Source: a virus
Direction: 5' to 3' (one strand)
IMG/VR virus record: IMGVR_UViG_3300021185_003522
Coordinates: 32,001 to 96,000 of that record
Length of the DNA: 64,000 nt
In this document: in pieces, positions 1 to 64,000 of the stretch
Layout: each line of letters starts with the position of its first letter
Numbering within the stretch: position 1 is the first letter of the stretch
Translations under genes and position numbers: made by a program
The notes under the pieces: model-generated
The model's database searches: none
Seen by the model: the letters and a program-made list of their open reading frames with translations, nothing else
Told to the model about the DNA's origin: nothing

Positions 1-2
1 GC

Positions 3-341
3 CGTAAAAATCATTTAACTGAAAAATCATTTAAGCCTATTGTAATGCAACAACCATTTATAATACAAAGTTGTAAGGGCAGTTTAGAGTATCTGCGTAG
101 GTATGGATTTCGTACATTTGGCGACTTTTGGGACGAATCATACGATGAAGCAGATGATTCAGTACGCACATATGAGATAGGTAAACTGCTACAAGACATT
201 AACACTATGAGTCAAAAAGAAAAGGCCCAACTACAAACCGCAGTAAATAGTACTGTAGAGCACAATTACAATTGGTTTTACGGAGAAGAGTTTGAAAAGC
301 AGTTATGGAACGAATTAACTACGATGACAAATAAATGGTAA
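3..341 (+). CDS. 5'-truncated glycosyltransferase-like protein (GT10-like TEK motif), paralog of the next gene
   Basis: Frame is open from the window edge: RKNHLTEKSFKPIVMQQPFII...LRRYGFRTF...WDESYD, the same motif order as 335..1510. Confidence 0.6.
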   Translation, partial: RKNHLTEKSFKPIVMQQPFIIQSCKGSLEYLRRYGFRTFGDFWDESYDEADDSVRTYEIGKLLQDINTMSQKEKAQLQTAVNSTVEHNYNWFYGEEFEKQLWNELTTMTNKW

Positions 342-1510
342 ATTTTTGTGCAGATAAATTTGTAAATGGAAAGCCCTACCCAAACTGTGCTACATGGGAA
401 GCAGAGCCGTATACACCTGAATGGAAACAATTTAGTGTTAATGCTCCGTTTAGTGAGCCTGTACATTTTTATGAGTATTTAGATAAAGAAGGCATAGACT
501 ATCTGGTACATGATAGTGTCCTGGCACCTTGGGATAGCATTTACCCTATAAGTCTAAGTTTCTTTGATTTTAATGTGGAGTGGGATAAAATTATCCCAAT
601 GGAAGTACAAAATAGAGTACGTAGGAACGAGCTAAAAATTTGGTTTTTGTACAGCGAAGGCGACAACCCTTTTCGCATACAAAAAACCCTTAATAAACAG
701 TTAGTTAAAGCTGGTATTCCGCTGGAAAATGTCCATTTTACCAGTGCAAACACTAAAAGTCGTGATCTTACAGGCTTTGGCTACATGTGTGACGATGAAT
801 TATTGTACCGGCTCCGTAATGAGTCTTTAGCATTACCGTATCACGAGAACATCCGAAGTAAAAACTTTACTGCATTAGTGCGTACACATAAAAGTTGGCG
901 TGCAAATACAATGGCACGTTTGTGGAGTAAAGGATTACACGAACGTGGGTATTTCAGTTATAATAATAAAATTAGTGTTGAAGAAACACCAGAAGACAAC
1001 CCAATTGAAATAGATAGTTTTGGTAGTCTAAAACATCATACTGAATTCTTTTTAAAATTATGTCCTTTCCATGCAGATCTACTATCTAGCAACGAACACA
1101 ATATGTATCATCATACAGTACAAGCTCACCACGACGATGCCTACTTTAACTTTGTGCTTGAAACACATCTAGACACGGACCAAAGTGGTGGTGTATTTTT
1201 AACAGAAAAAACTTTTAAACCTATAAAACATTGTCAACCCTTTCTAATTGCCGGAGCGAAAGGTAGCATTGAACAACTTCGCATTATGGGATATAGAACA
1301 TTTGATCATGTAGTAAATCACGACTATGACAGCATTGAAAATAACACACAACGCTGGAATGCAGTTTGCACCGAAGTTGAACGTATTGTTAAATCAAAAA
1401 AGATACATGAAATGTTTATAGAATGCAAAGATGATTTATTACATAATCAAGAATTATTTTTAAGTAATAAAAAGGCAACATTAGAAAGCATTTTAGAATG
1501 GGCAAAGTAA
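335..1510 (+). CDS. Glycosyltransferase-like protein (GT10/fucosyltransferase-like C-terminal motif)
   Basis: 391 aa; FNFVLET...FLTEKTFKPI...PFLI...GYRTFD...YD resembles the FEN...Y(V/I)TEK nucleotide-sugar motif of GT10. Confidence 0.5.
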   Translation: MVNFCADKFVNGKPYPNCATWEAEPYTPEWKQFSVNAPFSEPVHFYEYLDKEGIDYLVHDSVLAPWDSIYPISLSFFDFNVEWDKIIPMEVQNRVRRNELKIWFLYSEGDNPFRIQKTLNKQLVKAGIPLENVHFTSANTKSRDLTGFGYMCDDELLYRLRNESLALPYHENIRSKNFTALVRTHKSWRANTMARLWSKGLHERGYFSYNNKISVEETPEDNPIEIDSFGSLKHHTEFFLKLCPFHADLLSSNEHNMYHHTVQAHHDDAYFNFVLETHLDTDQSGGVFLTEKTFKPIKHCQPFLIAGAKGSIEQLRIMGYRTFDHVVNHDYDSIENNTQRWNAVCTEVERIVKSKKIHEMFIECKDDLLHNQELFLSNKKATLESILEWAK

Positions 1511-2523
1511 GTAGTTACACAAGTTGGCAACCACTAGAAGAAGTTATTGTTGGAAGAGCATATACTCCAGATTACTTTGACTTCATAGAAGATGCACAAG
1601 TTAGAAATCAACTACAACAGATACTTGCTGAAACAAACGAAGACTTAAACAACTTACAAAAAACTTGCGAACAGTATGGCGCAGTCGTAAAACGGCCTTC
1701 TTTACCAGATAAAGACCAATTCATGAAATGGCAAACAACAGACGGAGGTGCACCATTACCCCCACTTACTCCAAGAGACTGGCAAATCAGTCTGGGCGAT
1801 AAACTGCTAAGAGTGTTACCAGTTGCGGAACTAAATGACATATGCGATGGATATGAAAACCAAGTGATAAATCCTCATGGAGAATACTTTGATCCTGCCT
1901 GTATACTAAATGGTGCTAGTGCAAGTTGCATCGTGCGTGTAGGCACTGATATATTTTTTGATAATAGCGACCACCTGCAACCTAATCAAAGTCGTTGGAT
2001 ACAAGAAAATTGTTTAGACAGCAGATATAGATTTCATGAAGCAATTACAGATGGACATGGCGATGCAGTGTTTGCAATCCTAAAGCCAGGCGTACTGCTT
2101 AGTAGCAAATGGGATGATCAATTGGATTTAGCAGGTGATTTTCCTGGATGGGACATTTGTAAAATATGGGATAGTAGCATTTGGGCCGCCATGGAAGTTG
2201 GAAAGTTTAAAGAACAAAACTTTAATGGTGCGTGGTATGTACAAGGACAAACTCCTACACAAGAGTTTACACAATTTGTTGACACTTATTTAAAGAAATG
2301 GGTTGGCTTTGTAAGTGATACTGTTTTTGATGTCAATTGTCTTGTACTAGATGAAGAGAATGTTATTTTCAGTGCCTATAACAAACAAGTATTCGACTAC
2401 TGCAAAAAACACAAGATAAATCCAATTATAGCAGAACTTAGACACAGTTACTTCTGGGATGGTGGTGTAAGTTGTTGTACACAAGATATACGTCGTAAAG
2501 GTGGTTTGGAAACTTATCTCTAA
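1498..2523 (+). CDS. Amidinotransferase (AGAT/StrB1 family)
   Basis: VSSYTSWQPLEEVIVGRA N-terminus, TPRD, GHGD, and C-terminal GGVSCCTQDIRR carrying the catalytic Cys. Confidence 0.85.
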   Translation: MGKVSSYTSWQPLEEVIVGRAYTPDYFDFIEDAQVRNQLQQILAETNEDLNNLQKTCEQYGAVVKRPSLPDKDQFMKWQTTDGGAPLPPLTPRDWQISLGDKLLRVLPVAELNDICDGYENQVINPHGEYFDPACILNGASASCIVRVGTDIFFDNSDHLQPNQSRWIQENCLDSRYRFHEAITDGHGDAVFAILKPGVLLSSKWDDQLDLAGDFPGWDICKIWDSSIWAAMEVGKFKEQNFNGAWYVQGQTPTQEFTQFVDTYLKKWVGFVSDTVFDVNCLVLDEENVIFSAYNKQVFDYCKKHKINPIIAELRHSYFWDGGVSCCTQDIRRKGGLETYL

Positions 2524-2837
2524 TACCAACCCATAATTAATTTGGTTTCTTCTGGAACCATTTCCATTGTAAACTGCGGTTCGAATACCAACTGTCTATC
2601 TATAGCACGCACACCTTCAGTATTAATCATTGCTTGTTCAATGTCATTACAGATTTGATCAGCAAACGGACATGCCATTGATGTTAGTGTGTGCTCCACC
2701 CGACACCTATCGCCATCTATTTCAATTTTGTAAATTAACCCTAAGTCGTATACACTAACACTGGGCATTTCTGGGTCATAGACTTTTTGTAATGATTCAA
2801 TCACACGTTGTCTAAGATCATTTTCTTCTAACTGCAT
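2520..2837 (-). CDS. DUF59/SufT (MIP18-family) Fe-S cluster maturation protein
   Basis: VYDPEM...VYDLGLIY...TLTSMACP motif, 105 aa. Confidence 0.9.
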   Translation of the reverse strand: MQLEENDLRQRVIESLQKVYDPEMPSVSVYDLGLIYKIEIDGDRCRVEHTLTSMACPFADQICNDIEQAMINTEGVRAIDRQLVFEPQFTMEMVPEETKLIMGWY

Positions 2838-4333
2838 ACTGTTACGCCGTATTCTTTTTCAAAGCGATTAGCATCAGACCTGTCATCAACCATTGGCTCG
2901 CCTCTTATGTTAAGGCTAGTATTTAACAACATGGGACAACCTGTCTTTCTATACCATGCACTCAATAACCGCCTTATGCCACTATCATTATCTGGAACTG
3001 TTTGTACTCTGCTTGTTCCATCCACATGTATAATAGCCGGAAACTCTTCTGGCTTGGTGCAACGAGCAACCACCTGCATGTAACGACTTGTGGGTTGATA
3101 AAGAGGCATTGCAAAATAGTCATGTACATGCTCTTCAAGTATTACAGGAGCAAAAGGTCTAAACTTTTGTCTACGTTTAATTTCATTTACTCGATCTTTA
3201 ATGTCTGCTCCGCGTGGATCAGCAAGTAAACTTCTATTGCCCAGTGCTCTTGGACCAAATTCTGCACGTCCATTTGCAACTCCAACAATTTGATTTGTTT
3301 CTAATTCTTTCAACAGTTCGTCTACTGGATATTCTCCTGAGATATTTGAGCCCAGATAAGGTGTTGTAAAGTTTATGTCTCTACCATATGCATAAGCGGC
3401 CGCACCTAAACTGCTTCCTGCATCGCCTGGGTTTGGCATTATCCATATTTTGTTAAACAGTTCTCCCAATCGTCGATTGATAACACAGTTAAGAGCAACA
3501 CCGCCCATGTAAACTAGATTTTTACTAGTGCCAAGAGCCTTTGCTCTACGCATCACACCCATAACCATTTCTTCGCATAACCGTTGTCCTGCGGCGGCAA
3601 TATCCTCTACTGTAACATCAGCTGCAAACTCAACGTCATCAATGCCAAGGTGTAGATTATCTTTGAACAGTGGAATATCTGTAAATCGCACAGTTGCACG
3701 TTTTAATGTATTGTATGCCTTGTCAGCATCGCCGTAAGCAGCCATACCCATTGTGATGTATTCTTCATCCATTGGCTTTAATCCGCAACGTTTGGTTACT
3801 GCACTGTAGAACATACCAATACTGTGTGGATATGATTGCTTGTATAACAGTTTGTAATTTGCTTTAGCGTGTTCGCCTGCTAGGCATGCACCGTTGTAGT
3901 ATGCATGGTATATGCTGATTGTATCTGATTCACCAATAGCATCTATTACCACAACTGTTGCATCATCAAATGGTGATGTTTGAAAGCCTGCGGCCGCATG
4001 AGATAGATGATGTCCAACACTGCTGATTTCTGCAGATGTTTCATTCATTATATAAGGAATAGTACGTAGTAGTTCAGTTTGTGTACGCCAAGCACCGCCC
4101 CAACTTTCTCCGCTTTTGATTTTACGCAGTTGTCGTAGATGTGGCTTTTCATAGTATACTATCTTATCAAAAGGTCCGTATTCTTTTGCCTTCTGTTGTA
4201 GACTTACTGGAATAGTGCTATCGTTTTTGATCTTGCTGTAACGTTCTGCATGTCCTGCAAACAATACTCGGTGATTGTGCAGTACAGTTAAAGCCGCGTC
4301 GTGAAATCCTGCACTAACTCCTAGTATTCTCAT
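2828..4333 (-). CDS. Carbamoyltransferase (CmcH/NodU/TobZ family)
   Basis: HDAA, HHLSHAA, GGVALNC, GDAG, GPRALGNRS, FRPFAP and LLNTSLN motifs. Confidence 0.95.
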   Translation of the reverse strand: MRILGVSAGFHDAALTVLHNHRVLFAGHAERYSKIKNDSTIPVSLQQKAKEYGPFDKIVYYEKPHLRQLRKIKSGESWGGAWRTQTELLRTIPYIMNETSAEISSVGHHLSHAAAGFQTSPFDDATVVVIDAIGESDTISIYHAYYNGACLAGEHAKANYKLLYKQSYPHSIGMFYSAVTKRCGLKPMDEEYITMGMAAYGDADKAYNTLKRATVRFTDIPLFKDNLHLGIDDVEFAADVTVEDIAAAGQRLCEEMVMGVMRRAKALGTSKNLVYMGGVALNCVINRRLGELFNKIWIMPNPGDAGSSLGAAAYAYGRDINFTTPYLGSNISGEYPVDELLKELETNQIVGVANGRAEFGPRALGNRSLLADPRGADIKDRVNEIKRRQKFRPFAPVILEEHVHDYFAMPLYQPTSRYMQVVARCTKPEEFPAIIHVDGTSRVQTVPDNDSGIRRLLSAWYRKTGCPMLLNTSLNIRGEPMVDDRSDANRFEKEYGVTVCS

Positions 4334-4863
4334 TATAACCTGTCTTCGTATTCAGATACCGGAGGTATTTCACCGGTAGTCATTTCAGTATCTTGTGTGG
4401 AAAATGTTATTGTAGCAACATAGTCGCATTTGTTGTTGCATATTGGATCTACTATTGGTGTGAATACCATGCCTTCTTCATAGGTCCAGTTGCCTGTTTG
4501 CCATCCAGTTTTGTTCTCACTAGTACCTGAGGTCTGACTGGTAGCAGTAACATCAAAATACATTTTTATATTTTGATCATCTGCAGGTAAGTCACCTCTG
4601 TTTACTGTATAGCCATTGTTGCCATCCGCAGTAATCTCAGCAGTCATCCATACAGGATCTGTGCCTTGAAAAAAGTCTAGCCAATCTTTTAAGGTTTTTT
4701 TCCAATCTTTGTCAACAGTGTTGGTAATTGTGCCACCATTGGGATCAACAGTATGAATGTGATGTTTGGTACGCACTGCACTACTGCGATCCTCTATCCA
4801 ATTAATTGTGTAGGGAGTATTGTTTACAATTGTTAATACATTAGACCAATGATTTTTACTCAT
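4333..4863 (-). CDS. Hypothetical protein
   Basis: 176-aa ORF abutting both neighbours; Thr/Asn/Trp-rich. Confidence 0.7.
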   Translation of the reverse strand: MSKNHWSNVLTIVNNTPYTINWIEDRSSAVRTKHHIHTVDPNGGTITNTVDKDWKKTLKDWLDFFQGTDPVWMTAEITADGNNGYTVNRGDLPADDQNIKMYFDVTATSQTSGTSENKTGWQTGNWTYEEGMVFTPIVDPICNNKCDYVATITFSTQDTEMTTGEIPPVSEYEDRL

Positions 4864-5967
4864 TTACCAACCTATCTTCTCCCAAGGAACATCTTTGTTG
4901 CCAAAGTGTCCGTATGTGCAATTTGCACTGTAGTTGTAAAAGTTGAAAAGATCAAATCTATCAATTATACCTTTAGGTGTGAGATCAATGTTTTCACGTA
5001 TAAACTTTTGTATACTGCGATTGTGTCCATTTGAATCTATGTAGACACTGGTAGGTTCTTTTACACCAATGGCATATGATATCTGTATTTGACACCAGTC
5101 TGCCATGTCGTCTGCTACAACGTTCTTTGCTAACCAACGTGCCATATATGCTGCCGTTCTATCTACTTTTGTAGGATCTTTTCCTGAGAAAGCACCACCA
5201 CCATGAGGAGCAAAGCCGCCATAGGTATCAACGATAATTTTGCGTCCTGTAAGGCCAGTGTCACCATCAGGACCACCAATGACAAAATTGCCAGTTGGAT
5301 TAAGATGGAATACAGTCTTGTCATCTATTAAATCTCCTAGTACTTCTTCGCATGCCGATCTTGTAGCCATACGTGCGGGTTCATAAAAGCTCTCATCTTT
5401 GTGTTGTTGACTTACCACAACTTGATCAATACGTTTTACCTTACCGCCGTCATACTCTACACTAACTTGACTCTTAGCATCAGGTCCAAGATATTTGTAT
5501 CCATCTACACGTTTTTCTTTTATATTTTTTAATATTTCATGAGAATAGTAAATTGGGGCGGGCAGATACGCATCATTCCCATTGCATGCGTAACCAAACA
5601 TAATACCTTGATCACCTGCACCAAAATCGTCTGTGCCCAGTGCAATGTCGGCACTTTGTGAGTGCAATTGATTGTTGATTGTTTTATTATCAACTGTCAG
5701 TTTATCCCAATGAAATCCCGCTTGCTCGTAGCCAATCTCTTTTACTTTGTCTCTTATAATTTGTTCAACTTGTTCATCAGAGATATTAAAGTTTTTAACT
5801 TCACCTGCTAGTACAACATAGTTTGTTGTGACCATTGTTTCAACTGCTACTCTGGTTGTTTCATCACCGGCTTTGAGTCCAGCGTCAACCAATGCATCTG
5901 ATATTTGGTCTGCTATTTTGTCAGGATGCCCTTCGCTCACTGACTCTGATGTAAAAATATAACTCAT
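4864..5967 (-). CDS. metK: S-adenosylmethionine synthetase
   Basis: FTSESVSEGHPDK, GAGDQG, GLTGRKIIVDTYGG and GGGAFSGKD signatures. Confidence 0.98.
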   Translation of the reverse strand: MSYIFTSESVSEGHPDKIADQISDALVDAGLKAGDETTRVAVETMVTTNYVVLAGEVKNFNISDEQVEQIIRDKVKEIGYEQAGFHWDKLTVDNKTINNQLHSQSADIALGTDDFGAGDQGIMFGYACNGNDAYLPAPIYYSHEILKNIKEKRVDGYKYLGPDAKSQVSVEYDGGKVKRIDQVVVSQQHKDESFYEPARMATRSACEEVLGDLIDDKTVFHLNPTGNFVIGGPDGDTGLTGRKIIVDTYGGFAPHGGGAFSGKDPTKVDRTAAYMARWLAKNVVADDMADWCQIQISYAIGVKEPTSVYIDSNGHNRSIQKFIRENIDLTPKGIIDRFDLFNFYNYSANCTYGHFGNKDVPWEKIGW

Positions 5968-6068
5968 TTGTATATAAAAGGATCCCTTTTCCGTAGTTCT
6001 TTAAGTTTCTTACGATATCGTATTTCTAGTTTTATCTTATTAAAAAGATTCTTAATCCATGTTATCAT
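5964..6068 (-). CDS. 34-aa basic microprotein ending KRDPFIYK (absent from the ORF track)
   Basis: Manual translation MITWIKNLFNKIKLEIRYRKKLKELRKRDPFIYK; AAGGTG upstream; TGA overlaps the metK ATG (ATGA). Confidence 0.75.
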   Translation of the reverse strand: MITWIKNLFNKIKLEIRYRKKLKELRKRDPFIYK

Positions 6069-6738
6069 TATACACACCTTTTGTCTGTTTGTCAAGTAGT
6101 TCTGGATCAAATAATGGAACTGCACAAAAAGTTAAAGTACCTTTGTTTATCTTTGATACAGAACGCTTATAAGCAATTACAGTTTCTAAGTTATAGTAAT
6201 TATACTCAGGATCAATAGGGGTTGTCCATTTTAAACTGCTGCCAATTTGTGTTCCATGTTGAACATCATAGTTTGGTTCAACAGTACCTGCAAATTCATT
6301 GAAGTCAGTGTTCCAGTCTAGTAAGTATGGCAGTATTAGCAGGCGCCATCCTTTTGACATTTTTGCACGCCAAGGATAGTTAAGAATTTTAAATCTATAT
6401 TCATATAGACTGTAATCATCATCTGCCCAAGGTTTATCTCCTTTATTACCAAATATTGTGCCGTCAACCATTGGGGCTGATACTCTGCCCCTTGCAAAAT
6501 ATGTGTCGTATCCATCTAAGTCTTCTGGTAATGGAATAGTATAACCAATACTTGCAAGTCCTCTAAAACCTAAACAATTTCTTATTGTTTGTTGTTCAGC
6601 AAATGTAACTTCATCTCTTTTTCCTTTAAGTTTTTTAAACCATTCAGGCATGTGGTTACGCATAGGTGTAGGTGCTGGACATTTAAGGTACTGTATTTCT
6701 GGATCATCACAGTATTCCCACTCAAGAAAATTATTCAT
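6052..6738 (-). CDS. Hypothetical phage protein (PxP...PEWFK...TIxxC...GYxIP type)
   Basis: 228-aa ORF in the operon, 4-nt overlap with the upstream gene. Confidence 0.7.
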   Translation of the reverse strand: MNNFLEWEYCDDPEIQYLKCPAPTPMRNHMPEWFKKLKGKRDEVTFAEQQTIRNCLGFRGLASIGYTIPLPEDLDGYDTYFARGRVSAPMVDGTIFGNKGDKPWADDDYSLYEYRFKILNYPWRAKMSKGWRLLILPYLLDWNTDFNEFAGTVEPNYDVQHGTQIGSSLKWTTPIDPEYNYYNLETVIAYKRSVSKINKGTLTFCAVPLFDPELLDKQTKGVYNDNMD

Positions 6739-7787
6739 ATCAAAGGTACCTGCAGTTGTTTACTATCTGCCCAAGTGTAATCATATTCAGCATATGAATC
6801 ACTGGTTTTAATACTATATACATCAAGATGATTAGTTAATATACTTAAAACTCCTTGAAAATCTTTACAAGCAAAACTTTTCTCCAGATCAACCTGTCCA
6901 ATTTTTGGGTGTCCTATTGTTAAACTTGGATCGTCAGGATCAAAATTATTAGCAACTAGCCATTTCCTAAACTCGTTTAGTTTAGTTTGCATAAAAGGCC
7001 TATCACGGGTATCTTGTCCCCATTCTATGTCAAAGTCACCAGCAGCCTCTGTTTGTGGTTTTAATGTTGTAGTTGTTAATTCATCAATACGACTGTCTGC
7101 ACCTTCATCCTGGAACACTTCATAATGGTGTTTACCAACTGCTTTGTTAACTCCAACATACACACCGCCGTGGTCTCTTGCTATAGAATCAATTCCAAAC
7201 AGGTTGTAGTCTTCGTCGTCTAGTATAAACCGCGGTGCATGTAACCAACACATTACGTTACTCGGACGTACCCATTCTGGAGCACTGGTTACTTTACCTA
7301 AGCTCATGATTAAACATTCTGCCTCGTGACATAGTAAGTTCAATTGTCTTATGTGCCATCGTGTTTCTGCATCTGCATTTGTGTAATGTTTGCTCATTGC
7401 ACCACTTACTCCTTGTGTTTCTTCAAAGTATAAATGCAACTGGTTAAGTTTGTCATGATTGAGGCCAATAATTTCGCAATTTCCTAATTTGCTCCAACGC
7501 TTAGTTGTCATGTTTGCAACTGTAAAATAGTCTTTTATTTCGTAGTCAATGCTACTACCGTTTATAGCCGCAATGGTTTGATTTATTTGCGTTACAATCA
7601 CATCAAGATCACGTTCGCAATTTGGAAAGCCCATAAAACAGTAATTCTTTTCGAGATGTAGTTTATTATCTAAAACATCATTGAATGCATTTAACCATTT
7701 TTTACTTAGACTGTTATCATAAACATCAAAGTATACGTGTAATAAACCATCTGCTCCACGCAGTTTCATTTCTATTCTATCCAGCAT
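6735..7787 (-). CDS. Hypothetical protein next to the radical SAM array
   Basis: 350 aa; LNQLHLYFE and LNLLCHEAE are His/Glu helices that could bind metal. Confidence 0.7.
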   Translation of the reverse strand: MLDRIEMKLRGADGLLHVYFDVYDNSLSKKWLNAFNDVLDNKLHLEKNYCFMGFPNCERDLDVIVTQINQTIAAINGSSIDYEIKDYFTVANMTTKRWSKLGNCEIIGLNHDKLNQLHLYFEETQGVSGAMSKHYTNADAETRWHIRQLNLLCHEAECLIMSLGKVTSAPEWVRPSNVMCWLHAPRFILDDEDYNLFGIDSIARDHGGVYVGVNKAVGKHHYEVFQDEGADSRIDELTTTTLKPQTEAAGDFDIEWGQDTRDRPFMQTKLNEFRKWLVANNFDPDDPSLTIGHPKIGQVDLEKSFACKDFQGVLSILTNHLDVYSIKTSDSYAEYDYTWADSKQLQVPLI

Positions 7788-9105
7788 CGATTCTATCCCA
7801 CCATTCTAATGTTTCTTCGCATCCTTGCGGGCCAGCAAATATATCTCTCATGCATAGTGCATTAGGACGTATATTTTCTAAAGTAAGTATTCTGCGTTTA
7901 CCTTTACGCATACCTCTCCAGTATTCTTCTTCGCTATACTGCTCTTGAAGGGTAGGTCTATTTTTAAGTTGCAGTAGTACATCACGCAGTGCGTTTCCAA
8001 GTATAAATTTATTTACTATGCTATCAATCTTGCGGTCAAGTAAATCACGTGGCAGTGCAAGTGGCGACATTATAACATCAGGCGTAAAAGTGAATATTAC
8101 TTTTGCTAATATATCCACATCCAAATCATCAGCCAGTGCCTGCATATTACTTACGTCCTGCATACCTGGCAGTGTAAGAGTGTAGTCTAAACGCATCATA
8201 CGTCTATTATGAGCTAATGGTAAAAGCACTTTAAAATTATCAACAAATTCTTTATACTTCAATCCTGTACGTATGTATTCGCCGATTGCACCTGTACCAT
8301 CTAAACTAGCACATATTTGCCAGTCACGTATATTTTTTAGTATATCATGGCCTAAGTGTATACCTTTGTATTTTATTCTACTCAAGTTTGTATTATACCT
8401 TGCATACAACTTTGGACCATCACCAAGTTCCACTATACGTTTCATGTACCGCCAGTGCTGTTCGTACATCAGTGGTTCGCCACCTACCCAATATATCTCT
8501 TCGACCCTGTGTTCCTCAACTGCATCTGAAAACTCTTTTTCAATTTGTGTGTCTTGAAATTTGCTTATTTCTTTACGAACCTCTGGACGCATCCAGTTGT
8601 TTTTTGGGTTGTCTAAATTAACCATGTTGTGTTTTTTCTGTTCTGTTTCCCAACTTGAACTTAGCATATCACCGCAGGTACGACACTTAAAGTTACACAA
8701 GTTTGAAAATCTATAATCCCAACTGATTGGCTTCATGCTGGTCCAACCTGTATCGTCTGTACTGGTCCACAGTTCATCATAACGGTGTTGAAACAAATGC
8801 CAAAAGTATGTTCTATATACATCAGTGTTTAACAGTTTGTCTGTACAGACTTCGCACTCGCTAAGTTTTTCGCCTGCCATCATTCTGCGTCTAACACTAC
8901 GCATGTGTTCGCTATTCCAATGTTCTTCTAATGTATTTGGGTTGTACTTTCCTGTGCCTGATGCAGTATCAATATACTGTTCAAAGCTCTGTGCTGGTTC
9001 ACGTGATGCACAACACATTCTACGTTCAGTCTGGGGAGACAGATAGGTATGTGTCCAAGGAGCCATGCACAATGTTTCAGGCTTTTGTTCAGGCCTGTCT
9101 ACCAT
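7777..9105 (-). CDS. Radical SAM enzyme with N-terminal twitch/SPASM-like domain
   Basis: CMAPW...CC...CEVC, then CNFKCRTC, GGEP, YNTN. Confidence 0.92.
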   Translation of the reverse strand: MVDRPEQKPETLCMAPWTHTYLSPQTERRMCCASREPAQSFEQYIDTASGTGKYNPNTLEEHWNSEHMRSVRRRMMAGEKLSECEVCTDKLLNTDVYRTYFWHLFQHRYDELWTSTDDTGWTSMKPISWDYRFSNLCNFKCRTCGDMLSSSWETEQKKHNMVNLDNPKNNWMRPEVRKEISKFQDTQIEKEFSDAVEEHRVEEIYWVGGEPLMYEQHWRYMKRIVELGDGPKLYARYNTNLSRIKYKGIHLGHDILKNIRDWQICASLDGTGAIGEYIRTGLKYKEFVDNFKVLLPLAHNRRMMRLDYTLTLPGMQDVSNMQALADDLDVDILAKVIFTFTPDVIMSPLALPRDLLDRKIDSIVNKFILGNALRDVLLQLKNRPTLQEQYSEEEYWRGMRKGKRRILTLENIRPNALCMRDIFAGPQGCEETLEWWDRIDAG

Positions 9106-9665
9106 ACAAATGCTATCTGTTCTTGTTCAGTGAGTATTGTTTTTTTAAACAGTTCTGCACCTTTGTGAACATTCTCACGCCATTCATTGCCCTGTGCATC
9201 GCCATCTGAATCACTATCTGAAATATACTTGTAACAGTCAAACGGAATCATAAACTTTGTTGCAACCTTGGCAAGTGCATATGCTTCCATTTCGCATATC
9301 TGATAGTTAATATGTGGTACACTAAAACTATCACCTGTGCCACAAACAAATAAACTGTCGTGCTTTGTTTGGCAAACGATCATCTGTTCTTCGTCTCCTG
9401 GGCTTACATACAGAGGCAGTCCCAATGGTGTGCAATCCATGTCTCTTTCTATCACTGCACTTATACCTACTAGTTCGCCTTTAATTTCTTTACTACCGCC
9501 TGCTGAACCATAATTTATTATTTTGCTATATCTATCATTATAACACAATTCTGCAGTAAGAGCAATACTAGCGTTTACTTTTCCTACACCTGTAACTAGC
9601 TTTTTATATCCACTTGGCAAAGTTCCCGGCAGTTCTTCTTCTAATGCGATAACAACTAGTATCAT
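9099..9665 (-). CDS. mtnN: MTA/SAH (5'-deoxyadenosine) nucleosidase-like, PNP_UDP fold
   Basis: GVGKVNA, IINYGSAGG, TGDSF, EMEAYA and KYISD motifs. Confidence 0.8.
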   Translation of the reverse strand: MILVVIALEEELPGTLPSGYKKLVTGVGKVNASIALTAELCYNDRYSKIINYGSAGGSKEIKGELVGISAVIERDMDCTPLGLPLYVSPGDEEQMIVCQTKHDSLFVCGTGDSFSVPHINYQICEMEAYALAKVATKFMIPFDCYKYISDSDSDGDAQGNEWRENVHKGAELFKKTILTEQEQIAFVW

Positions 9666-10867
9666 GTGTTTGGTCCTTTGTATTCTATAGCTTCTGCTAA
9701 TTCAGCATGATGTGTACATAAATCTTGTTTCCTACGCCAATCTACATCAGCAACTTTCATGCGTAAAATGTTTCCATCTAAACTTGCACCACCATTTATA
9801 AAGTCAATTATGTTGTTGAATTCTTTTCTGTGATATTCTGTTACTTTTGCGTTTTTTAATTTTCCTATTGCAACTTTTTTTGCACGGTCTGGTAATGTTC
9901 CAACACTATGATAATACGCTTCGTGCAACATGTTCCAATATACAAAGTCAAAATTGCGTTGATCAATCCAATTTGCAAGTCCTTCTAAATACATTACATT
10001 AAAAACGTTTACTGTGGAGCAAACCTGTAACTGTATGTTTGTATTACGATCACGCATCGCCTCAAACCGATCCATGTTAGTGTTCACTTCTTCCCATATA
10101 GCATTAGCACGTTGATATTCAAAACGTTCACCAACATCATCAATACTAAATGCTATCTCAATTAACTTAAAATGTTTCCATATCTCTTCTGCATGTTCTG
10201 GAAACTGTGTTCCATTAGTATTATAGTGTATTTCAACATTATGTGCAATACCTTTATCAACCATTCTTTGTAGTAAATCAAAATGTTCTTGTATCATGAA
10301 AGGTTCGCCACCGGTAAACTCTAAGTACCGGACTTGCTCCATTAGTTTGTCAATCTCTGTCCAAAACTTTTGATTGCGTCTTGGCCATGCTCCATCTTTA
10401 AGCATTTGGTAATGAAAGCTGTCTTTGCCCTCAAACTTAACTTCTTCAGCCGCAAACGTACTTGAACTCCAACTACCGCATATACGGCATTTTAGGTTAC
10501 AAATGTTGCCCAGTTTAAAATCTATAAACACCAGTGGCTTTGCATCAGCAGTCCATTCAGTATCGGTAACAATATGTTCTAATCTGTTAAGAGTGTGCAT
10601 ACGTTTTGATGTACGCCCTGAACGTTCTTCATTCCAGCACTTACGGCATGTTTGTGGCTTCTTGCCATCTAAAAATTCTTGACGTAGTTTTTGCATGTAT
10701 TTGCTAGTATGAACTTCGTTAAGATCTGTTGTTAATAGGCTATACTTGTTTCCATCTGTATCTGTAATCTCATCCTCTGCTAAACAACAAGGCCTGGTAG
10801 TGCCAATAGGTGACGTTTCTAAACTTACCCAAGGCAAGACACAAAATGTTTCATGTGGTAATTTCAC
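9662..10867 (-). CDS. Radical SAM enzyme with N-terminal twitch domain
   Basis: CVLPW...PCC...CRKC; CNLKCRIC; GGEP; YNTN. Confidence 0.92.
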   Translation of the reverse strand: MKLPHETFCVLPWVSLETSPIGTTRPCCLAEDEITDTDGNKYSLLTTDLNEVHTSKYMQKLRQEFLDGKKPQTCRKCWNEERSGRTSKRMHTLNRLEHIVTDTEWTADAKPLVFIDFKLGNICNLKCRICGSWSSSTFAAEEVKFEGKDSFHYQMLKDGAWPRRNQKFWTEIDKLMEQVRYLEFTGGEPFMIQEHFDLLQRMVDKGIAHNVEIHYNTNGTQFPEHAEEIWKHFKLIEIAFSIDDVGERFEYQRANAIWEEVNTNMDRFEAMRDRNTNIQLQVCSTVNVFNVMYLEGLANWIDQRNFDFVYWNMLHEAYYHSVGTLPDRAKKVAIGKLKNAKVTEYHRKEFNNIIDFINGGASLDGNILRMKVADVDWRRKQDLCTHHAELAEAIEYKGPNT

Positions 10868-12147
10868 TTTAATGCTCCAAGTTCTGGTATTACATCTAGT
10901 ATATTCTCATTTCGTATACCATCAAGTTGATTGGTCTTTTGCCAAAACTTTTCTAGTAAATGTGTATTGTCTGTTTTGAGATATTGTATTGCACTTTCAA
11001 ACCCTACAGTTGCTCTGTTTAATTGGTCAAGTGGTCGTAACCATTCAAGATGTTTTTCATACTTTGAGATAATCTGATCTTTATACTCTTGTGGTGCAAT
11101 ATCTATTCTGTAATAATCTGGATCTTGAAGTATGTTTATATTAAGATCTTGTGCTCTTATCAAACCTTTACCAGCCCATTCTCTATGAAAGTGAGGAATG
11201 TGCAGTGCATTCATTATGCTTAACGTCGGGCTGATATAAAAGTCAACCTGTGGACATATCTCCATCATCTGTCGTCTGTTCTCTTCAACAACACTCCATT
11301 TGGTACCTTTGCGTATGTATTCAGCACGTGTACCCATTGCATCTAAACTTGCACCAACTGCAACACTGTCAAACTTTTTCCAGTAGTCAAATACGAGTCT
11401 ATCTTTTAATTGTACATGTGTAAAATTTGTATTGTAAATCAGTCTGACATCAAATCTGCCTCTGCGTTCCAGTTCTTCTAAGATAACATAGTGTTCATCC
11501 ATCATGCAAGGTTCGCCGCCAGCAAAGTATATCTGCTCAACATGATCTAAATGTTCCATTAGTTGGTCCATCATGTCAGTTTTGAAACGTCCAGCATAGT
11601 TTAACACATTGTTGTTCTTTGCCCATTCAGGACCTGCTAGTGCAGTTTGGTCTTTATACCAACTGCTGGAAAATATATGTCCACAACTTCTGCAACTTAG
11701 GTTACAAAGATTTGAAAAACGTATGTCCCAATAGGTCATTTCAAAATCTTTGTATTCACCGTCTGGTGTTGTGTCTTTTGTTCTGTGTATGTGATGTCCG
11801 TGATGCTTGTTAGCACTTTGTCTACCTGAGAAGAAGCCTGACTTCTCCTGTTCGTAACAACGTCCGCATGCACTGTTCTCTGTTTCTGTTAGCATGTCTT
11901 TACGTAGTTGCTTTTGTTCTGCACTATTCCATATTTCAGTCATGGTGTTTGTTTTACAGTTGCCTACCTGTCCTACGCCCATTTCAGCATGACAACAAGG
12001 ATATGCTTCGCCTGTTGGATATGCGTGTAGATGTATCCAAGGATACATACAAAATGTTTTGCTTTCACTAAGCAAAAACTGTTCGCGTTGCTCTAGGTCG
12101 CTTAACTTTATCTTAATAGGATCACTGCTATTATAATTATAACTCAC
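10864..12147 (-). CDS. Radical SAM enzyme with N-terminal twitch domain
   Basis: CMYPW...PCC...CGRC; CNLSCRSC; GGEP; YNTN. Confidence 0.92.
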   Translation of the reverse strand: MSYNYNSSDPIKIKLSDLEQREQFLLSESKTFCMYPWIHLHAYPTGEAYPCCHAEMGVGQVGNCKTNTMTEIWNSAEQKQLRKDMLTETENSACGRCYEQEKSGFFSGRQSANKHHGHHIHRTKDTTPDGEYKDFEMTYWDIRFSNLCNLSCRSCGHIFSSSWYKDQTALAGPEWAKNNNVLNYAGRFKTDMMDQLMEHLDHVEQIYFAGGEPCMMDEHYVILEELERRGRFDVRLIYNTNFTHVQLKDRLVFDYWKKFDSVAVGASLDAMGTRAEYIRKGTKWSVVEENRRQMMEICPQVDFYISPTLSIMNALHIPHFHREWAGKGLIRAQDLNINILQDPDYYRIDIAPQEYKDQIISKYEKHLEWLRPLDQLNRATVGFESAIQYLKTDNTHLLEKFWQKTNQLDGIRNENILDVIPELGALK

Positions 12148-13489
12148 TGAACCACTCTTTCATGCTTGGAAATGCTTTGTTAAAATTTTTGTTGCGACGT
12201 ATATCATATTGATTATAAAACTGTTTAAAATCATTGTGCAACTTTGGAGTTTCAAATGCTTCACTGTGAGGTGTTTTTACAACATCTAAATAGTCGAGCA
12301 ATCTCTGTGTTTGATTTAATTCGTGTTCATGAAGAAATTTATTATCTGCATTTTCATCATACCATTCTTGTAATCTATTCTTATGCAATGTGCGTAAATG
12401 ATCAGGTAAAGCAAGTGCAGATTGAAAACTAGGAAAACGTAATATATTCAATGTAAAACTTGGATAGTCTCTACCGTACATTTCTTTAAACTTTAATAGG
12501 TAACCTAAAAATTCTGGTAATGTTTCTAAGCACAGTGCATTCACTGTACACATATTATGTAAACCACGTAACTTGCCACTGCCTGCTAACAAATGCATGT
12601 TTCTTGCCCATGTACTCCATTCTAAGCCATCACGTATATACTCAGCTTGATGTACTAAACTTTCGTTTGATGTATAGATATCAAGTGGAGCACTATCAGC
12701 TCTATCAAGTAATTTATAAATTTGCGAATCGTCGCATTGTAAGTTACTATTAATTGCGATGCGAGTCTTGCTTGCACCTTTGTTCTCTTTAAACCAGTCT
12801 AACAGTTTCCACAAGTGTCCACTCATCATCGGTTCGCCACCAGTAATACGTAGCTCGTCTAGGGTATAGTGCAAATCACTTTCCCACCATTTGAAGAATG
12901 CTTCAATGTAGGGGTTAGTTTCATTAAACTTATACAATTGACTACTATCATGTGGATGTGTAAAATGATTACGCCCATCGCTGATTAAATTTTCATATGA
13001 ACCATTCTTCTTAATGTCTTTTACCCATGTGGTTGAGAAAGCAGGATTGCAATAGCTACACGCAAGTTGACAAGTTCTATCAAATGCAATTTCTAGTGTC
13101 TTAAGATTAACGTCAATTTGATGATCACGTTCATATGCGGCCTGCAGTGCATTATCCTCATAGATTACACTTTTATAGACTCTATCACTGATATTATCTC
13201 TGCCTATGTCTTCTACTTTCCAACAGTATTCGCAACCCTTAGGACGCTCACCACACTGCATTTGTCTACGTTCTTCTTTTTTCTCAGGTGTGTTGTGTAG
13301 TGCCTTTGGATTAGCAATCACATCTTCCACACTTACTTTATGTGGCAGTGGATGATGGCAACTTGTAGTCATACCAGACCCTAGCCAGATGGTTGCATTG
13401 TACCATTTGGCGCCACACATACTTGAACTTAGTGGATCAAGCACTCGTTGTTTATAATTTAGGTCAGTTTCATTTGCTTGTTTGGGCAT
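12137..13489 (-). CDS. Radical SAM enzyme with N-terminal twitch domain (second subtype)
   Basis: CGAKW...SCHHP...CEYCW; CQLACSYC; TGGEP. Confidence 0.92.
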   Translation of the reverse strand: MPKQANETDLNYKQRVLDPLSSSMCGAKWYNATIWLGSGMTTSCHHPLPHKVSVEDVIANPKALHNTPEKKEERRQMQCGERPKGCEYCWKVEDIGRDNISDRVYKSVIYEDNALQAAYERDHQIDVNLKTLEIAFDRTCQLACSYCNPAFSTTWVKDIKKNGSYENLISDGRNHFTHPHDSSQLYKFNETNPYIEAFFKWWESDLHYTLDELRITGGEPMMSGHLWKLLDWFKENKGASKTRIAINSNLQCDDSQIYKLLDRADSAPLDIYTSNESLVHQAEYIRDGLEWSTWARNMHLLAGSGKLRGLHNMCTVNALCLETLPEFLGYLLKFKEMYGRDYPSFTLNILRFPSFQSALALPDHLRTLHKNRLQEWYDENADNKFLHEHELNQTQRLLDYLDVVKTPHSEAFETPKLHNDFKQFYNQYDIRRNKNFNKAFPSMKEWFSEL

Positions 13490-13507
13490 ATGTATAATTA
13501 TACAGAT

Positions 13508-14995
13508 TTAGATGTTAGCAAGATATTTGCACTCTTCCCACCATGTAGACATTTCAGGAAAAGTTTTTAAAAAATTTGTATTACGGCGTCTATCATGTTC
13601 GTTAAAGAATCTGTAGAAGTCTGCTTTGTTCTGTTTTATATATTCTGGATCTAGATTTTGTCCGCTACGCATCCATGCAATGTCTCTATCAAGTCTAGCA
13701 ACTTCGTAATCTTTGAATCCTTTAAAACGGTTCTCTTCTGTTTCTAAATTATCTTGCATCCATTTTTTACTTATTTCAAGTTCGTGGACATAGCTTTCAG
13801 GAAGTATCTGTAAACTTTGCCATGTGGGTGTACGGAGCACAGGCGTATCAAACCATATACGTTGGTAAGTGTTACTGTATATTTGACGCAACCCCAGTAT
13901 TGAAGTAAAAAGTTTTTGTAAACTTGTGATGCTTAAATTATTCATTGTAATAATAAACGTTAAACTGCTACGTTCTGGTACATCTATTAGAAACTGATTT
14001 ACTCTGTCCCAAAGCAAGTTAAAGTCCAATCCATGACGCATGTATTCTGCTGGTTCAAACATGCCATCGAGGCTTACATACTGCATAAAGTGTTCAACTG
14101 TTCCTTGCTTTTCACAAAGCATTGTTACATAAGCCTTGTACTTTTGCCAAAGTTTCTCTTCAACACTGAAGTTGGATGTAGTACTAAGATGTAACTTTGG
14201 TGATGGGTTCATTAGAACATGATCGAATACTCTGTATGTGTTTTTATCCATCATTGGTTCACCACCAGTCATTCTAAAATGTTCAAGCTCAGGATATAAT
14301 GTTGGCCACCATTTCCAAAATGCTTCAACATAAGGATTGTGTTCTCTTGCGGGTATGGGCCTGCGTTCTCCTACAAAGTGACTAGGATCATTGTGTGGTG
14401 TTGAAGTTGGCCATGCACCTTCACGTTGTGTTTCTTTCATCCAACTACTACTATACTGAGGTGAACAATAACTACAACTTAGATTACAAGCACTGTTAAA
14501 GTCAACCTCAACATAACTAGGAACTATATCCTGATCCCACGGTGCATTCTTAATAGTTTCAAAGTCTTTCATTGCCCACGGCTCGCCTGAACGATAGTGT
14601 CTATCACTGAGTTTGTTGTTGTCTTCCATAGCCCAACAATAACTACACTCTGGCGGTCTAGTGCCTTCAAGCATAAGTTTACGTTGTTGCTTCTTGTGTT
14701 CTGTGTTGTGCAATGCACTTGGATTAGTTTTTATTGCTTCAGCATCTGCTCTGTGCAGTGGAGGATGATAACAACTGTTGTTCATACCAGTTGTTAAATG
14801 CAAACTCAGTTGTTTCCATTTTGCCAAACAGAAACTAGGCGACACAGTATCTAGTTTCTGTTGTGCCCGTTCAGCATCACTTAGAAACTTACTTTTAAAG
14901 TCTTTGCTAACTTCATCACCTTTATTTTGAGTTACCAACCTTCTTGACTCCGGATCACATCTATTTCTCTTGTCATAATTGATTGATTGTGCCAA
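13508..14995 (-). CDS. Radical SAM enzyme with N-terminal twitch domain (second subtype); true start may be TTG at 14938
   Basis: CLAKW...SCYHP...CSYCW; CNLSCSYC; TGGEP. Confidence 0.92.
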   Translation of the reverse strand: MAQSINYDKRNRCDPESRRLVTQNKGDEVSKDFKSKFLSDAERAQQKLDTVSPSFCLAKWKQLSLHLTTGMNNSCYHPPLHRADAEAIKTNPSALHNTEHKKQQRKLMLEGTRPPECSYCWAMEDNNKLSDRHYRSGEPWAMKDFETIKNAPWDQDIVPSYVEVDFNSACNLSCSYCSPQYSSSWMKETQREGAWPTSTPHNDPSHFVGERRPIPAREHNPYVEAFWKWWPTLYPELEHFRMTGGEPMMDKNTYRVFDHVLMNPSPKLHLSTTSNFSVEEKLWQKYKAYVTMLCEKQGTVEHFMQYVSLDGMFEPAEYMRHGLDFNLLWDRVNQFLIDVPERSSLTFIITMNNLSITSLQKLFTSILGLRQIYSNTYQRIWFDTPVLRTPTWQSLQILPESYVHELEISKKWMQDNLETEENRFKGFKDYEVARLDRDIAWMRSGQNLDPEYIKQNKADFYRFFNEHDRRRNTNFLKTFPEMSTWWEECKYLANI

Positions 14996-15852
14996 TTACT
15001 ACGATAGTGATGTTTGAAAAATTTGCTTTGCTCAGGATTGTAGGTATTCATTGGTAGACCTAGTTGACGTTCTAAGTCTTGTTCTTTATCAGTGACTAAT
15101 TCATTGGATGAACGGTCTTTGACTTCGTTCCATATGTCTTCTAATAGATTAAAATCTTGAACTTTTTTGTAGTCCCAATCGCTTAACATTGTTTTCCAAG
15201 TTCCTAGTCTTGCGCCTGCAATTGCCCATAGTCCATGTTCTGTGTCTGCACCAATGTTGTGCCATATGGTTAGATGGTCTAGGTTTCTATTGTGTACACT
15301 TTCTCTAAATTCACTTACACTTGGTTTTGAACCTCTGTCAAGACACATTTTTACGCCTTCTCTAAAGCCTGCACGGAACGCATGTTTTGCACTTTCTCCA
15401 GGATAGGTAGTTGAATAACAGTTGTACATTGGCCAATATAGATCATCAAAGCAAAACTCTACGTCAGTGTCATCTGCGCCTTCAGAGGCTTCGTGTGTAC
15501 GCATGTTTTGTACAAATGTTTTTGTCCATGAGCTTATTCCGCCGTTGCCGTACATTAGTCCATTTATATCGTTCCTTGCACGCCATCTGTAAACTGCTTG
15601 TTCATACTGTTCTGTTTTATATTCTATAGTTTCGTTAAAAAAACTTTCTTGCGGCAAGTTATCACCGTCAATCAAGATAAAACGTTCAGTATCGCTGGCA
15701 TCAGCAGCCGCTTTGTGTGCAGCATCAGAACCTTTGACTCCGTCTACACGTTTTGCCCACGGAACCATATTGCGTATCTTTATCCAAAACTCTTCTTTTT
15801 TAGGTTCATCATAGCTCAGGTATATGCAATCTAAATCAGCAACATCAATCAT
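14932..15852 (-). CDS. Glycosyltransferase-like protein (GT-A fold)
   Basis: YLSYDEP...RVDGVKGSDAAH...IDGDN (DxD); start placed at ATG 15852, overlapping the upstream stop. Confidence 0.6.
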   Translation of the reverse strand: MIDVADLDCIYLSYDEPKKEEFWIKIRNMVPWAKRVDGVKGSDAAHKAAADASDTERFILIDGDNLPQESFFNETIEYKTEQYEQAVYRWRARNDINGLMYGNGGISSWTKTFVQNMRTHEASEGADDTDVEFCFDDLYWPMYNCYSTTYPGESAKHAFRAGFREGVKMCLDRGSKPSVSEFRESVHNRNLDHLTIWHNIGADTEHGLWAIAGARLGTWKTMLSDWDYKKVQDFNLLEDIWNEVKDRSSNELVTDKEQDLERQLGLPMNTYNPEQSKFFKHHYRSNWHNQSIMTREIDVIRSQEGW

Positions 15853-16225
15853 TCTTTCTATACTCTCCTGAGAATGGTGTAAAATCAGTACCGCCAGCAA
15901 TTACGCAGGCAACGTTAAAGCCATTAACTTTTTGATAACTGAAAATGGTAAATGTCCTTGTTTTTGGATTCACATACATAAGCAAATCAACAGTGACCAT
16001 ATCAGGTTTCATAAGTGGTTTAATTGCAAATACTCCACTTGCAAACTCTTGTTCGCCATGCTTGTTTACTATATCTGAAAGATAGTCAATGCCTTGCTCA
16101 CTGCATGGTACCTGCATGTTTAACAATAGCTGTGTTCTGTCTGGCTTTGGCTTTGGTTTTGGTATTTCTTGAGCGTTGGTGTTAAATGCGGTAAGCAGTA
16201 ACACCAGTATAATTAGGTGTTTCAT
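15845..16225 (-). CDS. Hypothetical exported protein
   Basis: N-terminus MKHLIILVLLLTAFNTNA is signal-peptide-like (A-x-A type end); two Cys. Confidence 0.7.
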   Translation of the reverse strand: MKHLIILVLLLTAFNTNAQEIPKPKPKPDRTQLLLNMQVPCSEQGIDYLSDIVNKHGEQEFASGVFAIKPLMKPDMVTVDLLMYVNPKTRTFTIFSYQKVNGFNVACVIAGGTDFTPFSGEYRKND

Positions 16226-16242
16226 TGTTTTTCCAATCTATT

Positions 16243-16590
16243 TTAATCAGCATAATAGGTTTTGACTTTCCATTTTACTGAACTATTAGTATCAACAATC
16301 ATTACATTGTCAACTGCACAAGCAACTCCTTCATTTCCAGGTACTAACTTTCGCCACCGAACTGCATCTATAATGCTTGTCAACTTACCATTTAGTACAA
16401 TGCTATCGTAACGACTTTCAGCATACTGTTGTTTGGTAATCTCAATATAATCACCGTCTAGATCCTCAGTTGAATACTGTAAGGCCTTACCTGTTTGTTT
16501 ATTATAGTATAATTTATATTTTTTGTCAACCTGTTTTACTGGTTTTCCATGTTCTTCAAATATTTTGAAGAAGTCTACTGACTCAGTCAT
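16243..16590 (-). CDS. Hypothetical protein
   Basis: 115-aa ORF overlapping the upstream gene. Confidence 0.7.
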   Translation of the reverse strand: MTESVDFFKIFEEHGKPVKQVDKKYKLYYNKQTGKALQYSTEDLDGDYIEITKQQYAESRYDSIVLNGKLTSIIDAVRWRKLVPGNEGVACAVDNVMIVDTNSSVKWKVKTYYAD

Positions 16591-17347
16591 AACAATTCCC
16601 TAGTTCTGTTGCAAGATATTTTTGATGATAATGTACAAACCCATATTGATTATGCCCATTTATACGCATTACACCATTGGCGATTTCCCAGATCAGTTCC
16701 TTGTTCCAATCTTCTGCAGTAGTTCCAAGTATTGCTGGTTTCATATGAACAATCTGTGGGCCATAACCAGGTGTACAATAATTATCTTCGCATAAAGCAT
16801 AAATTAAATCAGTGTTAGCTACTTCATCGTGTCCACCTTGTATTATATCTTTTGCACTATCCCAGTTTTCAAACGTTTTTTGTACTTCTGTAAAAAATTG
16901 TTTTGCTTCAACACTCATACGCCAATACGTAATAGCATTATAAACATCTGTCAATTTATTTTTATCAAATATTTTTCTATACTTTCTTACTTTACTTGGA
17001 ATATTATGAAAGTTTCTACAACCAGTTGATATCCAAACTGGCTTTGTTCTATACAAGTTCCACCAATGATCCACCGGACCGCTTACAATCATATCTGCTT
17101 CTAACTTTACAGTTTCGTGAAAAGGACTAGCGTGAAAAACTTGCCAATCAGTTGTCCATCCACCTGTATTACCATAAGGAAACTGTTTAACATAATCAAA
17201 TAATGCATTAGTGTATTCAACATCAGTGAGTAAACATATTTTTACATCTGGGTGCCAATAACGCAGACTTTTTGCTAGTGTTTCAGCACATACAATATAA
17301 TCTTTACTACCAACTATTAAGTACCCTCTATCTGCTTCATACGGCAT
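16583..17347 (-). CDS. Glycosyltransferase-like protein (GT8-like, EAD variant of DxD)
   Basis: YIVCAETLAKSL...ICLLTD...SPFHETVKLEADM...HMK; start placed at ATG 17347. Confidence 0.6.
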   Translation of the reverse strand: MPYEADRGYLIVGSKDYIVCAETLAKSLRYWHPDVKICLLTDVEYTNALFDYVKQFPYGNTGGWTTDWQVFHASPFHETVKLEADMIVSGPVDHWWNLYRTKPVWISTGCRNFHNIPSKVRKYRKIFDKNKLTDVYNAITYWRMSVEAKQFFTEVQKTFENWDSAKDIIQGGHDEVANTDLIYALCEDNYCTPGYGPQIVHMKPAILGTTAEDWNKELIWEIANGVMRINGHNQYGFVHYHQKYLATELGNCYD

Positions 17348-18083
17348 AGAGCTTCTCCAGATATTCTTTGCCCATAATATGCAGGTCGTTGTGTTCAATA
17401 CATAAACGTCTGGTGGTGTGTTCTAACCACCATTTTCCGTCATATGTGACTTTGATTTTTGGGTCAACATTAAATAATGGCCAAGGTATATCACATTGTT
17501 CAGTGCCTGTACCATTACATATGAGTAATGCAATACTCAAAGCAAAATCATTACGGAACTGTCTTGGGTCAAATTCAAATATACTTGCATAATGGTAGTA
17601 ATTCTGCTCAACCATTTTCCAACAGTCAAATACATCATTGCTGAATGTGCTTTTGTCAAAAACAACAACAGTAGCCCACCACATGTGGGTATCTCTAATA
17701 CCAAATTTTTCAATATGTTTATTCTTAAACACAGGTTGAACAGTTTTATGTGCAAAAAAAGACTGGGTAGAGTTAATGCAAGTTAATAAATTACTGCCAT
17801 TCAACATATAGTCGGTATCTAGTATTATAGTTCTTTGATATGGTGTATAATCAAATGCATGACTACGTCTGCCATTGTACCATATTCGTGATTGGTGACG
17901 ATTTTTATTAGTTGGTTTCTCAACAATTACTTGTTGGTCGTATAAATCTGTATCTAGTTTTATATCAGTCACAAGGCTAACTGGAATATTGAGATACCTT
18001 TTAATTCTTTTTGCACATTCATTTGCGAGTAATGTATATTTTACTTCGCTATCAAATGCAAATAGTAAAGCACCAGTGGTCAT
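17337..18083 (-). CDS. Glycosyltransferase-like protein (GT8-like), paralog of the previous gene
   Basis: VSLVTD...TPYQRTIILDTDY...FRNDFA...HIMGK. Confidence 0.6.
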   Translation of the reverse strand: MTTGALLFAFDSEVKYTLLANECAKRIKRYLNIPVSLVTDIKLDTDLYDQQVIVEKPTNKNRHQSRIWYNGRRSHAFDYTPYQRTIILDTDYMLNGSNLLTCINSTQSFFAHKTVQPVFKNKHIEKFGIRDTHMWWATVVVFDKSTFSNDVFDCWKMVEQNYYHYASIFEFDPRQFRNDFALSIALLICNGTGTEQCDIPWPLFNVDPKIKVTYDGKWWLEHTTRRLCIEHNDLHIMGKEYLEKLYAV

Positions 18084-18382
18084 CTGTTTTGGGACACTGC
18101 GTCGTATTCATCTAGCCAAGCGTTCATTTGTTCTTGCCATAGTTCCATTGCATAATTATACAAAAGTCCTGTATCTACTTTCACAGGCGTATCATAGATA
18201 TCTTGTAGTACTGCTTCGCCGGCACATAGTTTACATATGTTTAAAAGCTCTGGTCCAGCACGCCACATGCCGCCATTGTGTGCAAATATCATTTTTGCTT
18301 GATAGGTTTCTTTTAGCACAAGCCTTGCCTGTTTATGGTCAAATCTTGTACGGATTCTTTGTCTCAAGGATTCTGTGTTCAT
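18080..18382 (-). CDS. Hypothetical protein, first gene of the modification operon
   Basis: ATG at 18382 lies 5 nt after a TAAGTA late-promoter-like element. Confidence 0.7.
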   Translation of the reverse strand: MNTESLRQRIRTRFDHKQARLVLKETYQAKMIFAHNGGMWRAGPELLNICKLCAGEAVLQDIYDTPVKVDTGLLYNYAMELWQEQMNAWLDEYDAVSQNR

Positions 18383-18387
18383 ATTTT

Positions 18388-18394
18388 TACTTAG
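18388..18394 (-). promoter_or_regulatory. Late promoter variant CTAAGTA
   Basis: Same spacing to the ATG as other TAAATA elements; lies just after a terminator. Confidence 0.5.
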
Positions 18395-18398
18395 CCAC

Positions 18399-18433
18399 AA
18401 AAAAACCCTAGTTAATAAAAACTAGAGTTTTTT
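18399..18433 (-). terminator. Intrinsic terminator after the fibre gene
   Basis: CTAGTT/AACTAG stem flanked by A and T runs; T7 follows the stem on the minus strand. Confidence 0.6.
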
Positions 18434-18453
18434 AGGTTTTCTATATTAAAATA

Positions 18454-19407
18454 TTATGACTGTGCCCAACTTGGTGTGTTTTGTGTAATAGTGCCCCAAG
18501 TGTCTGAAATATTTGACGTACTTGGTGGACGTACAGTTGTAATTTGTGATAGTGTTCCATCAACGTTATCCGGTGATGCTGGATCTGGCGGAGTATAGTC
18601 ATCTGATAAGTCTGTGTAAATTGTTAATACTGCACCTGACACACTGTATGAAACTTCAATTTCGTTTGCACCATATGTACCTGATGGTATTTGTTTAAAG
18701 TTTAAACTTGGTGTTCCGTCTAGTGCATAGTAACCTTCAGTTGTTGTAAGCGTAGTTGGTGTACCTGATCCACCTATTTTTGTTAGTCCTGTGTATGCAA
18801 CACTATTAATGGTTTTACTTGCGGCTGCACCTGTAAGTACTAATGTACCTGAAGCAGTTAACAAGTTGGTCCATGTAGTGTTCTGTGTACTTGTAGTACC
18901 ACCTGATCTACTCCATGACAATCTAATTTGTCCACCTGCGTTAAAAAAATATCGTGCAGCATTGGCACTTGCAAAAGTAATTGTTTTTGATAGTGTTGAA
19001 CTAGTATTCCAACCTGATGTTGAACTTGATGTTACAGATGCGTCACTTCCTTCTGCGGCAGCATTGTTTCTGGCATTAAATACTGCGGTAATATTCGCAC
19101 TGAGTGCCGCATATGCACTGATTGTGTCGCCAGCACTTGGAGCACTTATTGCCGTAATAGATGTTCCTTGATGTGATGCTAATGAAGCATTTCTAGCAAC
19201 TAGGTTTGCCCAACTTGTAGCTGATACTGTTGCTCCAGCCGCTACTGCGGGCAACGTACTTGATTGTCCGTAGCCTTTATCGCCTGTACCACTGCCCCAA
19301 ATTGTGTTAATATTTGCAACTGAGTCATCGCCAGAGCCTGCGGCGTTACCTGTAGCGAAAATGTTGTAGTCGTCGTCTACAATGGTGTTGCCTGCTGAAT
19401 ATGTCAT
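18454..19407 (-). CDS. Virion structural protein (short fibre/baseplate-associated)
   Basis: Ser/Thr/Gly/Ala-rich 317 aa; MTYSAG...DYN...WG.G.GDKGYGQ, ARYFFNAGG. Confidence 0.7.
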   Translation of the reverse strand: MTYSAGNTIVDDDYNIFATGNAAGSGDDSVANINTIWGSGTGDKGYGQSSTLPAVAAGATVSATSWANLVARNASLASHQGTSITAISAPSAGDTISAYAALSANITAVFNARNNAAAEGSDASVTSSSTSGWNTSSTLSKTITFASANAARYFFNAGGQIRLSWSRSGGTTSTQNTTWTNLLTASGTLVLTGAAASKTINSVAYTGLTKIGGSGTPTTLTTTEGYYALDGTPSLNFKQIPSGTYGANEIEVSYSVSGAVLTIYTDLSDDYTPPDPASPDNVDGTLSQITTVRPPSTSNISDTWGTITQNTPSWAQS

Positions 19408-19439
19408 CCTAATTTTATCCTTTGTATTAGTATTTCTAC

Positions 19440-19514
19440 GCTATAGTTTACGGCGTTCTCTTACGAGTCAGTTTTTATACCTTAGTTACCCACGTCGTGT
19501 GCTTTTACCATAGC
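19440..19514 (-). promoter_or_regulatory. Candidate structured 5' leader RNA
   Basis: Closing stem GCUAUGGU/ACUAUAGC, inner ACGACGU/ACGCCGU and CUC-GUAA-GAG hairpin, between a late promoter and the start codon. Confidence 0.45.
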
Positions 19515-19531
19515 TGGTTATCTTATAATCA

Positions 19532-19539
19532 TATTTATT
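19532..19539 (-). promoter_or_regulatory. T4-type late promoter AATAAATA
   Basis: Matches the TATAAATA core; upstream of a structural gene. Confidence 0.55.
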
Positions 19540-19543
19540 TTAC

Positions 19544-20896
19544 TTAGACGATCTTCACAATCGCTTCTATACTACCAATTCCTTCGTCTGTTTTGCTCTG
19601 TAGAGCACGGCCAATTACGTTAAAACTTGTAATCTCATCCAAGTTTGCTGATCTTGCAGTTCCGTTTCCGGCACTTACAAGTCTGTCACCTTTAGTAACA
19701 AATCCCATTACGTTAACAGGCACTCTTCCACTCATCGCAATTGGTGGATGTGTAGCATTTGATCCTGCATTGCCGTTCATCAAGTATGCTGGTTGTGTTG
19801 AAACAACACCAAATACTTTAGCACTTAATTCTTCTACGCAAAGTGTAACTTCGTTTACACCGCCTAGTTCGACAATTGTTCCTGGAGAATATTCTGCATC
19901 TGCATGAAAACGCTCAGCCATATCAGCGTATTGTGCTGATGTTGCTTTAGCATGTACTGTGTTAAAAGCAGTTGTTGATGTTCCGATATTTCCAACACCG
20001 TCTGCTTGTAAATTTGTTATATCTCTAACACCTACAGTTGAAGTTGCTCCGTCAATTTGAATTACTGTTGTAGTTACACCACCATCATTTACTGTGAATA
20101 GTGTATCGCCATCTGATGTTTGATTCGAAACATAAACATCTGATCCTGAAACAAACAATCTTCCATCACTATCAGCACCAACATACAATCCTGTATCAGC
20201 AAGTACGCTTATACTTGTGTTGTTACTTGTGGCAGCATCTGATCTCATAAACGAAGTTGAGTTTAGTGTATCTAGTGTGTCAGCATTAGTTGCAGTTCCG
20301 TTAAACACTGCGTTTGATACTGTTGTACTCATGTTCAAACCTGGACCAATCGTAGCAAATCCTGATATAGCTGATGCCGGAGTAAAAGTTGCATCTTTTG
20401 AGAATATACTTACAATTGTATTGTTAACAAACATTTGTACCACAACGTGATCTGTTGCACCGTTATCTGTGATAGTTGTTACAATAGCGCCTGATGTTCC
20501 TTCACCTGATGTAAAAGCAGGACCGATTGTAATAAAACTAGATCCATTATAAACTTTAAGTTGATCGTTTGTTGTATCAAACCATAAATCACCAGCAATA
20601 TTAGAAGTTGGTTGACTAGTTGATGCAGTCGCTGCAGAAATAACTTTAAAAGTTGTTCCGTTGTACACTTTCATCACGTTGTTTGTTTTATCGTACCAAA
20701 GTTGACCTGTTAATGGTGCACCCGGTGCAGATGTGTTTGCGGCATTTTCAAGCAAACGAATGAAGTTCTCATCTAAGAACTCACCGTAACCAGCGTAGTT
20801 TTTTCCTACTAGCGTTTGGCTCGAATCGTTATTGATAGTACCATCCGCAACTACTGCAAAAATTGTACCATCTGTTAGGTTAATGGTATATGACAT
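19544..20896 (-). CDS. Tail fibre/baseplate protein with C-terminal intramolecular-chaperone-like domain
   Basis: LVGKNYAGYGE...LLENAA, GQLWYD/GDLWFD repeats; YADMAE...GVVST.PAYLMN...GRVPV...IGRAL. Confidence 0.75.
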   Translation of the reverse strand: MSYTINLTDGTIFAVVADGTINNDSSQTLVGKNYAGYGEFLDENFIRLLENAANTSAPGAPLTGQLWYDKTNNVMKVYNGTTFKVISAATASTSQPTSNIAGDLWFDTTNDQLKVYNGSSFITIGPAFTSGEGTSGAIVTTITDNGATDHVVVQMFVNNTIVSIFSKDATFTPASAISGFATIGPGLNMSTTVSNAVFNGTATNADTLDTLNSTSFMRSDAATSNNTSISVLADTGLYVGADSDGRLFVSGSDVYVSNQTSDGDTLFTVNDGGVTTTVIQIDGATSTVGVRDITNLQADGVGNIGTSTTAFNTVHAKATSAQYADMAERFHADAEYSPGTIVELGGVNEVTLCVEELSAKVFGVVSTQPAYLMNGNAGSNATHPPIAMSGRVPVNVMGFVTKGDRLVSAGNGTARSANLDEITSFNVIGRALQSKTDEGIGSIEAIVKIV

Positions 20897-20921
20897 TTTG
20901 TTTTACTCCGTTTTCTAAGTG

Positions 20922-20929
20922 TATTTATG
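20922..20929 (-). promoter_or_regulatory. Late promoter CATAAATA
   Basis: Followed by a GGAG RBS and the ATG at 20896. Confidence 0.6.
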
Positions 20930-21584
20930 TTGCACTAAGATTAGTTAATGTTTGTATACGAACTGTATAATCAATTTGTATCTGTCTGTTCAATGATTTT
21001 TGAACAGGATGAAAGATAACATGTGTTATCAATCTAAGGTCTGTTGCACTTCCGTTCCAAGTTTTTAATCCTAGTTCATCAAATACATAATCACCGTTAA
21101 AATCTGTTGAATTATCAAATGCTTGTTGCCCTGATGGCTCACCATAATCTAATAAACAACTTACAAGTATATCAGTATAAACTTTACCTGTTGAATGAGT
21201 AACCGTTAAATTATTTCTGCTTGTATCAGTATTTGCTGAGCTATTGTCGTCTACTACTTTTGAGTAGGTTGGATTGTACAAATTAGCATTCTGTCCGGTT
21301 GTGTTTGGTGGCAAGTATGTAATTACACCTGTAGGGTCTACACTGCTACCGCCGTTACCAAATGCCATTTCATAAATTTGCCCGATCGTTTTATTGGCCA
21401 AGCTGTTTGCCAATGCTTCACTGATATTTTCATAATGAATAGCGTTTCTTTTATCAACAATCACTTCTTCCGTGTTTGGATCAAAGATTTTTATGTGCCC
21501 ACTTATAGCAAGTTGTCCAGCTTCATTTGGACGTTTTTCTTCTTCTTGATCCACTATGGCCTCATTGTTTGTTTTTTGTTCCAT
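20925..21584 (-). CDS. Virion structural (baseplate) protein
   Basis: GHIKIFD...NAIH...MAFGNGG...FDELGL...THVIFHPVQKS; within the tail module. Confidence 0.7.
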   Translation of the reverse strand: MEQKTNNEAIVDQEEEKRPNEAGQLAISGHIKIFDPNTEEVIVDKRNAIHYENISEALANSLANKTIGQIYEMAFGNGGSSVDPTGVITYLPPNTTGQNANLYNPTYSKVVDDNSSANTDTSRNNLTVTHSTGKVYTDILVSCLLDYGEPSGQQAFDNSTDFNGDYVFDELGLKTWNGSATDLRLITHVIFHPVQKSLNRQIQIDYTVRIQTLTNLSAT

Positions 21585-21588
21585 ACTG

Positions 21589-21596
21589 TATTTACC
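21589..21596 (-). promoter_or_regulatory. Late promoter GGTAAATA, 4 nt before the ATG
   Basis: TAAATA-CAGT-ATG, identical to the arrangement at 39030. Confidence 0.55.
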
Positions 21597-21615
21597 TTAT
21601 TACTTAACCTGGGTT

Positions 21616-24600
21616 TTAACTCTTTAAGAATTTTACTGCTGGGGTAGTTTGATCTTGCAATGCAATGCCGTTACTTGCAGTATTTGTGCCTTGAGCGTAC
21701 ATAACATTTGCAGTAACCTGGCTAAACCAAACTTCCACATTAGCCTCTGGTGCAGTTGTTAGAGTTATTTCAGTAAACGTACTATCTGTTGCAGTAACAG
21801 TGTAATCTGTGTCTGGTACAAGCACTGTACCAGCAACTGTAACTGTGACTGATTCAGCAAGTTCAGTACTGTCTAATCCAGTTGGTACTATTATACTTGT
21901 TGTAAATCTAGTAGTTGTACCATCACCAACATTTGTTTTATCAGTTGTTGTTTTTTGCTGATATGTACTTGGCAACTGCTCGCCTGGACCAACGTCACTT
22001 GCCTGCGTAGAAATCACATGTGACATTGCACTTGTTCCAGCAACACCCCTACGTAATCCACTAATTGAATTACTACCGGTATCTCTTGTTCTATATGTAA
22101 TTCTTTCTGCACCCACCATTACTTGGCCAAACAGGTTAGCAGATAGATTTGGTTCACTGAGCTTTGTTACATCTGTAAAGTAGATTGTATCTGCATCAGC
22201 AGTTATATCTTGTAATAATTCTGTTGTATTATTTGAATTCAGCCTTAGTAATTTTTGATTTCCTAACATGTCTTGAAATATTCTGAAGTTTAAACTATTA
22301 GGAACTATTGTGTTAGTAAACATTGTAACTACTAAAACATCAGACCCATTTATTGTATTTCTATCTAAAGTTAATGTTGTAATGTTGTTTGTAGAATTAC
22401 TTAAATTATATTCTGTTTGTTGTATGTACACTCCGTTAAGTGTTACAATCAGTCTTTCCGGACTTGTTATAAGTCTACCAAGATTAAAGTCATTTGTATC
22501 AATAGTTGTTCCAATTGTTTTGTCGAACTCCGAACTATCGTATGGTACTTCATCATATGCGTCTCCAGTTGTAACACCACTGGTTGTTGGACCAACAAAT
22601 ACTTTTGTTAATATATTCTGCTGAGCAGTATCGTTGTAGGTAAACACTCCAAAAACTGCATTGGCAGCTGCACCAACACGAAGTTCAATTTGATCTCCCA
22701 TAACAATATAATCTGCTTCAGTAGTTGTGAAAATCTTAATATCACTATTAGCAGGAGGCATACTACCTACAGTAAATTCAATGTATCTATCGCTTGATCC
22801 ATCCCATGCACTTAGGTTATAATCAACTGCGAGGTTTTGTTTTACATTATCAACATATACTAGCATATCGTTATCAGAGACCAATGCTTGATTGCTTATA
22901 CCTGTTGTGCTAATATAATATGGACCTGCACTTGATCCATCACCTGTGTATTCGATACCCTCTGGCGGACGTAATCTTAGTCCTTCGCGATTAACAACTA
23001 GGTTAGCAATGTTTGTACCTTGTAAACTATTTGTTAGAGAATCGAGTAGACTTGATCCATCATATGTCATATATTGTACTAGAGGGGTACTCCAACTATA
23101 CTGTGTTGGTGTTGTTGTTCCTAAAGCAACTATTGTTATCCATGCAGTACTCGGAATTGTTGAACCAAATGTTATTTTAGTAAAAAAACTGCCACTCGCC
23201 GCATAAGTGTAATCTGTGGTAACAACACCATTATTGAAAATAACCATTTGATTAATTTCACTAAATGTAACAGGAATGGTTTGTGTGTTAGATGCAATTT
23301 CTGTACCAGCAAAACTTTCTTTATAAAGTTGCGAACCTCCACCTAATCCAAAAACCTTGACACCAATTGTATTTCCAACTGCACTAGGCATTGTTGCTCC
23401 AAGAGTTACAATTTTGCTGATCCAATTAATTGTATACGCAGTGTTTACTATGGCTTGTCCTGTAGTAAAATCAACAATTTCAATACCAACTGGATGTAGC
23501 ATTGTGTTTGTAAAATCTATTACGGTTCCAGCACCAAGGAACTCAATTGTTGTAGTAGCAATATTAAATCCGTGTCCGTCACTGCTCCAATCACTTCCAG
23601 GGCGTGTATATACTTTTAGATCAAGTGTGTCAAATTCACTGCCTGGAATTAACTCTTCTGGAGCATGCGAACTATATAGGTCGATGAATTCTCCGCCTTC
23701 GACGTTGATGTCTGTTGACCTTGTGCCTAAGTAGGTGTCGGAAAATACACTTTCATATATTACATCTAATATTCCTGGATCATAAGTTGGCAATCCTTCT
23801 GGACCAAAATCAATATTATCAAATGGATTGATATCAAAGTTGCCAACATCATATCCAGTATTTTGATTGAAATCTGGACCTTGAACTTGTACGCCAGGAT
23901 AGTCTATTCCGCTCATTACTTGAGCAAGTTCTCTTCCTGGCTCGTTTGGTTCAGGAGTGTATAGGCCAATAGTTCTGTCTGCACCATCAAGAGTACTTTG
24001 ATCAACTTTTGTATAACTTTCCGGGTCAAATGTCGCACCACTTGTTAAATTTGTGTCAACACTGTATACTTCAGGTAGCGTTGCTGAAACTACACCAACA
24101 GTTGGCACCGGAAATCGAATTAATTGTCCTGCGAGATAAAACGTATTCTCAGTCCAATCCACTACCTTACTAGTATATGTAATTCTGTCGTATGCTATAG
24201 TTGTTGTAAAATCACGCACCTGTTGCGGTTCTAGAACTGCTATTGCAGTTGCGCCAGTGCCATTGCCACCTGTAATACTAATTGTTGGAGTGCTAATATA
24301 TCCACTTCCTTGTGTGATTAAGTTTACTCTTACTAGCACACCAGCAGTATTGACCGTTGCAGTCATTGTTGCTTGTGTTGTTGCATCGCCGGTGATAGTA
24401 ACCTGCGGTGGCACTGTGTACCCTGAACCGCCATTGGTAACTGTTACACTTTTAATTTGTAATTTATAATTGTTAAACCACTGACTCCAAGGAAACGTTT
24501 GCCACACAACACTTGTGCTTGGCAATGCACTTAGCGATTTAGGATTTTCACTATCGTCAAGTATTGGAGAAACAAATTGCCCACGTAGACTATCATAGTA

Positions 24601-27600
24601 GGCTGGAAGATCAAAGTCTGTAATACTACCGTTATAGGTATCCTCGCCTTCATAGCGTAGATTAAATTCTCTTACCTGTACATGGTATGGTTTAACTTCT
24701 TGTATGTATTGACTTACAAAATCCTGATTGTCTCTTCTAAAAATTGGATATTCTATTAGGTCACGTATTTTATGATTTACATCAATAAGACTTGTTTTGA
24801 ACAACCAATCTGGAGCAGCTTGTTCAGTCATAATAAATTCAAACGTTAGTATAAGCAATTCATTTCTAAATTTTTGTAGATCAGTAGTAAAAATTTCTTC
24901 GTTCAGAGCCTTAAGTATTTGACGGGTTTCAATATTTGGTGCTTGATCAAAACGTTGTGCATCAAATACTTCAACATCAAATCCAAAATTTCCATCTGCA
25001 TAATTGTAGACTGTGCTATCAATTGCTATTGTACCATCTTGAAGAAATACTCTTGTCCATTCTGTAGTAGATGTACTATACTGATAAACTTCTTGCTTGC
25101 CAAAACTGTTTGCTTCCACAGTTGCCCATTCACCATTTTTTACATTTGGTAAGGCTAATAAATCACTATAAACTTTTACATCATATGAACTTTCATTTAC
25201 ACTACTATAAGTGGTAAAATCAGCATTTGTTCCGTTCCAATCAATATAACTCCAGTAGAGTTTTGTATCATAGTTTTGTACTCTTGATAACATCAGTGTT
25301 TGATCTGCTTGGACTGTATAGATTGTCCATAATCCTTCTTGTGTACTATCACTAGCAACAAGATATTTGTAACCTACTGCCACCTGTCGCAAATCTTGAT
25401 AGGTAAGCTCGGCATAGGTTAATACACGCTTGTTCCATTCCCCACTTGCAGAAGTTGGCTCAGGCTCTTGGCTGTTCAATAACTTTAAACTTTTGCTATC
25501 AGATATAGGATATAGTTTCATTATTGCATTTGCACGTTTTATATAATTTTCAAGTGCTAGAAATCTGTTTGTGAAGAAGCTCTGTCTAGGTCGAAAACTT
25601 ACTCCATACTTGTCTGCTATACTCAATGTTGCATCTGGTACTAGATTTCCAAGAGTATCCTCTCCGCAAAAACTATCTAAAAATTTTCTGTAGAGTCCAT
25701 CGCCCAAGAAGCTCTTATTATCGCCTACAGTAATTAAATCATATTCACTGTGAACATTGTCATTGTTCGCAATCTTATCAAATTCTATGTGTAAGATTGT
25801 ATCACTAGCTGAAAACAGATTTCTACAATTATACAAACTTACTGTGCTTTGACTTATGGCAGCACTATATGCAACTCCACTTGAACGAGGACTTTCAATG
25901 TATTGTGCAATTCCACTTGCACTCAAAGTCTTATCAGAACTTACCGCAGTTAATCCTTTAACCCAATAGTAGTAATAGGTAACAAATGTTCCTGCACTAT
26001 CAAGCTCACTGGTGATTACATAACTTGTAGTACTGAATACAGTACCGTTGCCTGTGTAGTTTGCTGGTTCAACTGTGTTCTTAGTCCATTGATAAACATC
26101 AACCGACGAACCTGGAAACAGTTGCCCCCAACGTCTGGCTTTGTACTCTATTGTGTCTTGATGATAATCAATAAATCTTACTGTGCTTAAATCCCACCAT
26201 ATTTTGCCAAGATAGCTTGATGTCCATTGTGTACCATAATTATTCACGTCTCCAGTGTTGTATGCCGCTGGATCAATTCCACCTGTGTAGTCAATGTTTG
26301 CTTGTGCAGCTCCTAGTATTTTTCCTTGTAATGGATCTATAAAGTCAAGATAGGTTGTCACTTCGTTGTTGATTTTATTATATGTAAATACACTGTTTAA
26401 CAGTGTAGCATCAACTATTGGTTGCTGGTTGTATCTTATCTTCCATGCTGATTCTTTGTTTGGATTTACAAGTTGTGTGACTCGTCCAAAATCACCTGAA
26501 CTATCATTTAAATCATCGTTAGGAGCACCAACTAATAGTACACCATCATAATAGTCAACTGCACTACCAAACTTATCAAAGCTCATTATACTTGTATCAA
26601 AAATCTGTTGTCCAAACGCAAACTTTCCTGGATTTGTTGCACTTGCATTTGCACTTGGCAGGAAGTTATACGTGTACGCTACACCAGACTGATCCAATGG
26701 ATCAGTAAGAGAAGTACTCTTACTATCAAAGTAAGTTGTATTGCTATCAAAAGTTGTTGGCAAATTAGCAGTGGAATCAGGTGCACCTACGACCAACGTG
26801 GTAGCAGAGTTATCAATTTTAATACTTGTTCCAAAGTGTCCATAATCGTTTGGAATAGGTGCAACAATAGTTTGTGAATATACAATTGGTTTTAACCCAA
26901 GATCTGCAAACGCAGACCCGGCTCCAGGTGCTACTTGTAGTTTTATAAATTCTTCACCTGCTTGTATGTCTACCAGTGTTAGTTGTAATGCTCCGCCTAC
27001 GTTGGTTGCGGTAATGTTTGGTATATCAGCAGTTGTAATATCTGTAACTAGACTATCAACAGTTGTTCCTGTTAATGTCACATAATAATTGTTAATCCTA
27101 ATACTATCAGTAGCAGTCAAGACAGGATTTGTTACAGTGCCTGTAATTGTGCCAAATAATCTTGATTGGTTAATCCATCTGTCAACACTTCCGCCCTCTG
27201 GAACTATTAAACTATCATTTGGTTCTGCAATATATATGCTACAATTTGTTGAACAAACATCAACTACACTTCCAAATTTATAATTTCCGCCAACTGTTGT
27301 AGCATTTACTGTTTGTGCCAATCTAAAAGTATTTGTTTCAATCTCTACTATATCACCAACATTAAGTGTATATGGATTAGTAGAAGTTCCAATTGTAATT
27401 GTAGTTCCACTGTTTGTAAATTGTGCGTCATTTGCATTATCACTTGGTACTAAGTAAGTGCCGTTGACAGTTACCGCTGGCGTTCCAACTGGTGTATCTA
27501 CAGTAGTGAAACTTTGTGTGGTAGTTGATGCAGTTGTTACTTGAAAACGTTCAACGCTTCTATCATAGAAATGAACACTACCTGCATCTGTTGAAGTTAC

Positions 27601-30600
27601 AGAACCAACTGTAACCTCTGCATTAGGAGCTCCAATTACTAACTGTCTACCATCAGTTGTAGTGCTGATACTTTGTCCTGCTAAGTCACCTGCACTAGCA
27701 CCTGATACTGCGATGCTAGATACAAAGTCCCAATGGTCTTTTGAATCAATCAGCAGTGTACCGCTGTTGATAGCTACTAATAAAGTGACCGTGGAACCTG
27801 CAAAGGTGTAATCAAATGTAGGACGTAAAAGAGCACCATTATAAAACACTGAAAAACTATAAATGTCGTTCACGGTAAAAAGTTTAGCTGTACTAAATGT
27901 TGTTGTTGGTACACTCGGTAGGTATGTAATGCCTTGACGTCTTGTTATAACAATAGTATCATTTTCATTTGGTGCACTCGCAAATCTTACCACTTGATTT
28001 GTACCTGAAGTTTGTACAGTAAAATCACCACCATCAGTTTGTGAAATGTTGTTTCTAGTCACTGCAATCTGGGTTTGTGCAGTTGCATTTACTGCACTAA
28101 CAACAATAGTGCCTGTGATAATAAAGTCTTTTGTTGTAGCATCGCCAACAAATTTAAGTGTTTGACTTTGCACACCAACTTTGTTATAGGCGTAAATTTT
28201 ATTATCTTCAGGAGCACTAATGTACAACCAACGCTCGTCGTCACTGACTGCAACATCTTGTCCAAACTTATCAGCATCAACAGTTCCTGTATTAAAAAGT
28301 TGTGTTTGTCGAAATTGGCCATTGCTACTATCACGATTTATTGCTACTGCATAACCTTTATTACTATCACTAGCTGGTGCACCGCTGACAATCCATTCAG
28401 TGTTTCCTACGCTTAAACTTGTACCAAACCCAGAAAACCCAGTTGCAGTTGGTTTCATTATTGAAACTTGTTTGTAGGTGTTAGTATCAGATTTACCAAA
28501 ACAGTATACAGCACCTGCTCCACTTACATGACCTGGAGCACCAACTGCTAAGCCTTGTCCAAGCAATCCTTGTTCAACTGTTGTGCCAAAAAGATCATCT
28601 TCTAAAGGTTGATCAGCATCAAGTTCTGTTGCAGTTCCAAAAGGATTTACTTTTTCTAGAACGGCCCAGTTCCCATCACCATAATCATCAACCCATACTT
28701 GGTTACCTGAAGCTATATTATTTGCAAAACTTAAACTTGCAACATCACTGGCTTGAGCTAGACGCACACTTTCAAGCGTAAAACATCTTCCGTCACCGGT
28801 AAGTGTTACTGTCTCTCCTGGAAGACTCAATGCAATGGTCAAGGTTTTCAGGCTAGGTACTGTGCTTACTATATAAGAACCGTCTACTAGTGTATTAAAA
28901 AATTTAATTATTATTCTAGCATTAGCCAACAATCCATGATTGGTATCAAAAGTCACTGTTAAAGTGTCGTTTAGATTATCAGTTACTGAAATTATTGTTG
29001 CATTTACTAAATTGGTACGATAAATGTTCCAATCGTAGCTGTTTGCTTTTGCAACCCAGATATTTGTACCTAAAGAAATATCATCAAGATTAGCAAGGAC
29101 ATTTGTTAGGTCATTATAATTAAAAACCTTAATATTTACATCGTCGTAATTTACATATCCTGCACTTGGTAATGCTACATCTTCTGGAATCTGCCCAACT
29201 GTTGGCAATATGTTTTTGCTTGTAATTTTATAACTTTGTTTCCATATGTTATCAACTAAAACAGTTTGATTAGCAGTTGATACTTCTTGTGTATCAATTA
29301 CTGCAATTGTGCTTGGATTAGATAAAAGTTTGCTTTCATCTGTTCTTAATTCAAAATAACTTCTATTTGCATTGGCACCATAGATACCACGTTGTATCGC
29401 CCAGTTTTCTCTGATTTCATATTCGGCTTCTTCTTTGCCAAGATAGGCACTCTTGAATTGCTCTGCGGCACCTAATGTGCCTTTTGTGCCTAGAAACTGT
29501 GAATACAATCCTGCTTGTGAAATGTCATCTAAGTTTAGATTCTGCATGTACTGTCTTGGACGGAAACCAATTAGTCCTAATCCTAGTAGTGTTGCATCGC
29601 TTTCTAAATTAGCAGTATGTATATCATAGTTCTCACGTAGTGCATTTGCTTTAGTAGCAAGGTTTGGTAACAAGCCAGTTTGTATTTGTGAATAGTCGCT
29701 TTTAATCCAATCTGCAAATACAAATGTTCCGCTTGGAGCTAGTAGTGTGGTAGCACTCCAATATGCATTTTTATAAAGAACTATCTGTCCTTTTGTATAA
29801 GATTGATTTGGCACCCATTCTCTAATGTTATCTTGGTTAAGTATAAAACCCTGAGCGTCTAAGGTACCATTCCAGTCAAAGACAGTATTGCCATTCACTA
29901 AAAGTCTATTTTGCCTTGCTCCTGTGATTGGCTGATATATTAAATCGTTGAATATACTTACATTGTCAAATACAATTATATGTTCATATGCAGTAAATCT
30001 TGCTAAAAGCAAACTGAAAGTATTATTATTCAATCCAATTAGTTTTAATTCGTTGCCCAGTCTTTCAACTGCATAATCTTTAGTTGTCATCGGAAGAAAG
30101 TTTTGATTTAGAATAATATCATTGATATTTTCATTTGTTAAACTTTCAACAACTGTATTTGGTTGTTCTAATTTTAGGATATTAGCGGCTGGATTTAAGT
30201 TTATAATACTTCCTTCAGTCCAACTCTGGTTTACCCAGTATAGAAACTCTTGCGACATCTGTGTCCAATTTATGATATATTCATTTTCTACAGTGTCAAA
30301 AGTTAAGCCTTTCTTAGTCAGTAATGCCCCATAGCTCACTAAAAAGTCAACTACAGCACTTGCATTTGTAAACACATAACCGTATGGTACTTGTCTCACA
30401 TTCTCGGTAAAACTTTCGGCTATACGAGTTGTTTGTCCAGCAACTGTTATTGTGCTAAATGTACCAGCATTGGCGCTTTGTAGTATTTCAAAATAAGGCT
30501 TTGCAGTTGAGTACCCTGCTACTGCATAACCACCGCTGACTCTTTGAACTGTCACTGCCGAATATTGTATTTCTGCTATACTAGGATTTTTATAGAGAAA

Positions 30601-33600
30601 TAGTTCATAACTTTCATCAGGTAATAAAAGACTGCTGTTTAGACTGTTAGGCGAAGATTTTTCTGAAAATATTTTTAAATAGTTTTGGTCGCTGAATGCC
30701 GCCATTCTGTAACATAATCTGACATCCATGTTGGACAAAGTATCACTTAACAATGTTGTACTATCTAAACCTGTTACTCTATTATAATCAATTATAAAAT
30801 TTATGTAACTTTTCTTAATTGTATTGTTGCCATAAATTTCTATAGTATCAGGATCAATACGGAATCTATTGTTATACAAATATTGACTAAAATCATTATT
30901 GTACTTGTATAAATCTCTATCAGCGAATAAACTAAAATATTGTGCAGGTTTTGTTAACGCTAATAATCTTTGTATAGCAAATGGATATGCACTACTTCTG
31001 CGCCACGCAGTTTCGGTTGGTCCCATATCGCCTGCTACCCAGGATTTAACAAAACTATTTCTGTCATAAGATCCAACTATTGAATCCATCGGCGGTAGTA
31101 AATTGCCTTGAGAGTCTGTTGGTAGTGCGTCGAGTAGTTGTGGTCTTACGTATTCTTTTCTTGTTACATTGCCTGTTGGGTATGCTACAATACCGTTGGC
31201 CATATCGCTCCATAATACTGTATTGCCTGATGTATATGGTGCTGGACCATAAATTGTTTGCCACCAGGAAGGTTCTTCGGTCAACCCAACCATTTCCCAT
31301 GGGCGAGTGTGCGGCGAATCAGTATCGTAGAGGTCAAAGTATATGCCTCTCCAAAATCCAAGCAAGGGTTTTTCAGATAATTTGTTTTCACTTTGACTGT
31401 AGTTCCATGTAAATTCGTTATCAGCAATATAGGTTTGATCTTTATATGGAACTCTATTTTCGCCAACCCACGTTAGAAAACTTGTATTGAGTATTGTCGT
31501 TACTTCGCCTAATGTATAATCTGTAGTTCGAAACTGCCCAGGTATAACATCAACGGCTTGTAATGGTAATGCATATCGATCATCTGCACTTACCTTGATG
31601 TTGTTATAAATTCGTTTTTCAAATTCTAAGAGAACATCGTTTCGATAATCACCTTGTTCGAAAGCAACAGTTAAACTTCCGTCGTGACCTTGAATCACGT
31701 TGGTTGGCGTCACATAGGTGTTATCTAAAAATTCGTATGGACGATATATTCCATACAGTCCCATCATACTAGGTGTAGCAGGTACATAACTTCCATAGGT
31801 AGTTGCGTACTCATTGATTGTGATAATATCACCATCAGCTAGTGTTATTCGATTTGTGTTAATTGTAATACGTGGACCATCTGTAGCAACAGTGTACTCA
31901 TATCCGTCACCGGTGAGTATTGTTTGTACTCCAGTGCTTATAGGTGTATAATAAACAAGTATACCTTTATAGTTTGCAGTTGTTAAATCGTAACTGAACA
32001 GTGTATCAAAAACTTCAGTTGTTATTGGCGAAACTGTATAACTGGTCGTTTGGAATGTTGTTCCGTAAGGGATTGCATCTGTCCAATAGAAAGGACTAAT
32101 GTCATTTTTTCCTGCATTAATAGCAAGAAGTGTTTCATCAAGTATTTGTGCAGTAGTTTTATTTTCCCAGTCGTTACTGCCAACATAATCAAGAATTTTC
32201 TGTTTTGTTTTTGAATATTCAATAGCGTTGAACTCTATTGCACGAAAAAATTCGTAGTCTCTACCATTGATAAAATTTGTCATCATGGTAAATGGTGAAC
32301 TGTGTTGCAGTACCAAATCACCATAAGGCACAACGTTTCCAAGATCTCTTACATTATTATTTCCGTGTATCTTTCCACGAAAGTTTTCTAAATTCTCACA
32401 AATGCTTTCGTAATGTGTACGCAAAGTACCAAGTGTAAAACTTGGACTGTTTGCATTCATTGCGTTAGATTCAAGATTACTCGGGATAGTATAAAAAGCA
32501 ACACTACTTGCGAAATCACTTAATACTTGTACTTCAACAGTAGCACCAGTCACTGGTTGTGTTGCAGGTTGGCCAACAATGTTTTCATTAAAAGTTACAA
32601 CAGTCACATTATCGCTATTTGTTGCATATGTATAGCTAGTAGGAAGTATAAACTTTCCTTCTACATACACCTTTACAGGAATTTTTGATGCATCATTGAT
32701 TACTTCTATATCCAAAACCAAAGCAGTACCTTGATAGGTAAAACTAAAACTTTGTCTTTGTACACTAGTCTCAAAAGATGTTTGCCATCCAAGAAGTTTA
32801 TCAAATGTGTCTATACTATTATACTGCCTAACTGTGCCTGTGTCAATCTTTTTATTTTCACTAACAGTTCCATTGACATACACAAAGGAATCAGTGTACA
32901 GGTTATTATCAAATACAATGTCACCAACATTATTAATTGTAAGATATTTTAATGGTTGATCAATTACAGTATCAGTTGTACCAGTACCAATTGCATAACT
33001 AAAAAGTTTTGAACCTTGGAAAGTAGTACTTGGATATACTGTCGTGTCGCTAAAACTATAGCCACTACTATCAAATATATCAAACAGTGGTGGTTGATTC
33101 ACACTATTTTTTTGCTGTGCAGATTGCCAGGTGGTTCCATTAAACCAGTAGACTTTTCCTTGTTGCGTATTTCCTGAAGTAACTACCACTGTGGTATTAG
33201 TATCTATGTCAGGTGTTGTTAGACTTGCTGGTTGCAAATCAATAACCTGTGTCGTGCTATCGCCAAAGTTAATAAAACTTACAGTATAGATTTTATTACG
33301 TACTTCACTATCTAAATCGTTAGCAAAAATTACTCTTGACCCAGAAATAAAATTATACCCATCAACACTGTAACCAATAGTACCATTAATATTTGAAAAT
33401 GCATCAGTTTCAGTAAAATCAATTATATCAATTGGTGCAGTAGCAATGGTTCCATAGTTAAAAAGTTTTAAATTTTTACGGAATTCAAGTATTGGACGTT
33501 TTGCTCTGTTATCATTGTTGATTACCAATGGAATTTGATTATAATTTGCAGTTTGTTCCAATACACCAATATGGAACCATCTGTTTCCCCTTGTCCAAGC

Positions 33601-35184
33601 ATTCTGATCAATACTTGCACGATTAATTGTCATATAATCCTGTGCAGTTGGCGCATTATTAGTAGCGTCAAAGTTTCCTTCATCAAAAGGTTTACTATCA
33701 TAAGGCACAGTAGTGGACACGGTAAAAGTTTCTGGCGTAATAAAGTCTATTACTGGTAATAATTCAATTGCAGTTCCAACGCCCTCAATATAGTATTCAT
33801 TGTTTTCATAACTAGAAGGAACAACAGTGCCTATAAATTGTACTTTTAAGCCGTTTGTGAATACAACACCATTTGGTGAAGTATATGATGCTTTACCAAT
33901 TACATCTTCAATGTTTAAATCTGCTGAATTTGCCTGTTCAACGAGACGTATGATGCCAAAGTTAGTTTCATCGTTTCCGTCTTGGTAATATAGAATATCA
34001 AGGTTTGCGGTTATCAATGGTTGGAGTTTAAATTTTCCAGATGCATCCTTATACCATGTTTTTCCAGCATTGTCTGTACCGTATTCAATCAAAGTTTTGT
34101 TTAAATTAGCTATACTCTGTACTTTTGTAAGTTCCATAAAAGGACGAAGAGGATCTGCATAGTTAAAGTTTATTATCCATTGTACTAACTGATTCTCATC
34201 TCCAGTTATAGGATCAGTATCACTAAAGACACTATCATCAAATCCTTGACTGTCAAAAGGTTCTTCGTTAGCCCAACCTGTAGATTGTCCTCCAACAAAA
34301 ATTAATGTGCGATTTTGTAAATCAGTGATACCGTCAATTCCATCAGGATTATCCTCAAGAAATACATCAACGTACTGGTTATTAATTTGATTAAAGTTAA
34401 GTGTATTCTCAACTAAATCAGTAGATCCAATATCTGCTAGTGTAAAGAAAAAGTTTTGATCAGTTTTACTTGGCACTGTAAATTGAACAGTACCTACATC
34501 GTCGCCATTATTAGTTACGCCAAGAACATCTCGGGAACTCTGATTTGGTTGTTGTGGTAGCGTACCCGATGTGCCAGGCACACTTTGTATAAAATATGGA
34601 TGCCCGCTTGCGTTTACATTAAATGTATACCCTCCTTGCCTTACAAGAGTAAGAGTTGGTAATGCACCTGCTTCTCCTGAAAACGTGTATCCATTTTGCG
34701 TATAAGCAACATCAAAAATATCTGTTAAGGGAACTGCATTAGAAAACACATCAACGCTGTTAGGTCCTTCAGGCACCCAATAATATTGGCTGAAATTTAT
34801 ATATTTGTCGTAATCTACAAAAGGATCAAAACTATAATGTTCGCTATCAAATAACCTGTTATCTTTTATTGTGTTTGCACCTTGTAGGTTCAAACTATCA
34901 ATAATTCCAGGATAGGTTATTGCATCTACGACTTTACCTGTATCAGGAGATACTTGAACTACACCAGGTTCTAATTGATAATTAGCACGAGTAGCAGTTG
35001 GTTCTAAGATATAATTGTCAGTGGCTGTTACGCCAGGACCAATCTTTCGACCAATATATCCTTCTGTTGGTTTCAATTTAGGATTTTGTGTAAGTTGGTC
35101 TAATGTACTACGTAACAACTGCTTGTTTGCAGGTGTTTGAAAAACTTCAGGTAAAAAATCTTCTGAGCGTATACGCTTCGCCAT
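21616..35184 (-). CDS. Giant baseplate wedge protein (gp7-like position) with beta-propeller and Ig-like modules
   Basis: 4522 aa directly after the gp6-like gene; FLP..F.T..N start, VKPYH motif, about seven FG...(L/I)VGAP repeats, NGGSGY repeats. Confidence 0.75.
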   Translation of the reverse strand: MAKRIRSEDFLPEVFQTPANKQLLRSTLDQLTQNPKLKPTEGYIGRKIGPGVTATDNYILEPTATRANYQLEPGVVQVSPDTGKVVDAITYPGIIDSLNLQGANTIKDNRLFDSEHYSFDPFVDYDKYINFSQYYWVPEGPNSVDVFSNAVPLTDIFDVAYTQNGYTFSGEAGALPTLTLVRQGGYTFNVNASGHPYFIQSVPGTSGTLPQQPNQSSRDVLGVTNNGDDVGTVQFTVPSKTDQNFFFTLADIGSTDLVENTLNFNQINNQYVDVFLEDNPDGIDGITDLQNRTLIFVGGQSTGWANEEPFDSQGFDDSVFSDTDPITGDENQLVQWIINFNYADPLRPFMELTKVQSIANLNKTLIEYGTDNAGKTWYKDASGKFKLQPLITANLDILYYQDGNDETNFGIIRLVEQANSADLNIEDVIGKASYTSPNGVVFTNGLKVQFIGTVVPSSYENNEYYIEGVGTAIELLPVIDFITPETFTVSTTVPYDSKPFDEGNFDATNNAPTAQDYMTINRASIDQNAWTRGNRWFHIGVLEQTANYNQIPLVINNDNRAKRPILEFRKNLKLFNYGTIATAPIDIIDFTETDAFSNINGTIGYSVDGYNFISGSRVIFANDLDSEVRNKIYTVSFINFGDSTTQVIDLQPASLTTPDIDTNTTVVVTSGNTQQGKVYWFNGTTWQSAQQKNSVNQPPLFDIFDSSGYSFSDTTVYPSTTFQGSKLFSYAIGTGTTDTVIDQPLKYLTINNVGDIVFDNNLYTDSFVYVNGTVSENKKIDTGTVRQYNSIDTFDKLLGWQTSFETSVQRQSFSFTYQGTALVLDIEVINDASKIPVKVYVEGKFILPTSYTYATNSDNVTVVTFNENIVGQPATQPVTGATVEVQVLSDFASSVAFYTIPSNLESNAMNANSPSFTLGTLRTHYESICENLENFRGKIHGNNNVRDLGNVVPYGDLVLQHSSPFTMMTNFINGRDYEFFRAIEFNAIEYSKTKQKILDYVGSNDWENKTTAQILDETLLAINAGKNDISPFYWTDAIPYGTTFQTTSYTVSPITTEVFDTLFSYDLTTANYKGILVYYTPISTGVQTILTGDGYEYTVATDGPRITINTNRITLADGDIITINEYATTYGSYVPATPSMMGLYGIYRPYEFLDNTYVTPTNVIQGHDGSLTVAFEQGDYRNDVLLEFEKRIYNNIKVSADDRYALPLQAVDVIPGQFRTTDYTLGEVTTILNTSFLTWVGENRVPYKDQTYIADNEFTWNYSQSENKLSEKPLLGFWRGIYFDLYDTDSPHTRPWEMVGLTEEPSWWQTIYGPAPYTSGNTVLWSDMANGIVAYPTGNVTRKEYVRPQLLDALPTDSQGNLLPPMDSIVGSYDRNSFVKSWVAGDMGPTETAWRRSSAYPFAIQRLLALTKPAQYFSLFADRDLYKYNNDFSQYLYNNRFRIDPDTIEIYGNNTIKKSYINFIIDYNRVTGLDSTTLLSDTLSNMDVRLCYRMAAFSDQNYLKIFSEKSSPNSLNSSLLLPDESYELFLYKNPSIAEIQYSAVTVQRVSGGYAVAGYSTAKPYFEILQSANAGTFSTITVAGQTTRIAESFTENVRQVPYGYVFTNASAVVDFLVSYGALLTKKGLTFDTVENEYIINWTQMSQEFLYWVNQSWTEGSIINLNPAANILKLEQPNTVVESLTNENINDIILNQNFLPMTTKDYAVERLGNELKLIGLNNNTFSLLLARFTAYEHIIVFDNVSIFNDLIYQPITGARQNRLLVNGNTVFDWNGTLDAQGFILNQDNIREWVPNQSYTKGQIVLYKNAYWSATTLLAPSGTFVFADWIKSDYSQIQTGLLPNLATKANALRENYDIHTANLESDATLLGLGLIGFRPRQYMQNLNLDDISQAGLYSQFLGTKGTLGAAEQFKSAYLGKEEAEYEIRENWAIQRGIYGANANRSYFELRTDESKLLSNPSTIAVIDTQEVSTANQTVLVDNIWKQSYKITSKNILPTVGQIPEDVALPSAGYVNYDDVNIKVFNYNDLTNVLANLDDISLGTNIWVAKANSYDWNIYRTNLVNATIISVTDNLNDTLTVTFDTNHGLLANARIIIKFFNTLVDGSYIVSTVPSLKTLTIALSLPGETVTLTGDGRCFTLESVRLAQASDVASLSFANNIASGNQVWVDDYGDGNWAVLEKVNPFGTATELDADQPLEDDLFGTTVEQGLLGQGLAVGAPGHVSGAGAVYCFGKSDTNTYKQVSIMKPTATGFSGFGTSLSVGNTEWIVSGAPASDSNKGYAVAINRDSSNGQFRQTQLFNTGTVDADKFGQDVAVSDDERWLYISAPEDNKIYAYNKVGVQSQTLKFVGDATTKDFIITGTIVVSAVNATAQTQIAVTRNNISQTDGGDFTVQTSGTNQVVRFASAPNENDTIVITRRQGITYLPSVPTTTFSTAKLFTVNDIYSFSVFYNGALLRPTFDYTFAGSTVTLLVAINSGTLLIDSKDHWDFVSSIAVSGASAGDLAGQSISTTTDGRQLVIGAPNAEVTVGSVTSTDAGSVHFYDRSVERFQVTTASTTTQSFTTVDTPVGTPAVTVNGTYLVPSDNANDAQFTNSGTTITIGTSTNPYTLNVGDIVEIETNTFRLAQTVNATTVGGNYKFGSVVDVCSTNCSIYIAEPNDSLIVPEGGSVDRWINQSRLFGTITGTVTNPVLTATDSIRINNYYVTLTGTTVDSLVTDITTADIPNITATNVGGALQLTLVDIQAGEEFIKLQVAPGAGSAFADLGLKPIVYSQTIVAPIPNDYGHFGTSIKIDNSATTLVVGAPDSTANLPTTFDSNTTYFDSKSTSLTDPLDQSGVAYTYNFLPSANASATNPGKFAFGQQIFDTSIMSFDKFGSAVDYYDGVLLVGAPNDDLNDSSGDFGRVTQLVNPNKESAWKIRYNQQPIVDATLLNSVFTYNKINNEVTTYLDFIDPLQGKILGAAQANIDYTGGIDPAAYNTGDVNNYGTQWTSSYLGKIWWDLSTVRFIDYHQDTIEYKARRWGQLFPGSSVDVYQWTKNTVEPANYTGNGTVFSTTSYVITSELDSAGTFVTYYYYWVKGLTAVSSDKTLSASGIAQYIESPRSSGVAYSAAISQSTVSLYNCRNLFSASDTILHIEFDKIANNDNVHSEYDLITVGDNKSFLGDGLYRKFLDSFCGEDTLGNLVPDATLSIADKYGVSFRPRQSFFTNRFLALENYIKRANAIMKLYPISDSKSLKLLNSQEPEPTSASGEWNKRVLTYAELTYQDLRQVAVGYKYLVASDSTQEGLWTIYTVQADQTLMLSRVQNYDTKLYWSYIDWNGTNADFTTYSSVNESSYDVKVYSDLLALPNVKNGEWATVEANSFGKQEVYQYSTSTTEWTRVFLQDGTIAIDSTVYNYADGNFGFDVEVFDAQRFDQAPNIETRQILKALNEEIFTTDLQKFRNELLILTFEFIMTEQAAPDWLFKTSLIDVNHKIRDLIEYPIFRRDNQDFVSQYIQEVKPYHVQVREFNLRYEGEDTYNGSITDFDLPAYYDSLRGQFVSPILDDSENPKSLSALPSTSVVWQTFPWSQWFNNYKLQIKSVTVTNGGSGYTVPPQVTITGDATTQATMTATVNTAGVLVRVNLITQGSGYISTPTISITGGNGTGATAIAVLEPQQVRDFTTTIAYDRITYTSKVVDWTENTFYLAGQLIRFPVPTVGVVSATLPEVYSVDTNLTSGATFDPESYTKVDQSTLDGADRTIGLYTPEPNEPGRELAQVMSGIDYPGVQVQGPDFNQNTGYDVGNFDINPFDNIDFGPEGLPTYDPGILDVIYESVFSDTYLGTRSTDINVEGGEFIDLYSSHAPEELIPGSEFDTLDLKVYTRPGSDWSSDGHGFNIATTTIEFLGAGTVIDFTNTMLHPVGIEIVDFTTGQAIVNTAYTINWISKIVTLGATMPSAVGNTIGVKVFGLGGGSQLYKESFAGTEIASNTQTIPVTFSEINQMVIFNNGVVTTDYTYAASGSFFTKITFGSTIPSTAWITIVALGTTTPTQYSWSTPLVQYMTYDGSSLLDSLTNSLQGTNIANLVVNREGLRLRPPEGIEYTGDGSSAGPYYISTTGISNQALVSDNDMLVYVDNVKQNLAVDYNLSAWDGSSDRYIEFTVGSMPPANSDIKIFTTTEADYIVMGDQIELRVGAAANAVFGVFTYNDTAQQNILTKVFVGPTTSGVTTGDAYDEVPYDSSEFDKTIGTTIDTNDFNLGRLITSPERLIVTLNGVYIQQTEYNLSNSTNNITTLTLDRNTINGSDVLVVTMFTNTIVPNSLNFRIFQDMLGNQKLLRLNSNNTTELLQDITADADTIYFTDVTKLSEPNLSANLFGQVMVGAERITYRTRDTGSNSISGLRRGVAGTSAMSHVISTQASDVGPGEQLPSTYQQKTTTDKTNVGDGTTTRFTTSIIVPTGLDSTELAESVTVTVAGTVLVPDTDYTVTATDSTFTEITLTTAPEANVEVWFSQVTANVMYAQGTNTASNGIALQDQTTPAVKFLKS

Positions 35185-35185
35185 A

Positions 35186-38100
35186 CTAGATCACTCCGCT
35201 ATTTGATGCGGTACGTAGTTGACTACTTGTTAATGCATCTATAACTTCTATATCATTAACTGTGGCCGCATTTACAAAAATTTCATTTGATTGTGAACGT
35301 ATTTCGTACAGATCACCAAACGATTTAAGAGGATCAGTTGGTACAAGTACCACTGTGCTTATAATGCTTCCTAGCTGATCATGTAAATATGCACTAAGTT
35401 CAGAGAAAAAGAAAGTATCTCCAAAATCCCAATTTTCAATTGTAAAGTAGGAATTCATTGCAGACACGACCTGGCTTTTTATCTCGCTTATACTTGCCGT
35501 GCTCTGAGGATTCTTCACACATTTTATTGTTGCTCTTAACTCTTCAGATGCTTTTGTACCAAATAATGGTTTGAATGTCACACTATTAAGAATAATATTA
35601 TCACTTATCATTTTGTACTTGTTAAGTGTACTATATGCAGTAGTAAGTTCGTCAATTGTAGGTTGTGCAGGCTGGACTACAGTTCCGGTACTATCTCTTG
35701 CATAGTTTTGATAAGCAATATAGTAGGATTGGGTTACAAGAAAAATATCAATAATATTTGTTGTTCCTGGATCTATACGTCTGCTTAACGGTGCGTTATG
35801 TCGATACTGAAAATATAGTCCTTGTCTGCCAACATATGTTTGGTATCCTACAACTTCAGTAATAGTTCGTACTCCATCATATGCAACTGTTAATTGATAA
35901 AATTTCTTATCAGTGTATGCATAAAATACTTGTTTGTCTGGATATTCACTTTTTACTAATTCAATTGAGTCTTTAGTAGCAAGTGAACCAATTACTACTC
36001 CAGCCGCAAGTGGCAAATATCTTTCCAAGTTGTCAAAGTCAATTGTTTGTTGTAAGTATATTCTTTTTGTATTTGGGTTTACTGTTGGAGCAACCAATGT
36101 TTGAAAATAATCTGGATTGTCAGGTATGCCATCATTGTCAGAATCTTTATAACTTATTCTTACTTTGAAGTCGTCAATAAAACCATCAGTTTCAACAGGT
36201 TGATCAATGATATCTAACACTTCATCGCTGTTAAGCGTAGAACTTGTATCTGGTTTATTATTAGTTTTAAGTACATTTATAAAATCGTTTATCACTGTGC
36301 CTGTTTTTGGATCATATACTTTCTGTGTGCCGTCATAAAAGAAACGTGTCTCAAGCACACTAGCCCAAAACCGTTGTAAACTACGAGAACTAACTGTGTA
36401 TGTTACACCATCAGTTTCAAATGCAACCAACCATGAATTATCTAAGCCTGTTCCTGTGGTATTCTGTGCATATGCAAGACTAAATGTAGTGGCAGAATTT
36501 AAATTAGTTGACGTAATCACATACCACGATCCTGTTAAATTATCATATCCAATTCCAAAGTTTCTGTATAGCTCAATGTTTTCACGAATTGTTGTTTCAA
36601 TTGAAGTTGGCAAATTAGTAACGAAGTTTGGAATAACCTCAGTTGGAATTGCATTTGTAGGAATAAAATTGTTTAGTGTAACTGGTCCAGTACCGTCAGC
36701 GTTGTTTCCAGTTCCAAAGTTTGTACCGTCAAGTTCTAATGCAGTTACAGTTGCCCATAGTACTGTTTTATCTCCAGGCAACGTTGGTGATCCAACTGCT
36801 AGTCTATTTGTGGCAGTAAAATATTGTCCTGCAGGCGGTGTAAATTTAACTAGTCCACCATTTGCAATATATTGTTTATTATCACTTGCTTGAGGCCCAA
36901 CCGGTGCTGGCGCATTACTAGCTACAAATCTAAAAAATCCAGTTGTTTCATTGTTACTGGTTGTGCTCTGACTCCAATTCAAATTCAGTATTGCTAGGTC
37001 CGGACGAGTAAAGTTTTCATAATAAAACTCTTGCATACCTCTACTTGCAAGGACGGGCTCAACTTGATTTACAATCACGTCTGTAATATCATTTTGATCA
37101 ATATAGGTAAATGTAAAACTTGGCACTGCGGTATTTTCATAAATCATACCATCTGATGCAAAAACATTTGTACTTGAATATTTTCCAGTAATATCTACAA
37201 GATCCAAGTATCTACTAGTACCAATTGAGCTGCGATTCAGAGCCTTGGACTTGATTATAGTTGAATAAAGTGTATATGGAAAATTGTTGTAGTCTTCACC
37301 GTTGACCATTCTGTCTTGTGTGTAATATCTTGCAGGAGCACGTTGCTTTATGTCATTGATATTTTCTCTATTGGTGGCATTGCTTATTGGTGTAGTTAAT
37401 GCACATGTAAGACTAAGTGTTTCGTTTCGTCCTGATCTACTTACATAACCGATACTAATGGTTACGTTTTGCATTTCGTCTGGGTTGATTATATATGCTA
37501 ACCCGTTTGATGAACGAACATATGTTCTAAAATTACCAACTGGAATAGAACTGAAAACTCCATCTCCAAAGTTTAAGTTAATTTGATCATTGGTTCGTGA
37601 ACTAATACTATAATACCTACGTTGTTCTGGCGTTAATTCTTCTACTGCACCAGTATAGATGTTATCAACTTTTGACCATTCGTTTTGTATATTGCCGTCG
37701 GCATCTAGTTGATATAACCATGTATCTGTATTATTGACTCCTTCAATATTAACATTTACTACTCTGTTAGAAATTCTCTCGCCTAAATTAAAATCTAAGT
37801 CTTGCAAACTTCCTTGCTTGAACAAGAAAAAGTATCCAGTATTTGCACTAGCATACCCTTGATAGTCGTTACGATAAAGAATATTTAAAGGACCATTTGG
37901 TTGTGGTGACGGTTCGTATATAAAATCTTCGTTTTGAGAGGTTCCACTTACGGCTTCAAACGCCATGCTAGTACCATTTACTGTATTAGTAAACGGTATT
38001 ACTGGTAAAAACCCTTGTATTAAATTAATTGTGTATTCATCTGTTTTTACACCAAGAAGTGTTTGTGTATTGCCCGGTACTCCAAACCGTTGACTATTTG

Positions 38101-38593
38101 TAAGTGTACTGTTGACGATAACTGTAAATTGTTCTAACCAGTTTGCGTTTGTTGTATCATTCCAGTTAACTGTAATATTTGAAAGGTTTGCACCAGTAAA
38201 ATCTACCACACCTTCAGTTGTACTAATACTTTGTACTTTTAAAAATCCTTCTGCGGCGGTATTTCGTTTTGGTGTGTAACTTACTAGTTCCGCTAATCTG
38301 TTGACACTATCTCGTCTTTCAGCAGTGTCTATAAAATTTTCTCTAGTGTTTAAATCATTTCTGAAACTACCTGCTTGGCCCATAAATGCCATAACATCAA
38401 GCAGTGCTATGAATTCACTTGACTCTATATAGTCGTTGAAACTTTCTGGGTAGTACAAACGAATATAATCAATAAAAGTTTTACGCAGTGTTTCAAAATC
38501 GTAACTTTGAAAGTCTGCTTCACGATAGGTTTGATAGATTCTTTTCCAATCTTCAACACCAAATATACTAGTTTGTCGTGTAGTTTTAGCCAT
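35186..38593 (-). CDS. Baseplate wedge subunit, T4 gp6-like
   Basis: DFETLR...FNDYIESSE...LDVMAF...ENFIDTA...LVSY.P; FGDG; E.I.DIK..AP...QDRMV..EDY. Confidence 0.85.
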   Translation of the reverse strand: MAKTTRQTSIFGVEDWKRIYQTYREADFQSYDFETLRKTFIDYIRLYYPESFNDYIESSEFIALLDVMAFMGQAGSFRNDLNTRENFIDTAERRDSVNRLAELVSYTPKRNTAAEGFLKVQSISTTEGVVDFTGANLSNITVNWNDTTNANWLEQFTVIVNSTLTNSQRFGVPGNTQTLLGVKTDEYTINLIQGFLPVIPFTNTVNGTSMAFEAVSGTSQNEDFIYEPSPQPNGPLNILYRNDYQGYASANTGYFFLFKQGSLQDLDFNLGERISNRVVNVNIEGVNNTDTWLYQLDADGNIQNEWSKVDNIYTGAVEELTPEQRRYYSISSRTNDQINLNFGDGVFSSIPVGNFRTYVRSSNGLAYIINPDEMQNVTISIGYVSRSGRNETLSLTCALTTPISNATNRENINDIKQRAPARYYTQDRMVNGEDYNNFPYTLYSTIIKSKALNRSSIGTSRYLDLVDITGKYSSTNVFASDGMIYENTAVPSFTFTYIDQNDITDVIVNQVEPVLASRGMQEFYYENFTRPDLAILNLNWSQSTTSNNETTGFFRFVASNAPAPVGPQASDNKQYIANGGLVKFTPPAGQYFTATNRLAVGSPTLPGDKTVLWATVTALELDGTNFGTGNNADGTGPVTLNNFIPTNAIPTEVIPNFVTNLPTSIETTIRENIELYRNFGIGYDNLTGSWYVITSTNLNSATTFSLAYAQNTTGTGLDNSWLVAFETDGVTYTVSSRSLQRFWASVLETRFFYDGTQKVYDPKTGTVINDFINVLKTNNKPDTSSTLNSDEVLDIIDQPVETDGFIDDFKVRISYKDSDNDGIPDNPDYFQTLVAPTVNPNTKRIYLQQTIDFDNLERYLPLAAGVVIGSLATKDSIELVKSEYPDKQVFYAYTDKKFYQLTVAYDGVRTITEVVGYQTYVGRQGLYFQYRHNAPLSRRIDPGTTNIIDIFLVTQSYYIAYQNYARDSTGTVVQPAQPTIDELTTAYSTLNKYKMISDNIILNSVTFKPLFGTKASEELRATIKCVKNPQSTASISEIKSQVVSAMNSYFTIENWDFGDTFFFSELSAYLHDQLGSIISTVVLVPTDPLKSFGDLYEIRSQSNEIFVNAATVNDIEVIDALTSSQLRTASNSGVI

Positions 38594-38611
38594 AGTATTT
38601 TCCTTACCATG

Positions 38612-38619
38612 TATTTATG
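38612..38619 (-). promoter_or_regulatory. Late promoter CATAAATA
   Basis: Intergenic; followed by an AAGGA RBS and the gp6-like ATG. Confidence 0.6.
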
Positions 38620-38644
38620 AAAAGAATTAACTGGGTAGTTTATA

Positions 38645-39025
38645 CTAAACGTCTGAAAACGCTGCTCTTTGTTTTTGTTGATCAAAAAAGACCCGTAGTA
38701 GTTCAGAATCTTGTCCTTGAACAGTTTGTAATTCGAGCTCAAGAAGTATGCCATTTTCTTGTGGAAATACATTAAGTTCGACTATTTCAACTCTTGGATC
38801 TTGTGCAATAATTCTTTGAATTTCTTCTGTGATTGCTCGAGTTGTTGTAGCACTTTGTGGTTCGTATATAAGACTCCACATGCTTGTGCCTACATTAGGA
38901 CGGCCTGGCATTTCACCTTGACGTATGTTTAACGCATTAAGAGTGTCACGTTTAATTAGATCAAAATCAGTTACTGTGTAACTTTTATATTTGTCTATGG
39001 TACTGTATCCGATAAATGTTGCCAT
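38645..39025 (-). CDS. Baseplate wedge subunit, gp25/GPW-like
   Basis: LIKRD.LN.LNIRQGE....P.VG...EP...DPRV. Confidence 0.85.
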   Translation of the reverse strand: MATFIGYSTIDKYKSYTVTDFDLIKRDTLNALNIRQGEMPGRPNVGTSMWSLIYEPQSATTTRAITEEIQRIIAQDPRVEIVELNVFPQENGILLELELQTVQGQDSELLRVFFDQQKQRAAFSDV

Positions 39026-39029
39026 ACTG

Positions 39030-39037
39030 TATTTATG
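39030..39037 (-). promoter_or_regulatory. Late promoter CATAAATA, 4 nt before the ATG
   Basis: TAAATA-CAGT-ATG. Confidence 0.6.
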
Positions 39038-41264
39038 TACTTATTCCAGTGACTTTTTGGCTGGCTATTCCAGACTGAACTGCACTATCAATTGAGTTTC
39101 TGATTGTAGTGTTTACCACACCGCCAGTGCCAGTTGAAAATCCTTGTACGGCATTGCTAAGTTTATCAGAGGCTAAATCAATTGCATATTGTCCACCTCT
39201 TACTACTGAATTCATATCTGCACTTGTAATCTTTGTGCTAAAAGATCCTGCTAGAGTCTGACCAATATCCTCTGCGCCTTGTGTCCACTTTTTCACTGCA
39301 TCCACACCAAATTTACTAGCACCACTTACCAATCCAGCCAACGAAGACTCATTCTCTAAACCAGTTACTATTCCTGCATTTTGTAATTTGCTAAGTCCTT
39401 TGTTAAAAAGATCTGTTTTTGTTATATCTTGTATAGACTCATTGTTTAAAAAATCACTTACGCCGTTAATACCTTGTGCTCCACTCCACACACTTGAACT
39501 GCTTAGAACAGTATTCAAATCAGCAGTTGAATCCTTAAGAAAAAATTCACTGGTACCTGGCTTTAAAAATCCAGCATCTTCAAGTTCAGGCGCACTAAAA
39601 CCAAATTTTCCAACGCCTAATGTATTAGATATTTCATTTGTTCCTTGTGTAACTAATTTACTTGATTGTGCTACCATACCTGTCACTTTTTCAGGTGGTA
39701 TCTTGCCAACTGAAGTGGTTGAATTTGATTGTGCTTCGTAGTCACCTGAGTTAATTTTCTTAATGTCTGTAGTCTCTGCCTTTGTTACTGCTTCTTGTGT
39801 TTTTTCATCAAGTGGTACATCAGTCGAACTAGTAGTTAAATTAGTTGTTGTATTAACTCCAGTGCCGCGTTCTGCAAACGGTTCATGTGTTGGTGCCCGT
39901 GTTACAATAGTTTCGATACTTGCTGGTTCTGGAACCCACCCTACGTTGTTTTCAAATTTTGTATCTGCTAAACGTTTCTTTGGAATTGTTTGAGCTTTTG
40001 GCACGTCACTAGCTGACCCACTGTTTAGTTTAATACAACCTGCTTCGAGTGTAAGGTTACTGCCAGCACCCCAACTGCCAGTCGTACTTTTAAGCATTAG
40101 AGATCCGTCACTTTTGAGTCCAATCATGCTTTTACTATATGCCAATAAACTGTTTGTGCCTATCAGTGAAAGGCTTGCACTTTCAAGGGTCATTGCCGCT
40201 TTGGAATTCATGTTAATAGTGCCGTTTTCAGCATTCATGTTTATACTTCTATCAGCATGCATATTAATCTCTCCAGCACTCCTTATGTTCAGACTGTTTG
40301 AAGCGTAAACATCTATTGTACCTTCTTTACCAAGTTCTACCCAACTTTGTCCATTAGCATGCATTATGTGTATTGTTGATTCTGCAACAGTATCGTTCAT
40401 CATAATTTGATGTCCAGAACTGGTTCTGATTCTCACTAGGTTGTCTTCGCCGGCTTGGTTACCGTCATCCATGACAACACTGTGCCCACCTTTACGCCCA
40501 ATTACTGTCGTTTCGTTTGCTTGTAAAGTACTACTAGCAAGTTTTGCCTGTAACTGTGCATCTGTAAGTCCGCCGGAGTATATAGGACGACCTGGTGTGC
40601 TGATGCCGAAGCAAGAGCTAGGTGATTCTCTTTGACTATTAGAACTTATTGGTCCTAAGAGAGGATCTGCTATTACCCCTTGCGAAAGTAGTTGTCCTGC
40701 AAGGACACTATGTACTGGTTTCGCTTCTTCAAAAAATCGAGGATTATCTGTTATAGCAGGATTAGCATTGTTAATTTCTACAACTGGTAACTTAGGTTTG
40801 CCTGTATAGTAGGGTGACCCTGAATCATCTACATATTTTTTACTACTACCAATAGCAGGAATCATGTGATTTATTCCTGGTTCAATTGGCATACCTATAT
40901 AGTAACCTTGACTAGGGTCACCATTTGCAAAGAAACAGATTACCTTAGTACCAACATCAGGTGGAGTACCCCAAAATCCATAACTTTGATTGTTACCAGT
41001 AAAGGTGCCAGGTCCAGTTTGGTTTGGTGCACTCTGTTGTGTGTAGCCGTAAAATGGAGTGATATAACTTACAGTGCGCCAAAGACTACTAACATTTTTG
41101 TCTGGACCTGCTAAATCTTCTATGAATACCTCAAGACGTCCAGCCCGTATTGGATCAATGTTATTCATTACTTCACCAATAAACGGTCCAGTTTCAGCTG
41201 GCATACCGCCTTTGTCTAATTTATAATTTCTTGGTTGTCCTGTGGTTCTTTGAATATTTTGCAT
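39033..41264 (-). CDS. Baseplate central spike, gp5/VgrG-like
   Basis: OB-fold DP..GRLEV...PDVGTKV.C.F..GD, then GH...MDD...RIRTSSGHQI and beta-helix repeats. Confidence 0.85.
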   Translation of the reverse strand: MQNIQRTTGQPRNYKLDKGGMPAETGPFIGEVMNNIDPIRAGRLEVFIEDLAGPDKNVSSLWRTVSYITPFYGYTQQSAPNQTGPGTFTGNNQSYGFWGTPPDVGTKVICFFANGDPSQGYYIGMPIEPGINHMIPAIGSSKKYVDDSGSPYYTGKPKLPVVEINNANPAITDNPRFFEEAKPVHSVLAGQLLSQGVIADPLLGPISSNSQRESPSSCFGISTPGRPIYSGGLTDAQLQAKLASSTLQANETTVIGRKGGHSVVMDDGNQAGEDNLVRIRTSSGHQIMMNDTVAESTIHIMHANGQSWVELGKEGTIDVYASNSLNIRSAGEINMHADRSINMNAENGTINMNSKAAMTLESASLSLIGTNSLLAYSKSMIGLKSDGSLMLKSTTGSWGAGSNLTLEAGCIKLNSGSASDVPKAQTIPKKRLADTKFENNVGWVPEPASIETIVTRAPTHEPFAERGTGVNTTTNLTTSSTDVPLDEKTQEAVTKAETTDIKKINSGDYEAQSNSTTSVGKIPPEKVTGMVAQSSKLVTQGTNEISNTLGVGKFGFSAPELEDAGFLKPGTSEFFLKDSTADLNTVLSSSSVWSGAQGINGVSDFLNNESIQDITKTDLFNKGLSKLQNAGIVTGLENESSLAGLVSGASKFGVDAVKKWTQGAEDIGQTLAGSFSTKITSADMNSVVRGGQYAIDLASDKLSNAVQGFSTGTGGVVNTTIRNSIDSAVQSGIASQKVTGIST

Positions 41265-41274
41265 CTATTCTCCT

Positions 41275-44200
41275 CTATCGAAAAGCTGATGAGTTTGTGC
41301 CGCCGCCTTGTCCACCAACTACTTTGGCTCCATTTGCTACTGCACGTCGAGACTTTTCGGCTCTTAATCTATTCCTTTTGGCTAACAATGATTCACTAAA
41401 TTTCAAATCCTTGCCTGCATCATCGCTTACTGTATTGCTACCTGGTTTTGGTACTACAGTAGGCAAATGGTTTGCTTTGTTAATTATAGGGTCTACATAG
41501 TTAGTACTATTGTTCTGCAAGGTTGCAATTCTTTTGTTCCGCATAATCGAATCATCGTAATTTTGCGGTGGCACAATTGCACTCTTTTTCGTATTACTTG
41601 TATTTGGTTTTGCGCCACTGCTCAACGGAACTCCTCCAGTAATCACATCTGGTCCTGGTCGCCTGTTGATTCCTTTATTATCTGGTGTTCCCCGCTTGTC
41701 TAAGAACTGTCCACTTCCTCTGCTTCCTACAGGAACATTGCTTTTTCTTACTGCTGATGGAGTTGTTTTTTTAATTGGTGGACTTGCGTGTCCAAATGCT
41801 TCTAAGCCAGGGTCTGAAATTTGATTCTTTTTCTCAGCAAGCTGCTTTGGTGAATTAACAGCGGCATCAAAGGTACGCACAGTACCTTCTAGCTTTTGTG
41901 TAAACTTTCCTTCTTTAAAGTAACTTGTTACTTCTAAACATGTGAACACAATAGCTTCTTGTGCTAGGTTCTTTTCACCGGTTATTCTACTAATCTCGAG
42001 GTTATTTTCAAACACTGGAGTAAGTCCTGTGGCTAGATCGTAATCAGTGACTCTGTTAAATCTTACTTCATAAAGTGTTTCACCAGAATTAGCATTGATA
42101 CTTCCATCTGGTTCAAATGCTCCAAGATTTGATGCATTATAAAAGAGTTCACTTTGTAGTATCCAGTCTGGATCACCAACAATTTCAATTAAACTTTTGG
42201 ACACATCTGCAGGATCGTACAACCGCGACGCAAGTTGTGCTGCTGGTCGTGTGCTTTGACCAGCTCCTCCTTGTGTACTAGTACCTACACCGCTTTGAAA
42301 AAACTTTTTCTCAACATATCTAGCATCTCCAGTGGTATCATTGTTCAATCCGTCATTACCAATCGAAGTAATATAATTTGAATTATTTTCAATTTCAAAA
42401 TTGATAACTTCAGTATTTTGTCCTGTAAACCAATATTCGTATAATTTGTGGGCGCCACGATACATTGCCTCTGGAAAGTATGGTGACCTTGGTGTGTTTA
42501 TTTGGTATCTGCTTATTCTGTAGGTGATACGGTAAGCTATGTCTTGACGTTTCTCGTCAAACTGTATAGGCTCTGAACGTTGTGTTATGCGATACCATTG
42601 CACAGTTTTCACTGGTGGATTTTGAATCTTTGCGCCAGTGATTTCGTCAAAAGCCACTGTTTGCTGAGCAGTAATATATGTGCTATTTTTCATTACTTGA
42701 TCAATCAGTTGAACAATTTGTGTACCTGCACTGATACTAAAACTTTTTGTTTCAACATCTAGTGCTTGTTTGTCCTGATTAAGTTTCTCGTTTGGATTGG
42801 TGGATTTCTGTAGAGGCGCACGTGCTTTATTTACTGTGCCTTGTTTTTTCATCTTGGCATCACTAAGACCTGCTACTTCTTCAACTTCAATAATATATTC
42901 ATCAGGTATACTATATGCACCAGCATCAACGAGTTGTTTCTGGTGCTGATTTAGAGCCTGGGCTAAACCAGCAGTTACAGTTCTTCCTGCAAGTCCTTGT
43001 ACCTTCTTACCTGCAGGCGGTGGTGTTCCGTTTGAAGCTGCAGTAGCTTCTTGCAACTGTGTATCACCGTTTAATAAAGTTTTAATATCTGGAGCATTCA
43101 GTTGAAAGTTAAAGGGTATACTGCCTCTCGCAGTTGAATAACCAATCTGTGTTTGTGGTACAACACCAGACACACTGTAAGTTACTGCTTTATCTGTAAG
43201 TTTATAAGTGATATCATTGAACTGAAACGGAATAAACTTCTCAACTAAAGCACGCGGATCGCTTGTGGTTTCTCCGTCATTAGCAGAGGCATTGCTAACA
43301 AGATTGCCAAATTCATCATATCCATAAAAACGTATAACCATTAGAAAGTTTTGTGCGTTAACTTGCGTTTCTTGTCCAGAATGAGCTTTTACTGCGGCAG
43401 TTAATCTTGGTAATAAAGTTATGCCTTGAGGCTCTATGATTTCAAATTTTAAGTCAACTACATTGTGCGGTCCGCCAGTGCCTTGTGAACCAATAACACT
43501 ATCAAGTTCTAAGTTTTCAATGTAAAAATCAAGATCAAAAAATTCATTGCGTTCACCAAATGGAGCTCCGCCGCTTTGCATAATTAGTTGATTGGTTGGC
43601 AAGACCTTTTGATCAGATGCTATGAGACTTTTATATTCGTCAATATTCATTAAATAGATTGACAAACTATAGGTTTGACTTGCTAGACCGCCTAATCGAT
43701 TAGGCGTAGCAATAATCGGTTTACTAAACTCGTCAGCAACAGAAACACGTCCTTCAACATCTTGGCTTGCAGTTCCTTTACTATTTGAAGCTGATATGCC
43801 GCTTTGATCGTCGTCTGCAGAAACTATAGTTGATGCATTCGCTGCACTATTGATAGACTGATTTTTCCTAACAGGCACAGCTCCGCCGACTGTAGACTGT
43901 ACACCACTGCCTTTATTATTTCCGACAGATTCAGAACTACGTAATGTTGTTGTTATAGCATTAGTTGGCTTATCACGACTAACAACTACAGGAACTACTT
44001 CGCCGTTTTCAAAAATTTCATTGCCTTGTACCGGAGATTGTGTTCGTGAAAATTCATTTGCAGATATTTGAGCAATTGCTACTTCTGAACCAGTGGAGAT
44101 TTTGCCAACGTTTTCTGCGACACTTTGACTATTTAGACTAGCATAGGCTTGTGTTTGTATAGTTTTTAAATTCCCTGCCATTACAGTAGTTTCTGTAATA

Positions 44201-44454
44201 TTCGACGTAAGTTTAACTTTTGTACTTACATACCCAGGTTTGTTTTTAAAACCTTCGTTCTGCCCATTTAAATTTTGTAAAATACTTCGTGTGGAAGTTA
44301 CTCTGTTGTTTAAACTATCCCAGGTGTTGTTTATCTGATTCCAGTTAGCACCATTTGCTACTGAACTTCCAAGGTCACGAACTAATGGTTTAAGTTTGTT
44401 TATTTCAAGTTGTTGACTTAGTCTTGCTGTATTAAGTAGCTCTGGTGAAGACAT
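41275..44454 (-). CDS. Baseplate hub protein (gp27-like position)
   Basis: 1059 aa between gp53-like and gp5-like genes; FEIIEP.G, Y.Y.FTGQN.EV..F, IVGDP.W, V.S.F.EGKFTQ.L. Confidence 0.65.
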   Translation of the reverse strand: MSSPELLNTARLSQQLEINKLKPLVRDLGSSVANGANWNQINNTWDSLNNRVTSTRSILQNLNGQNEGFKNKPGYVSTKVKLTSNITETTVMAGNLKTIQTQAYASLNSQSVAENVGKISTGSEVAIAQISANEFSRTQSPVQGNEIFENGEVVPVVVSRDKPTNAITTTLRSSESVGNNKGSGVQSTVGGAVPVRKNQSINSAANASTIVSADDDQSGISASNSKGTASQDVEGRVSVADEFSKPIIATPNRLGGLASQTYSLSIYLMNIDEYKSLIASDQKVLPTNQLIMQSGGAPFGERNEFFDLDFYIENLELDSVIGSQGTGGPHNVVDLKFEIIEPQGITLLPRLTAAVKAHSGQETQVNAQNFLMVIRFYGYDEFGNLVSNASANDGETTSDPRALVEKFIPFQFNDITYKLTDKAVTYSVSGVVPQTQIGYSTARGSIPFNFQLNAPDIKTLLNGDTQLQEATAASNGTPPPAGKKVQGLAGRTVTAGLAQALNQHQKQLVDAGAYSIPDEYIIEVEEVAGLSDAKMKKQGTVNKARAPLQKSTNPNEKLNQDKQALDVETKSFSISAGTQIVQLIDQVMKNSTYITAQQTVAFDEITGAKIQNPPVKTVQWYRITQRSEPIQFDEKRQDIAYRITYRISRYQINTPRSPYFPEAMYRGAHKLYEYWFTGQNTEVINFEIENNSNYITSIGNDGLNNDTTGDARYVEKKFFQSGVGTSTQGGAGQSTRPAAQLASRLYDPADVSKSLIEIVGDPDWILQSELFYNASNLGAFEPDGSINANSGETLYEVRFNRVTDYDLATGLTPVFENNLEISRITGEKNLAQEAIVFTCLEVTSYFKEGKFTQKLEGTVRTFDAAVNSPKQLAEKKNQISDPGLEAFGHASPPIKKTTPSAVRKSNVPVGSRGSGQFLDKRGTPDNKGINRRPGPDVITGGVPLSSGAKPNTSNTKKSAIVPPQNYDDSIMRNKRIATLQNNSTNYVDPIINKANHLPTVVPKPGSNTVSDDAGKDLKFSESLLAKRNRLRAEKSRRAVANGAKVVGGQGGGTNSSAFR

Positions 44455-44455
44455 A

Positions 44456-44758
44456 TTAGATACCTAAGACTGTTTTCAATGTTGGTAGCTGCGGCAGATA
44501 GATTGTTGTTCCTGTTTGAAAATCAAACAGAGGATCCTGAAGTTGATTTGGATTACGTTGTGCAAACACCCACCAAAGATTTGGATCTTCATATAGGTCA
44601 AATGCCAATAGGTCTGGACGTAAGTGATAAGTTTCATTAATCGTCATTGACAGATCATCAATTAGTTTAGGAATTGGCCTGTCAACCATAACACCAAGAT
44701 ACTGCGAATTTATAACCGGCGTATCAAATAGAAAACTTGACGGAGTATACATTACCAC
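44456..44758 (-). CDS. Baseplate wedge gp53-like (LysM-like) protein
   Basis: RPDLLAFDLY....LWWVFAQRN. Confidence 0.8.
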   Translation of the reverse strand: MVMYTPSSFLFDTPVINSQYLGVMVDRPIPKLIDDLSMTINETYHLRPDLLAFDLYEDPNLWWVFAQRNPNQLQDPLFDFQTGTTIYLPQLPTLKTVLGI

Positions 44759-46968
44759 ATTCCTTTCTTAATTAAGCTACCATTAGCGTAGTCTTTAAGA
44801 CTAAACTGTTGACTAGCTTGTTGTCTGCTGATTACTGGTAACATATTAATAGTCATTGCCATCTTCGTCGGCACATAGGTTGCACCTTTTGATCCTAACT
44901 TACCAGGTGTAATCTTTGTTGGTTTTGCTCCAGGAGCTAGAGTTGGCCCTGGTCCGCCACTTACCGCATTTGTTACTGCGGTTTGCAATCTATTTAATGC
45001 ACTAAAGTTTCCATTGGATACTGTTGATGCTAAGGGTTTTGTAAATTGCAATTGGTCGTCTCTGTTGATATGTCTACTTCTTGCACGTATATAGTTTACA
45101 TCATTGGGTAGGTTGTAGTTAAATTCTGTTACAACACAAGGCGCCTCGTTAAATTGATATTCACCTAATCCAGTAAGATATAACAATGGTGGAGGCGACC
45201 CTCTTTCTGCATCTTGCCCATAAAACATTTTACTTGCACTTTTTAAAAAATGTATAACTGCTAGTAGATATTCTGCTTCAATTGTGTCTTGAGCGGTGAA
45301 TTCTGCTTGTAGTTGCACAGTCTGTACACTTGAATTTTTATAAAAATAATGTTGATAGTTACTGTGTGTTGGCGAATAATTTTGGTATTCAGCTCTGTAT
45401 TGTACATCAATAGTTGGCGTATATGGAAATATTATTCCGTCAGTCACTGCCAGAGGTGCTAGTATACCCGGCTCAGGTGCTTTGTATAGATACGTAGCCT
45501 GCGGAGCTAATCGGAGCTTAACACGCCAATCACCATCTGCATTTTTAACACCTGATGCTTCACGCATCTCACTAACAGTTTGTTGTTGTTGTGCCTTTTG
45601 TTTCAGTGCTTGTGCTTGTATAGCCGCTTGTTGTGCTTCGGTTATTGCCGCTTGTTCTACTCCGTCAATGCCATCACCTTCTGCGCCGTCGCCAATGTCG
45701 GCAACTGGATCGTCTCCAACTAGACTTTCACCATCATTGTCTATACGATCTTCTGGTGCTAGTATTGGATCGCCAAATTCATCAAACTGAGCTGCTTCAG
45801 GATCTCCAAAGTCATCAACTCCAAAAGGGTTAACATCTGCAGGTGCTGTAAGTGGATCTCCAAATTCATCAAATTGTGCCGCTTCTGGATCACCAAAATC
45901 ATCTACGCCAAATGTGTTTACTTGATTTGGAGTTGCAAAGTCACTAAAGTCCTGTTCATCTGCAATACCAAAGTCATTGTCACTATATTCATCAAAACTA
46001 TCAACTTGTGGTTGTGGTTCTACTACATCACCAAAGGCATCAAACTGTTGGTACTCTTGTACGTTAGCAGGAGGAGGTGGTGTTGGCCCTGGGCCAAATG
46101 CATCTAAGCCAGGATCTTCTGTACCAAAGTTGTTGTTACTGTATGCACTGAAATCGTCTACCTGTGCTGGTGCTGGTATATCACCAAAATCATCTACTGG
46201 TGTGACCGGAGGAGAATATTCACTAAAATTATCTACTTGTGTGATATTTCGACTAGGTCCACTAAAGTCATCTACTTGTGTAACTGGATATCCACTAAAA
46301 TCGTCAACTGGTGCATCAAAACTTTCAACTGGTCTTGCTGGCGGTGCTGCCGGAAATGGATCTGGTTGCTCTGCTGGTGCTCTGCCTCTATCATCTAAAA
46401 ATTCGCCACTGCCTCTACTTCCTACAGGTACGGTAGCTTGTTCAACACCAGGACGTCTTGTACTAGGTGGAATTGGTGTAACTTCTGTGTAACTGTCACC
46501 ATAAGCATCAGTAAAATCTACATCATCATCTTGTGGTTGAACAACTGGTGTTGGTATTGGAGTTGCCTGTCGATAATCCTCACCATATGCGTCTGTAAAA
46601 TCAACATCTGAATCTTGTGCTTGCACTGGTCTTGCTGGTGGCGGTGCTGGAAAAGGATTTGGTGCTGGTGCTGGATCACTTCCTCCATTTCCGAATGCTT
46701 GACTTGCTATAGTACCACCACCTTGAAATGCAGTTCCTGAACCAGGAGTGTTACGTGGTGTATCAGTTGATTGTGTGTTTTCTGATGCTCTACTAGTTAC
46801 TGTACCAAAAGCGGCATTCTTGGCTGGAGTTGCAGTGGTGTTAATCACATAGTTTGGTACATCTTCAGCAGGTATACCTGCTAGTGCGGCCAACTTATTA
46901 AGATCAGCACCAGGAAACTGTCTCTGATATGCTGACATCAAGGCGGCATCTTTAATGTTATAACCCAT
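44752..46968 (-). CDS. Tail tube initiator (gp48/gp54-like) with long acidic Pro-rich N-terminal extension
   Basis: C-terminal FPYTP...HSNY...FTAQ...PPP...GEYQF...PCV...P.DV.Y...VPT; start at ATG 46968 after an AGGAG RBS. Confidence 0.65.
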   Translation of the reverse strand: MGYNIKDAALMSAYQRQFPGADLNKLAALAGIPAEDVPNYVINTTATPAKNAAFGTVTSRASENTQSTDTPRNTPGSGTAFQGGGTIASQAFGNGGSDPAPAPNPFPAPPPARPVQAQDSDVDFTDAYGEDYRQATPIPTPVVQPQDDDVDFTDAYGDSYTEVTPIPPSTRRPGVEQATVPVGSRGSGEFLDDRGRAPAEQPDPFPAAPPARPVESFDAPVDDFSGYPVTQVDDFSGPSRNITQVDNFSEYSPPVTPVDDFGDIPAPAQVDDFSAYSNNNFGTEDPGLDAFGPGPTPPPPANVQEYQQFDAFGDVVEPQPQVDSFDEYSDNDFGIADEQDFSDFATPNQVNTFGVDDFGDPEAAQFDEFGDPLTAPADVNPFGVDDFGDPEAAQFDEFGDPILAPEDRIDNDGESLVGDDPVADIGDGAEGDGIDGVEQAAITEAQQAAIQAQALKQKAQQQQTVSEMREASGVKNADGDWRVKLRLAPQATYLYKAPEPGILAPLAVTDGIIFPYTPTIDVQYRAEYQNYSPTHSNYQHYFYKNSSVQTVQLQAEFTAQDTIEAEYLLAVIHFLKSASKMFYGQDAERGSPPPLLYLTGLGEYQFNEAPCVVTEFNYNLPNDVNYIRARSRHINRDDQLQFTKPLASTVSNGNFSALNRLQTAVTNAVSGGPGPTLAPGAKPTKITPGKLGSKGATYVPTKMAMTINMLPVISRQQASQQFSLKDYANGSLIKKGMW
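45770..46620 (-). repeat. Intragenic acidic peptide repeats
   Basis: DVDFTDAYG x2, several (P/Q)VD(D/N/S)F(S/G/D) units, FGVDDFGDPEAAQFDEFGDP x2, PFPA.PPARPV x2. Confidence 0.85.
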
Positions 46969-46985
46969 CTTTTCTCCTACAGTCT

Positions 46986-46993
46986 TATTTATG
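46986..46993 (-). promoter_or_regulatory. Late promoter CATAAATA heading the tail module
   Basis: In the divergent intergenic region, upstream of the RBS. Confidence 0.65.
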
Positions 46994-47019
46994 CTTACCA
47001 AAAACTGCGTAGTTAATGA

Positions 47020-47048
47020 TTGACTTTTGATAAGTAATGTTGTATAAT
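47020..47048 (+). promoter_or_regulatory. Sigma70-type early promoter for gp55
   Basis: TTGACT-N17-TATAAT, then an AAGGAG RBS. Confidence 0.8.
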
Positions 47049-47078
47049 ACATAATGTATTAAGGCAAAGGAGAATCGT

Positions 47079-47969
47079 ATGCCACCGGTGAAAGCACCTA
47101 GAAAAGTAAACTATCTAAACAACAGAGATATACTCAAGGAAATACACAAAAGCAAGAGTACTTACTGTTCTTATTTAGAAAGAGAATATGCACAGTTTGA
47201 TATTATTTTGCCAAGCGTAGATAAAATTAACCAGCGTAGTGTTGCAGAAGCAAGACGAAACAAAGCAGATAGAATCAAAAGAGAAACTGGCGAGATAGTT
47301 GATCCTGTTAAACTAAACAATCAAGAACTGGTATTCCGTATTATTTGTTGGGATCATATTCCAATGGTACCAAAGAAACTTACCAAAGCACAAGAAAAGA
47401 AAAAGTCCAAACTAGAAGAACTGCTAGAGATGGATGATGTTGACGTTGAAGATGATGGATTGCAAGAACTGATGAGTGATGTTGAACAGGATCTCAACTA
47501 TGTAAAACTTAACTTTCCTCCATTCTGGCACTATATGATTGATGAAGATAAAGTTCCTTATGTTGTTGGTAAATCGCATTGGATTGGTGGCATGGAAAAC
47601 GGATACTTTTCCAAAGAACATGGCAAGATGACTGACAAACTTGCACACATGTTTATTAAACTGTGTGAACGTTATGCTACACGTAGTAACTGGCGTGGTT
47701 ATACATACAACGAAGAGATGCGTGGACAAGCATTGCTACAACTGAGCCAAATTGGACTACAGTTTGACGAAAGCAAGAGTCAAAATCCATTTGCATACTA
47801 CACTGCTGCTATCACTAATAGTTTTACAAGAGTATTGAACATTGAGAAAAAGAATCAAAACATACGTGATGATATACTTGAACAAAACGGATTGAATCCA
47901 AGTTGGACAAGACAGTTTAATAACTCACCAGAAGCAAAAGTATTACAACCAGACGTCGCTAAAAAATAG
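47079..47969 (+). CDS. Late-transcription sigma factor, T4 gp55-like
   Basis: NYLNN.D.L, NWRGYTY.EEM, FDESKS.NPFAYYT...F.R.LN.EK; directly upstream of gp47 as in T4-like phages. Confidence 0.88.
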   Translation: MPPVKAPRKVNYLNNRDILKEIHKSKSTYCSYLEREYAQFDIILPSVDKINQRSVAEARRNKADRIKRETGEIVDPVKLNNQELVFRIICWDHIPMVPKKLTKAQEKKKSKLEELLEMDDVDVEDDGLQELMSDVEQDLNYVKLNFPPFWHYMIDEDKVPYVVGKSHWIGGMENGYFSKEHGKMTDKLAHMFIKLCERYATRSNWRGYTYNEEMRGQALLQLSQIGLQFDESKSQNPFAYYTAAITNSFTRVLNIEKKNQNIRDDILEQNGLNPSWTRQFNNSPEAKVLQPDVAKK

Positions 47970-47979
47970 GAATACACAC

Positions 47980-48993
47980 ATGGGTTTGTTTAAGAAAGCT
48001 CTAGTGTTCACAGACATCCACTTTGGCATGAAAAGCAATAGCATCATGCACAATCAAGACTGTGAAAACTTTGTAGAGTGGGCAGTACAACAGGGCAAGA
48101 TACACAACTGTGAAACTGCTATATTCATGGGTGACTGGCATCATCATAGAGCAAGTTTAAGTTTGCAAACTATGAGTCACAGTTTACGTGCATTAGAAAA
48201 CCTTTCACGTAGTTTTGATATTACATATTTTATAACTGGCAATCATGACTTGTACTACAGAGACAAACGTGACATATACAGTTTTGAATGGGCAAAGCAT
48301 ATACCAAATCTAAAGATATGCAATGACTGGTTTCAACAAGATGATGTTATACTATGCCCTTGGCTAGTAGGTGACGATCACAAGAAGATTAAAACTGCAA
48401 GTGCCCAGTACATGTTTGGCCACTTTGAACTTCCGCATTTTAAAATGAATGCAATGGTTGAGATGCCTGATCACGGTGAGATCAAATCAGAACACTTCCA
48501 ACAGTATGGCACAGTGTTTAGTGGACACTTTCATTTGCGTCAACAGAAAAACAACATCAACTACATTGGCAATGCATTTCCGCACAACTTTTCAGATGCA
48601 GGCGATGATCAACGTGGTTGTATGATACTTGAATGGGGCAAAGAGCCAGAGTACATTGCTTGGCCAGATCAACCGTTGTACAAAGTGTTGGACCTTTCGC
48701 AGGTAATTGACTATGCAGACACAATACTTAAACCAAACATGCATGTTAGAGTAAACTTGGACATAGAAATATCCTACGAAGAGGCAAACTACATCAAAGA
48801 ACAGTTTGCAACCAAATACAAACTGCGTGAGATGGCACTTATACCTAACAAACGCAGTGCATTAGAAGAAGAAATGCAACCAGGCGATATCAAATTTGAA
48901 AGTGTTGATCAAATTGTTACAGAACAAATCATAAACATTGATTCCGAATTCTATGACAACAAACTGTTGTTGGAAATTTACCGGAGTTTATAA
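47980..48993 (+). CDS. Recombination endonuclease subunit, gp47/Mre11-like
   Basis: DIHFG, GD, GNHD, GHFE and SGHFH metallophosphoesterase motifs. Confidence 0.93.
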   Translation: MGLFKKALVFTDIHFGMKSNSIMHNQDCENFVEWAVQQGKIHNCETAIFMGDWHHHRASLSLQTMSHSLRALENLSRSFDITYFITGNHDLYYRDKRDIYSFEWAKHIPNLKICNDWFQQDDVILCPWLVGDDHKKIKTASAQYMFGHFELPHFKMNAMVEMPDHGEIKSEHFQQYGTVFSGHFHLRQQKNNINYIGNAFPHNFSDAGDDQRGCMILEWGKEPEYIAWPDQPLYKVLDLSQVIDYADTILKPNMHVRVNLDIEISYEEANYIKEQFATKYKLREMALIPNKRSALEEEMQPGDIKFESVDQIVTEQIINIDSEFYDNKLLLEIYRSL

Positions 48994-50543
48994 TGGATCT
49001 GTTATCTCATGTTGACAAGAACATAAACGTAGTTGGTACCGTTGAATTTGATTCTGATCCACAACAACTTAAACAACAATTGCTTGCACTACGAAAAGAC
49101 ATGTTTGAACCTAACGAACGAATTATAATTATACAACGTTCTGTTGATAATTATCCTTTTATTGATGCATATGGATCAAAACTAATTGAATTACAAAAAA
49201 TAGTTAACCAAGTTGATATTGGAAATTGTTTTATTCTGATACTCACACACAATCCTAATATACAAACCGAAATAGCAGAAGTGAACACAGTATACAGTTC
49301 TGATACAACATTATTTGAAAGTTGTGTTTATCCTGGAAAATATATTGTCACAGTGCCTCAGTACAAAAATACTGCGTGTAAAAAACTATGGAATCACCTA
49401 TACATTGGAACTGACAGTAATGTCCTTCCATGTTGTGTAGCAGACCATAGATATCCTTTAGGAAATATCAACAATCAATCTATTGATAGCATACTTGATT
49501 CAGATCATGCTCAAAAAATACGACAATGGATGATGGAAGGCTATCGTACAAAATCTTGTAGTTCTTGCTATAAGAATGAAGACAACAATATAAAAAGTTT
49601 AAGAACTGTGTTTACACCTACTTCGGCTAGACGCAACCAAATAACATATTTAGATGTTAGACTCAATAATATTTGCAACTTCAAGTGTAGGATGTGTAGT
49701 GAATACTTTAGTAGTAGTATTCAACAAGAAACTGTTGACATATTTGGCAAAAATGCAGTACTAGGTTATGAAAAAATAAGTCTTGATTCGGATAATCGTC
49801 AAACTAGACAAAGCAACTTGATAAAATTGCTACCGTATGTCACTGCTGATCTTGAAAAAATATATTTTGCTGGTGGAGAACCATTGATTACAGAAGAACA
49901 CTATGGTATACTTGATCGATTGATTGAGGTCAATAACTTTGATATAAAAATGTCATACAATACTAATTTAAGTAGACTTAACTATAAAACAAATAATATA
50001 TTTGACTACTGGAAACAGTTTTCTAATATATCTGTTGGCGCAAGTATTGATGCAAGCGATCAAGTAGCAGAATACATGCGTCACGGAACAGTATGGCAAG
50101 ATATAATCAATAACATCAATGCTATTAAGATTAATACTCCACATGTTAATCTGTTTATTTCTTCGACAGTAAGTTGGCCTACACTTGAAAATCTAATTGA
50201 ATTACAAACAGATTGGATACGCACTGGATTGTTTACACGTGATCAGTTGACAATGCATGCTCTGGTTGAACCTGGTTATCTAAGTCTAACAACCTTACCA
50301 GATTCCTACAAACAATCTATGACCATAAAAATTAACAAGCATATTGACCACATAGGACAATGTGAACTTGCACAAAGCTGGGAAGAACTGCGAAATTTTA
50401 TGAATGCAACTAACACAAAGTACGAGTTGGCTGAGTTTACAAAACGTACTCTAACACTCGATAAACATAGAAAAGAATCCTTTGCCAGTGTCTTTCCGCA
50501 GTTTACGGATTTATTTTTGGTTGCAAATAGCTCACAAACGTAG
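48993..50543 (+). CDS. Radical SAM/twitch enzyme with an extra N-terminal domain
   Basis: CKKLW...PCC...CSSC; CNFKCRMC; GGEP; YNTN. Confidence 0.9.
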   Translation: MDLLSHVDKNINVVGTVEFDSDPQQLKQQLLALRKDMFEPNERIIIIQRSVDNYPFIDAYGSKLIELQKIVNQVDIGNCFILILTHNPNIQTEIAEVNTVYSSDTTLFESCVYPGKYIVTVPQYKNTACKKLWNHLYIGTDSNVLPCCVADHRYPLGNINNQSIDSILDSDHAQKIRQWMMEGYRTKSCSSCYKNEDNNIKSLRTVFTPTSARRNQITYLDVRLNNICNFKCRMCSEYFSSSIQQETVDIFGKNAVLGYEKISLDSDNRQTRQSNLIKLLPYVTADLEKIYFAGGEPLITEEHYGILDRLIEVNNFDIKMSYNTNLSRLNYKTNNIFDYWKQFSNISVGASIDASDQVAEYMRHGTVWQDIINNINAIKINTPHVNLFISSTVSWPTLENLIELQTDWIRTGLFTRDQLTMHALVEPGYLSLTTLPDSYKQSMTIKINKHIDHIGQCELAQSWEELRNFMNATNTKYELAEFTKRTLTLDKHRKESFASVFPQFTDLFLVANSSQT

Positions 50544-50549
50544 TATAAT
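50521..50549 (+). promoter_or_regulatory. Sigma70-type promoter for gp46
   Basis: TTGCAA-N17-TATAAT, 5 nt before ATG 50555, no RBS. Confidence 0.7.
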
Positions 50550-50554
50550 AACAC

Positions 50555-52312
50555 ATGATTCAAATTAAAGACCTTACGGTTAAAAACTTCATGAGTGTAG
50601 GTAATGCTACACAAGCAATTAACTTTGATCGACAAGACCTCACGCTGGTACTTGGTGAGAACATTGACTTAGGTGGTGATGGTTCGCGTAACGGAACTGG
50701 TAAGACCACAATCATTAATGCACTAAGTTATGCACTCTATGGCGAAGCACTTACAAACATACGTCGTGACAACCTCATAAACAAAACTAATTCAAAAGGC
50801 ATGATGGTTAGTTTAGATTTTTGTGTTGGTGAACAATGCTATCGTATTGAACGTGGACGCAAGCCTAATGTGCTAAAGTTTTATATCAATGACAGTGAAC
50901 AAGAAGCAGATGATTATGCACAAGGTGATAGTAGAGAAACACAAGGTGCTATACTAAAACTGTTGAGCATGAGTCATACTATGTTCAAACACTTGGTAGC
51001 ATTGAACACATATACCGAACCGTTTTTGAGTCTTAAACAAAACGATCAAAGAGAGATAATCGAGCAACTGCTGGGTATCACACAACTCAGTGAACGTGCT
51101 GACAAGATCAAAGAACTTAGCAAACGCACACGTGATGATATTAAGCAAGAAGAAATGACAATCAAAGCGTTGCAAACTGCTAACGACAAAATTGGCGAAC
51201 AAATACAAGCATTAAAACGTCGACAAACACTGTGGATGAACAAGAAAGCAGAAGACGTAAAAAAGTTTGAAACTGCTATTGAAGATCTTGCACATGTTGA
51301 TATTGATGCGGAATTAGCCTCTCAGGATGACCTCCTAACGTGGACTGAACTTAACAATACACAAACACAATTACAAAAAGACATTGCCGCACTAACTGCA
51401 CAGGTTGGTAGAGCAGAAAAAGACGTTACTAGAACTAAAAAAGCAGTAGACAGTTTAGAATCAGGCACTTGTGGCAGTTGCGGACAGAGTGTTGATCATA
51501 TGGAAACACATCAACAACATGTGGCTAAAGCACAGGAGGAATACAATGGGGCAAGTGATTTCCTTAGCGAAATACAGGAAGGAATCTCTGCACTCAAGGC
51601 AGATAAAACGGAAGTTCCAGCGAGACCAAGAGTTTTTTATGATAGCGTGTCTGATGCACACAATCATAGATCAACTTTATCCTCACTTGAAACACAGCTA
51701 CAAAGCAAGCGTGCAGAAGCCGATCCTTACGTTGATCAAATAGTAGAAATGCAGACAACTGCCGCTACTGAAATAAGTTATGACAAACTAAATGACCTAA
51801 CAAGACTATACGATCATCAAGACTTCTTGTTAAAACTGTTAACAAACAAAGATAGTTTTGTGCGTAAACGTATTATCGATCAAAATCTAAGTTATTTGAA
51901 TTCAAGACTCACACACTATTTAGATAGGATTGGGTTACCGCACACAGTGATATTTCAAAACGATTTGACTGTTGAAATACAGGAACTTGGCAGAGACCTA
52001 GACTTTGACAATCTAAGTAGAGGCGAGAGAAACAGGCTTATTATCAGTATGAGCTGGGCTTTCCGTGATGTATGGGAAAGTCTGTATGGTGCTATTAACT
52101 TACTGTTTATTGATGAGATGATTGATTCGGGTATGGACACATCAGGAGTTGAAGCCGCACTTGCACTACTTAAGAAGATGGCAAGAGAACGTAGCAAAAG
52201 CATTTGGCTTGTATCACACAAAGACGAACTTGCAGGCCGAGTAAATAACTTGCTTAAAGTTGTAAAAGAAAATGGCTTCACTAGTTATAGTACGGATATA
52301 GACATAGCATGA
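50555..52312 (+). CDS. Recombination ATPase, gp46/Rad50/SbcC-like
   Basis: KNFMSVG, NGTGKT Walker A, CGSC zinc hook, LSRGE signature, LFIDE Walker B, VSH. Confidence 0.95.
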   Translation: MIQIKDLTVKNFMSVGNATQAINFDRQDLTLVLGENIDLGGDGSRNGTGKTTIINALSYALYGEALTNIRRDNLINKTNSKGMMVSLDFCVGEQCYRIERGRKPNVLKFYINDSEQEADDYAQGDSRETQGAILKLLSMSHTMFKHLVALNTYTEPFLSLKQNDQREIIEQLLGITQLSERADKIKELSKRTRDDIKQEEMTIKALQTANDKIGEQIQALKRRQTLWMNKKAEDVKKFETAIEDLAHVDIDAELASQDDLLTWTELNNTQTQLQKDIAALTAQVGRAEKDVTRTKKAVDSLESGTCGSCGQSVDHMETHQQHVAKAQEEYNGASDFLSEIQEGISALKADKTEVPARPRVFYDSVSDAHNHRSTLSSLETQLQSKRAEADPYVDQIVEMQTTAATEISYDKLNDLTRLYDHQDFLLKLLTNKDSFVRKRIIDQNLSYLNSRLTHYLDRIGLPHTVIFQNDLTVEIQELGRDLDFDNLSRGERNRLIISMSWAFRDVWESLYGAINLLFIDEMIDSGMDTSGVEAALALLKKMARERSKSIWLVSHKDELAGRVNNLLKVVKENGFTSYSTDIDIA

Positions 52313-53286
52313 ATGTAGGCAAACAATTTGCATTCCTATATGGAGCAAACGAATCGCACGATCTTATTGAGATAAGAGATATTGCATATAATCTATATCA
52401 AGGATCACGTAGTGTACGTAATCAAACAGTAATTAAATTTTTAAACACACTTCACGATTCAAATCACAATGACAAATGGAATATGCAAAAAATTTTTGTA
52501 AACGAATTTGCATCTTGGATTGGTACAGATATGTCTGCGTATGACGTAGATTACAGTGCAGGAACTACACAAAGTTTTGATAGCTTTTACCTACGACATA
52601 GGAACAAAAAGTTTCGTTGTTACACTGGTGAATATTTTTATCACTTGAAAACTTGGACAAGCAATGATATATTATGGAGTTTTGTAACTGATATTGACCA
52701 ACTTCAATCTGGCGACGCACTAGTACTAAGTTTTCCTTTTTGTGATACAGGAAATTTTTATGATATTGATAAAATTTTGAACATATGCGAAAGTTTAGAC
52801 ATACCAGTTTTGATAGACATGGCATACTATCCTCTAACTGATGCACCGACTTTTAGGTTCTTTCACACATGCATCGATACTATCGCATTCAGCCTTAGCA
52901 AGATTTTTCCAATAGCCAACTATCGCATTGGCGTAAGATACACTAAGAAAGATATATACGACGGTCAGAAACTGCATGATGATATTAATTACAATAATTT
53001 TGCAAGTTGTTACTTAGGGTATGAGCTTATAAAAAAGTACAATGTAAATTATATTGCTTCAACGTACAGGCAAAAACAATCACAGGTAAGTAAAGTTTTT
53101 GATATCATACCTAGTGATAGTGTAATTTTTGCTTTAGGCAACAAAGACTGGAATACGTACAGTAGAAGAACACTATTAGATGCTTACAAACTACAGTTTG
53201 CACCAGAAAATTTTGAAAACAGAATTTGTCTAAACACAGTTTATGAAAATTGGAGACTGTTCAATGAACTTGAAGTTACACTTTAA
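52309..53286 (+). CDS. PLP-dependent enzyme (fold type I, aminotransferase-like)
   Basis: GTTQSF, P..DTG, IDMAYY, FSLSK (Schiff-base Lys), RIG. Confidence 0.7.
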   Translation: MNVGKQFAFLYGANESHDLIEIRDIAYNLYQGSRSVRNQTVIKFLNTLHDSNHNDKWNMQKIFVNEFASWIGTDMSAYDVDYSAGTTQSFDSFYLRHRNKKFRCYTGEYFYHLKTWTSNDILWSFVTDIDQLQSGDALVLSFPFCDTGNFYDIDKILNICESLDIPVLIDMAYYPLTDAPTFRFFHTCIDTIAFSLSKIFPIANYRIGVRYTKKDIYDGQKLHDDINYNNFASCYLGYELIKKYNVNYIASTYRQKQSQVSKVFDIIPSDSVIFALGNKDWNTYSRRTLLDAYKLQFAPENFENRICLNTVYENWRLFNELEVTL

Positions 53287-53728
53287 AAACATCAGGCACA
53301 ATCCTTGTTGTAAGATTCTAGTAAACAACCTAGAACTTTATAGCGGACAAGTAAAACCTTATTATGACTTTGATATTGATGTTAATAATACAGTAAGTCT
53401 AGAAATAGTACACTTTAATAAAAAGCCAGAAGATACCATAATAGATAATGATGGCAAGATTATAGATGATCGTAGTTTTGAACTAGAAAAAATCTATGCT
53501 GAGCAACATGACTTTAAGGAACTAATTTGGAAAAGTAATTTTACTGACACCGCAGGTAAGATATACAATAGCTGTTTATTTTTTGGACCAAATGGAAGTT
53601 TTACAATTAAATTTACAATACCAGTCCTAAGATGGATATTACAAAATTCAGAGCATATAGAAGACTGGGAAGAAGATTATCCTTATTACGAAAAAGCATT
53701 TACTATACTAGAAAGCATCAATGACTAA
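53264..53728 (+). CDS. Hypothetical protein
   Basis: GGAG RBS before ATG 53264; K..DT...DG.I..D motif. Confidence 0.65.
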   Translation: MNLKLHFKNIRHNPCCKILVNNLELYSGQVKPYYDFDIDVNNTVSLEIVHFNKKPEDTIIDNDGKIIDDRSFELEKIYAEQHDFKELIWKSNFTDTAGKIYNSCLFFGPNGSFTIKFTIPVLRWILQNSEHIEDWEEDYPYYEKAFTILESIND

Positions 53729-54761
53729 CATAGAACTTATAAAAGAAATAAGTTGGGTATTAAGCCTTGCTAGTGCAAAAAATAAACTAGACGTGCCAGG
53801 CGAGTATGTTTGGGCATACCCTAAGAATGAAAACTTCAGTGAATTGCAAGCACGCAGCCGAAGTATTTTTAGCAGTGGAAATGCAATCAAAGATCCTACG
53901 GTAATTGAATATGTTCAAACATGCGATATCAATAAGTATCTACTTGATCCGTGGATAGTAAATGCGTTTGAAGGAAATTTTGTTTCTTGGTTAACTGCGA
54001 ATACTAAACATAACTTACAGAATATTGAGCTCTACAAATACGTAGCCTTCAGTGCCGGTACTCAAGAAAGTTTTGCAAACTTTTATCTTAAAAATCGCAA
54101 TAAGAGATTTAGAGTATTACGCGGTGAATACTGGTGGCATATGGATGTTTGGTCTGCACTTGGAATCAACTGGGCATATATTGAAGATGATGATATTAAA
54201 ACAAATGATATAACTATTTGTAGTATTCCTTTTGCTCTTACTGGTAAAAAACACAAACATCTTGATAATATACTTGAACAGTCTCTTAAACACAATTGTG
54301 ACGTTATGCTTGATTTTATCTATCTGCCAAATTGTAATCGCCCAATAGAAATAGACTTAGCACACGATGCAATCAGCGAAATAACTTTCAGTTTCAGTAA
54401 AACATTTCCAGTGCAGTGTGCAAAAATTGCAGTTCGCCTAACAAAACACAAACCGAATGACCCAATGCAAATAAGCAATGACGAAAATATTTGTAACAGA
54501 CTAAGTGCAGGTTTAGCATATGATATTATACAAAAATTTCCTGTAGATTACATGCCAAGAAAATATCACAACAAACAAAAATTTTGGTGTAAGAAATTAG
54601 GTTTGGATACTTCACCGGTTGTACACTTTGCCACAGGCGAAGATTATATAAAAGGACAACCAGCATGGTTTAGTAAATTTAATAACCAACAAGGAAGATA
54701 TAATCTTGGAATGCTTTTTGAAAATGACAAGTTATTAAAAAGTCTTGGATACCTATCATGA
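53721..54761 (+). CDS. Second PLP-dependent enzyme paralog
   Basis: GTQESF, GEYWWH, P...TG, LDFIY, FSFSK. Confidence 0.65.
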   Translation: MTNIELIKEISWVLSLASAKNKLDVPGEYVWAYPKNENFSELQARSRSIFSSGNAIKDPTVIEYVQTCDINKYLLDPWIVNAFEGNFVSWLTANTKHNLQNIELYKYVAFSAGTQESFANFYLKNRNKRFRVLRGEYWWHMDVWSALGINWAYIEDDDIKTNDITICSIPFALTGKKHKHLDNILEQSLKHNCDVMLDFIYLPNCNRPIEIDLAHDAISEITFSFSKTFPVQCAKIAVRLTKHKPNDPMQISNDENICNRLSAGLAYDIIQKFPVDYMPRKYHNKQKFWCKKLGLDTSPVVHFATGEDYIKGQPAWFSKFNNQQGRYNLGMLFENDKLLKSLGYLS

Positions 54762-55165
54762 CCTGGACATATAAAAACAAAACAATTACAGATATCCCCG
54801 AGGGCATTATTGGGTTTGTATACTTGATTACTAACATTACAAACAACAGAAAGTACATTGGTAAGAAACTTACTCAGTTTAAACGCAGTAAAAAGCCACT
54901 AAAAGGCAGAACAAACAAACGTAGGTATACAGTCGAAAGCGATTGGAAAGACTATTACGGAAGCAGTGATGAACTGACTGCGGATGTGGAACTATTAGGA
55001 AAAGACAAGTTTAAACGTGAAATAATGTTTTGGTGTAGCAGTAAAAGTGAACTCAGTTACATTGAAGCAAGAGAACAATTCACACACAAAGTACTAGAAT
55101 CAAAACAATGGTATAACGGGCACATACGGGTCCGTGTACACCAAAAAGGCATATTGAAAGACTAA
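54758..55165 (+). CDS. Minimal GIY-YIG nuclease (catalytic domain only)
   Basis: GFVYLITN...KYIGKK, W.DYYGSS, EAREQ, WYN; 135 aa. Confidence 0.85.
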   Translation: MTWTYKNKTITDIPEGIIGFVYLITNITNNRKYIGKKLTQFKRSKKPLKGRTNKRRYTVESDWKDYYGSSDELTADVELLGKDKFKREIMFWCSSKSELSYIEAREQFTHKVLESKQWYNGHIRVRVHQKGILKD

Positions 55166-55184
55166 ATTAACTACCCATATATTA

Positions 55185-55670
55185 ACGTCATAAACACAAT
55201 GACACAGGCACTACTAGAGCAATGCTCAGAGCAACTTTTTAAATTTCCCAAGCTAATATGACATCGTTTGATCGAGGTTCCTCGATCCACCTTGAAGTCT
55301 GCCAACGCAAGTTGTAGCCGACAGAACTGGTGCGTCAAAGGATAAGGCTAACTTAAGGCTAGAATGACATGGGCTCTGTGAAACAGATACAACCCATACG
55401 TTTGTATACTTTGTTTGAAGGGGTATACCAAACGCTCCGTTGTGAGACAAGGCTAGAGTAAGGGGTACAGCACAACCGCCCCTGATACAGTAATGTAAAT
55501 CTCTTTATTCAAATGACTGGATAACTCAGATGATGACATCTTTTCAGTTCACTTGCCCGTAGTAGGGCAAGTATGACTAAACTATCTAGATGATAACTGA
55601 TTACTTCGTTACACTCGTAATAAAATATTGCTGAAGCAAAGCGAAGCAATAGATGTCTTTAGACATCTAA
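55185..55670 (+). ncRNA. Candidate large structured non-coding RNA (or structured origin region)
   Basis: About 0.5 kb without a credible ORF; about ten stems, GCAA and GTAA tetraloops, TGAAA and TGAGA pentaloops, possible pseudoknot. Strand inferred from GNRA loop orientation. Confidence 0.65.
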
Positions 55671-55682
55671 TTAAATAAACAT

Positions 55683-56291
55683 ATGGGATTGATAAAGTTT
55701 AAACACAATAATAGAACTATTGCAATAGTGCGTAATCATAAATGTAGTACTACGACTATGTTGAGTTATGTAGCACAAGCATTATGGAATGCTGATCCTA
55801 AAGAAGAACAGTTCTATCAAAACTTTCAAAACGAAGCACCTGGTGTTTACAACAAGGCTAGATCATTTGAGCAGTTCGAGTCAGAGCTACTAGCCGCAGA
55901 CATACGCATAGCATTGTGGCGTGATCCTGTTGATAAGTTTGTGAGTGGTTTCTATCATACCATGACCAATCCGGCAAATAAAAATTTATGGATTAAGTCT
56001 CCTAGTCTAACCAACTTTCTCAAAGACATCGAAGTGTATAGGCAAAATCCAAACGTAGCAGATCACTGCGAAACAAACACTGCACGTCTTGGTCCTGACA
56101 GATCCATCTACACACACATCTACAACTACAAACACGTGCATAAGATAGCAGGAATACTCGGTGTGCCTTCATTGGACACACATCATCGCCGTGACAGTAC
56201 TATGCGAGCAGGGCCTACTGAACTGCAACGACTGCGTATACGTCAGGTTATGTTAGAAGATTATGCTAATGGCTGGTGCGAGTCTGGATAG
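55683..56291 (+). CDS. Sulfotransferase (Sulfotransfer_2-like)
   Basis: 5'-PSB-like RNHKCSTTT and 3'-PB-like RDPVDKFVSGF; TAAATA 5 nt before the ATG. Confidence 0.7.
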   Translation: MGLIKFKHNNRTIAIVRNHKCSTTTMLSYVAQALWNADPKEEQFYQNFQNEAPGVYNKARSFEQFESELLAADIRIALWRDPVDKFVSGFYHTMTNPANKNLWIKSPSLTNFLKDIEVYRQNPNVADHCETNTARLGPDRSIYTHIYNYKHVHKIAGILGVPSLDTHHRRDSTMRAGPTELQRLRIRQVMLEDYANGWCESG

Positions 56292-56596
56292 TCTCTGTAT
56301 AGAAAGTGTTGAATAGTTTCAACATCAACCCACTGATTGAAGCCTACGTGTTCTGTTTCAATATCATCTACGTTTGCTACAACATGACTCATAGCGTCAT
56401 CTAGTGCTTGCATTGATTCAAACTCCATGTCAATTCTAAACTCTGGCAAGTCCATTGAACGGAATCCTAGTTTCATTCTTGTGATTCTATACGCATGCAT
56501 CTGTGGTAATTTATCTAGGAAAAGCTTCATGTTAGCCACAAATGTTCGTGCATCTATACCTTCTTTTACATCGGCGTAAACTGTATAAACGTTCAT
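56261..56596 (-). CDS. Small dimeric alpha/beta-barrel-like protein (DUF6614-like)
   Basis: MNVY.VYAD.K.G...RITRMKLGF...EF.I.MEF...LD.A; recalled family resemblance only. Confidence 0.5.
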   Translation of the reverse strand: MNVYTVYADVKEGIDARTFVANMKLFLDKLPQMHAYRITRMKLGFRSMDLPEFRIDMEFESMQALDDAMSHVVANVDDIETEHVGFNQWVDVETIQHFLYRDYPDSHQPLA

Positions 56597-57027
56597 TAAA
56601 ATCTTCCTCCTAGTATTTCAAATCCGTCGATCTTTGTTTTGTAATCGTCTGCTTGTCCAAGATACAGATAATCAAAACCGCGTTTTTTATATATTGCACA
56701 CTCGTTTTTCAAACTGCGTATGCCTAACCGCATTCCTGGGTTTGCATAGTCCCAAGCAAATTGAACTGCTTCAACGTTCTTGTTATTATAACATCTAAGT
56801 AGACTGAATGCAACCATTTTATTTTCTTTATCATAGTAAGCATATACATCATTCTTGTCGTCGTAGTATTCTTCAGCAAAAATTGGCATTACACTTTTAA
56901 ATTTTTTATGTTTGCAGTATGCATCGTAGATTGCTTCTAGTGGTTTTTGGAACGGTGATTTCAGTTTTTTGCAGTTGTCCATCAGCGAATAGTCAGTTTC
57001 GCTTAGATTAATTCTTGCGTATATCAT
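56596..57027 (-). CDS. Aminoacyl-tRNA-dependent transferase, ATE1/Bpt C-terminal-domain-like
   Basis: MVAFS...AVQFAWDY...LG..SL..E......GFDYLYLG...YK....GFEIL. Confidence 0.65.
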   Translation of the reverse strand: MIYARINLSETDYSLMDNCKKLKSPFQKPLEAIYDAYCKHKKFKSVMPIFAEEYYDDKNDVYAYYDKENKMVAFSLLRCYNNKNVEAVQFAWDYANPGMRLGIRSLKNECAIYKKRGFDYLYLGQADDYKTKIDGFEILGGRF

Positions 57028-57533
57028 TTTCTTGGGTCTTTTCTGTGAGCAAATACTTCTTGTAGGTATTCTTCATCCCATCCATCATAGTATCCTCTGT
57101 GTGCTAACATTTTTGCATGGTCCTGAAGTTTTGTTTTATCTTGTATGAGTACAAGTGCATATTTACCCATGTTAAAGCACACACCATTTTGTTCTTCAAC
57201 TGTGTCTGGGTGATCGCCTAGTGCTAGTAAGTTACGTTTGGTAAATCCTTTTGAAGTGTTTATAACATCAACAACAAAATTAAAATATGCATCATCATAT
57301 TGCTTGGGAGGATAAGCATATATGACCACATCATTTTTGCCTAAATATTTTTTCTTAGCAAACAGAAACAAATCACGTTCAAGATCGTCACCAAGTCTAA
57401 CATCATATTTGTTGCGTAGTCTTGCCTGTCGAGCAAAAGGACAAGGCGGAAAGTTGCCTAGTGCAGGGTGCGGAACCTCAACAAAGTTAACCAACCACTG
57501 TTCAATGTCTGCTTTTACTTGATCTATTACCAA
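57024..57533 (-). CDS. Hypothetical protein (DUF1415-like CPFA motif)
   Basis: W...FV......PPCPFAR, DHP, L.LIQ; TTG start overlapping the upstream stop. Confidence 0.55.
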   Translation of the reverse strand: MVIDQVKADIEQWLVNFVEVPHPALGNFPPCPFARQARLRNKYDVRLGDDLERDLFLFAKKKYLGKNDVVIYAYPPKQYDDAYFNFVVDVINTSKGFTKRNLLALGDHPDTVEEQNGVCFNMGKYALVLIQDKTKLQDHAKMLAHRGYYDGWDEEYLQEVFAHRKDPRK

Positions 57534-57703
57534 AACGGTTGTCCAGTTTTTTTAGCAGTTTCGAGATTCTCTTTGATAAGATTGTTTACGTAATTGCGTT
57601 CAGGCCCGCTCATGTTGACAATCTCGCTATAGGTCAAACCACCTCGCATGAACCAGACCATTTTGAGCATGTCTTCTTTTAGGCCCTTAACTTCTTTGTC
57701 CAT
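57527..57703 (-). CDS. gp51-like baseplate hub assembly protein (absent from the ORF track); probably also the -1 frameshift extension of the gp26-like gene
   Basis: MDKEVKGLKEDMLKMVWFMRGGLTYSEIVNMSGPERNYVNNLIKENLETAKKTGQPFW; frame is open back to the slippery site at 57757-57766. Confidence 0.75.
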   Translation of the reverse strand: MDKEVKGLKEDMLKMVWFMRGGLTYSEIVNMSGPERNYVNNLIKENLETAKKTGQPFW

Positions 57704-57750
57704 GTCTGAGATTATTTTTTCAATTTCTTCAGGTCCGGACGTTAAGAGCC

Positions 57751-58605
57751 TTATCCGAAAAAATTTGCAACATTCATTGTAAACGGAGTTTCGTATTCAT
57801 GTTTGCAATCATTACAAGTAATGTTCATTGGTTTAATTTCACTTGCTTCTTTTATAGTTTCAATTTTCTTACGAATTTTTTCAAACGTTGCAGTATCACA
57901 GTTTTGTATATATTCTTCTATGTGGTTTTTGTCAACTACAATTTGGTCGCCACTTTTAACCATGCTTATGCTATCAGCAATTGCAGTAAGAGTCAAAAAA
58001 CTGATGTTTTCAAATGCTTTTTGTAAAAGTTTCAGTTTCTCATCTTCAGGCATTTCTGTTGCTGGAAGTGTTTCCATCATCTTCTGATCTTCAAACTGTG
58101 CAGTATTATTTTCGTTTTGTTCTTTGTATGAAAGTGGTTTGAAATGAATCTCTACATCGCCTAGTACTACCGGCTTAGAATAATCTGCAAATTTTATACC
58201 ATCCATTACTTGCCTTAGATCAATAGCAAATTCGTTTTCTTCTTCACATTGTGGACATTTGCTTAAAAACTCCATGTCATGACCGTAACTTGCAATTCTA
58301 ATAGCGATCAGTATGGTGTCAAGATCAGCAGTGCTTATTTTCCATGCATCTTTGAATGCTGGTACACAACTCTTTATTACGTTAGCTACTGCTGCCCCGT
58401 TAAACAATGCATCAGCAGTTCTATATGCAATTTCATCAAGTGCAGTCATTGGATATACTGGTAATTCTCTATTGTGTGGGAATTCTATCACTGACTCGTC
58501 GTAAAAAGCTCCGTCGCTTGGCAATTTTATATAGATACTAGGTTGTCTAAAGTGTTTAGCCAAAGGATTTGGAGTGATGTTTTCTGTCATGTTTTTTCCT
58601 ACCAT
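57751..58605 (-). CDS. Baseplate hub/tail assembly chaperone, gp26-like (start probably 58590)
   Basis: LPS.G..Y, PMTA.DE, D.D.ILIAIR.ASYG, CPQC and CNDC, ends NFFG. Confidence 0.8.
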   Translation of the reverse strand: MVGKNMTENITPNPLAKHFRQPSIYIKLPSDGAFYDESVIEFPHNRELPVYPMTALDEIAYRTADALFNGAAVANVIKSCVPAFKDAWKISTADLDTILIAIRIASYGHDMEFLSKCPQCEEENEFAIDLRQVMDGIKFADYSKPVVLGDVEIHFKPLSYKEQNENNTAQFEDQKMMETLPATEMPEDEKLKLLQKAFENISFLTLTAIADSISMVKSGDQIVVDKNHIEEYIQNCDTATFEKIRKKIETIKEASEIKPMNITCNDCKHEYETPFTMNVANFFG

Positions 58606-58629
58606 AAATATAGTTGTATATTACTTATA
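58603..58629. promoter_or_regulatory. Overlapping late promoters for the divergent gp26-like and tape-measure genes
   Basis: CATAAATA on + at 58603-58610; TATAAGTA on - at 58622-58629. Confidence 0.55.
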
Positions 58630-58656
58630 CGGCTCAAAAACAGGTGAAAATTAAGT

Positions 58657-60714
58657 ATGGCCGAAGATCAAGAACAAACCAGACTACTGCAACAGATGCT
58701 AGAAGCCTTACAAAGATCTAGCGGCAATACAAATGCCAAGGAAGTCAAAGAAGCCAAAAAGAATCTTGCTGATTACAATCTAGCAGTAACTCGTGGTACC
58801 AGGGCAGAAGAAGATAAAACAAATGTCATGGGCAAATCTGCCGCAATGCTTAACAAGGCTACCGTGGGTACATCCAAGTTTGTTGCAGCCACTGCGGCGG
58901 CTGCAGGTGCAATACGTGAAAACAGAGAAGACTTTAACAGTCTTAATCCTGCTATCCAGTTAGTCGGCAACGGTATGCAAATGGCTAGTAAAACAGTCGG
59001 AGCACTTGGTGATGCGGCTGGTGATGCACTAAAAGGAATTCCTCTTCTTGGTGGAGTCATTGGTGGAGCAGTAAGTGCGGCCTCAAAGTTAACTGCAGCC
59101 TTAGGGCAAGCGGCTGGTGAGATTGTTAAAACAATTGGTCCGATGCTTACTGCAGAACTGCAAAGAGCTTCAGTTGCATACAGAAATGCAGGTAGTGTTG
59201 CGGCTCTTGGCGCAGACGGGCTTACTGGCTTAGCAAATCAGGCAATTGATGCAGGGTTAAGTTTTACAACTTTTAGCAATGTTGTAAAACAAAATGCAGA
59301 AACAATGGCATTTGCTACACGTAATAGCGCCGACTCAGCAAAAGTTTTAGCAGATACAAGTAAAGCAATGCAACCATTTAGACGTGGTATGCTGGCTTTA
59401 GGTATAAGTGTTGAACAACAAAATGAACTGACTGCTGGCTACATTGGATTACAACAAAGATTAGGCAGAGATGAGTCAAGAAATAGTCGAGCATTAGCAC
59501 AAGGTTCTCGCAACTACATACAGAATTTAACAGAACTATCCAAGCTCACAGGTAAGAGTGTATCAGAACAACAAAAAGAACTTGACGCACAATCAAGACA
59601 TGTTAGACAGGCAGCCACACAACGTGAAGTAGAGAGAAGACTTGGTGGAGAGGCTGGTAAAAAAGCCTCTGAAGCTATTTCAGGAGTTGCAACAGTCTTA
59701 AAGTCAGCGGCTCCGGTGTTAGCTGGCGGATTCCAAGATGCACTAGGTGGTAACTTTAAAACTGACGCGGCTAAAAACTTTTATAGAGCAACCGGTGAAG
59801 CTGGTAAGGACATTATTAACCAGTTGAAAGCAGGTACAATAACACGTGAGAAAGCTCTTGCAGGCATACAAGACGCTGCTGCAAACAGATACCAGTCATT
59901 GGGCGGTGATAAGTTTGCTATGGCTGCTGGTAATACCGGCACTGCACTGGACGCAGTAATGATGGATTTACAGAGCTTGACTTTTGGCGCAAAGTTTGGT
60001 GATCAGATTGGCAAAATAGAAACTGCTACTAAAAAGAATATGAAAACCACAGACGCAACCACAAACGCAATGATTGATGCACAAGAATCAATGATACGTT
60101 CAGCAAAAGCTCTTGATGAACTAGCACTACAGACGTCGTTACCATTGGCAGCCACTGCTATTCAAAAATTCACTGACTATTCTGTTACGGCATCTAAAAA
60201 AATGTTAGCATATGCAGATGCATTTGCTAAAGGCGGAGTAGGGGCAGTTACTGAAAAACTAAAAGAAGATACAATAAACAAGTCTGTTGGCGATGCAGGT
60301 AGTGCTCTAGATAAACAAGATGCAACTAACTTTAATGCTGGCGGAATGTTAATGAAAGCAGACATCACAGTTGCAAAAGGTATCGAAGGGCTAGTAGGAT
60401 TTTTTAGTGAAGGTGCAAAAGATTTTCTCAAAGAAATGAGAGTAGAAAACCAAACTAACTATCTAGAAAACCAAGGTATAAAAGTAAAACGTGATGACTA
60501 TGCCGCATCACTTGCCGGACCAAAGTCTAATATGCAAAAGTCTGATATCAATCAATCTAGTGTTATAGATGCTACAACTGCTAGAAAACAAATAGACGAT
60601 GAATACAATAAACTTCAAACTACTCCGATTGCTGGTAATGATAATAGTAACGTGGTTAGTGAGCAACAAATGACTAACAAGTTGCTAAAACGTTTAGTGC
60701 AACAGAATCAATAA
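58657..60714 (+). CDS. Tape-measure-like protein
   Basis: 685 aa, Ala/Gly-rich helical, L..L...TGKS..EQ motif; adjacent to the chaperone pair. Confidence 0.7.
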   Translation: MAEDQEQTRLLQQMLEALQRSSGNTNAKEVKEAKKNLADYNLAVTRGTRAEEDKTNVMGKSAAMLNKATVGTSKFVAATAAAAGAIRENREDFNSLNPAIQLVGNGMQMASKTVGALGDAAGDALKGIPLLGGVIGGAVSAASKLTAALGQAAGEIVKTIGPMLTAELQRASVAYRNAGSVAALGADGLTGLANQAIDAGLSFTTFSNVVKQNAETMAFATRNSADSAKVLADTSKAMQPFRRGMLALGISVEQQNELTAGYIGLQQRLGRDESRNSRALAQGSRNYIQNLTELSKLTGKSVSEQQKELDAQSRHVRQAATQREVERRLGGEAGKKASEAISGVATVLKSAAPVLAGGFQDALGGNFKTDAAKNFYRATGEAGKDIINQLKAGTITREKALAGIQDAAANRYQSLGGDKFAMAAGNTGTALDAVMMDLQSLTFGAKFGDQIGKIETATKKNMKTTDATTNAMIDAQESMIRSAKALDELALQTSLPLAATAIQKFTDYSVTASKKMLAYADAFAKGGVGAVTEKLKEDTINKSVGDAGSALDKQDATNFNAGGMLMKADITVAKGIEGLVGFFSEGAKDFLKEMRVENQTNYLENQGIKVKRDDYAASLAGPKSNMQKSDINQSSVIDATTARKQIDDEYNKLQTTPIAGNDNSNVVSEQQMTNKLLKRLVQQNQ

Positions 60715-60737
60715 TTAATACAACCCACACGGCAGGT

Positions 60738-60745
60738 GATAAATA
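60738..60745 (+). promoter_or_regulatory. Late promoter GATAAATA
   Basis: Intergenic, upstream of the portal gene. Confidence 0.55.
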
Positions 60746-60775
60746 CTCCATAACAAAGAGTACACTGGAACACAT

Positions 60776-62536
60776 ATGTCTTGGAAAAAATACTTTAAAG
60801 CAGTTGACAACTATGGTGGTCAACTAAGTCCAATAAGTGGACAAAATAGTAGAGGACCTAGTTACGGTAGCGGCGGGTCAGGCGGACAGTTTGGTTTTAA
60901 AAACTACCAAAGTCATTTACCAGAAGTATATTCTGGACATCCAAATAGAATTGAGCGATATAACCAATATGAAAATATGGACAATGACAGCGAAATTAAT
61001 GCTTGTCTTGATATAATTGCTGAATTTGCAACTCAAACTAACGATAGTAATAAAACACCTTTTGAAGTTTCATATACAGATACTCCCACAAACAATGAAA
61101 TAGAAATTATCCGCACACAACTTCAACAATGGACTAAACTTAACAAACTTAGTCAACGAATGTTTCGTATTTTCCGTAATACAATAAAATACGGCGATCA
61201 GGTGTTTGTGCGTGATCCAGAAACATTTGAATTATACTGGGTTGACATGACCAAAGTAGTGCGTGTAATTGTAAACGAAAACGAAGGCAAACGTCCTGAA
61301 CAATATGTAATACGTGATATCAATCCAAACTTTCAAAATTTAAGCATAGCACCGAAGCAAACCACAGACTATGGTACTGGAACTAATTCAGGACAAATTA
61401 TTGGAACTGGTGGCAGCAATATGGGCGGTTCTAATTATACCATACCAAACGCACCTAGTGGACAGAGTAGATTTGAACACACAGTAAACGAAACTGTAAT
61501 TGATGCAAAAAATGTTGTGCATTTGGCACTTAGCGAAGGTTTAGATTTCTTCTGGCCCTTTAGTCAAAGCATATTAGAAATGATATTCAAGGTATTCAAG
61601 CAGAAGGAATTGCTCGAAGATGCTATACTAATATACAGAGTACAACGTGCTCCAGAGCGTAGAGTGTTCTACATTGATGTTGGAAACATGCCATCACATC
61701 TTGCTATGCAGTTTGTTGAGCGTGTTAAAAATGAAGTACATCAAAGGCGTATACCTAGTGCAAGTGGCGGACAACAACAAACCACAATGGATACAACATA
61801 CAATCCTCTGTCAATTAACGAAGATTACTTTTTCCCTCAAACAGCAGAAGGTAGAGGATCAAAAGTTGAAACACTACCAGGCGGAGAGAACTTAGGACAG
61901 ATTGACGATTTAAAATACTTTAACAACAAGATGTGTAGAGGACTTCGTGTGCCAAGTTCATACTTGCCTACTGGTCCAGATGATTCTGATCGACCAATGA
62001 ACGACGGACGTGTTGGTACTGCACTTATACAAGAATATAGGTTTAATCAGTATTGTGAAAGATTACAAAAGCAGATTATTGAAAAACTTGATGATGAGTT
62101 CAAAATGTTCATGCGTTGGAGAGGCTTTAACATTGACAGTGGATTGTTTAATATTACATTTGCACCGCCACAAAACTTTGCAAGTTATAGACAAGCAGAA
62201 CTAGATACAACAAGAATACAAGCCTTTAGTGCATTAGAGCAATTGCCTTATATGAGTAAACGTTTTATTATGAAACGTTATCTGGGTTTAACAGATGATG
62301 AATTGCAAGAAAATACAGAACAATGGGAACAAGAAACTGGACAACCAGTTGAAACAGAACCAACTGGCAGTGATTTACGTACAGTCGGTATAAGTCCTGC
62401 AGACTTCGAAGGTGATGTAAGTATGGGTGATGCAGTTGCTGGCGAAGAAGCAATGGATCCGGCACTCGGCGGTGAACAAATTGACGTTAATATTGATGCA
62501 GCAGCACCAGCTGCTCCAGAAGCGCCTCCTGTATAA
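60776..62536 (+). CDS. Portal protein, T4 gp20-like
   Basis: LEDAILIYRVQRAPERRVFYIDVGNMP, EDYFFP..EGRGS.VETLPGG, L.VP.SYL. Confidence 0.95.
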   Translation: MSWKKYFKAVDNYGGQLSPISGQNSRGPSYGSGGSGGQFGFKNYQSHLPEVYSGHPNRIERYNQYENMDNDSEINACLDIIAEFATQTNDSNKTPFEVSYTDTPTNNEIEIIRTQLQQWTKLNKLSQRMFRIFRNTIKYGDQVFVRDPETFELYWVDMTKVVRVIVNENEGKRPEQYVIRDINPNFQNLSIAPKQTTDYGTGTNSGQIIGTGGSNMGGSNYTIPNAPSGQSRFEHTVNETVIDAKNVVHLALSEGLDFFWPFSQSILEMIFKVFKQKELLEDAILIYRVQRAPERRVFYIDVGNMPSHLAMQFVERVKNEVHQRRIPSASGGQQQTTMDTTYNPLSINEDYFFPQTAEGRGSKVETLPGGENLGQIDDLKYFNNKMCRGLRVPSSYLPTGPDDSDRPMNDGRVGTALIQEYRFNQYCERLQKQIIEKLDDEFKMFMRWRGFNIDSGLFNITFAPPQNFASYRQAELDTTRIQAFSALEQLPYMSKRFIMKRYLGLTDDELQENTEQWEQETGQPVETEPTGSDLRTVGISPADFEGDVSMGDAVAGEEAMDPALGGEQIDVNIDAAAPAAPEAPPV

Positions 62537-62539
62537 ATA
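62532..62539 (+). promoter_or_regulatory. Consensus T4 late promoter TATAAATA
   Basis: Exact match; 5 nt before ATG 62545. Confidence 0.75.
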
Positions 62540-62544
62540 CTATT

Positions 62545-62760
62545 ATGAAACTATTTGAATTTTATGACGCACCTGCTGAAGGTTATCAAGATCAAGAAGC
62601 TGACAACAGTGTTCCTGAGCTTGGAGAGCTACGCAAGACAAAACTTACACTAAAGCAAATATCCAAATTGCGTAAGATGTATGACATGCGTAACTATGAA
62701 AAAACTGAAGAACTTAAAAAGATACAAGCACAATTTGCACCTCCACCTGCTCCGATGTAG
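62545..62760 (+). CDS. Small head-module protein
   Basis: 71 aa, RKTKLTLKQI.KLR; between the portal and core genes. Confidence 0.7.
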   Translation: MKLFEFYDAPAEGYQDQEADNSVPELGELRKTKLTLKQISKLRKMYDMRNYEKTEELKKIQAQFAPPPAPM

Positions 62761-62869
62761 GCTATTGTAGAAAATTATTCATTTTCTACCACTTTTACCC
62801 CTATAAACTACTAGTTTTTTAATTTTCTTGTAAGTACTATACTGAGACATACTTAGAAGGAATATTTTT

Positions 62870-63787
62870 ATGAACAAATTTGAGCAATTAATTGAATTCG
62901 TTATCAATGATGACGAAAAGAATGCAAAGGCGCTTTTCCACGATATAGTGGTTGAGAAGTCAAGAGACATATATGAAGAGATTATGTCCGAAGAAGAAAT
63001 TACAGAAAAGAAACAAGGATATAAGGACCGTGAAGACGAGCATTTAGGTGCTAAAGACGGTGCTGAAGATACTAAAAAACAATCCATGAAAGATCGTAGA
63101 GACGACGAAATGGGAAAGCGTGGCAAGCGTGACGCAGAACATGACAACGATCAAAAGATTGATGAAACTGATTTAGGTGGATCACAGGTTGACGAACTCA
63201 TTGACGAAGTCGAAGCTGAAGAGCAAGGCGTTAGAATGGAAGATGAAGAAGAAGAAATCGAAATGATCGACATCGACGTTGATGATGACAACGGCGAAGA
63301 AGAATTAGAAGACCGTATAGTAAACGTTGAAGACAAATTAGACGAACTAATGGGTGAATTCGAAGAGCTAATGGGTCAAGTTGATGACAACACAGACGAC
63401 ATCGAAGGCGAGCAGGATGAAATTTCAGACATTGATAGCGATACTGACATGGAGCAGGACGAGATTGATGGCATGCAGGACAAAATGGACGAGCCAATTG
63501 ATGTTAACGTAGAAGTTGAAGGTTTTAATGAGAATGTAGAATTAGTTGCAGCTCCAAAGCCAGTAACAACATCACCAGCTAGCAAAAGTCCGGTAGCTGC
63601 AAACTCAGGTCAAAAAGGAATGGATGCACATCCAGTAAACTTTGATGATGGTAACAAAGGCAAAGAAGGCCGCCCAACACCAAAATATGGTGACATGGAT
63701 GGAACTACAAAGCCAGACGTTAAGCCAGCTCCAAAGCCTGAATTAGCACAAGCTTCTGGTGTTAACACCAAAAGTGTTATAGACTAA
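62870..63787 (+). CDS. Highly acidic prohead core/scaffold-like protein
   Basis: Asp/Glu-rich 305 aa between portal and protease; A..LFHDIVVEKSR.IYE; AAGGA RBS. Confidence 0.65.
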   Translation: MNKFEQLIEFVINDDEKNAKALFHDIVVEKSRDIYEEIMSEEEITEKKQGYKDREDEHLGAKDGAEDTKKQSMKDRRDDEMGKRGKRDAEHDNDQKIDETDLGGSQVDELIDEVEAEEQGVRMEDEEEEIEMIDIDVDDDNGEEELEDRIVNVEDKLDELMGEFEELMGQVDDNTDDIEGEQDEISDIDSDTDMEQDEIDGMQDKMDEPIDVNVEVEGFNENVELVAAPKPVTTSPASKSPVAANSGQKGMDAHPVNFDDGNKGKEGRPTPKYGDMDGTTKPDVKPAPKPELAQASGVNTKSVID

Positions 63788-63807
63788 TCTAGCAAGGAAC
63801 CAAGTAT

Positions 63808-64000
63808 ATGGGACAGCTATACCTAAGAGAAGATCTTACTTTCGAAGCCGCAAAGATGCAAATCGTTGAGGGCAAAGATGGTAAGAACCTCTATATGGAG
63901 GGCATCTGCATACAAGGTGACGTGAAAAATGCCAATGAACGTGTTTATCCAGTAAGTCAAATTGCAGAAGCAGTTGATACACTGAACGAACAAATCAAAA
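63808..64000 (+). CDS. Prohead protease, T4 gp21-like (3'-truncated)
   Basis: MGQLYLREDL...LYMEGICIQGDVKNANERVYP; AAGGA RBS. Confidence 0.85.
   Translation, partial: MGQLYLREDLTFEAAKMQIVEGKDGKNLYMEGICIQGDVKNANERVYPVSQIAEAVDTLNEQIK

Follow-up and report, generated by a model that had tools for sequence, protein, structure and literature searches.

A predicted pseudoknotted RNA with twin variable words, encoded beside small nuclease genes in uncultured aquatic T4-like phages

The window, as we call the whole 64-kb stretch of viral DNA that was analysed, carries in order gp47, an ORF, gp46, three ORFs, a GIY-YIG nuclease gene, the RNA described here, four ORFs and the gp51/gp26 hub. The region 55166-55682 (517 nt) after the nuclease gene contains no ORF longer than 30 aa on the + strand and, one 65-aa antisense ORF aside, exceeds every other gap in the window (the next has 136 nt), as a sequence-only reading of this DNA had noticed. 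Comparative data indicate that 55204-55668 (+) encodes a real structured non-coding RNA of about 465 nt, whose probable ends are placed at a conserved ACAGGC start (5') and at the last hairpin (3'). Helix numbers in the following list refer to two MAFFT alignments (genafpair or globalpair): A1, an unfitted alignment of relatives from uncultured aquatic T4-like phages (clade B), and A3, an alignment of the window-type set.

54758..55165, +: SegE-type GIY-YIG nuclease gene, catalytic domain only, 135 aa (PF19835, residues, fold)
55154..55196, +: promoter-like region, TTGAAA (55154-59), 18 nt, TATATT (55178-83) (consensus scan, alignments)
55204..55668, +: predicted twin-word pseudoknotted non-coding RNA, ~465 nt (covariation, G-U/A-C, core model R1)
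55260..55336, +: 5' multi-helix domain (A3 helices 1-5)
55260-62 with 55334-36, +: P1, closing P2, P3, P3b and P3c
55270-87, and 55288-91 with 55329-32, +: P2 and P3, inside P1
55298-301 with 55322-25, and 55303-14, +: P3b and P3c, inside P1
55369-73 with 55393-97, and 55399-409 with 55423-34, +: P5 and P6 (A3 helices 6, 8, 9; A1 helix 6)
55411-19 with 55508-16, +: pseudoknot of the P6 loop (A3 helix 10, A1 helix 7)
55455-58 with 55501-04, +: P8, around P9 (55461-65 with 55479-83) and P10 (55486-97)
55525..55534, +: box 1, CUC followed by the 7-nt word AGAUGAU (55528-34) (parallel covariation with box 2)
55551..55572, +: P11, hairpin separating box 1 from box 2 (A1 helix 11, A3 helix 14)
55585..55594, +: box 2, UCU followed by the same word AGAUGAU (55588-94) (parallel covariation with box 1)
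55627-32 with 55645-50, +: P13, with an inner GAGCG-loop-GCGA motif (A3 helices 15-17, A1 helices 12-14)
55651-57 with 55662-68, +: P14, terminal hairpin (A3 helices 15-17, A1 helices 12-14)

Judging from its profile match, the 135-aa protein consists of one complete GIY-YIG domain of SegE type. The Pfam profile PF19835 (SegE_GIY-YIG) matches residues 3-123 with an E value of 1.8e-36 and is itself covered end to end (positions 1-123 of 123), so that the protein should have no appended domain. A NUMOD- or HTH-type DNA-binding domain is absent, with Pfam and fold matches spanning residues 3-123 of 135, and the earlier description of the ORF as a catalytic core without such a tail holds. G19-F-V-Y22 and Y33-x-G35 occupy the positions of the conserved GIY and YIG motifs, and GFVY, Y(I/V)G, R56, E103 and N120 are invariant among 20 GIY-YIG homologues; their catalytic roles are presumed by analogy. 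The AF2 model (pLDDT 88.6, low in the last 12 residues) finds its best fold match (VIA-align) in the I-TevI catalytic domain 1ln0 (Z 8.5, rmsd 2.8 over 82 residues, model range 18-123), followed by 9u75 (Z 7.2), 1ycz (Z 5.5) and 2wsh (Z 5.3). Neither the protein nor its profile found a match among PDB sequences, and Foldseek with the model reached an E value of 0.26 at best. The earlier premise, by which a GIY-YIG core depends on an added DNA-binding domain, does not hold generally, since fold comparison shows the same GIY-YIG fold in the 134-residue chain of T4 EndoII. A length of about 135 aa is the rule for this protein in 769 phage records. Its identity follows that of gp46 (r 0.75 over 5995 pairs) and is higher, at 0.66 where gp46 is at 0.50-0.55. 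The gene thus seems to behave like a kept gene, unlike a purely selfish, cycling homing gene.

The single-sequence fold of the RNA is modestly better than shuffles (z -3.15 on the + strand, z -2.44 on the - strand), and it is because of the comparative data of both alignments, not the lone fold, that we regard its structure as exceeding chance. The 89 pairs of A3 are paired in 87.7% of cells, against 36-42% when the structure is slid, and 48 of them show compensatory change. In A1, 98.9% of the cells of 77 pairs are paired against 31-39% when slid, a control flattered by the fact that the structure came partly from A1 itself (RNAalifold); 41 of these pairs are compensatory and 0 of 500 shuffles reach the observed pairing. 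Compensatory change among homologues, of the kind proposed earlier as a check, is found in both sets. G-U occupies 398 cells of the RNA alignment and A-C 18, an excess that fixes the strand of the RNA. Pairs changed on both sides occur in P2, P3c, P5, P6, P9, P10 and the pseudoknot. In the P5/P6 region, A3 helices 6, 8 and 9 have 4, 4 and 4 double-changed pairs, and A1 helix 6 has 11 of 13; P1 reads GGAAC/GUUCC or GCAAC/GUUGC in relatives. The complementarity of the loop 55413-19 to 55508-14, first seen as a possible pseudoknot, is present and covaries, with nine pairs, six of them double-changed, and 93.5% pairing in A3, and eight pairs, five double-changed, and 98.7% pairing in A1. A3 helices 11-13, in the P8-P10 region, are paired in 98.5%, 100% and 93.9% of cells with 4, 3 and 4 compensatory pairs. 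The P9 loop UACAGCACAACCG (55466-78) hardly varies and is identical in 48 of 48 clade-B sequences. P11 varies little in the window-type set (1/8 pairs compensatory in A3), and its clade-B counterpart shows 5/11 (A1). Every stem that the sequence-only reading had listed is present in the window where it was placed, but not all are conserved or backed by compensatory change: the AGATG-ATGA-CATCT hairpin is missing from close relatives such as L005 and L015-L017, and TTG-TGAGA-CAA shows no compensatory change in the alignment. The three copies of AAGGCTA are likewise real (55344, 55355 and 55449), but the first varies (ATAGCTA in L005 and others).

In 61 of 66 representative RNAs the two boxes flanking P11 share one and the same 7-nt core, and 11 different words occur; the words are the same within each RNA and differ between clades, and for two core columns of the boxes the mutual information equals the column entropy. 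Gene conversion between the two boxes could mimic such parallel covariation. The complement of the word occurs inside none of 61 RNAs (0/61) and was not found near gene starts of G000 (three sense hits genome-wide), and in nuclease mRNA it is not enriched (8/60 loci against 10.5 expected). Of the variable guide-like segment suggested earlier, the variability has been borne out, in a 7-nt word that is present twice, but no target enrichment was seen in nuclease mRNA or at gene starts. Three readings of the boxes were set aside. A C/D-box or k-turn would use the AUGAUGA of the window, which is not kept in clade B; mimicry of tRNA NCCA fits ACCA/GCCA words only; and a GACUG-CAG pairing around box 1 conflicts with a last G that changes in step in the two boxes beside an unchanging GACUG.

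The RNA is best read as its own transcription unit, that is, as an independent gene. A putative promoter lies upstream, where TTGAAA and TATATT (55154-55183) match the consensus at 10 of 12 positions, but the number of such sites is not above that in shuffles. An alternative -10 element, TAAACA (55191-96), aligns with the clade-B -10 TATATA/TAAACA after TTGACC-N17, and in alignments of clade-B relatives TTGACC-N17-TATATA stands directly before the conserved 5' ACAGGC/AUAGGC. At the 3' end, relative L030 has a hairpin with a U-tract that satisfies the terminator rule. The last hairpin of the window has no U-tract and does not satisfy the rule, and the next gene follows after 15 nt, so that read-through may occur. 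RNA-library contigs from three studies are identical to the window over 55193-55468, 55214-55452 and 55213-55420 and indicate presence only, saying nothing on the strand, level or ends of a transcript; this stretch had also served to select the runs, and no weight is given to those parts of the 4-kb stretch that lack contigs in X17-X19.

Rfam gave no match at gathering score in the 64-kb window and, at E ≤ 10 over 55100-55750, chance-level snoRNA and lncRNA matches only. A tRNA/tmRNA scan of the window found none, and no Rfam model of RNase P, tmRNA, group I/II introns, GOLLD, ROOL, HEARO or IMES matched it, in line with the earlier remark that RNase P, tmRNA and group I motifs were not recognisable. 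As judged by these models, the RNA family of the window is uncatalogued in Rfam apart from a 5' domain match to RF01718 (Polynucleobacter-1) in two relatives. The description as an uncharacterised large phage RNA thus stands for the window, which has no Rfam match, but not for the whole family, part of which is catalogued. RF01718 matches the window neither at gathering score (37 bits) nor at E ≤ 10 (55100-55750), and gave no match in 38 other relatives (19 searched at E ≤ 1, 19 at gathering score). Its full 141-nt motif starts the RNA in L066 (118.9 bits) and L063 (120.6 bits). In L066 the motif (3436-3571) comes directly after the GIY-YIG stop and is followed by the family core and 3' domains (nhmmer E 1.5e-48 over 3545-3873, overlapping the last 27 nt of the motif). 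Because this full-length match starts the RNA in L066, the comparison suggests that Polynucleobacter-1 may be the 5' part of a longer phage RNA. The published table entry for Polynucleobacter-1 has 'y' in two columns (Weinberg et al. 2010, PMC2864571).

The family is widespread in uncultured aquatic T4-like myoviruses, with at least 119 contigs found in the RNA-selected set. Blastn of the window RNA gives 73-98% identity to 15 loci, and conservation of the RNA extends to relatives whose gp46 identity is about 55-60%. At 55361-55485 the window scores 111 bits with core model R1 (P5, P6 and the P9 loop), whose 37 seed sequences include it, and an nhmmer profile of the RNA, which also contains the window, reaches E 1e-100 on G000. 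The RNA occupies a fixed slot, flanked on one side by the recombination-nuclease genes gp47/gp46 and on the other by the baseplate-hub genes gp51/gp26: in the 30 loci inspected, a gp46 or hub homologue, wherever one is retained, lies on the side of the RNA where it is expected. Neither the gap nor two divergent relatives gave a real BLAST match among 50,697 phage records, a collection from which records close to the genome of the window may be masked; no cultured phage with the RNA was found in it, and megablast of the 12 kb around the locus against this collection gave none. The P9-loop 17-mer has 87 matches in 596 Gb of prokaryote genomes, where about 70 were computed for chance, and no cellular homologue was found; five of the 87 hold the RNA, all on MAG or metagenome-derived contigs, four of them of 2-11 kb.

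The link with the nuclease gene is tight. No more than 150 nt separate a GIY-YIG gene from the RNA in 81 of the 119 RNA-selected loci listed, and in 95 of them the gene is found within about 3 kb. Of 80 nuclease-selected loci 76 contain the RNA, the other four ending within 242 nt of the gene; the synteny with homologous GIY-YIG genes that had been named as a check does recur. Both types of neighbouring nuclease are small stand-alone enzymes without DNA-binding domains, purifying selection and mostly vertical inheritance mark the GIY-YIG gene, and the conserved scaffold carries a short hypervariable word. All this would suit a system in which the RNA guides, scaffolds or restrains the adjacent GIY-YIG or PDDEXK nuclease, with the twin word as specificity element, close to the guide, scaffold or regulator of the sequence-only reading. 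However, the GIY-YIG gene is absent from nine of the 119 listed loci despite room on both sides, and five of these nine also lack PDDEXK. A PF24608 PDDEXK gene takes its place in six loci, none with GIY-YIG, and a tree built from 79 distinct RNA cores shows at least four switches between the two types. RNA and nuclease gene form separate, mostly divergent units, 73 of the 81 adjacent GIY-YIG genes lying on the strand opposite to the RNA; linkage holds in either orientation, and in L094, L119 and L160 the gene is upstream on the same strand. Three cultured phages, Melnitz, P-SSM2 and S-SRM01, have GIY-YIG homologues at 44-58% identity but no credible RNA: core model R1, which finds the RNA in G000 at E 2e-28, has no match in the first two and one 16-bit match (E 0.028) in S-SRM01. 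The word AGAUGAU is the same in GIY-YIG-linked (window) and PDDEXK-linked (L098) RNAs, which speaks against a partnership, yet would be expected if the RNA set the specificity and the effector were exchangeable. Seven nucleotides are too short for a unique DNA target, the lack of enrichment of the complement in nuclease mRNA and gene starts points the same way, and we know of no RNA-guided GIY-YIG or PDDEXK enzyme. We therefore consider an RNA-nuclease system unlikely; the nuclease looks like a neighbour of the RNA, not a partner.

Quite unlikely, in our view, is a cis-regulatory leader, a long riboswitch-like or attenuator-like 5' UTR of the downstream gene. It would account for the same-strand ORF of at least 60 aa that starts within 100 nt after the RNA in 52 of 90 distinct loci, for the hairpin without U-tract 15 nt before the next gene in the window and for an RNA-library contig of a diverged relative that covers 55436-55759; moreover, if the two marked columns of the RF01718 entry are 'RNA?' and 'cis-reg?', as we take them to be, that motif was rated probably cis-regulatory. 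In contrast, the downstream gene is convergent in 38 of the 90 loci, the genes downstream fall into at least 10 unrelated groups, the RNA of L030 ends in a terminator-like hairpin with U-tract, and size, pseudoknot and twin words are atypical of a leader. Among the downstream products, homology between a 257-aa clade-B protein and the ATE_C-like 143-aa protein of the window was considered but is not claimed (blastp E 0.024).

The transcript of a replication element might prime or mark an origin, as at the R-loop of T4 ori(uvsY) or with ColE1 RNA II, or the words flanking the palindrome might be iterons acting at the DNA level. The position between recombination/replication and baseplate genes, the two identical direct repeats around an inverted repeat and the clustering of nuclease genes at the slot are compatible with such a role. 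It is nevertheless very unlikely, as the G-U/A-C asymmetry and the compensatory changes in 14-17 helices show selection on RNA of a single strand, and neither an AT-rich unwinding stretch nor an iteron array beyond two copies is present. We give only a slender chance to a programmable platform, in which the two fast-evolving 7-nt words would set a two-site target and the adjacent GIY-YIG or PDDEXK nuclease would be recruited to it. The shared word beside both nuclease types fits this idea, and loci without an adjacent nuclease and cultured phages without a credible RNA argue against it; if true, it would be an RNA-specified nuclease with exchangeable effectors. A functionless remnant, such as what is left of a DNA-binding tail that a longer Seg endonuclease once had, could explain a gap directly after a truncated-looking ORF (T4 SegE-type proteins are longer), but the chance of it is negligible given conservation to about 55-60% gp46 identity, compensatory pairs, a location mostly on the strand opposite the nuclease gene in relatives and the ~135-aa rule.

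We propose instead, with slightly better than even confidence, that the locus holds an independent, trans-acting RNA gene whose twin words serve a putative reader, and whose flank is a slot for free-standing endonuclease genes. The proposal builds on the observed RNA-level structure, strand, conservation, genome slot and twin words. The folded core (P5, P6, the pseudoknot, P8-P10 and the GNRA-capped P11) would form a rigid scaffold that displays two identical single-stranded 7-nt words, one on each side of P11. Both words would be bound in trans by a sequence-specific reader, which could be a dimeric protein or a nucleic acid carrying a complementary site for each copy, and which would co-evolve with the phage lineage. 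The 135-aa protein would be a Seg-type free-standing endonuclease, with the PDDEXK gene as its equivalent in other lineages, and its gene would occupy the slot directly 5' of the conserved RNA gene. Adjacency would then result from insertion or homing beside a conserved sequence, together with long vertical transmission of both genes, with no RNA-protein machine. The very tight linkage (95/119 listed, 76/80) counts against this proposal, and so does the apparent kept-gene behaviour of GIY-YIG (r 0.75, invariant presumed catalytic residues), which is unlike that of a purely selfish homing gene.

Few large orphan RNAs are known, and the family joins them with a widespread, ~0.45-kb tertiary-folded RNA from uncultured marine T4-like phages, themselves an abundant group. 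Words that change together and yet remain identical offer a concrete handle on the reader of the RNA, and the repeated presence of unrelated free-standing nuclease genes in one slot bears on how homing endonucleases choose and retain their sites. A nuclease gene beside a structured RNA need not imply an RNA-guided enzyme, and this expectation should be tempered.

In OMEGA systems the RNA is co-oriented with the nuclease gene and overlaps its end, the guide is about 16-20 nt long and the two are obligate partners. The present locus resembles OMEGA/HEARO systems (IscB or TnpB with omega RNA; PMC13565253) in the small nuclease gene beside a large structured RNA with a short variable segment. In contrast, here the orientation varies, the word has 7 nt and occurs twice, and either partner is found without the other; neither obligate co-occurrence (9/119 listed loci, cultured phages) nor co-orientation (73/81 on the opposite strand) was observed. 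T4 carries the free-standing Seg-type GIY-YIG homing endonucleases SegA-G, with SegB inside the tRNA gene cluster. The PF19835 domain, the I-TevI-like fold and the stand-alone gene beside a conserved RNA gene recall T4 Seg endonucleases and I-TevI, whereas the GIY-YIG protein described here appears to have no DNA-binding tail and to be nearly fixed, mostly vertical and strongly conserved. At the slot the gene is absent from nine of 119 listed loci with room and was swapped for PDDEXK at least four times, and otherwise it is nearly fixed and follows gp46. GOLLD, ROOL, OLE and raiA are large ornate orphan RNAs, with which the phage RNA shares a size of hundreds of nucleotides, many covarying helices, phage association, GNRA loops and a pseudoknot. 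It has no Rfam match to them and a different architecture, and to our knowledge twin identical variable words and a fixed T4-like slot are not known from any of them. Large ornate orphan RNAs have been reported from bacteria and phages (10.1101/2024.12.08.627333, PMC10861870). Polynucleobacter-1, itself an orphan RNA, resembles the 5' domain of the window in its closing helix around two hairpins. While RF01718 is described in Rfam as a 141-nt sRNA from Burkholderiales and fresh or estuarine water, the RNA described here has about 465 nt and belongs to marine T4-like phages, and the pseudoknot and the twin words are features of the phage family beyond the 141 nt of Polynucleobacter-1.

The RNA that follows the GIY-YIG nuclease gene is real and widespread, and just a fragment of one of its subclades has been catalogued. 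The deciding evidence is comparative rather than drawn from single-sequence folding, in which the sequence by itself gave only a modest gain over shuffles (z -3.15 on the plus strand and -2.44 on the minus strand). No plus-strand ORF longer than 30 aa lies within 55166-55682, which is the largest ORF-free gap in the window once a 65-aa antisense ORF is discounted, as the sequence-only reading had proposed; all the stems it named, the loop with its 3' complement and the AAGGCTA copies were found in place. The parts of the RNA and the preceding gene are as follows.

Features of the nuclease-RNA region (window coordinates)
54758-55165, +: ORF of the GIY-YIG nuclease, 135 aa
5' start of the RNA: AGGC-rich, single-stranded
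55260-62 with 55334-36, +: helix P1, closing P2 and P3/P3b/P3c
55270-87, +: P2
55288-55332, +: P3/P3b/P3c
55369-97, +: P5
55399-55434, +: P6, whose loop makes the pseudoknot
55455-58 with 55501-04, +: P8, enclosing P9 and P10
55461-83, +: P9, with the near-invariant loop UACAGCACAACCG
55486-97, +: P10
55525-34, +: box 1, CUC plus 7 nt
55551-72, +: P11, between box 1 and box 2
55585-94, +: box 2, UCU plus 7 nt
55627-50, +: P13, GAGCG-loop-GCGA motif
55651-68, +: P14, terminal hairpin

Relatives of the nuclease led to 80 IMG/VR loci. In 15 of these the gap shares 73-98% identity with that of the window, and a profile search detected the RNA element in 75; in one more (L063) it lies 2.2 kb downstream, and in the other four the contig ends at most 242 nt from the gene. 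A scan with the 17-nt P9 loop alone added at least 119 loci. Covariation was scored on plain MAFFT alignments, unfitted to any structure. For clade B (48 non-redundant sequences), whose structure was derived in part by RNAalifold from the same alignment, 98.9% of cells in 77 pairs are paired, compared with 31-39% with the partner slid, and both sides change in 41 pairs, compared with 6-16 in the slid control; none of 500 shuffles scored as high. The window-type set (17 sequences) gave 87.7% paired cells over 89 pairs (36-42% slid) and 48 compensatory pairs (12-25 slid). Compensatory change far above the controls in both sets bears out the proposal of a structured RNA. Since G-U plus U-G cells number 398 and A-C plus C-A cells 18, the plus strand alone is able to form the helices. 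The pseudoknot that the sequence-only reading had put forward as possible (55411-19 with 55508-16) shows compensatory change at 6 of its 9 pairs among window-type sequences and at 5 of 8 among those of clade B, for example UAUUGUGUA/UACACAAUG versus UAUCAUACA/UGUAUGGUG; one mini-hairpin alternates between GNRA and UNCG loops.

In clade B, TTGACC-N17-TATATA or TAAACA stands immediately 5' of a conserved A(C/U)AGGC, and because this promoter-like site precedes the conserved 5' motif, we place the start of the window RNA near 55204. TTGAAA-18-TATATT at 55154-83 is an alternative promoter-like site, such sites being no more frequent than chance. A U-tract follows the last hairpin in one relative (L030); none was found at that position in the window. 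Window-identical contigs in RNA libraries from three studies (55193-55468, 55214-55452 and 55213-55420) indicate presence only, the runs having been picked using this stretch and DNA carry-over being possible. A single metatranscriptome run, X15, yielded 38 contigs at 88-99% identity spanning all of 53500-57500, so that one sample contains several diverged relatives of this phage. RNAalifold also paired the 5' AGGCA (window 55205-09) with UGACU just 5' of box 2 (clade-B alignment columns 29-34 with 355-360), four of the five pairs being invariant and the fifth U-G, C-G or U-A. AUGACU precedes each box in the window; the 5' end has two to three AGGCA-like motifs, and there are three copies of AUGA(C/U).

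The twin-word design of the two boxes is unusual. Both carry AGAUGAU in the window, and the two words are the same in 61 of 66 representative RNAs, with 11 distinct words including ACCACAG, GCCACAG, AGCACAU, ACAUGAU, GCAUGAU and ACAUGAA. Mutual information between the boxes equals column entropy at two core columns in clade B, and close relatives differ concordantly (AGAUGAU versus AGAUGAG in both boxes). No complement of the words was found within the RNA, and neither phage gene starts nor the nuclease mRNA are enriched for one. Because the boxes co-vary as identical and not complementary words, the pattern points to a putative outside reader shared by two exposed segments. A more mundane alternative is that the two boxes are kept alike by gene conversion.

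The 135-aa protein is an intact GIY-YIG domain without an appendage, in agreement with the earlier description of a catalytic core lacking a tail, because Pfam PF19835 (SegE_GIY-YIG) covers residues 3-123 (E 1.8e-36), G19-F-V-Y22, Y33-x-G35, R56, E103 and N120 are invariant in 20 homologues, and the AlphaFold model (pLDDT 88.6) has the catalytic domain of I-TevI as its best structural match (1ln0; Z 8.5, rmsd 2.8 over 82 residues). Further structural matches are PD-T4-3 (Z 7.2), UvrC (Z 5.5) and T4 EndoII (Z 5.3). The protein also matches PHROG 447 (2e-39), whose label 'NAD synthetase' is a misnomer. In the 125-kb, 37.8% G+C virus record to which the window belongs, the RNA and the nuclease gene are both single-copy.

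Linkage of the two is strong. Among the 119 RNA-selected loci listed, of which 12 are undecidable and 3 are chance motif matches, a GIY-YIG gene lies at most 150 nt from the RNA in 81: upstream on the opposite strand in 73, upstream and co-oriented with the RNA in 5, which is the window's arrangement, and touching the extrapolated RNA bounds in 3. Another 14 have the gene within ~3 kb, and 9 with room on both sides have none.

Five findings tell against the two being dedicated partners. The RNA's genome slot is constant and what flanks it varies: gp47/gp46 come first, followed by variable genes, the RNA, further variable genes and the hub genes gp51/gp26, and the downstream genes form at least 10 unrelated groups, 38 of 90 being convergent. 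The nuclease itself is swapped. Six loci (L085, L092, L098, L108, L174 and L176) carry a gene for a ~170-aa PF24608 protein ('phage putative PDDEXK endonuclease'; E 1e-23 to 4e-26 in three loci tested), directly 5' of the RNA in the GIY-YIG gene's place in four; none of the six has a GIY-YIG gene, and the two did not co-occur in the loci examined.

Positions of PDDEXK genes
L098, 8315-8821, -
L108, 6634-7164, -
L174, 10702-11223, +

A tree built from 79 distinct RNA cores puts the six PDDEXK loci in at least four places, a rough count given that the tree is based on ~120 nt, and the core of L176 shares 91% identity with one linked to GIY-YIG. The phages Melnitz, S-SRM01 and P-SSM2 have GIY-YIG homologues of 44-58% identity, set in different contexts with no long gap; an RNA-core covariance model that matched record G000 at E 2e-28 found nothing in two of these phages and one 16-bit match (E 0.028) in the third. 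Finally, the same word, AGAUGAU, stands beside both nuclease types, in PDDEXK-linked L098 and in the window. The observation of a structured RNA is confirmed, and its reading as a partner of this nuclease is unsupported.

A purely selfish homing gene is argued against as well: GIY-YIG identity follows that of gp46 (r 0.75 over 5995 pairs) and exceeds it at depth, and the catalytic residues are invariant. On these grounds and the five findings, we read the gene as a probable Seg-type endonuclease gene, long resident in a slot that would attract free-standing nuclease genes, with homing putative.

Other genes also surround the slot. In much of clade B, a conserved ~250-260-aa protein without a Pfam match (L025 1746-2516, minus strand, and 36 other distinct loci) is encoded on the RNA's strand, starting 15-21 nt past it, and could be co-transcribed. 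In the window, three genes form a cassette convergent with the RNA, and several other loci have homologues of them close to the RNA.

Cassette genes (together at window 56261-57533, -)
DUF6614, E 1.8e-18
143 aa, sub-threshold ATE_C (24.1 bits, cut-off 25)
169 aa, weak DUF6875 match

Paralogous ~330-aa ORFs (52309-53286 and 53721-54761, plus strand) separate gp46 from the nuclease gene, the first with weak aminotransferase-fold matches and the second with none; together with a sulfotransferase-like ORF (55683-56291) they look like variable cargo. Five RNA loci (L253, L265, L279, L281 and L283) are on contigs assigned to MAGs or metagenome-derived assemblies, four titled Neomarinimicrobiota, an archaeon, Pacearchaeota and Pseudobdellovibrionaceae. 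Three of the five also have the GIY-YIG gene. The five are probably phage contigs placed in cellular genomes by binning.

The window matches no Rfam family. A table in Weinberg et al. 2010 (PMC2864571) classes Polynucleobacter-1 (RF01718), from Burkholderiales and from fresh or estuarine water, as probably cis-regulatory; we found nothing further on the RNA in the literature accessible, where a cyanophage paper covers only Rfam-known elements. RF01718 matched none of the other 38 of 40 relatives scanned and is full-length in L063 (120.6 bits, 5590-5725) and in L066 (118.9 bits, 3436-3571), where it directly follows the nuclease stop. Because the motif in L066 is followed, with slight overlap, by the core and 3' domains common to the family, the catalogued 141-nt Polynucleobacter-1 looks like the 5' domain of one subclade's ~450-nt phage RNA, a fragment of a longer gene.
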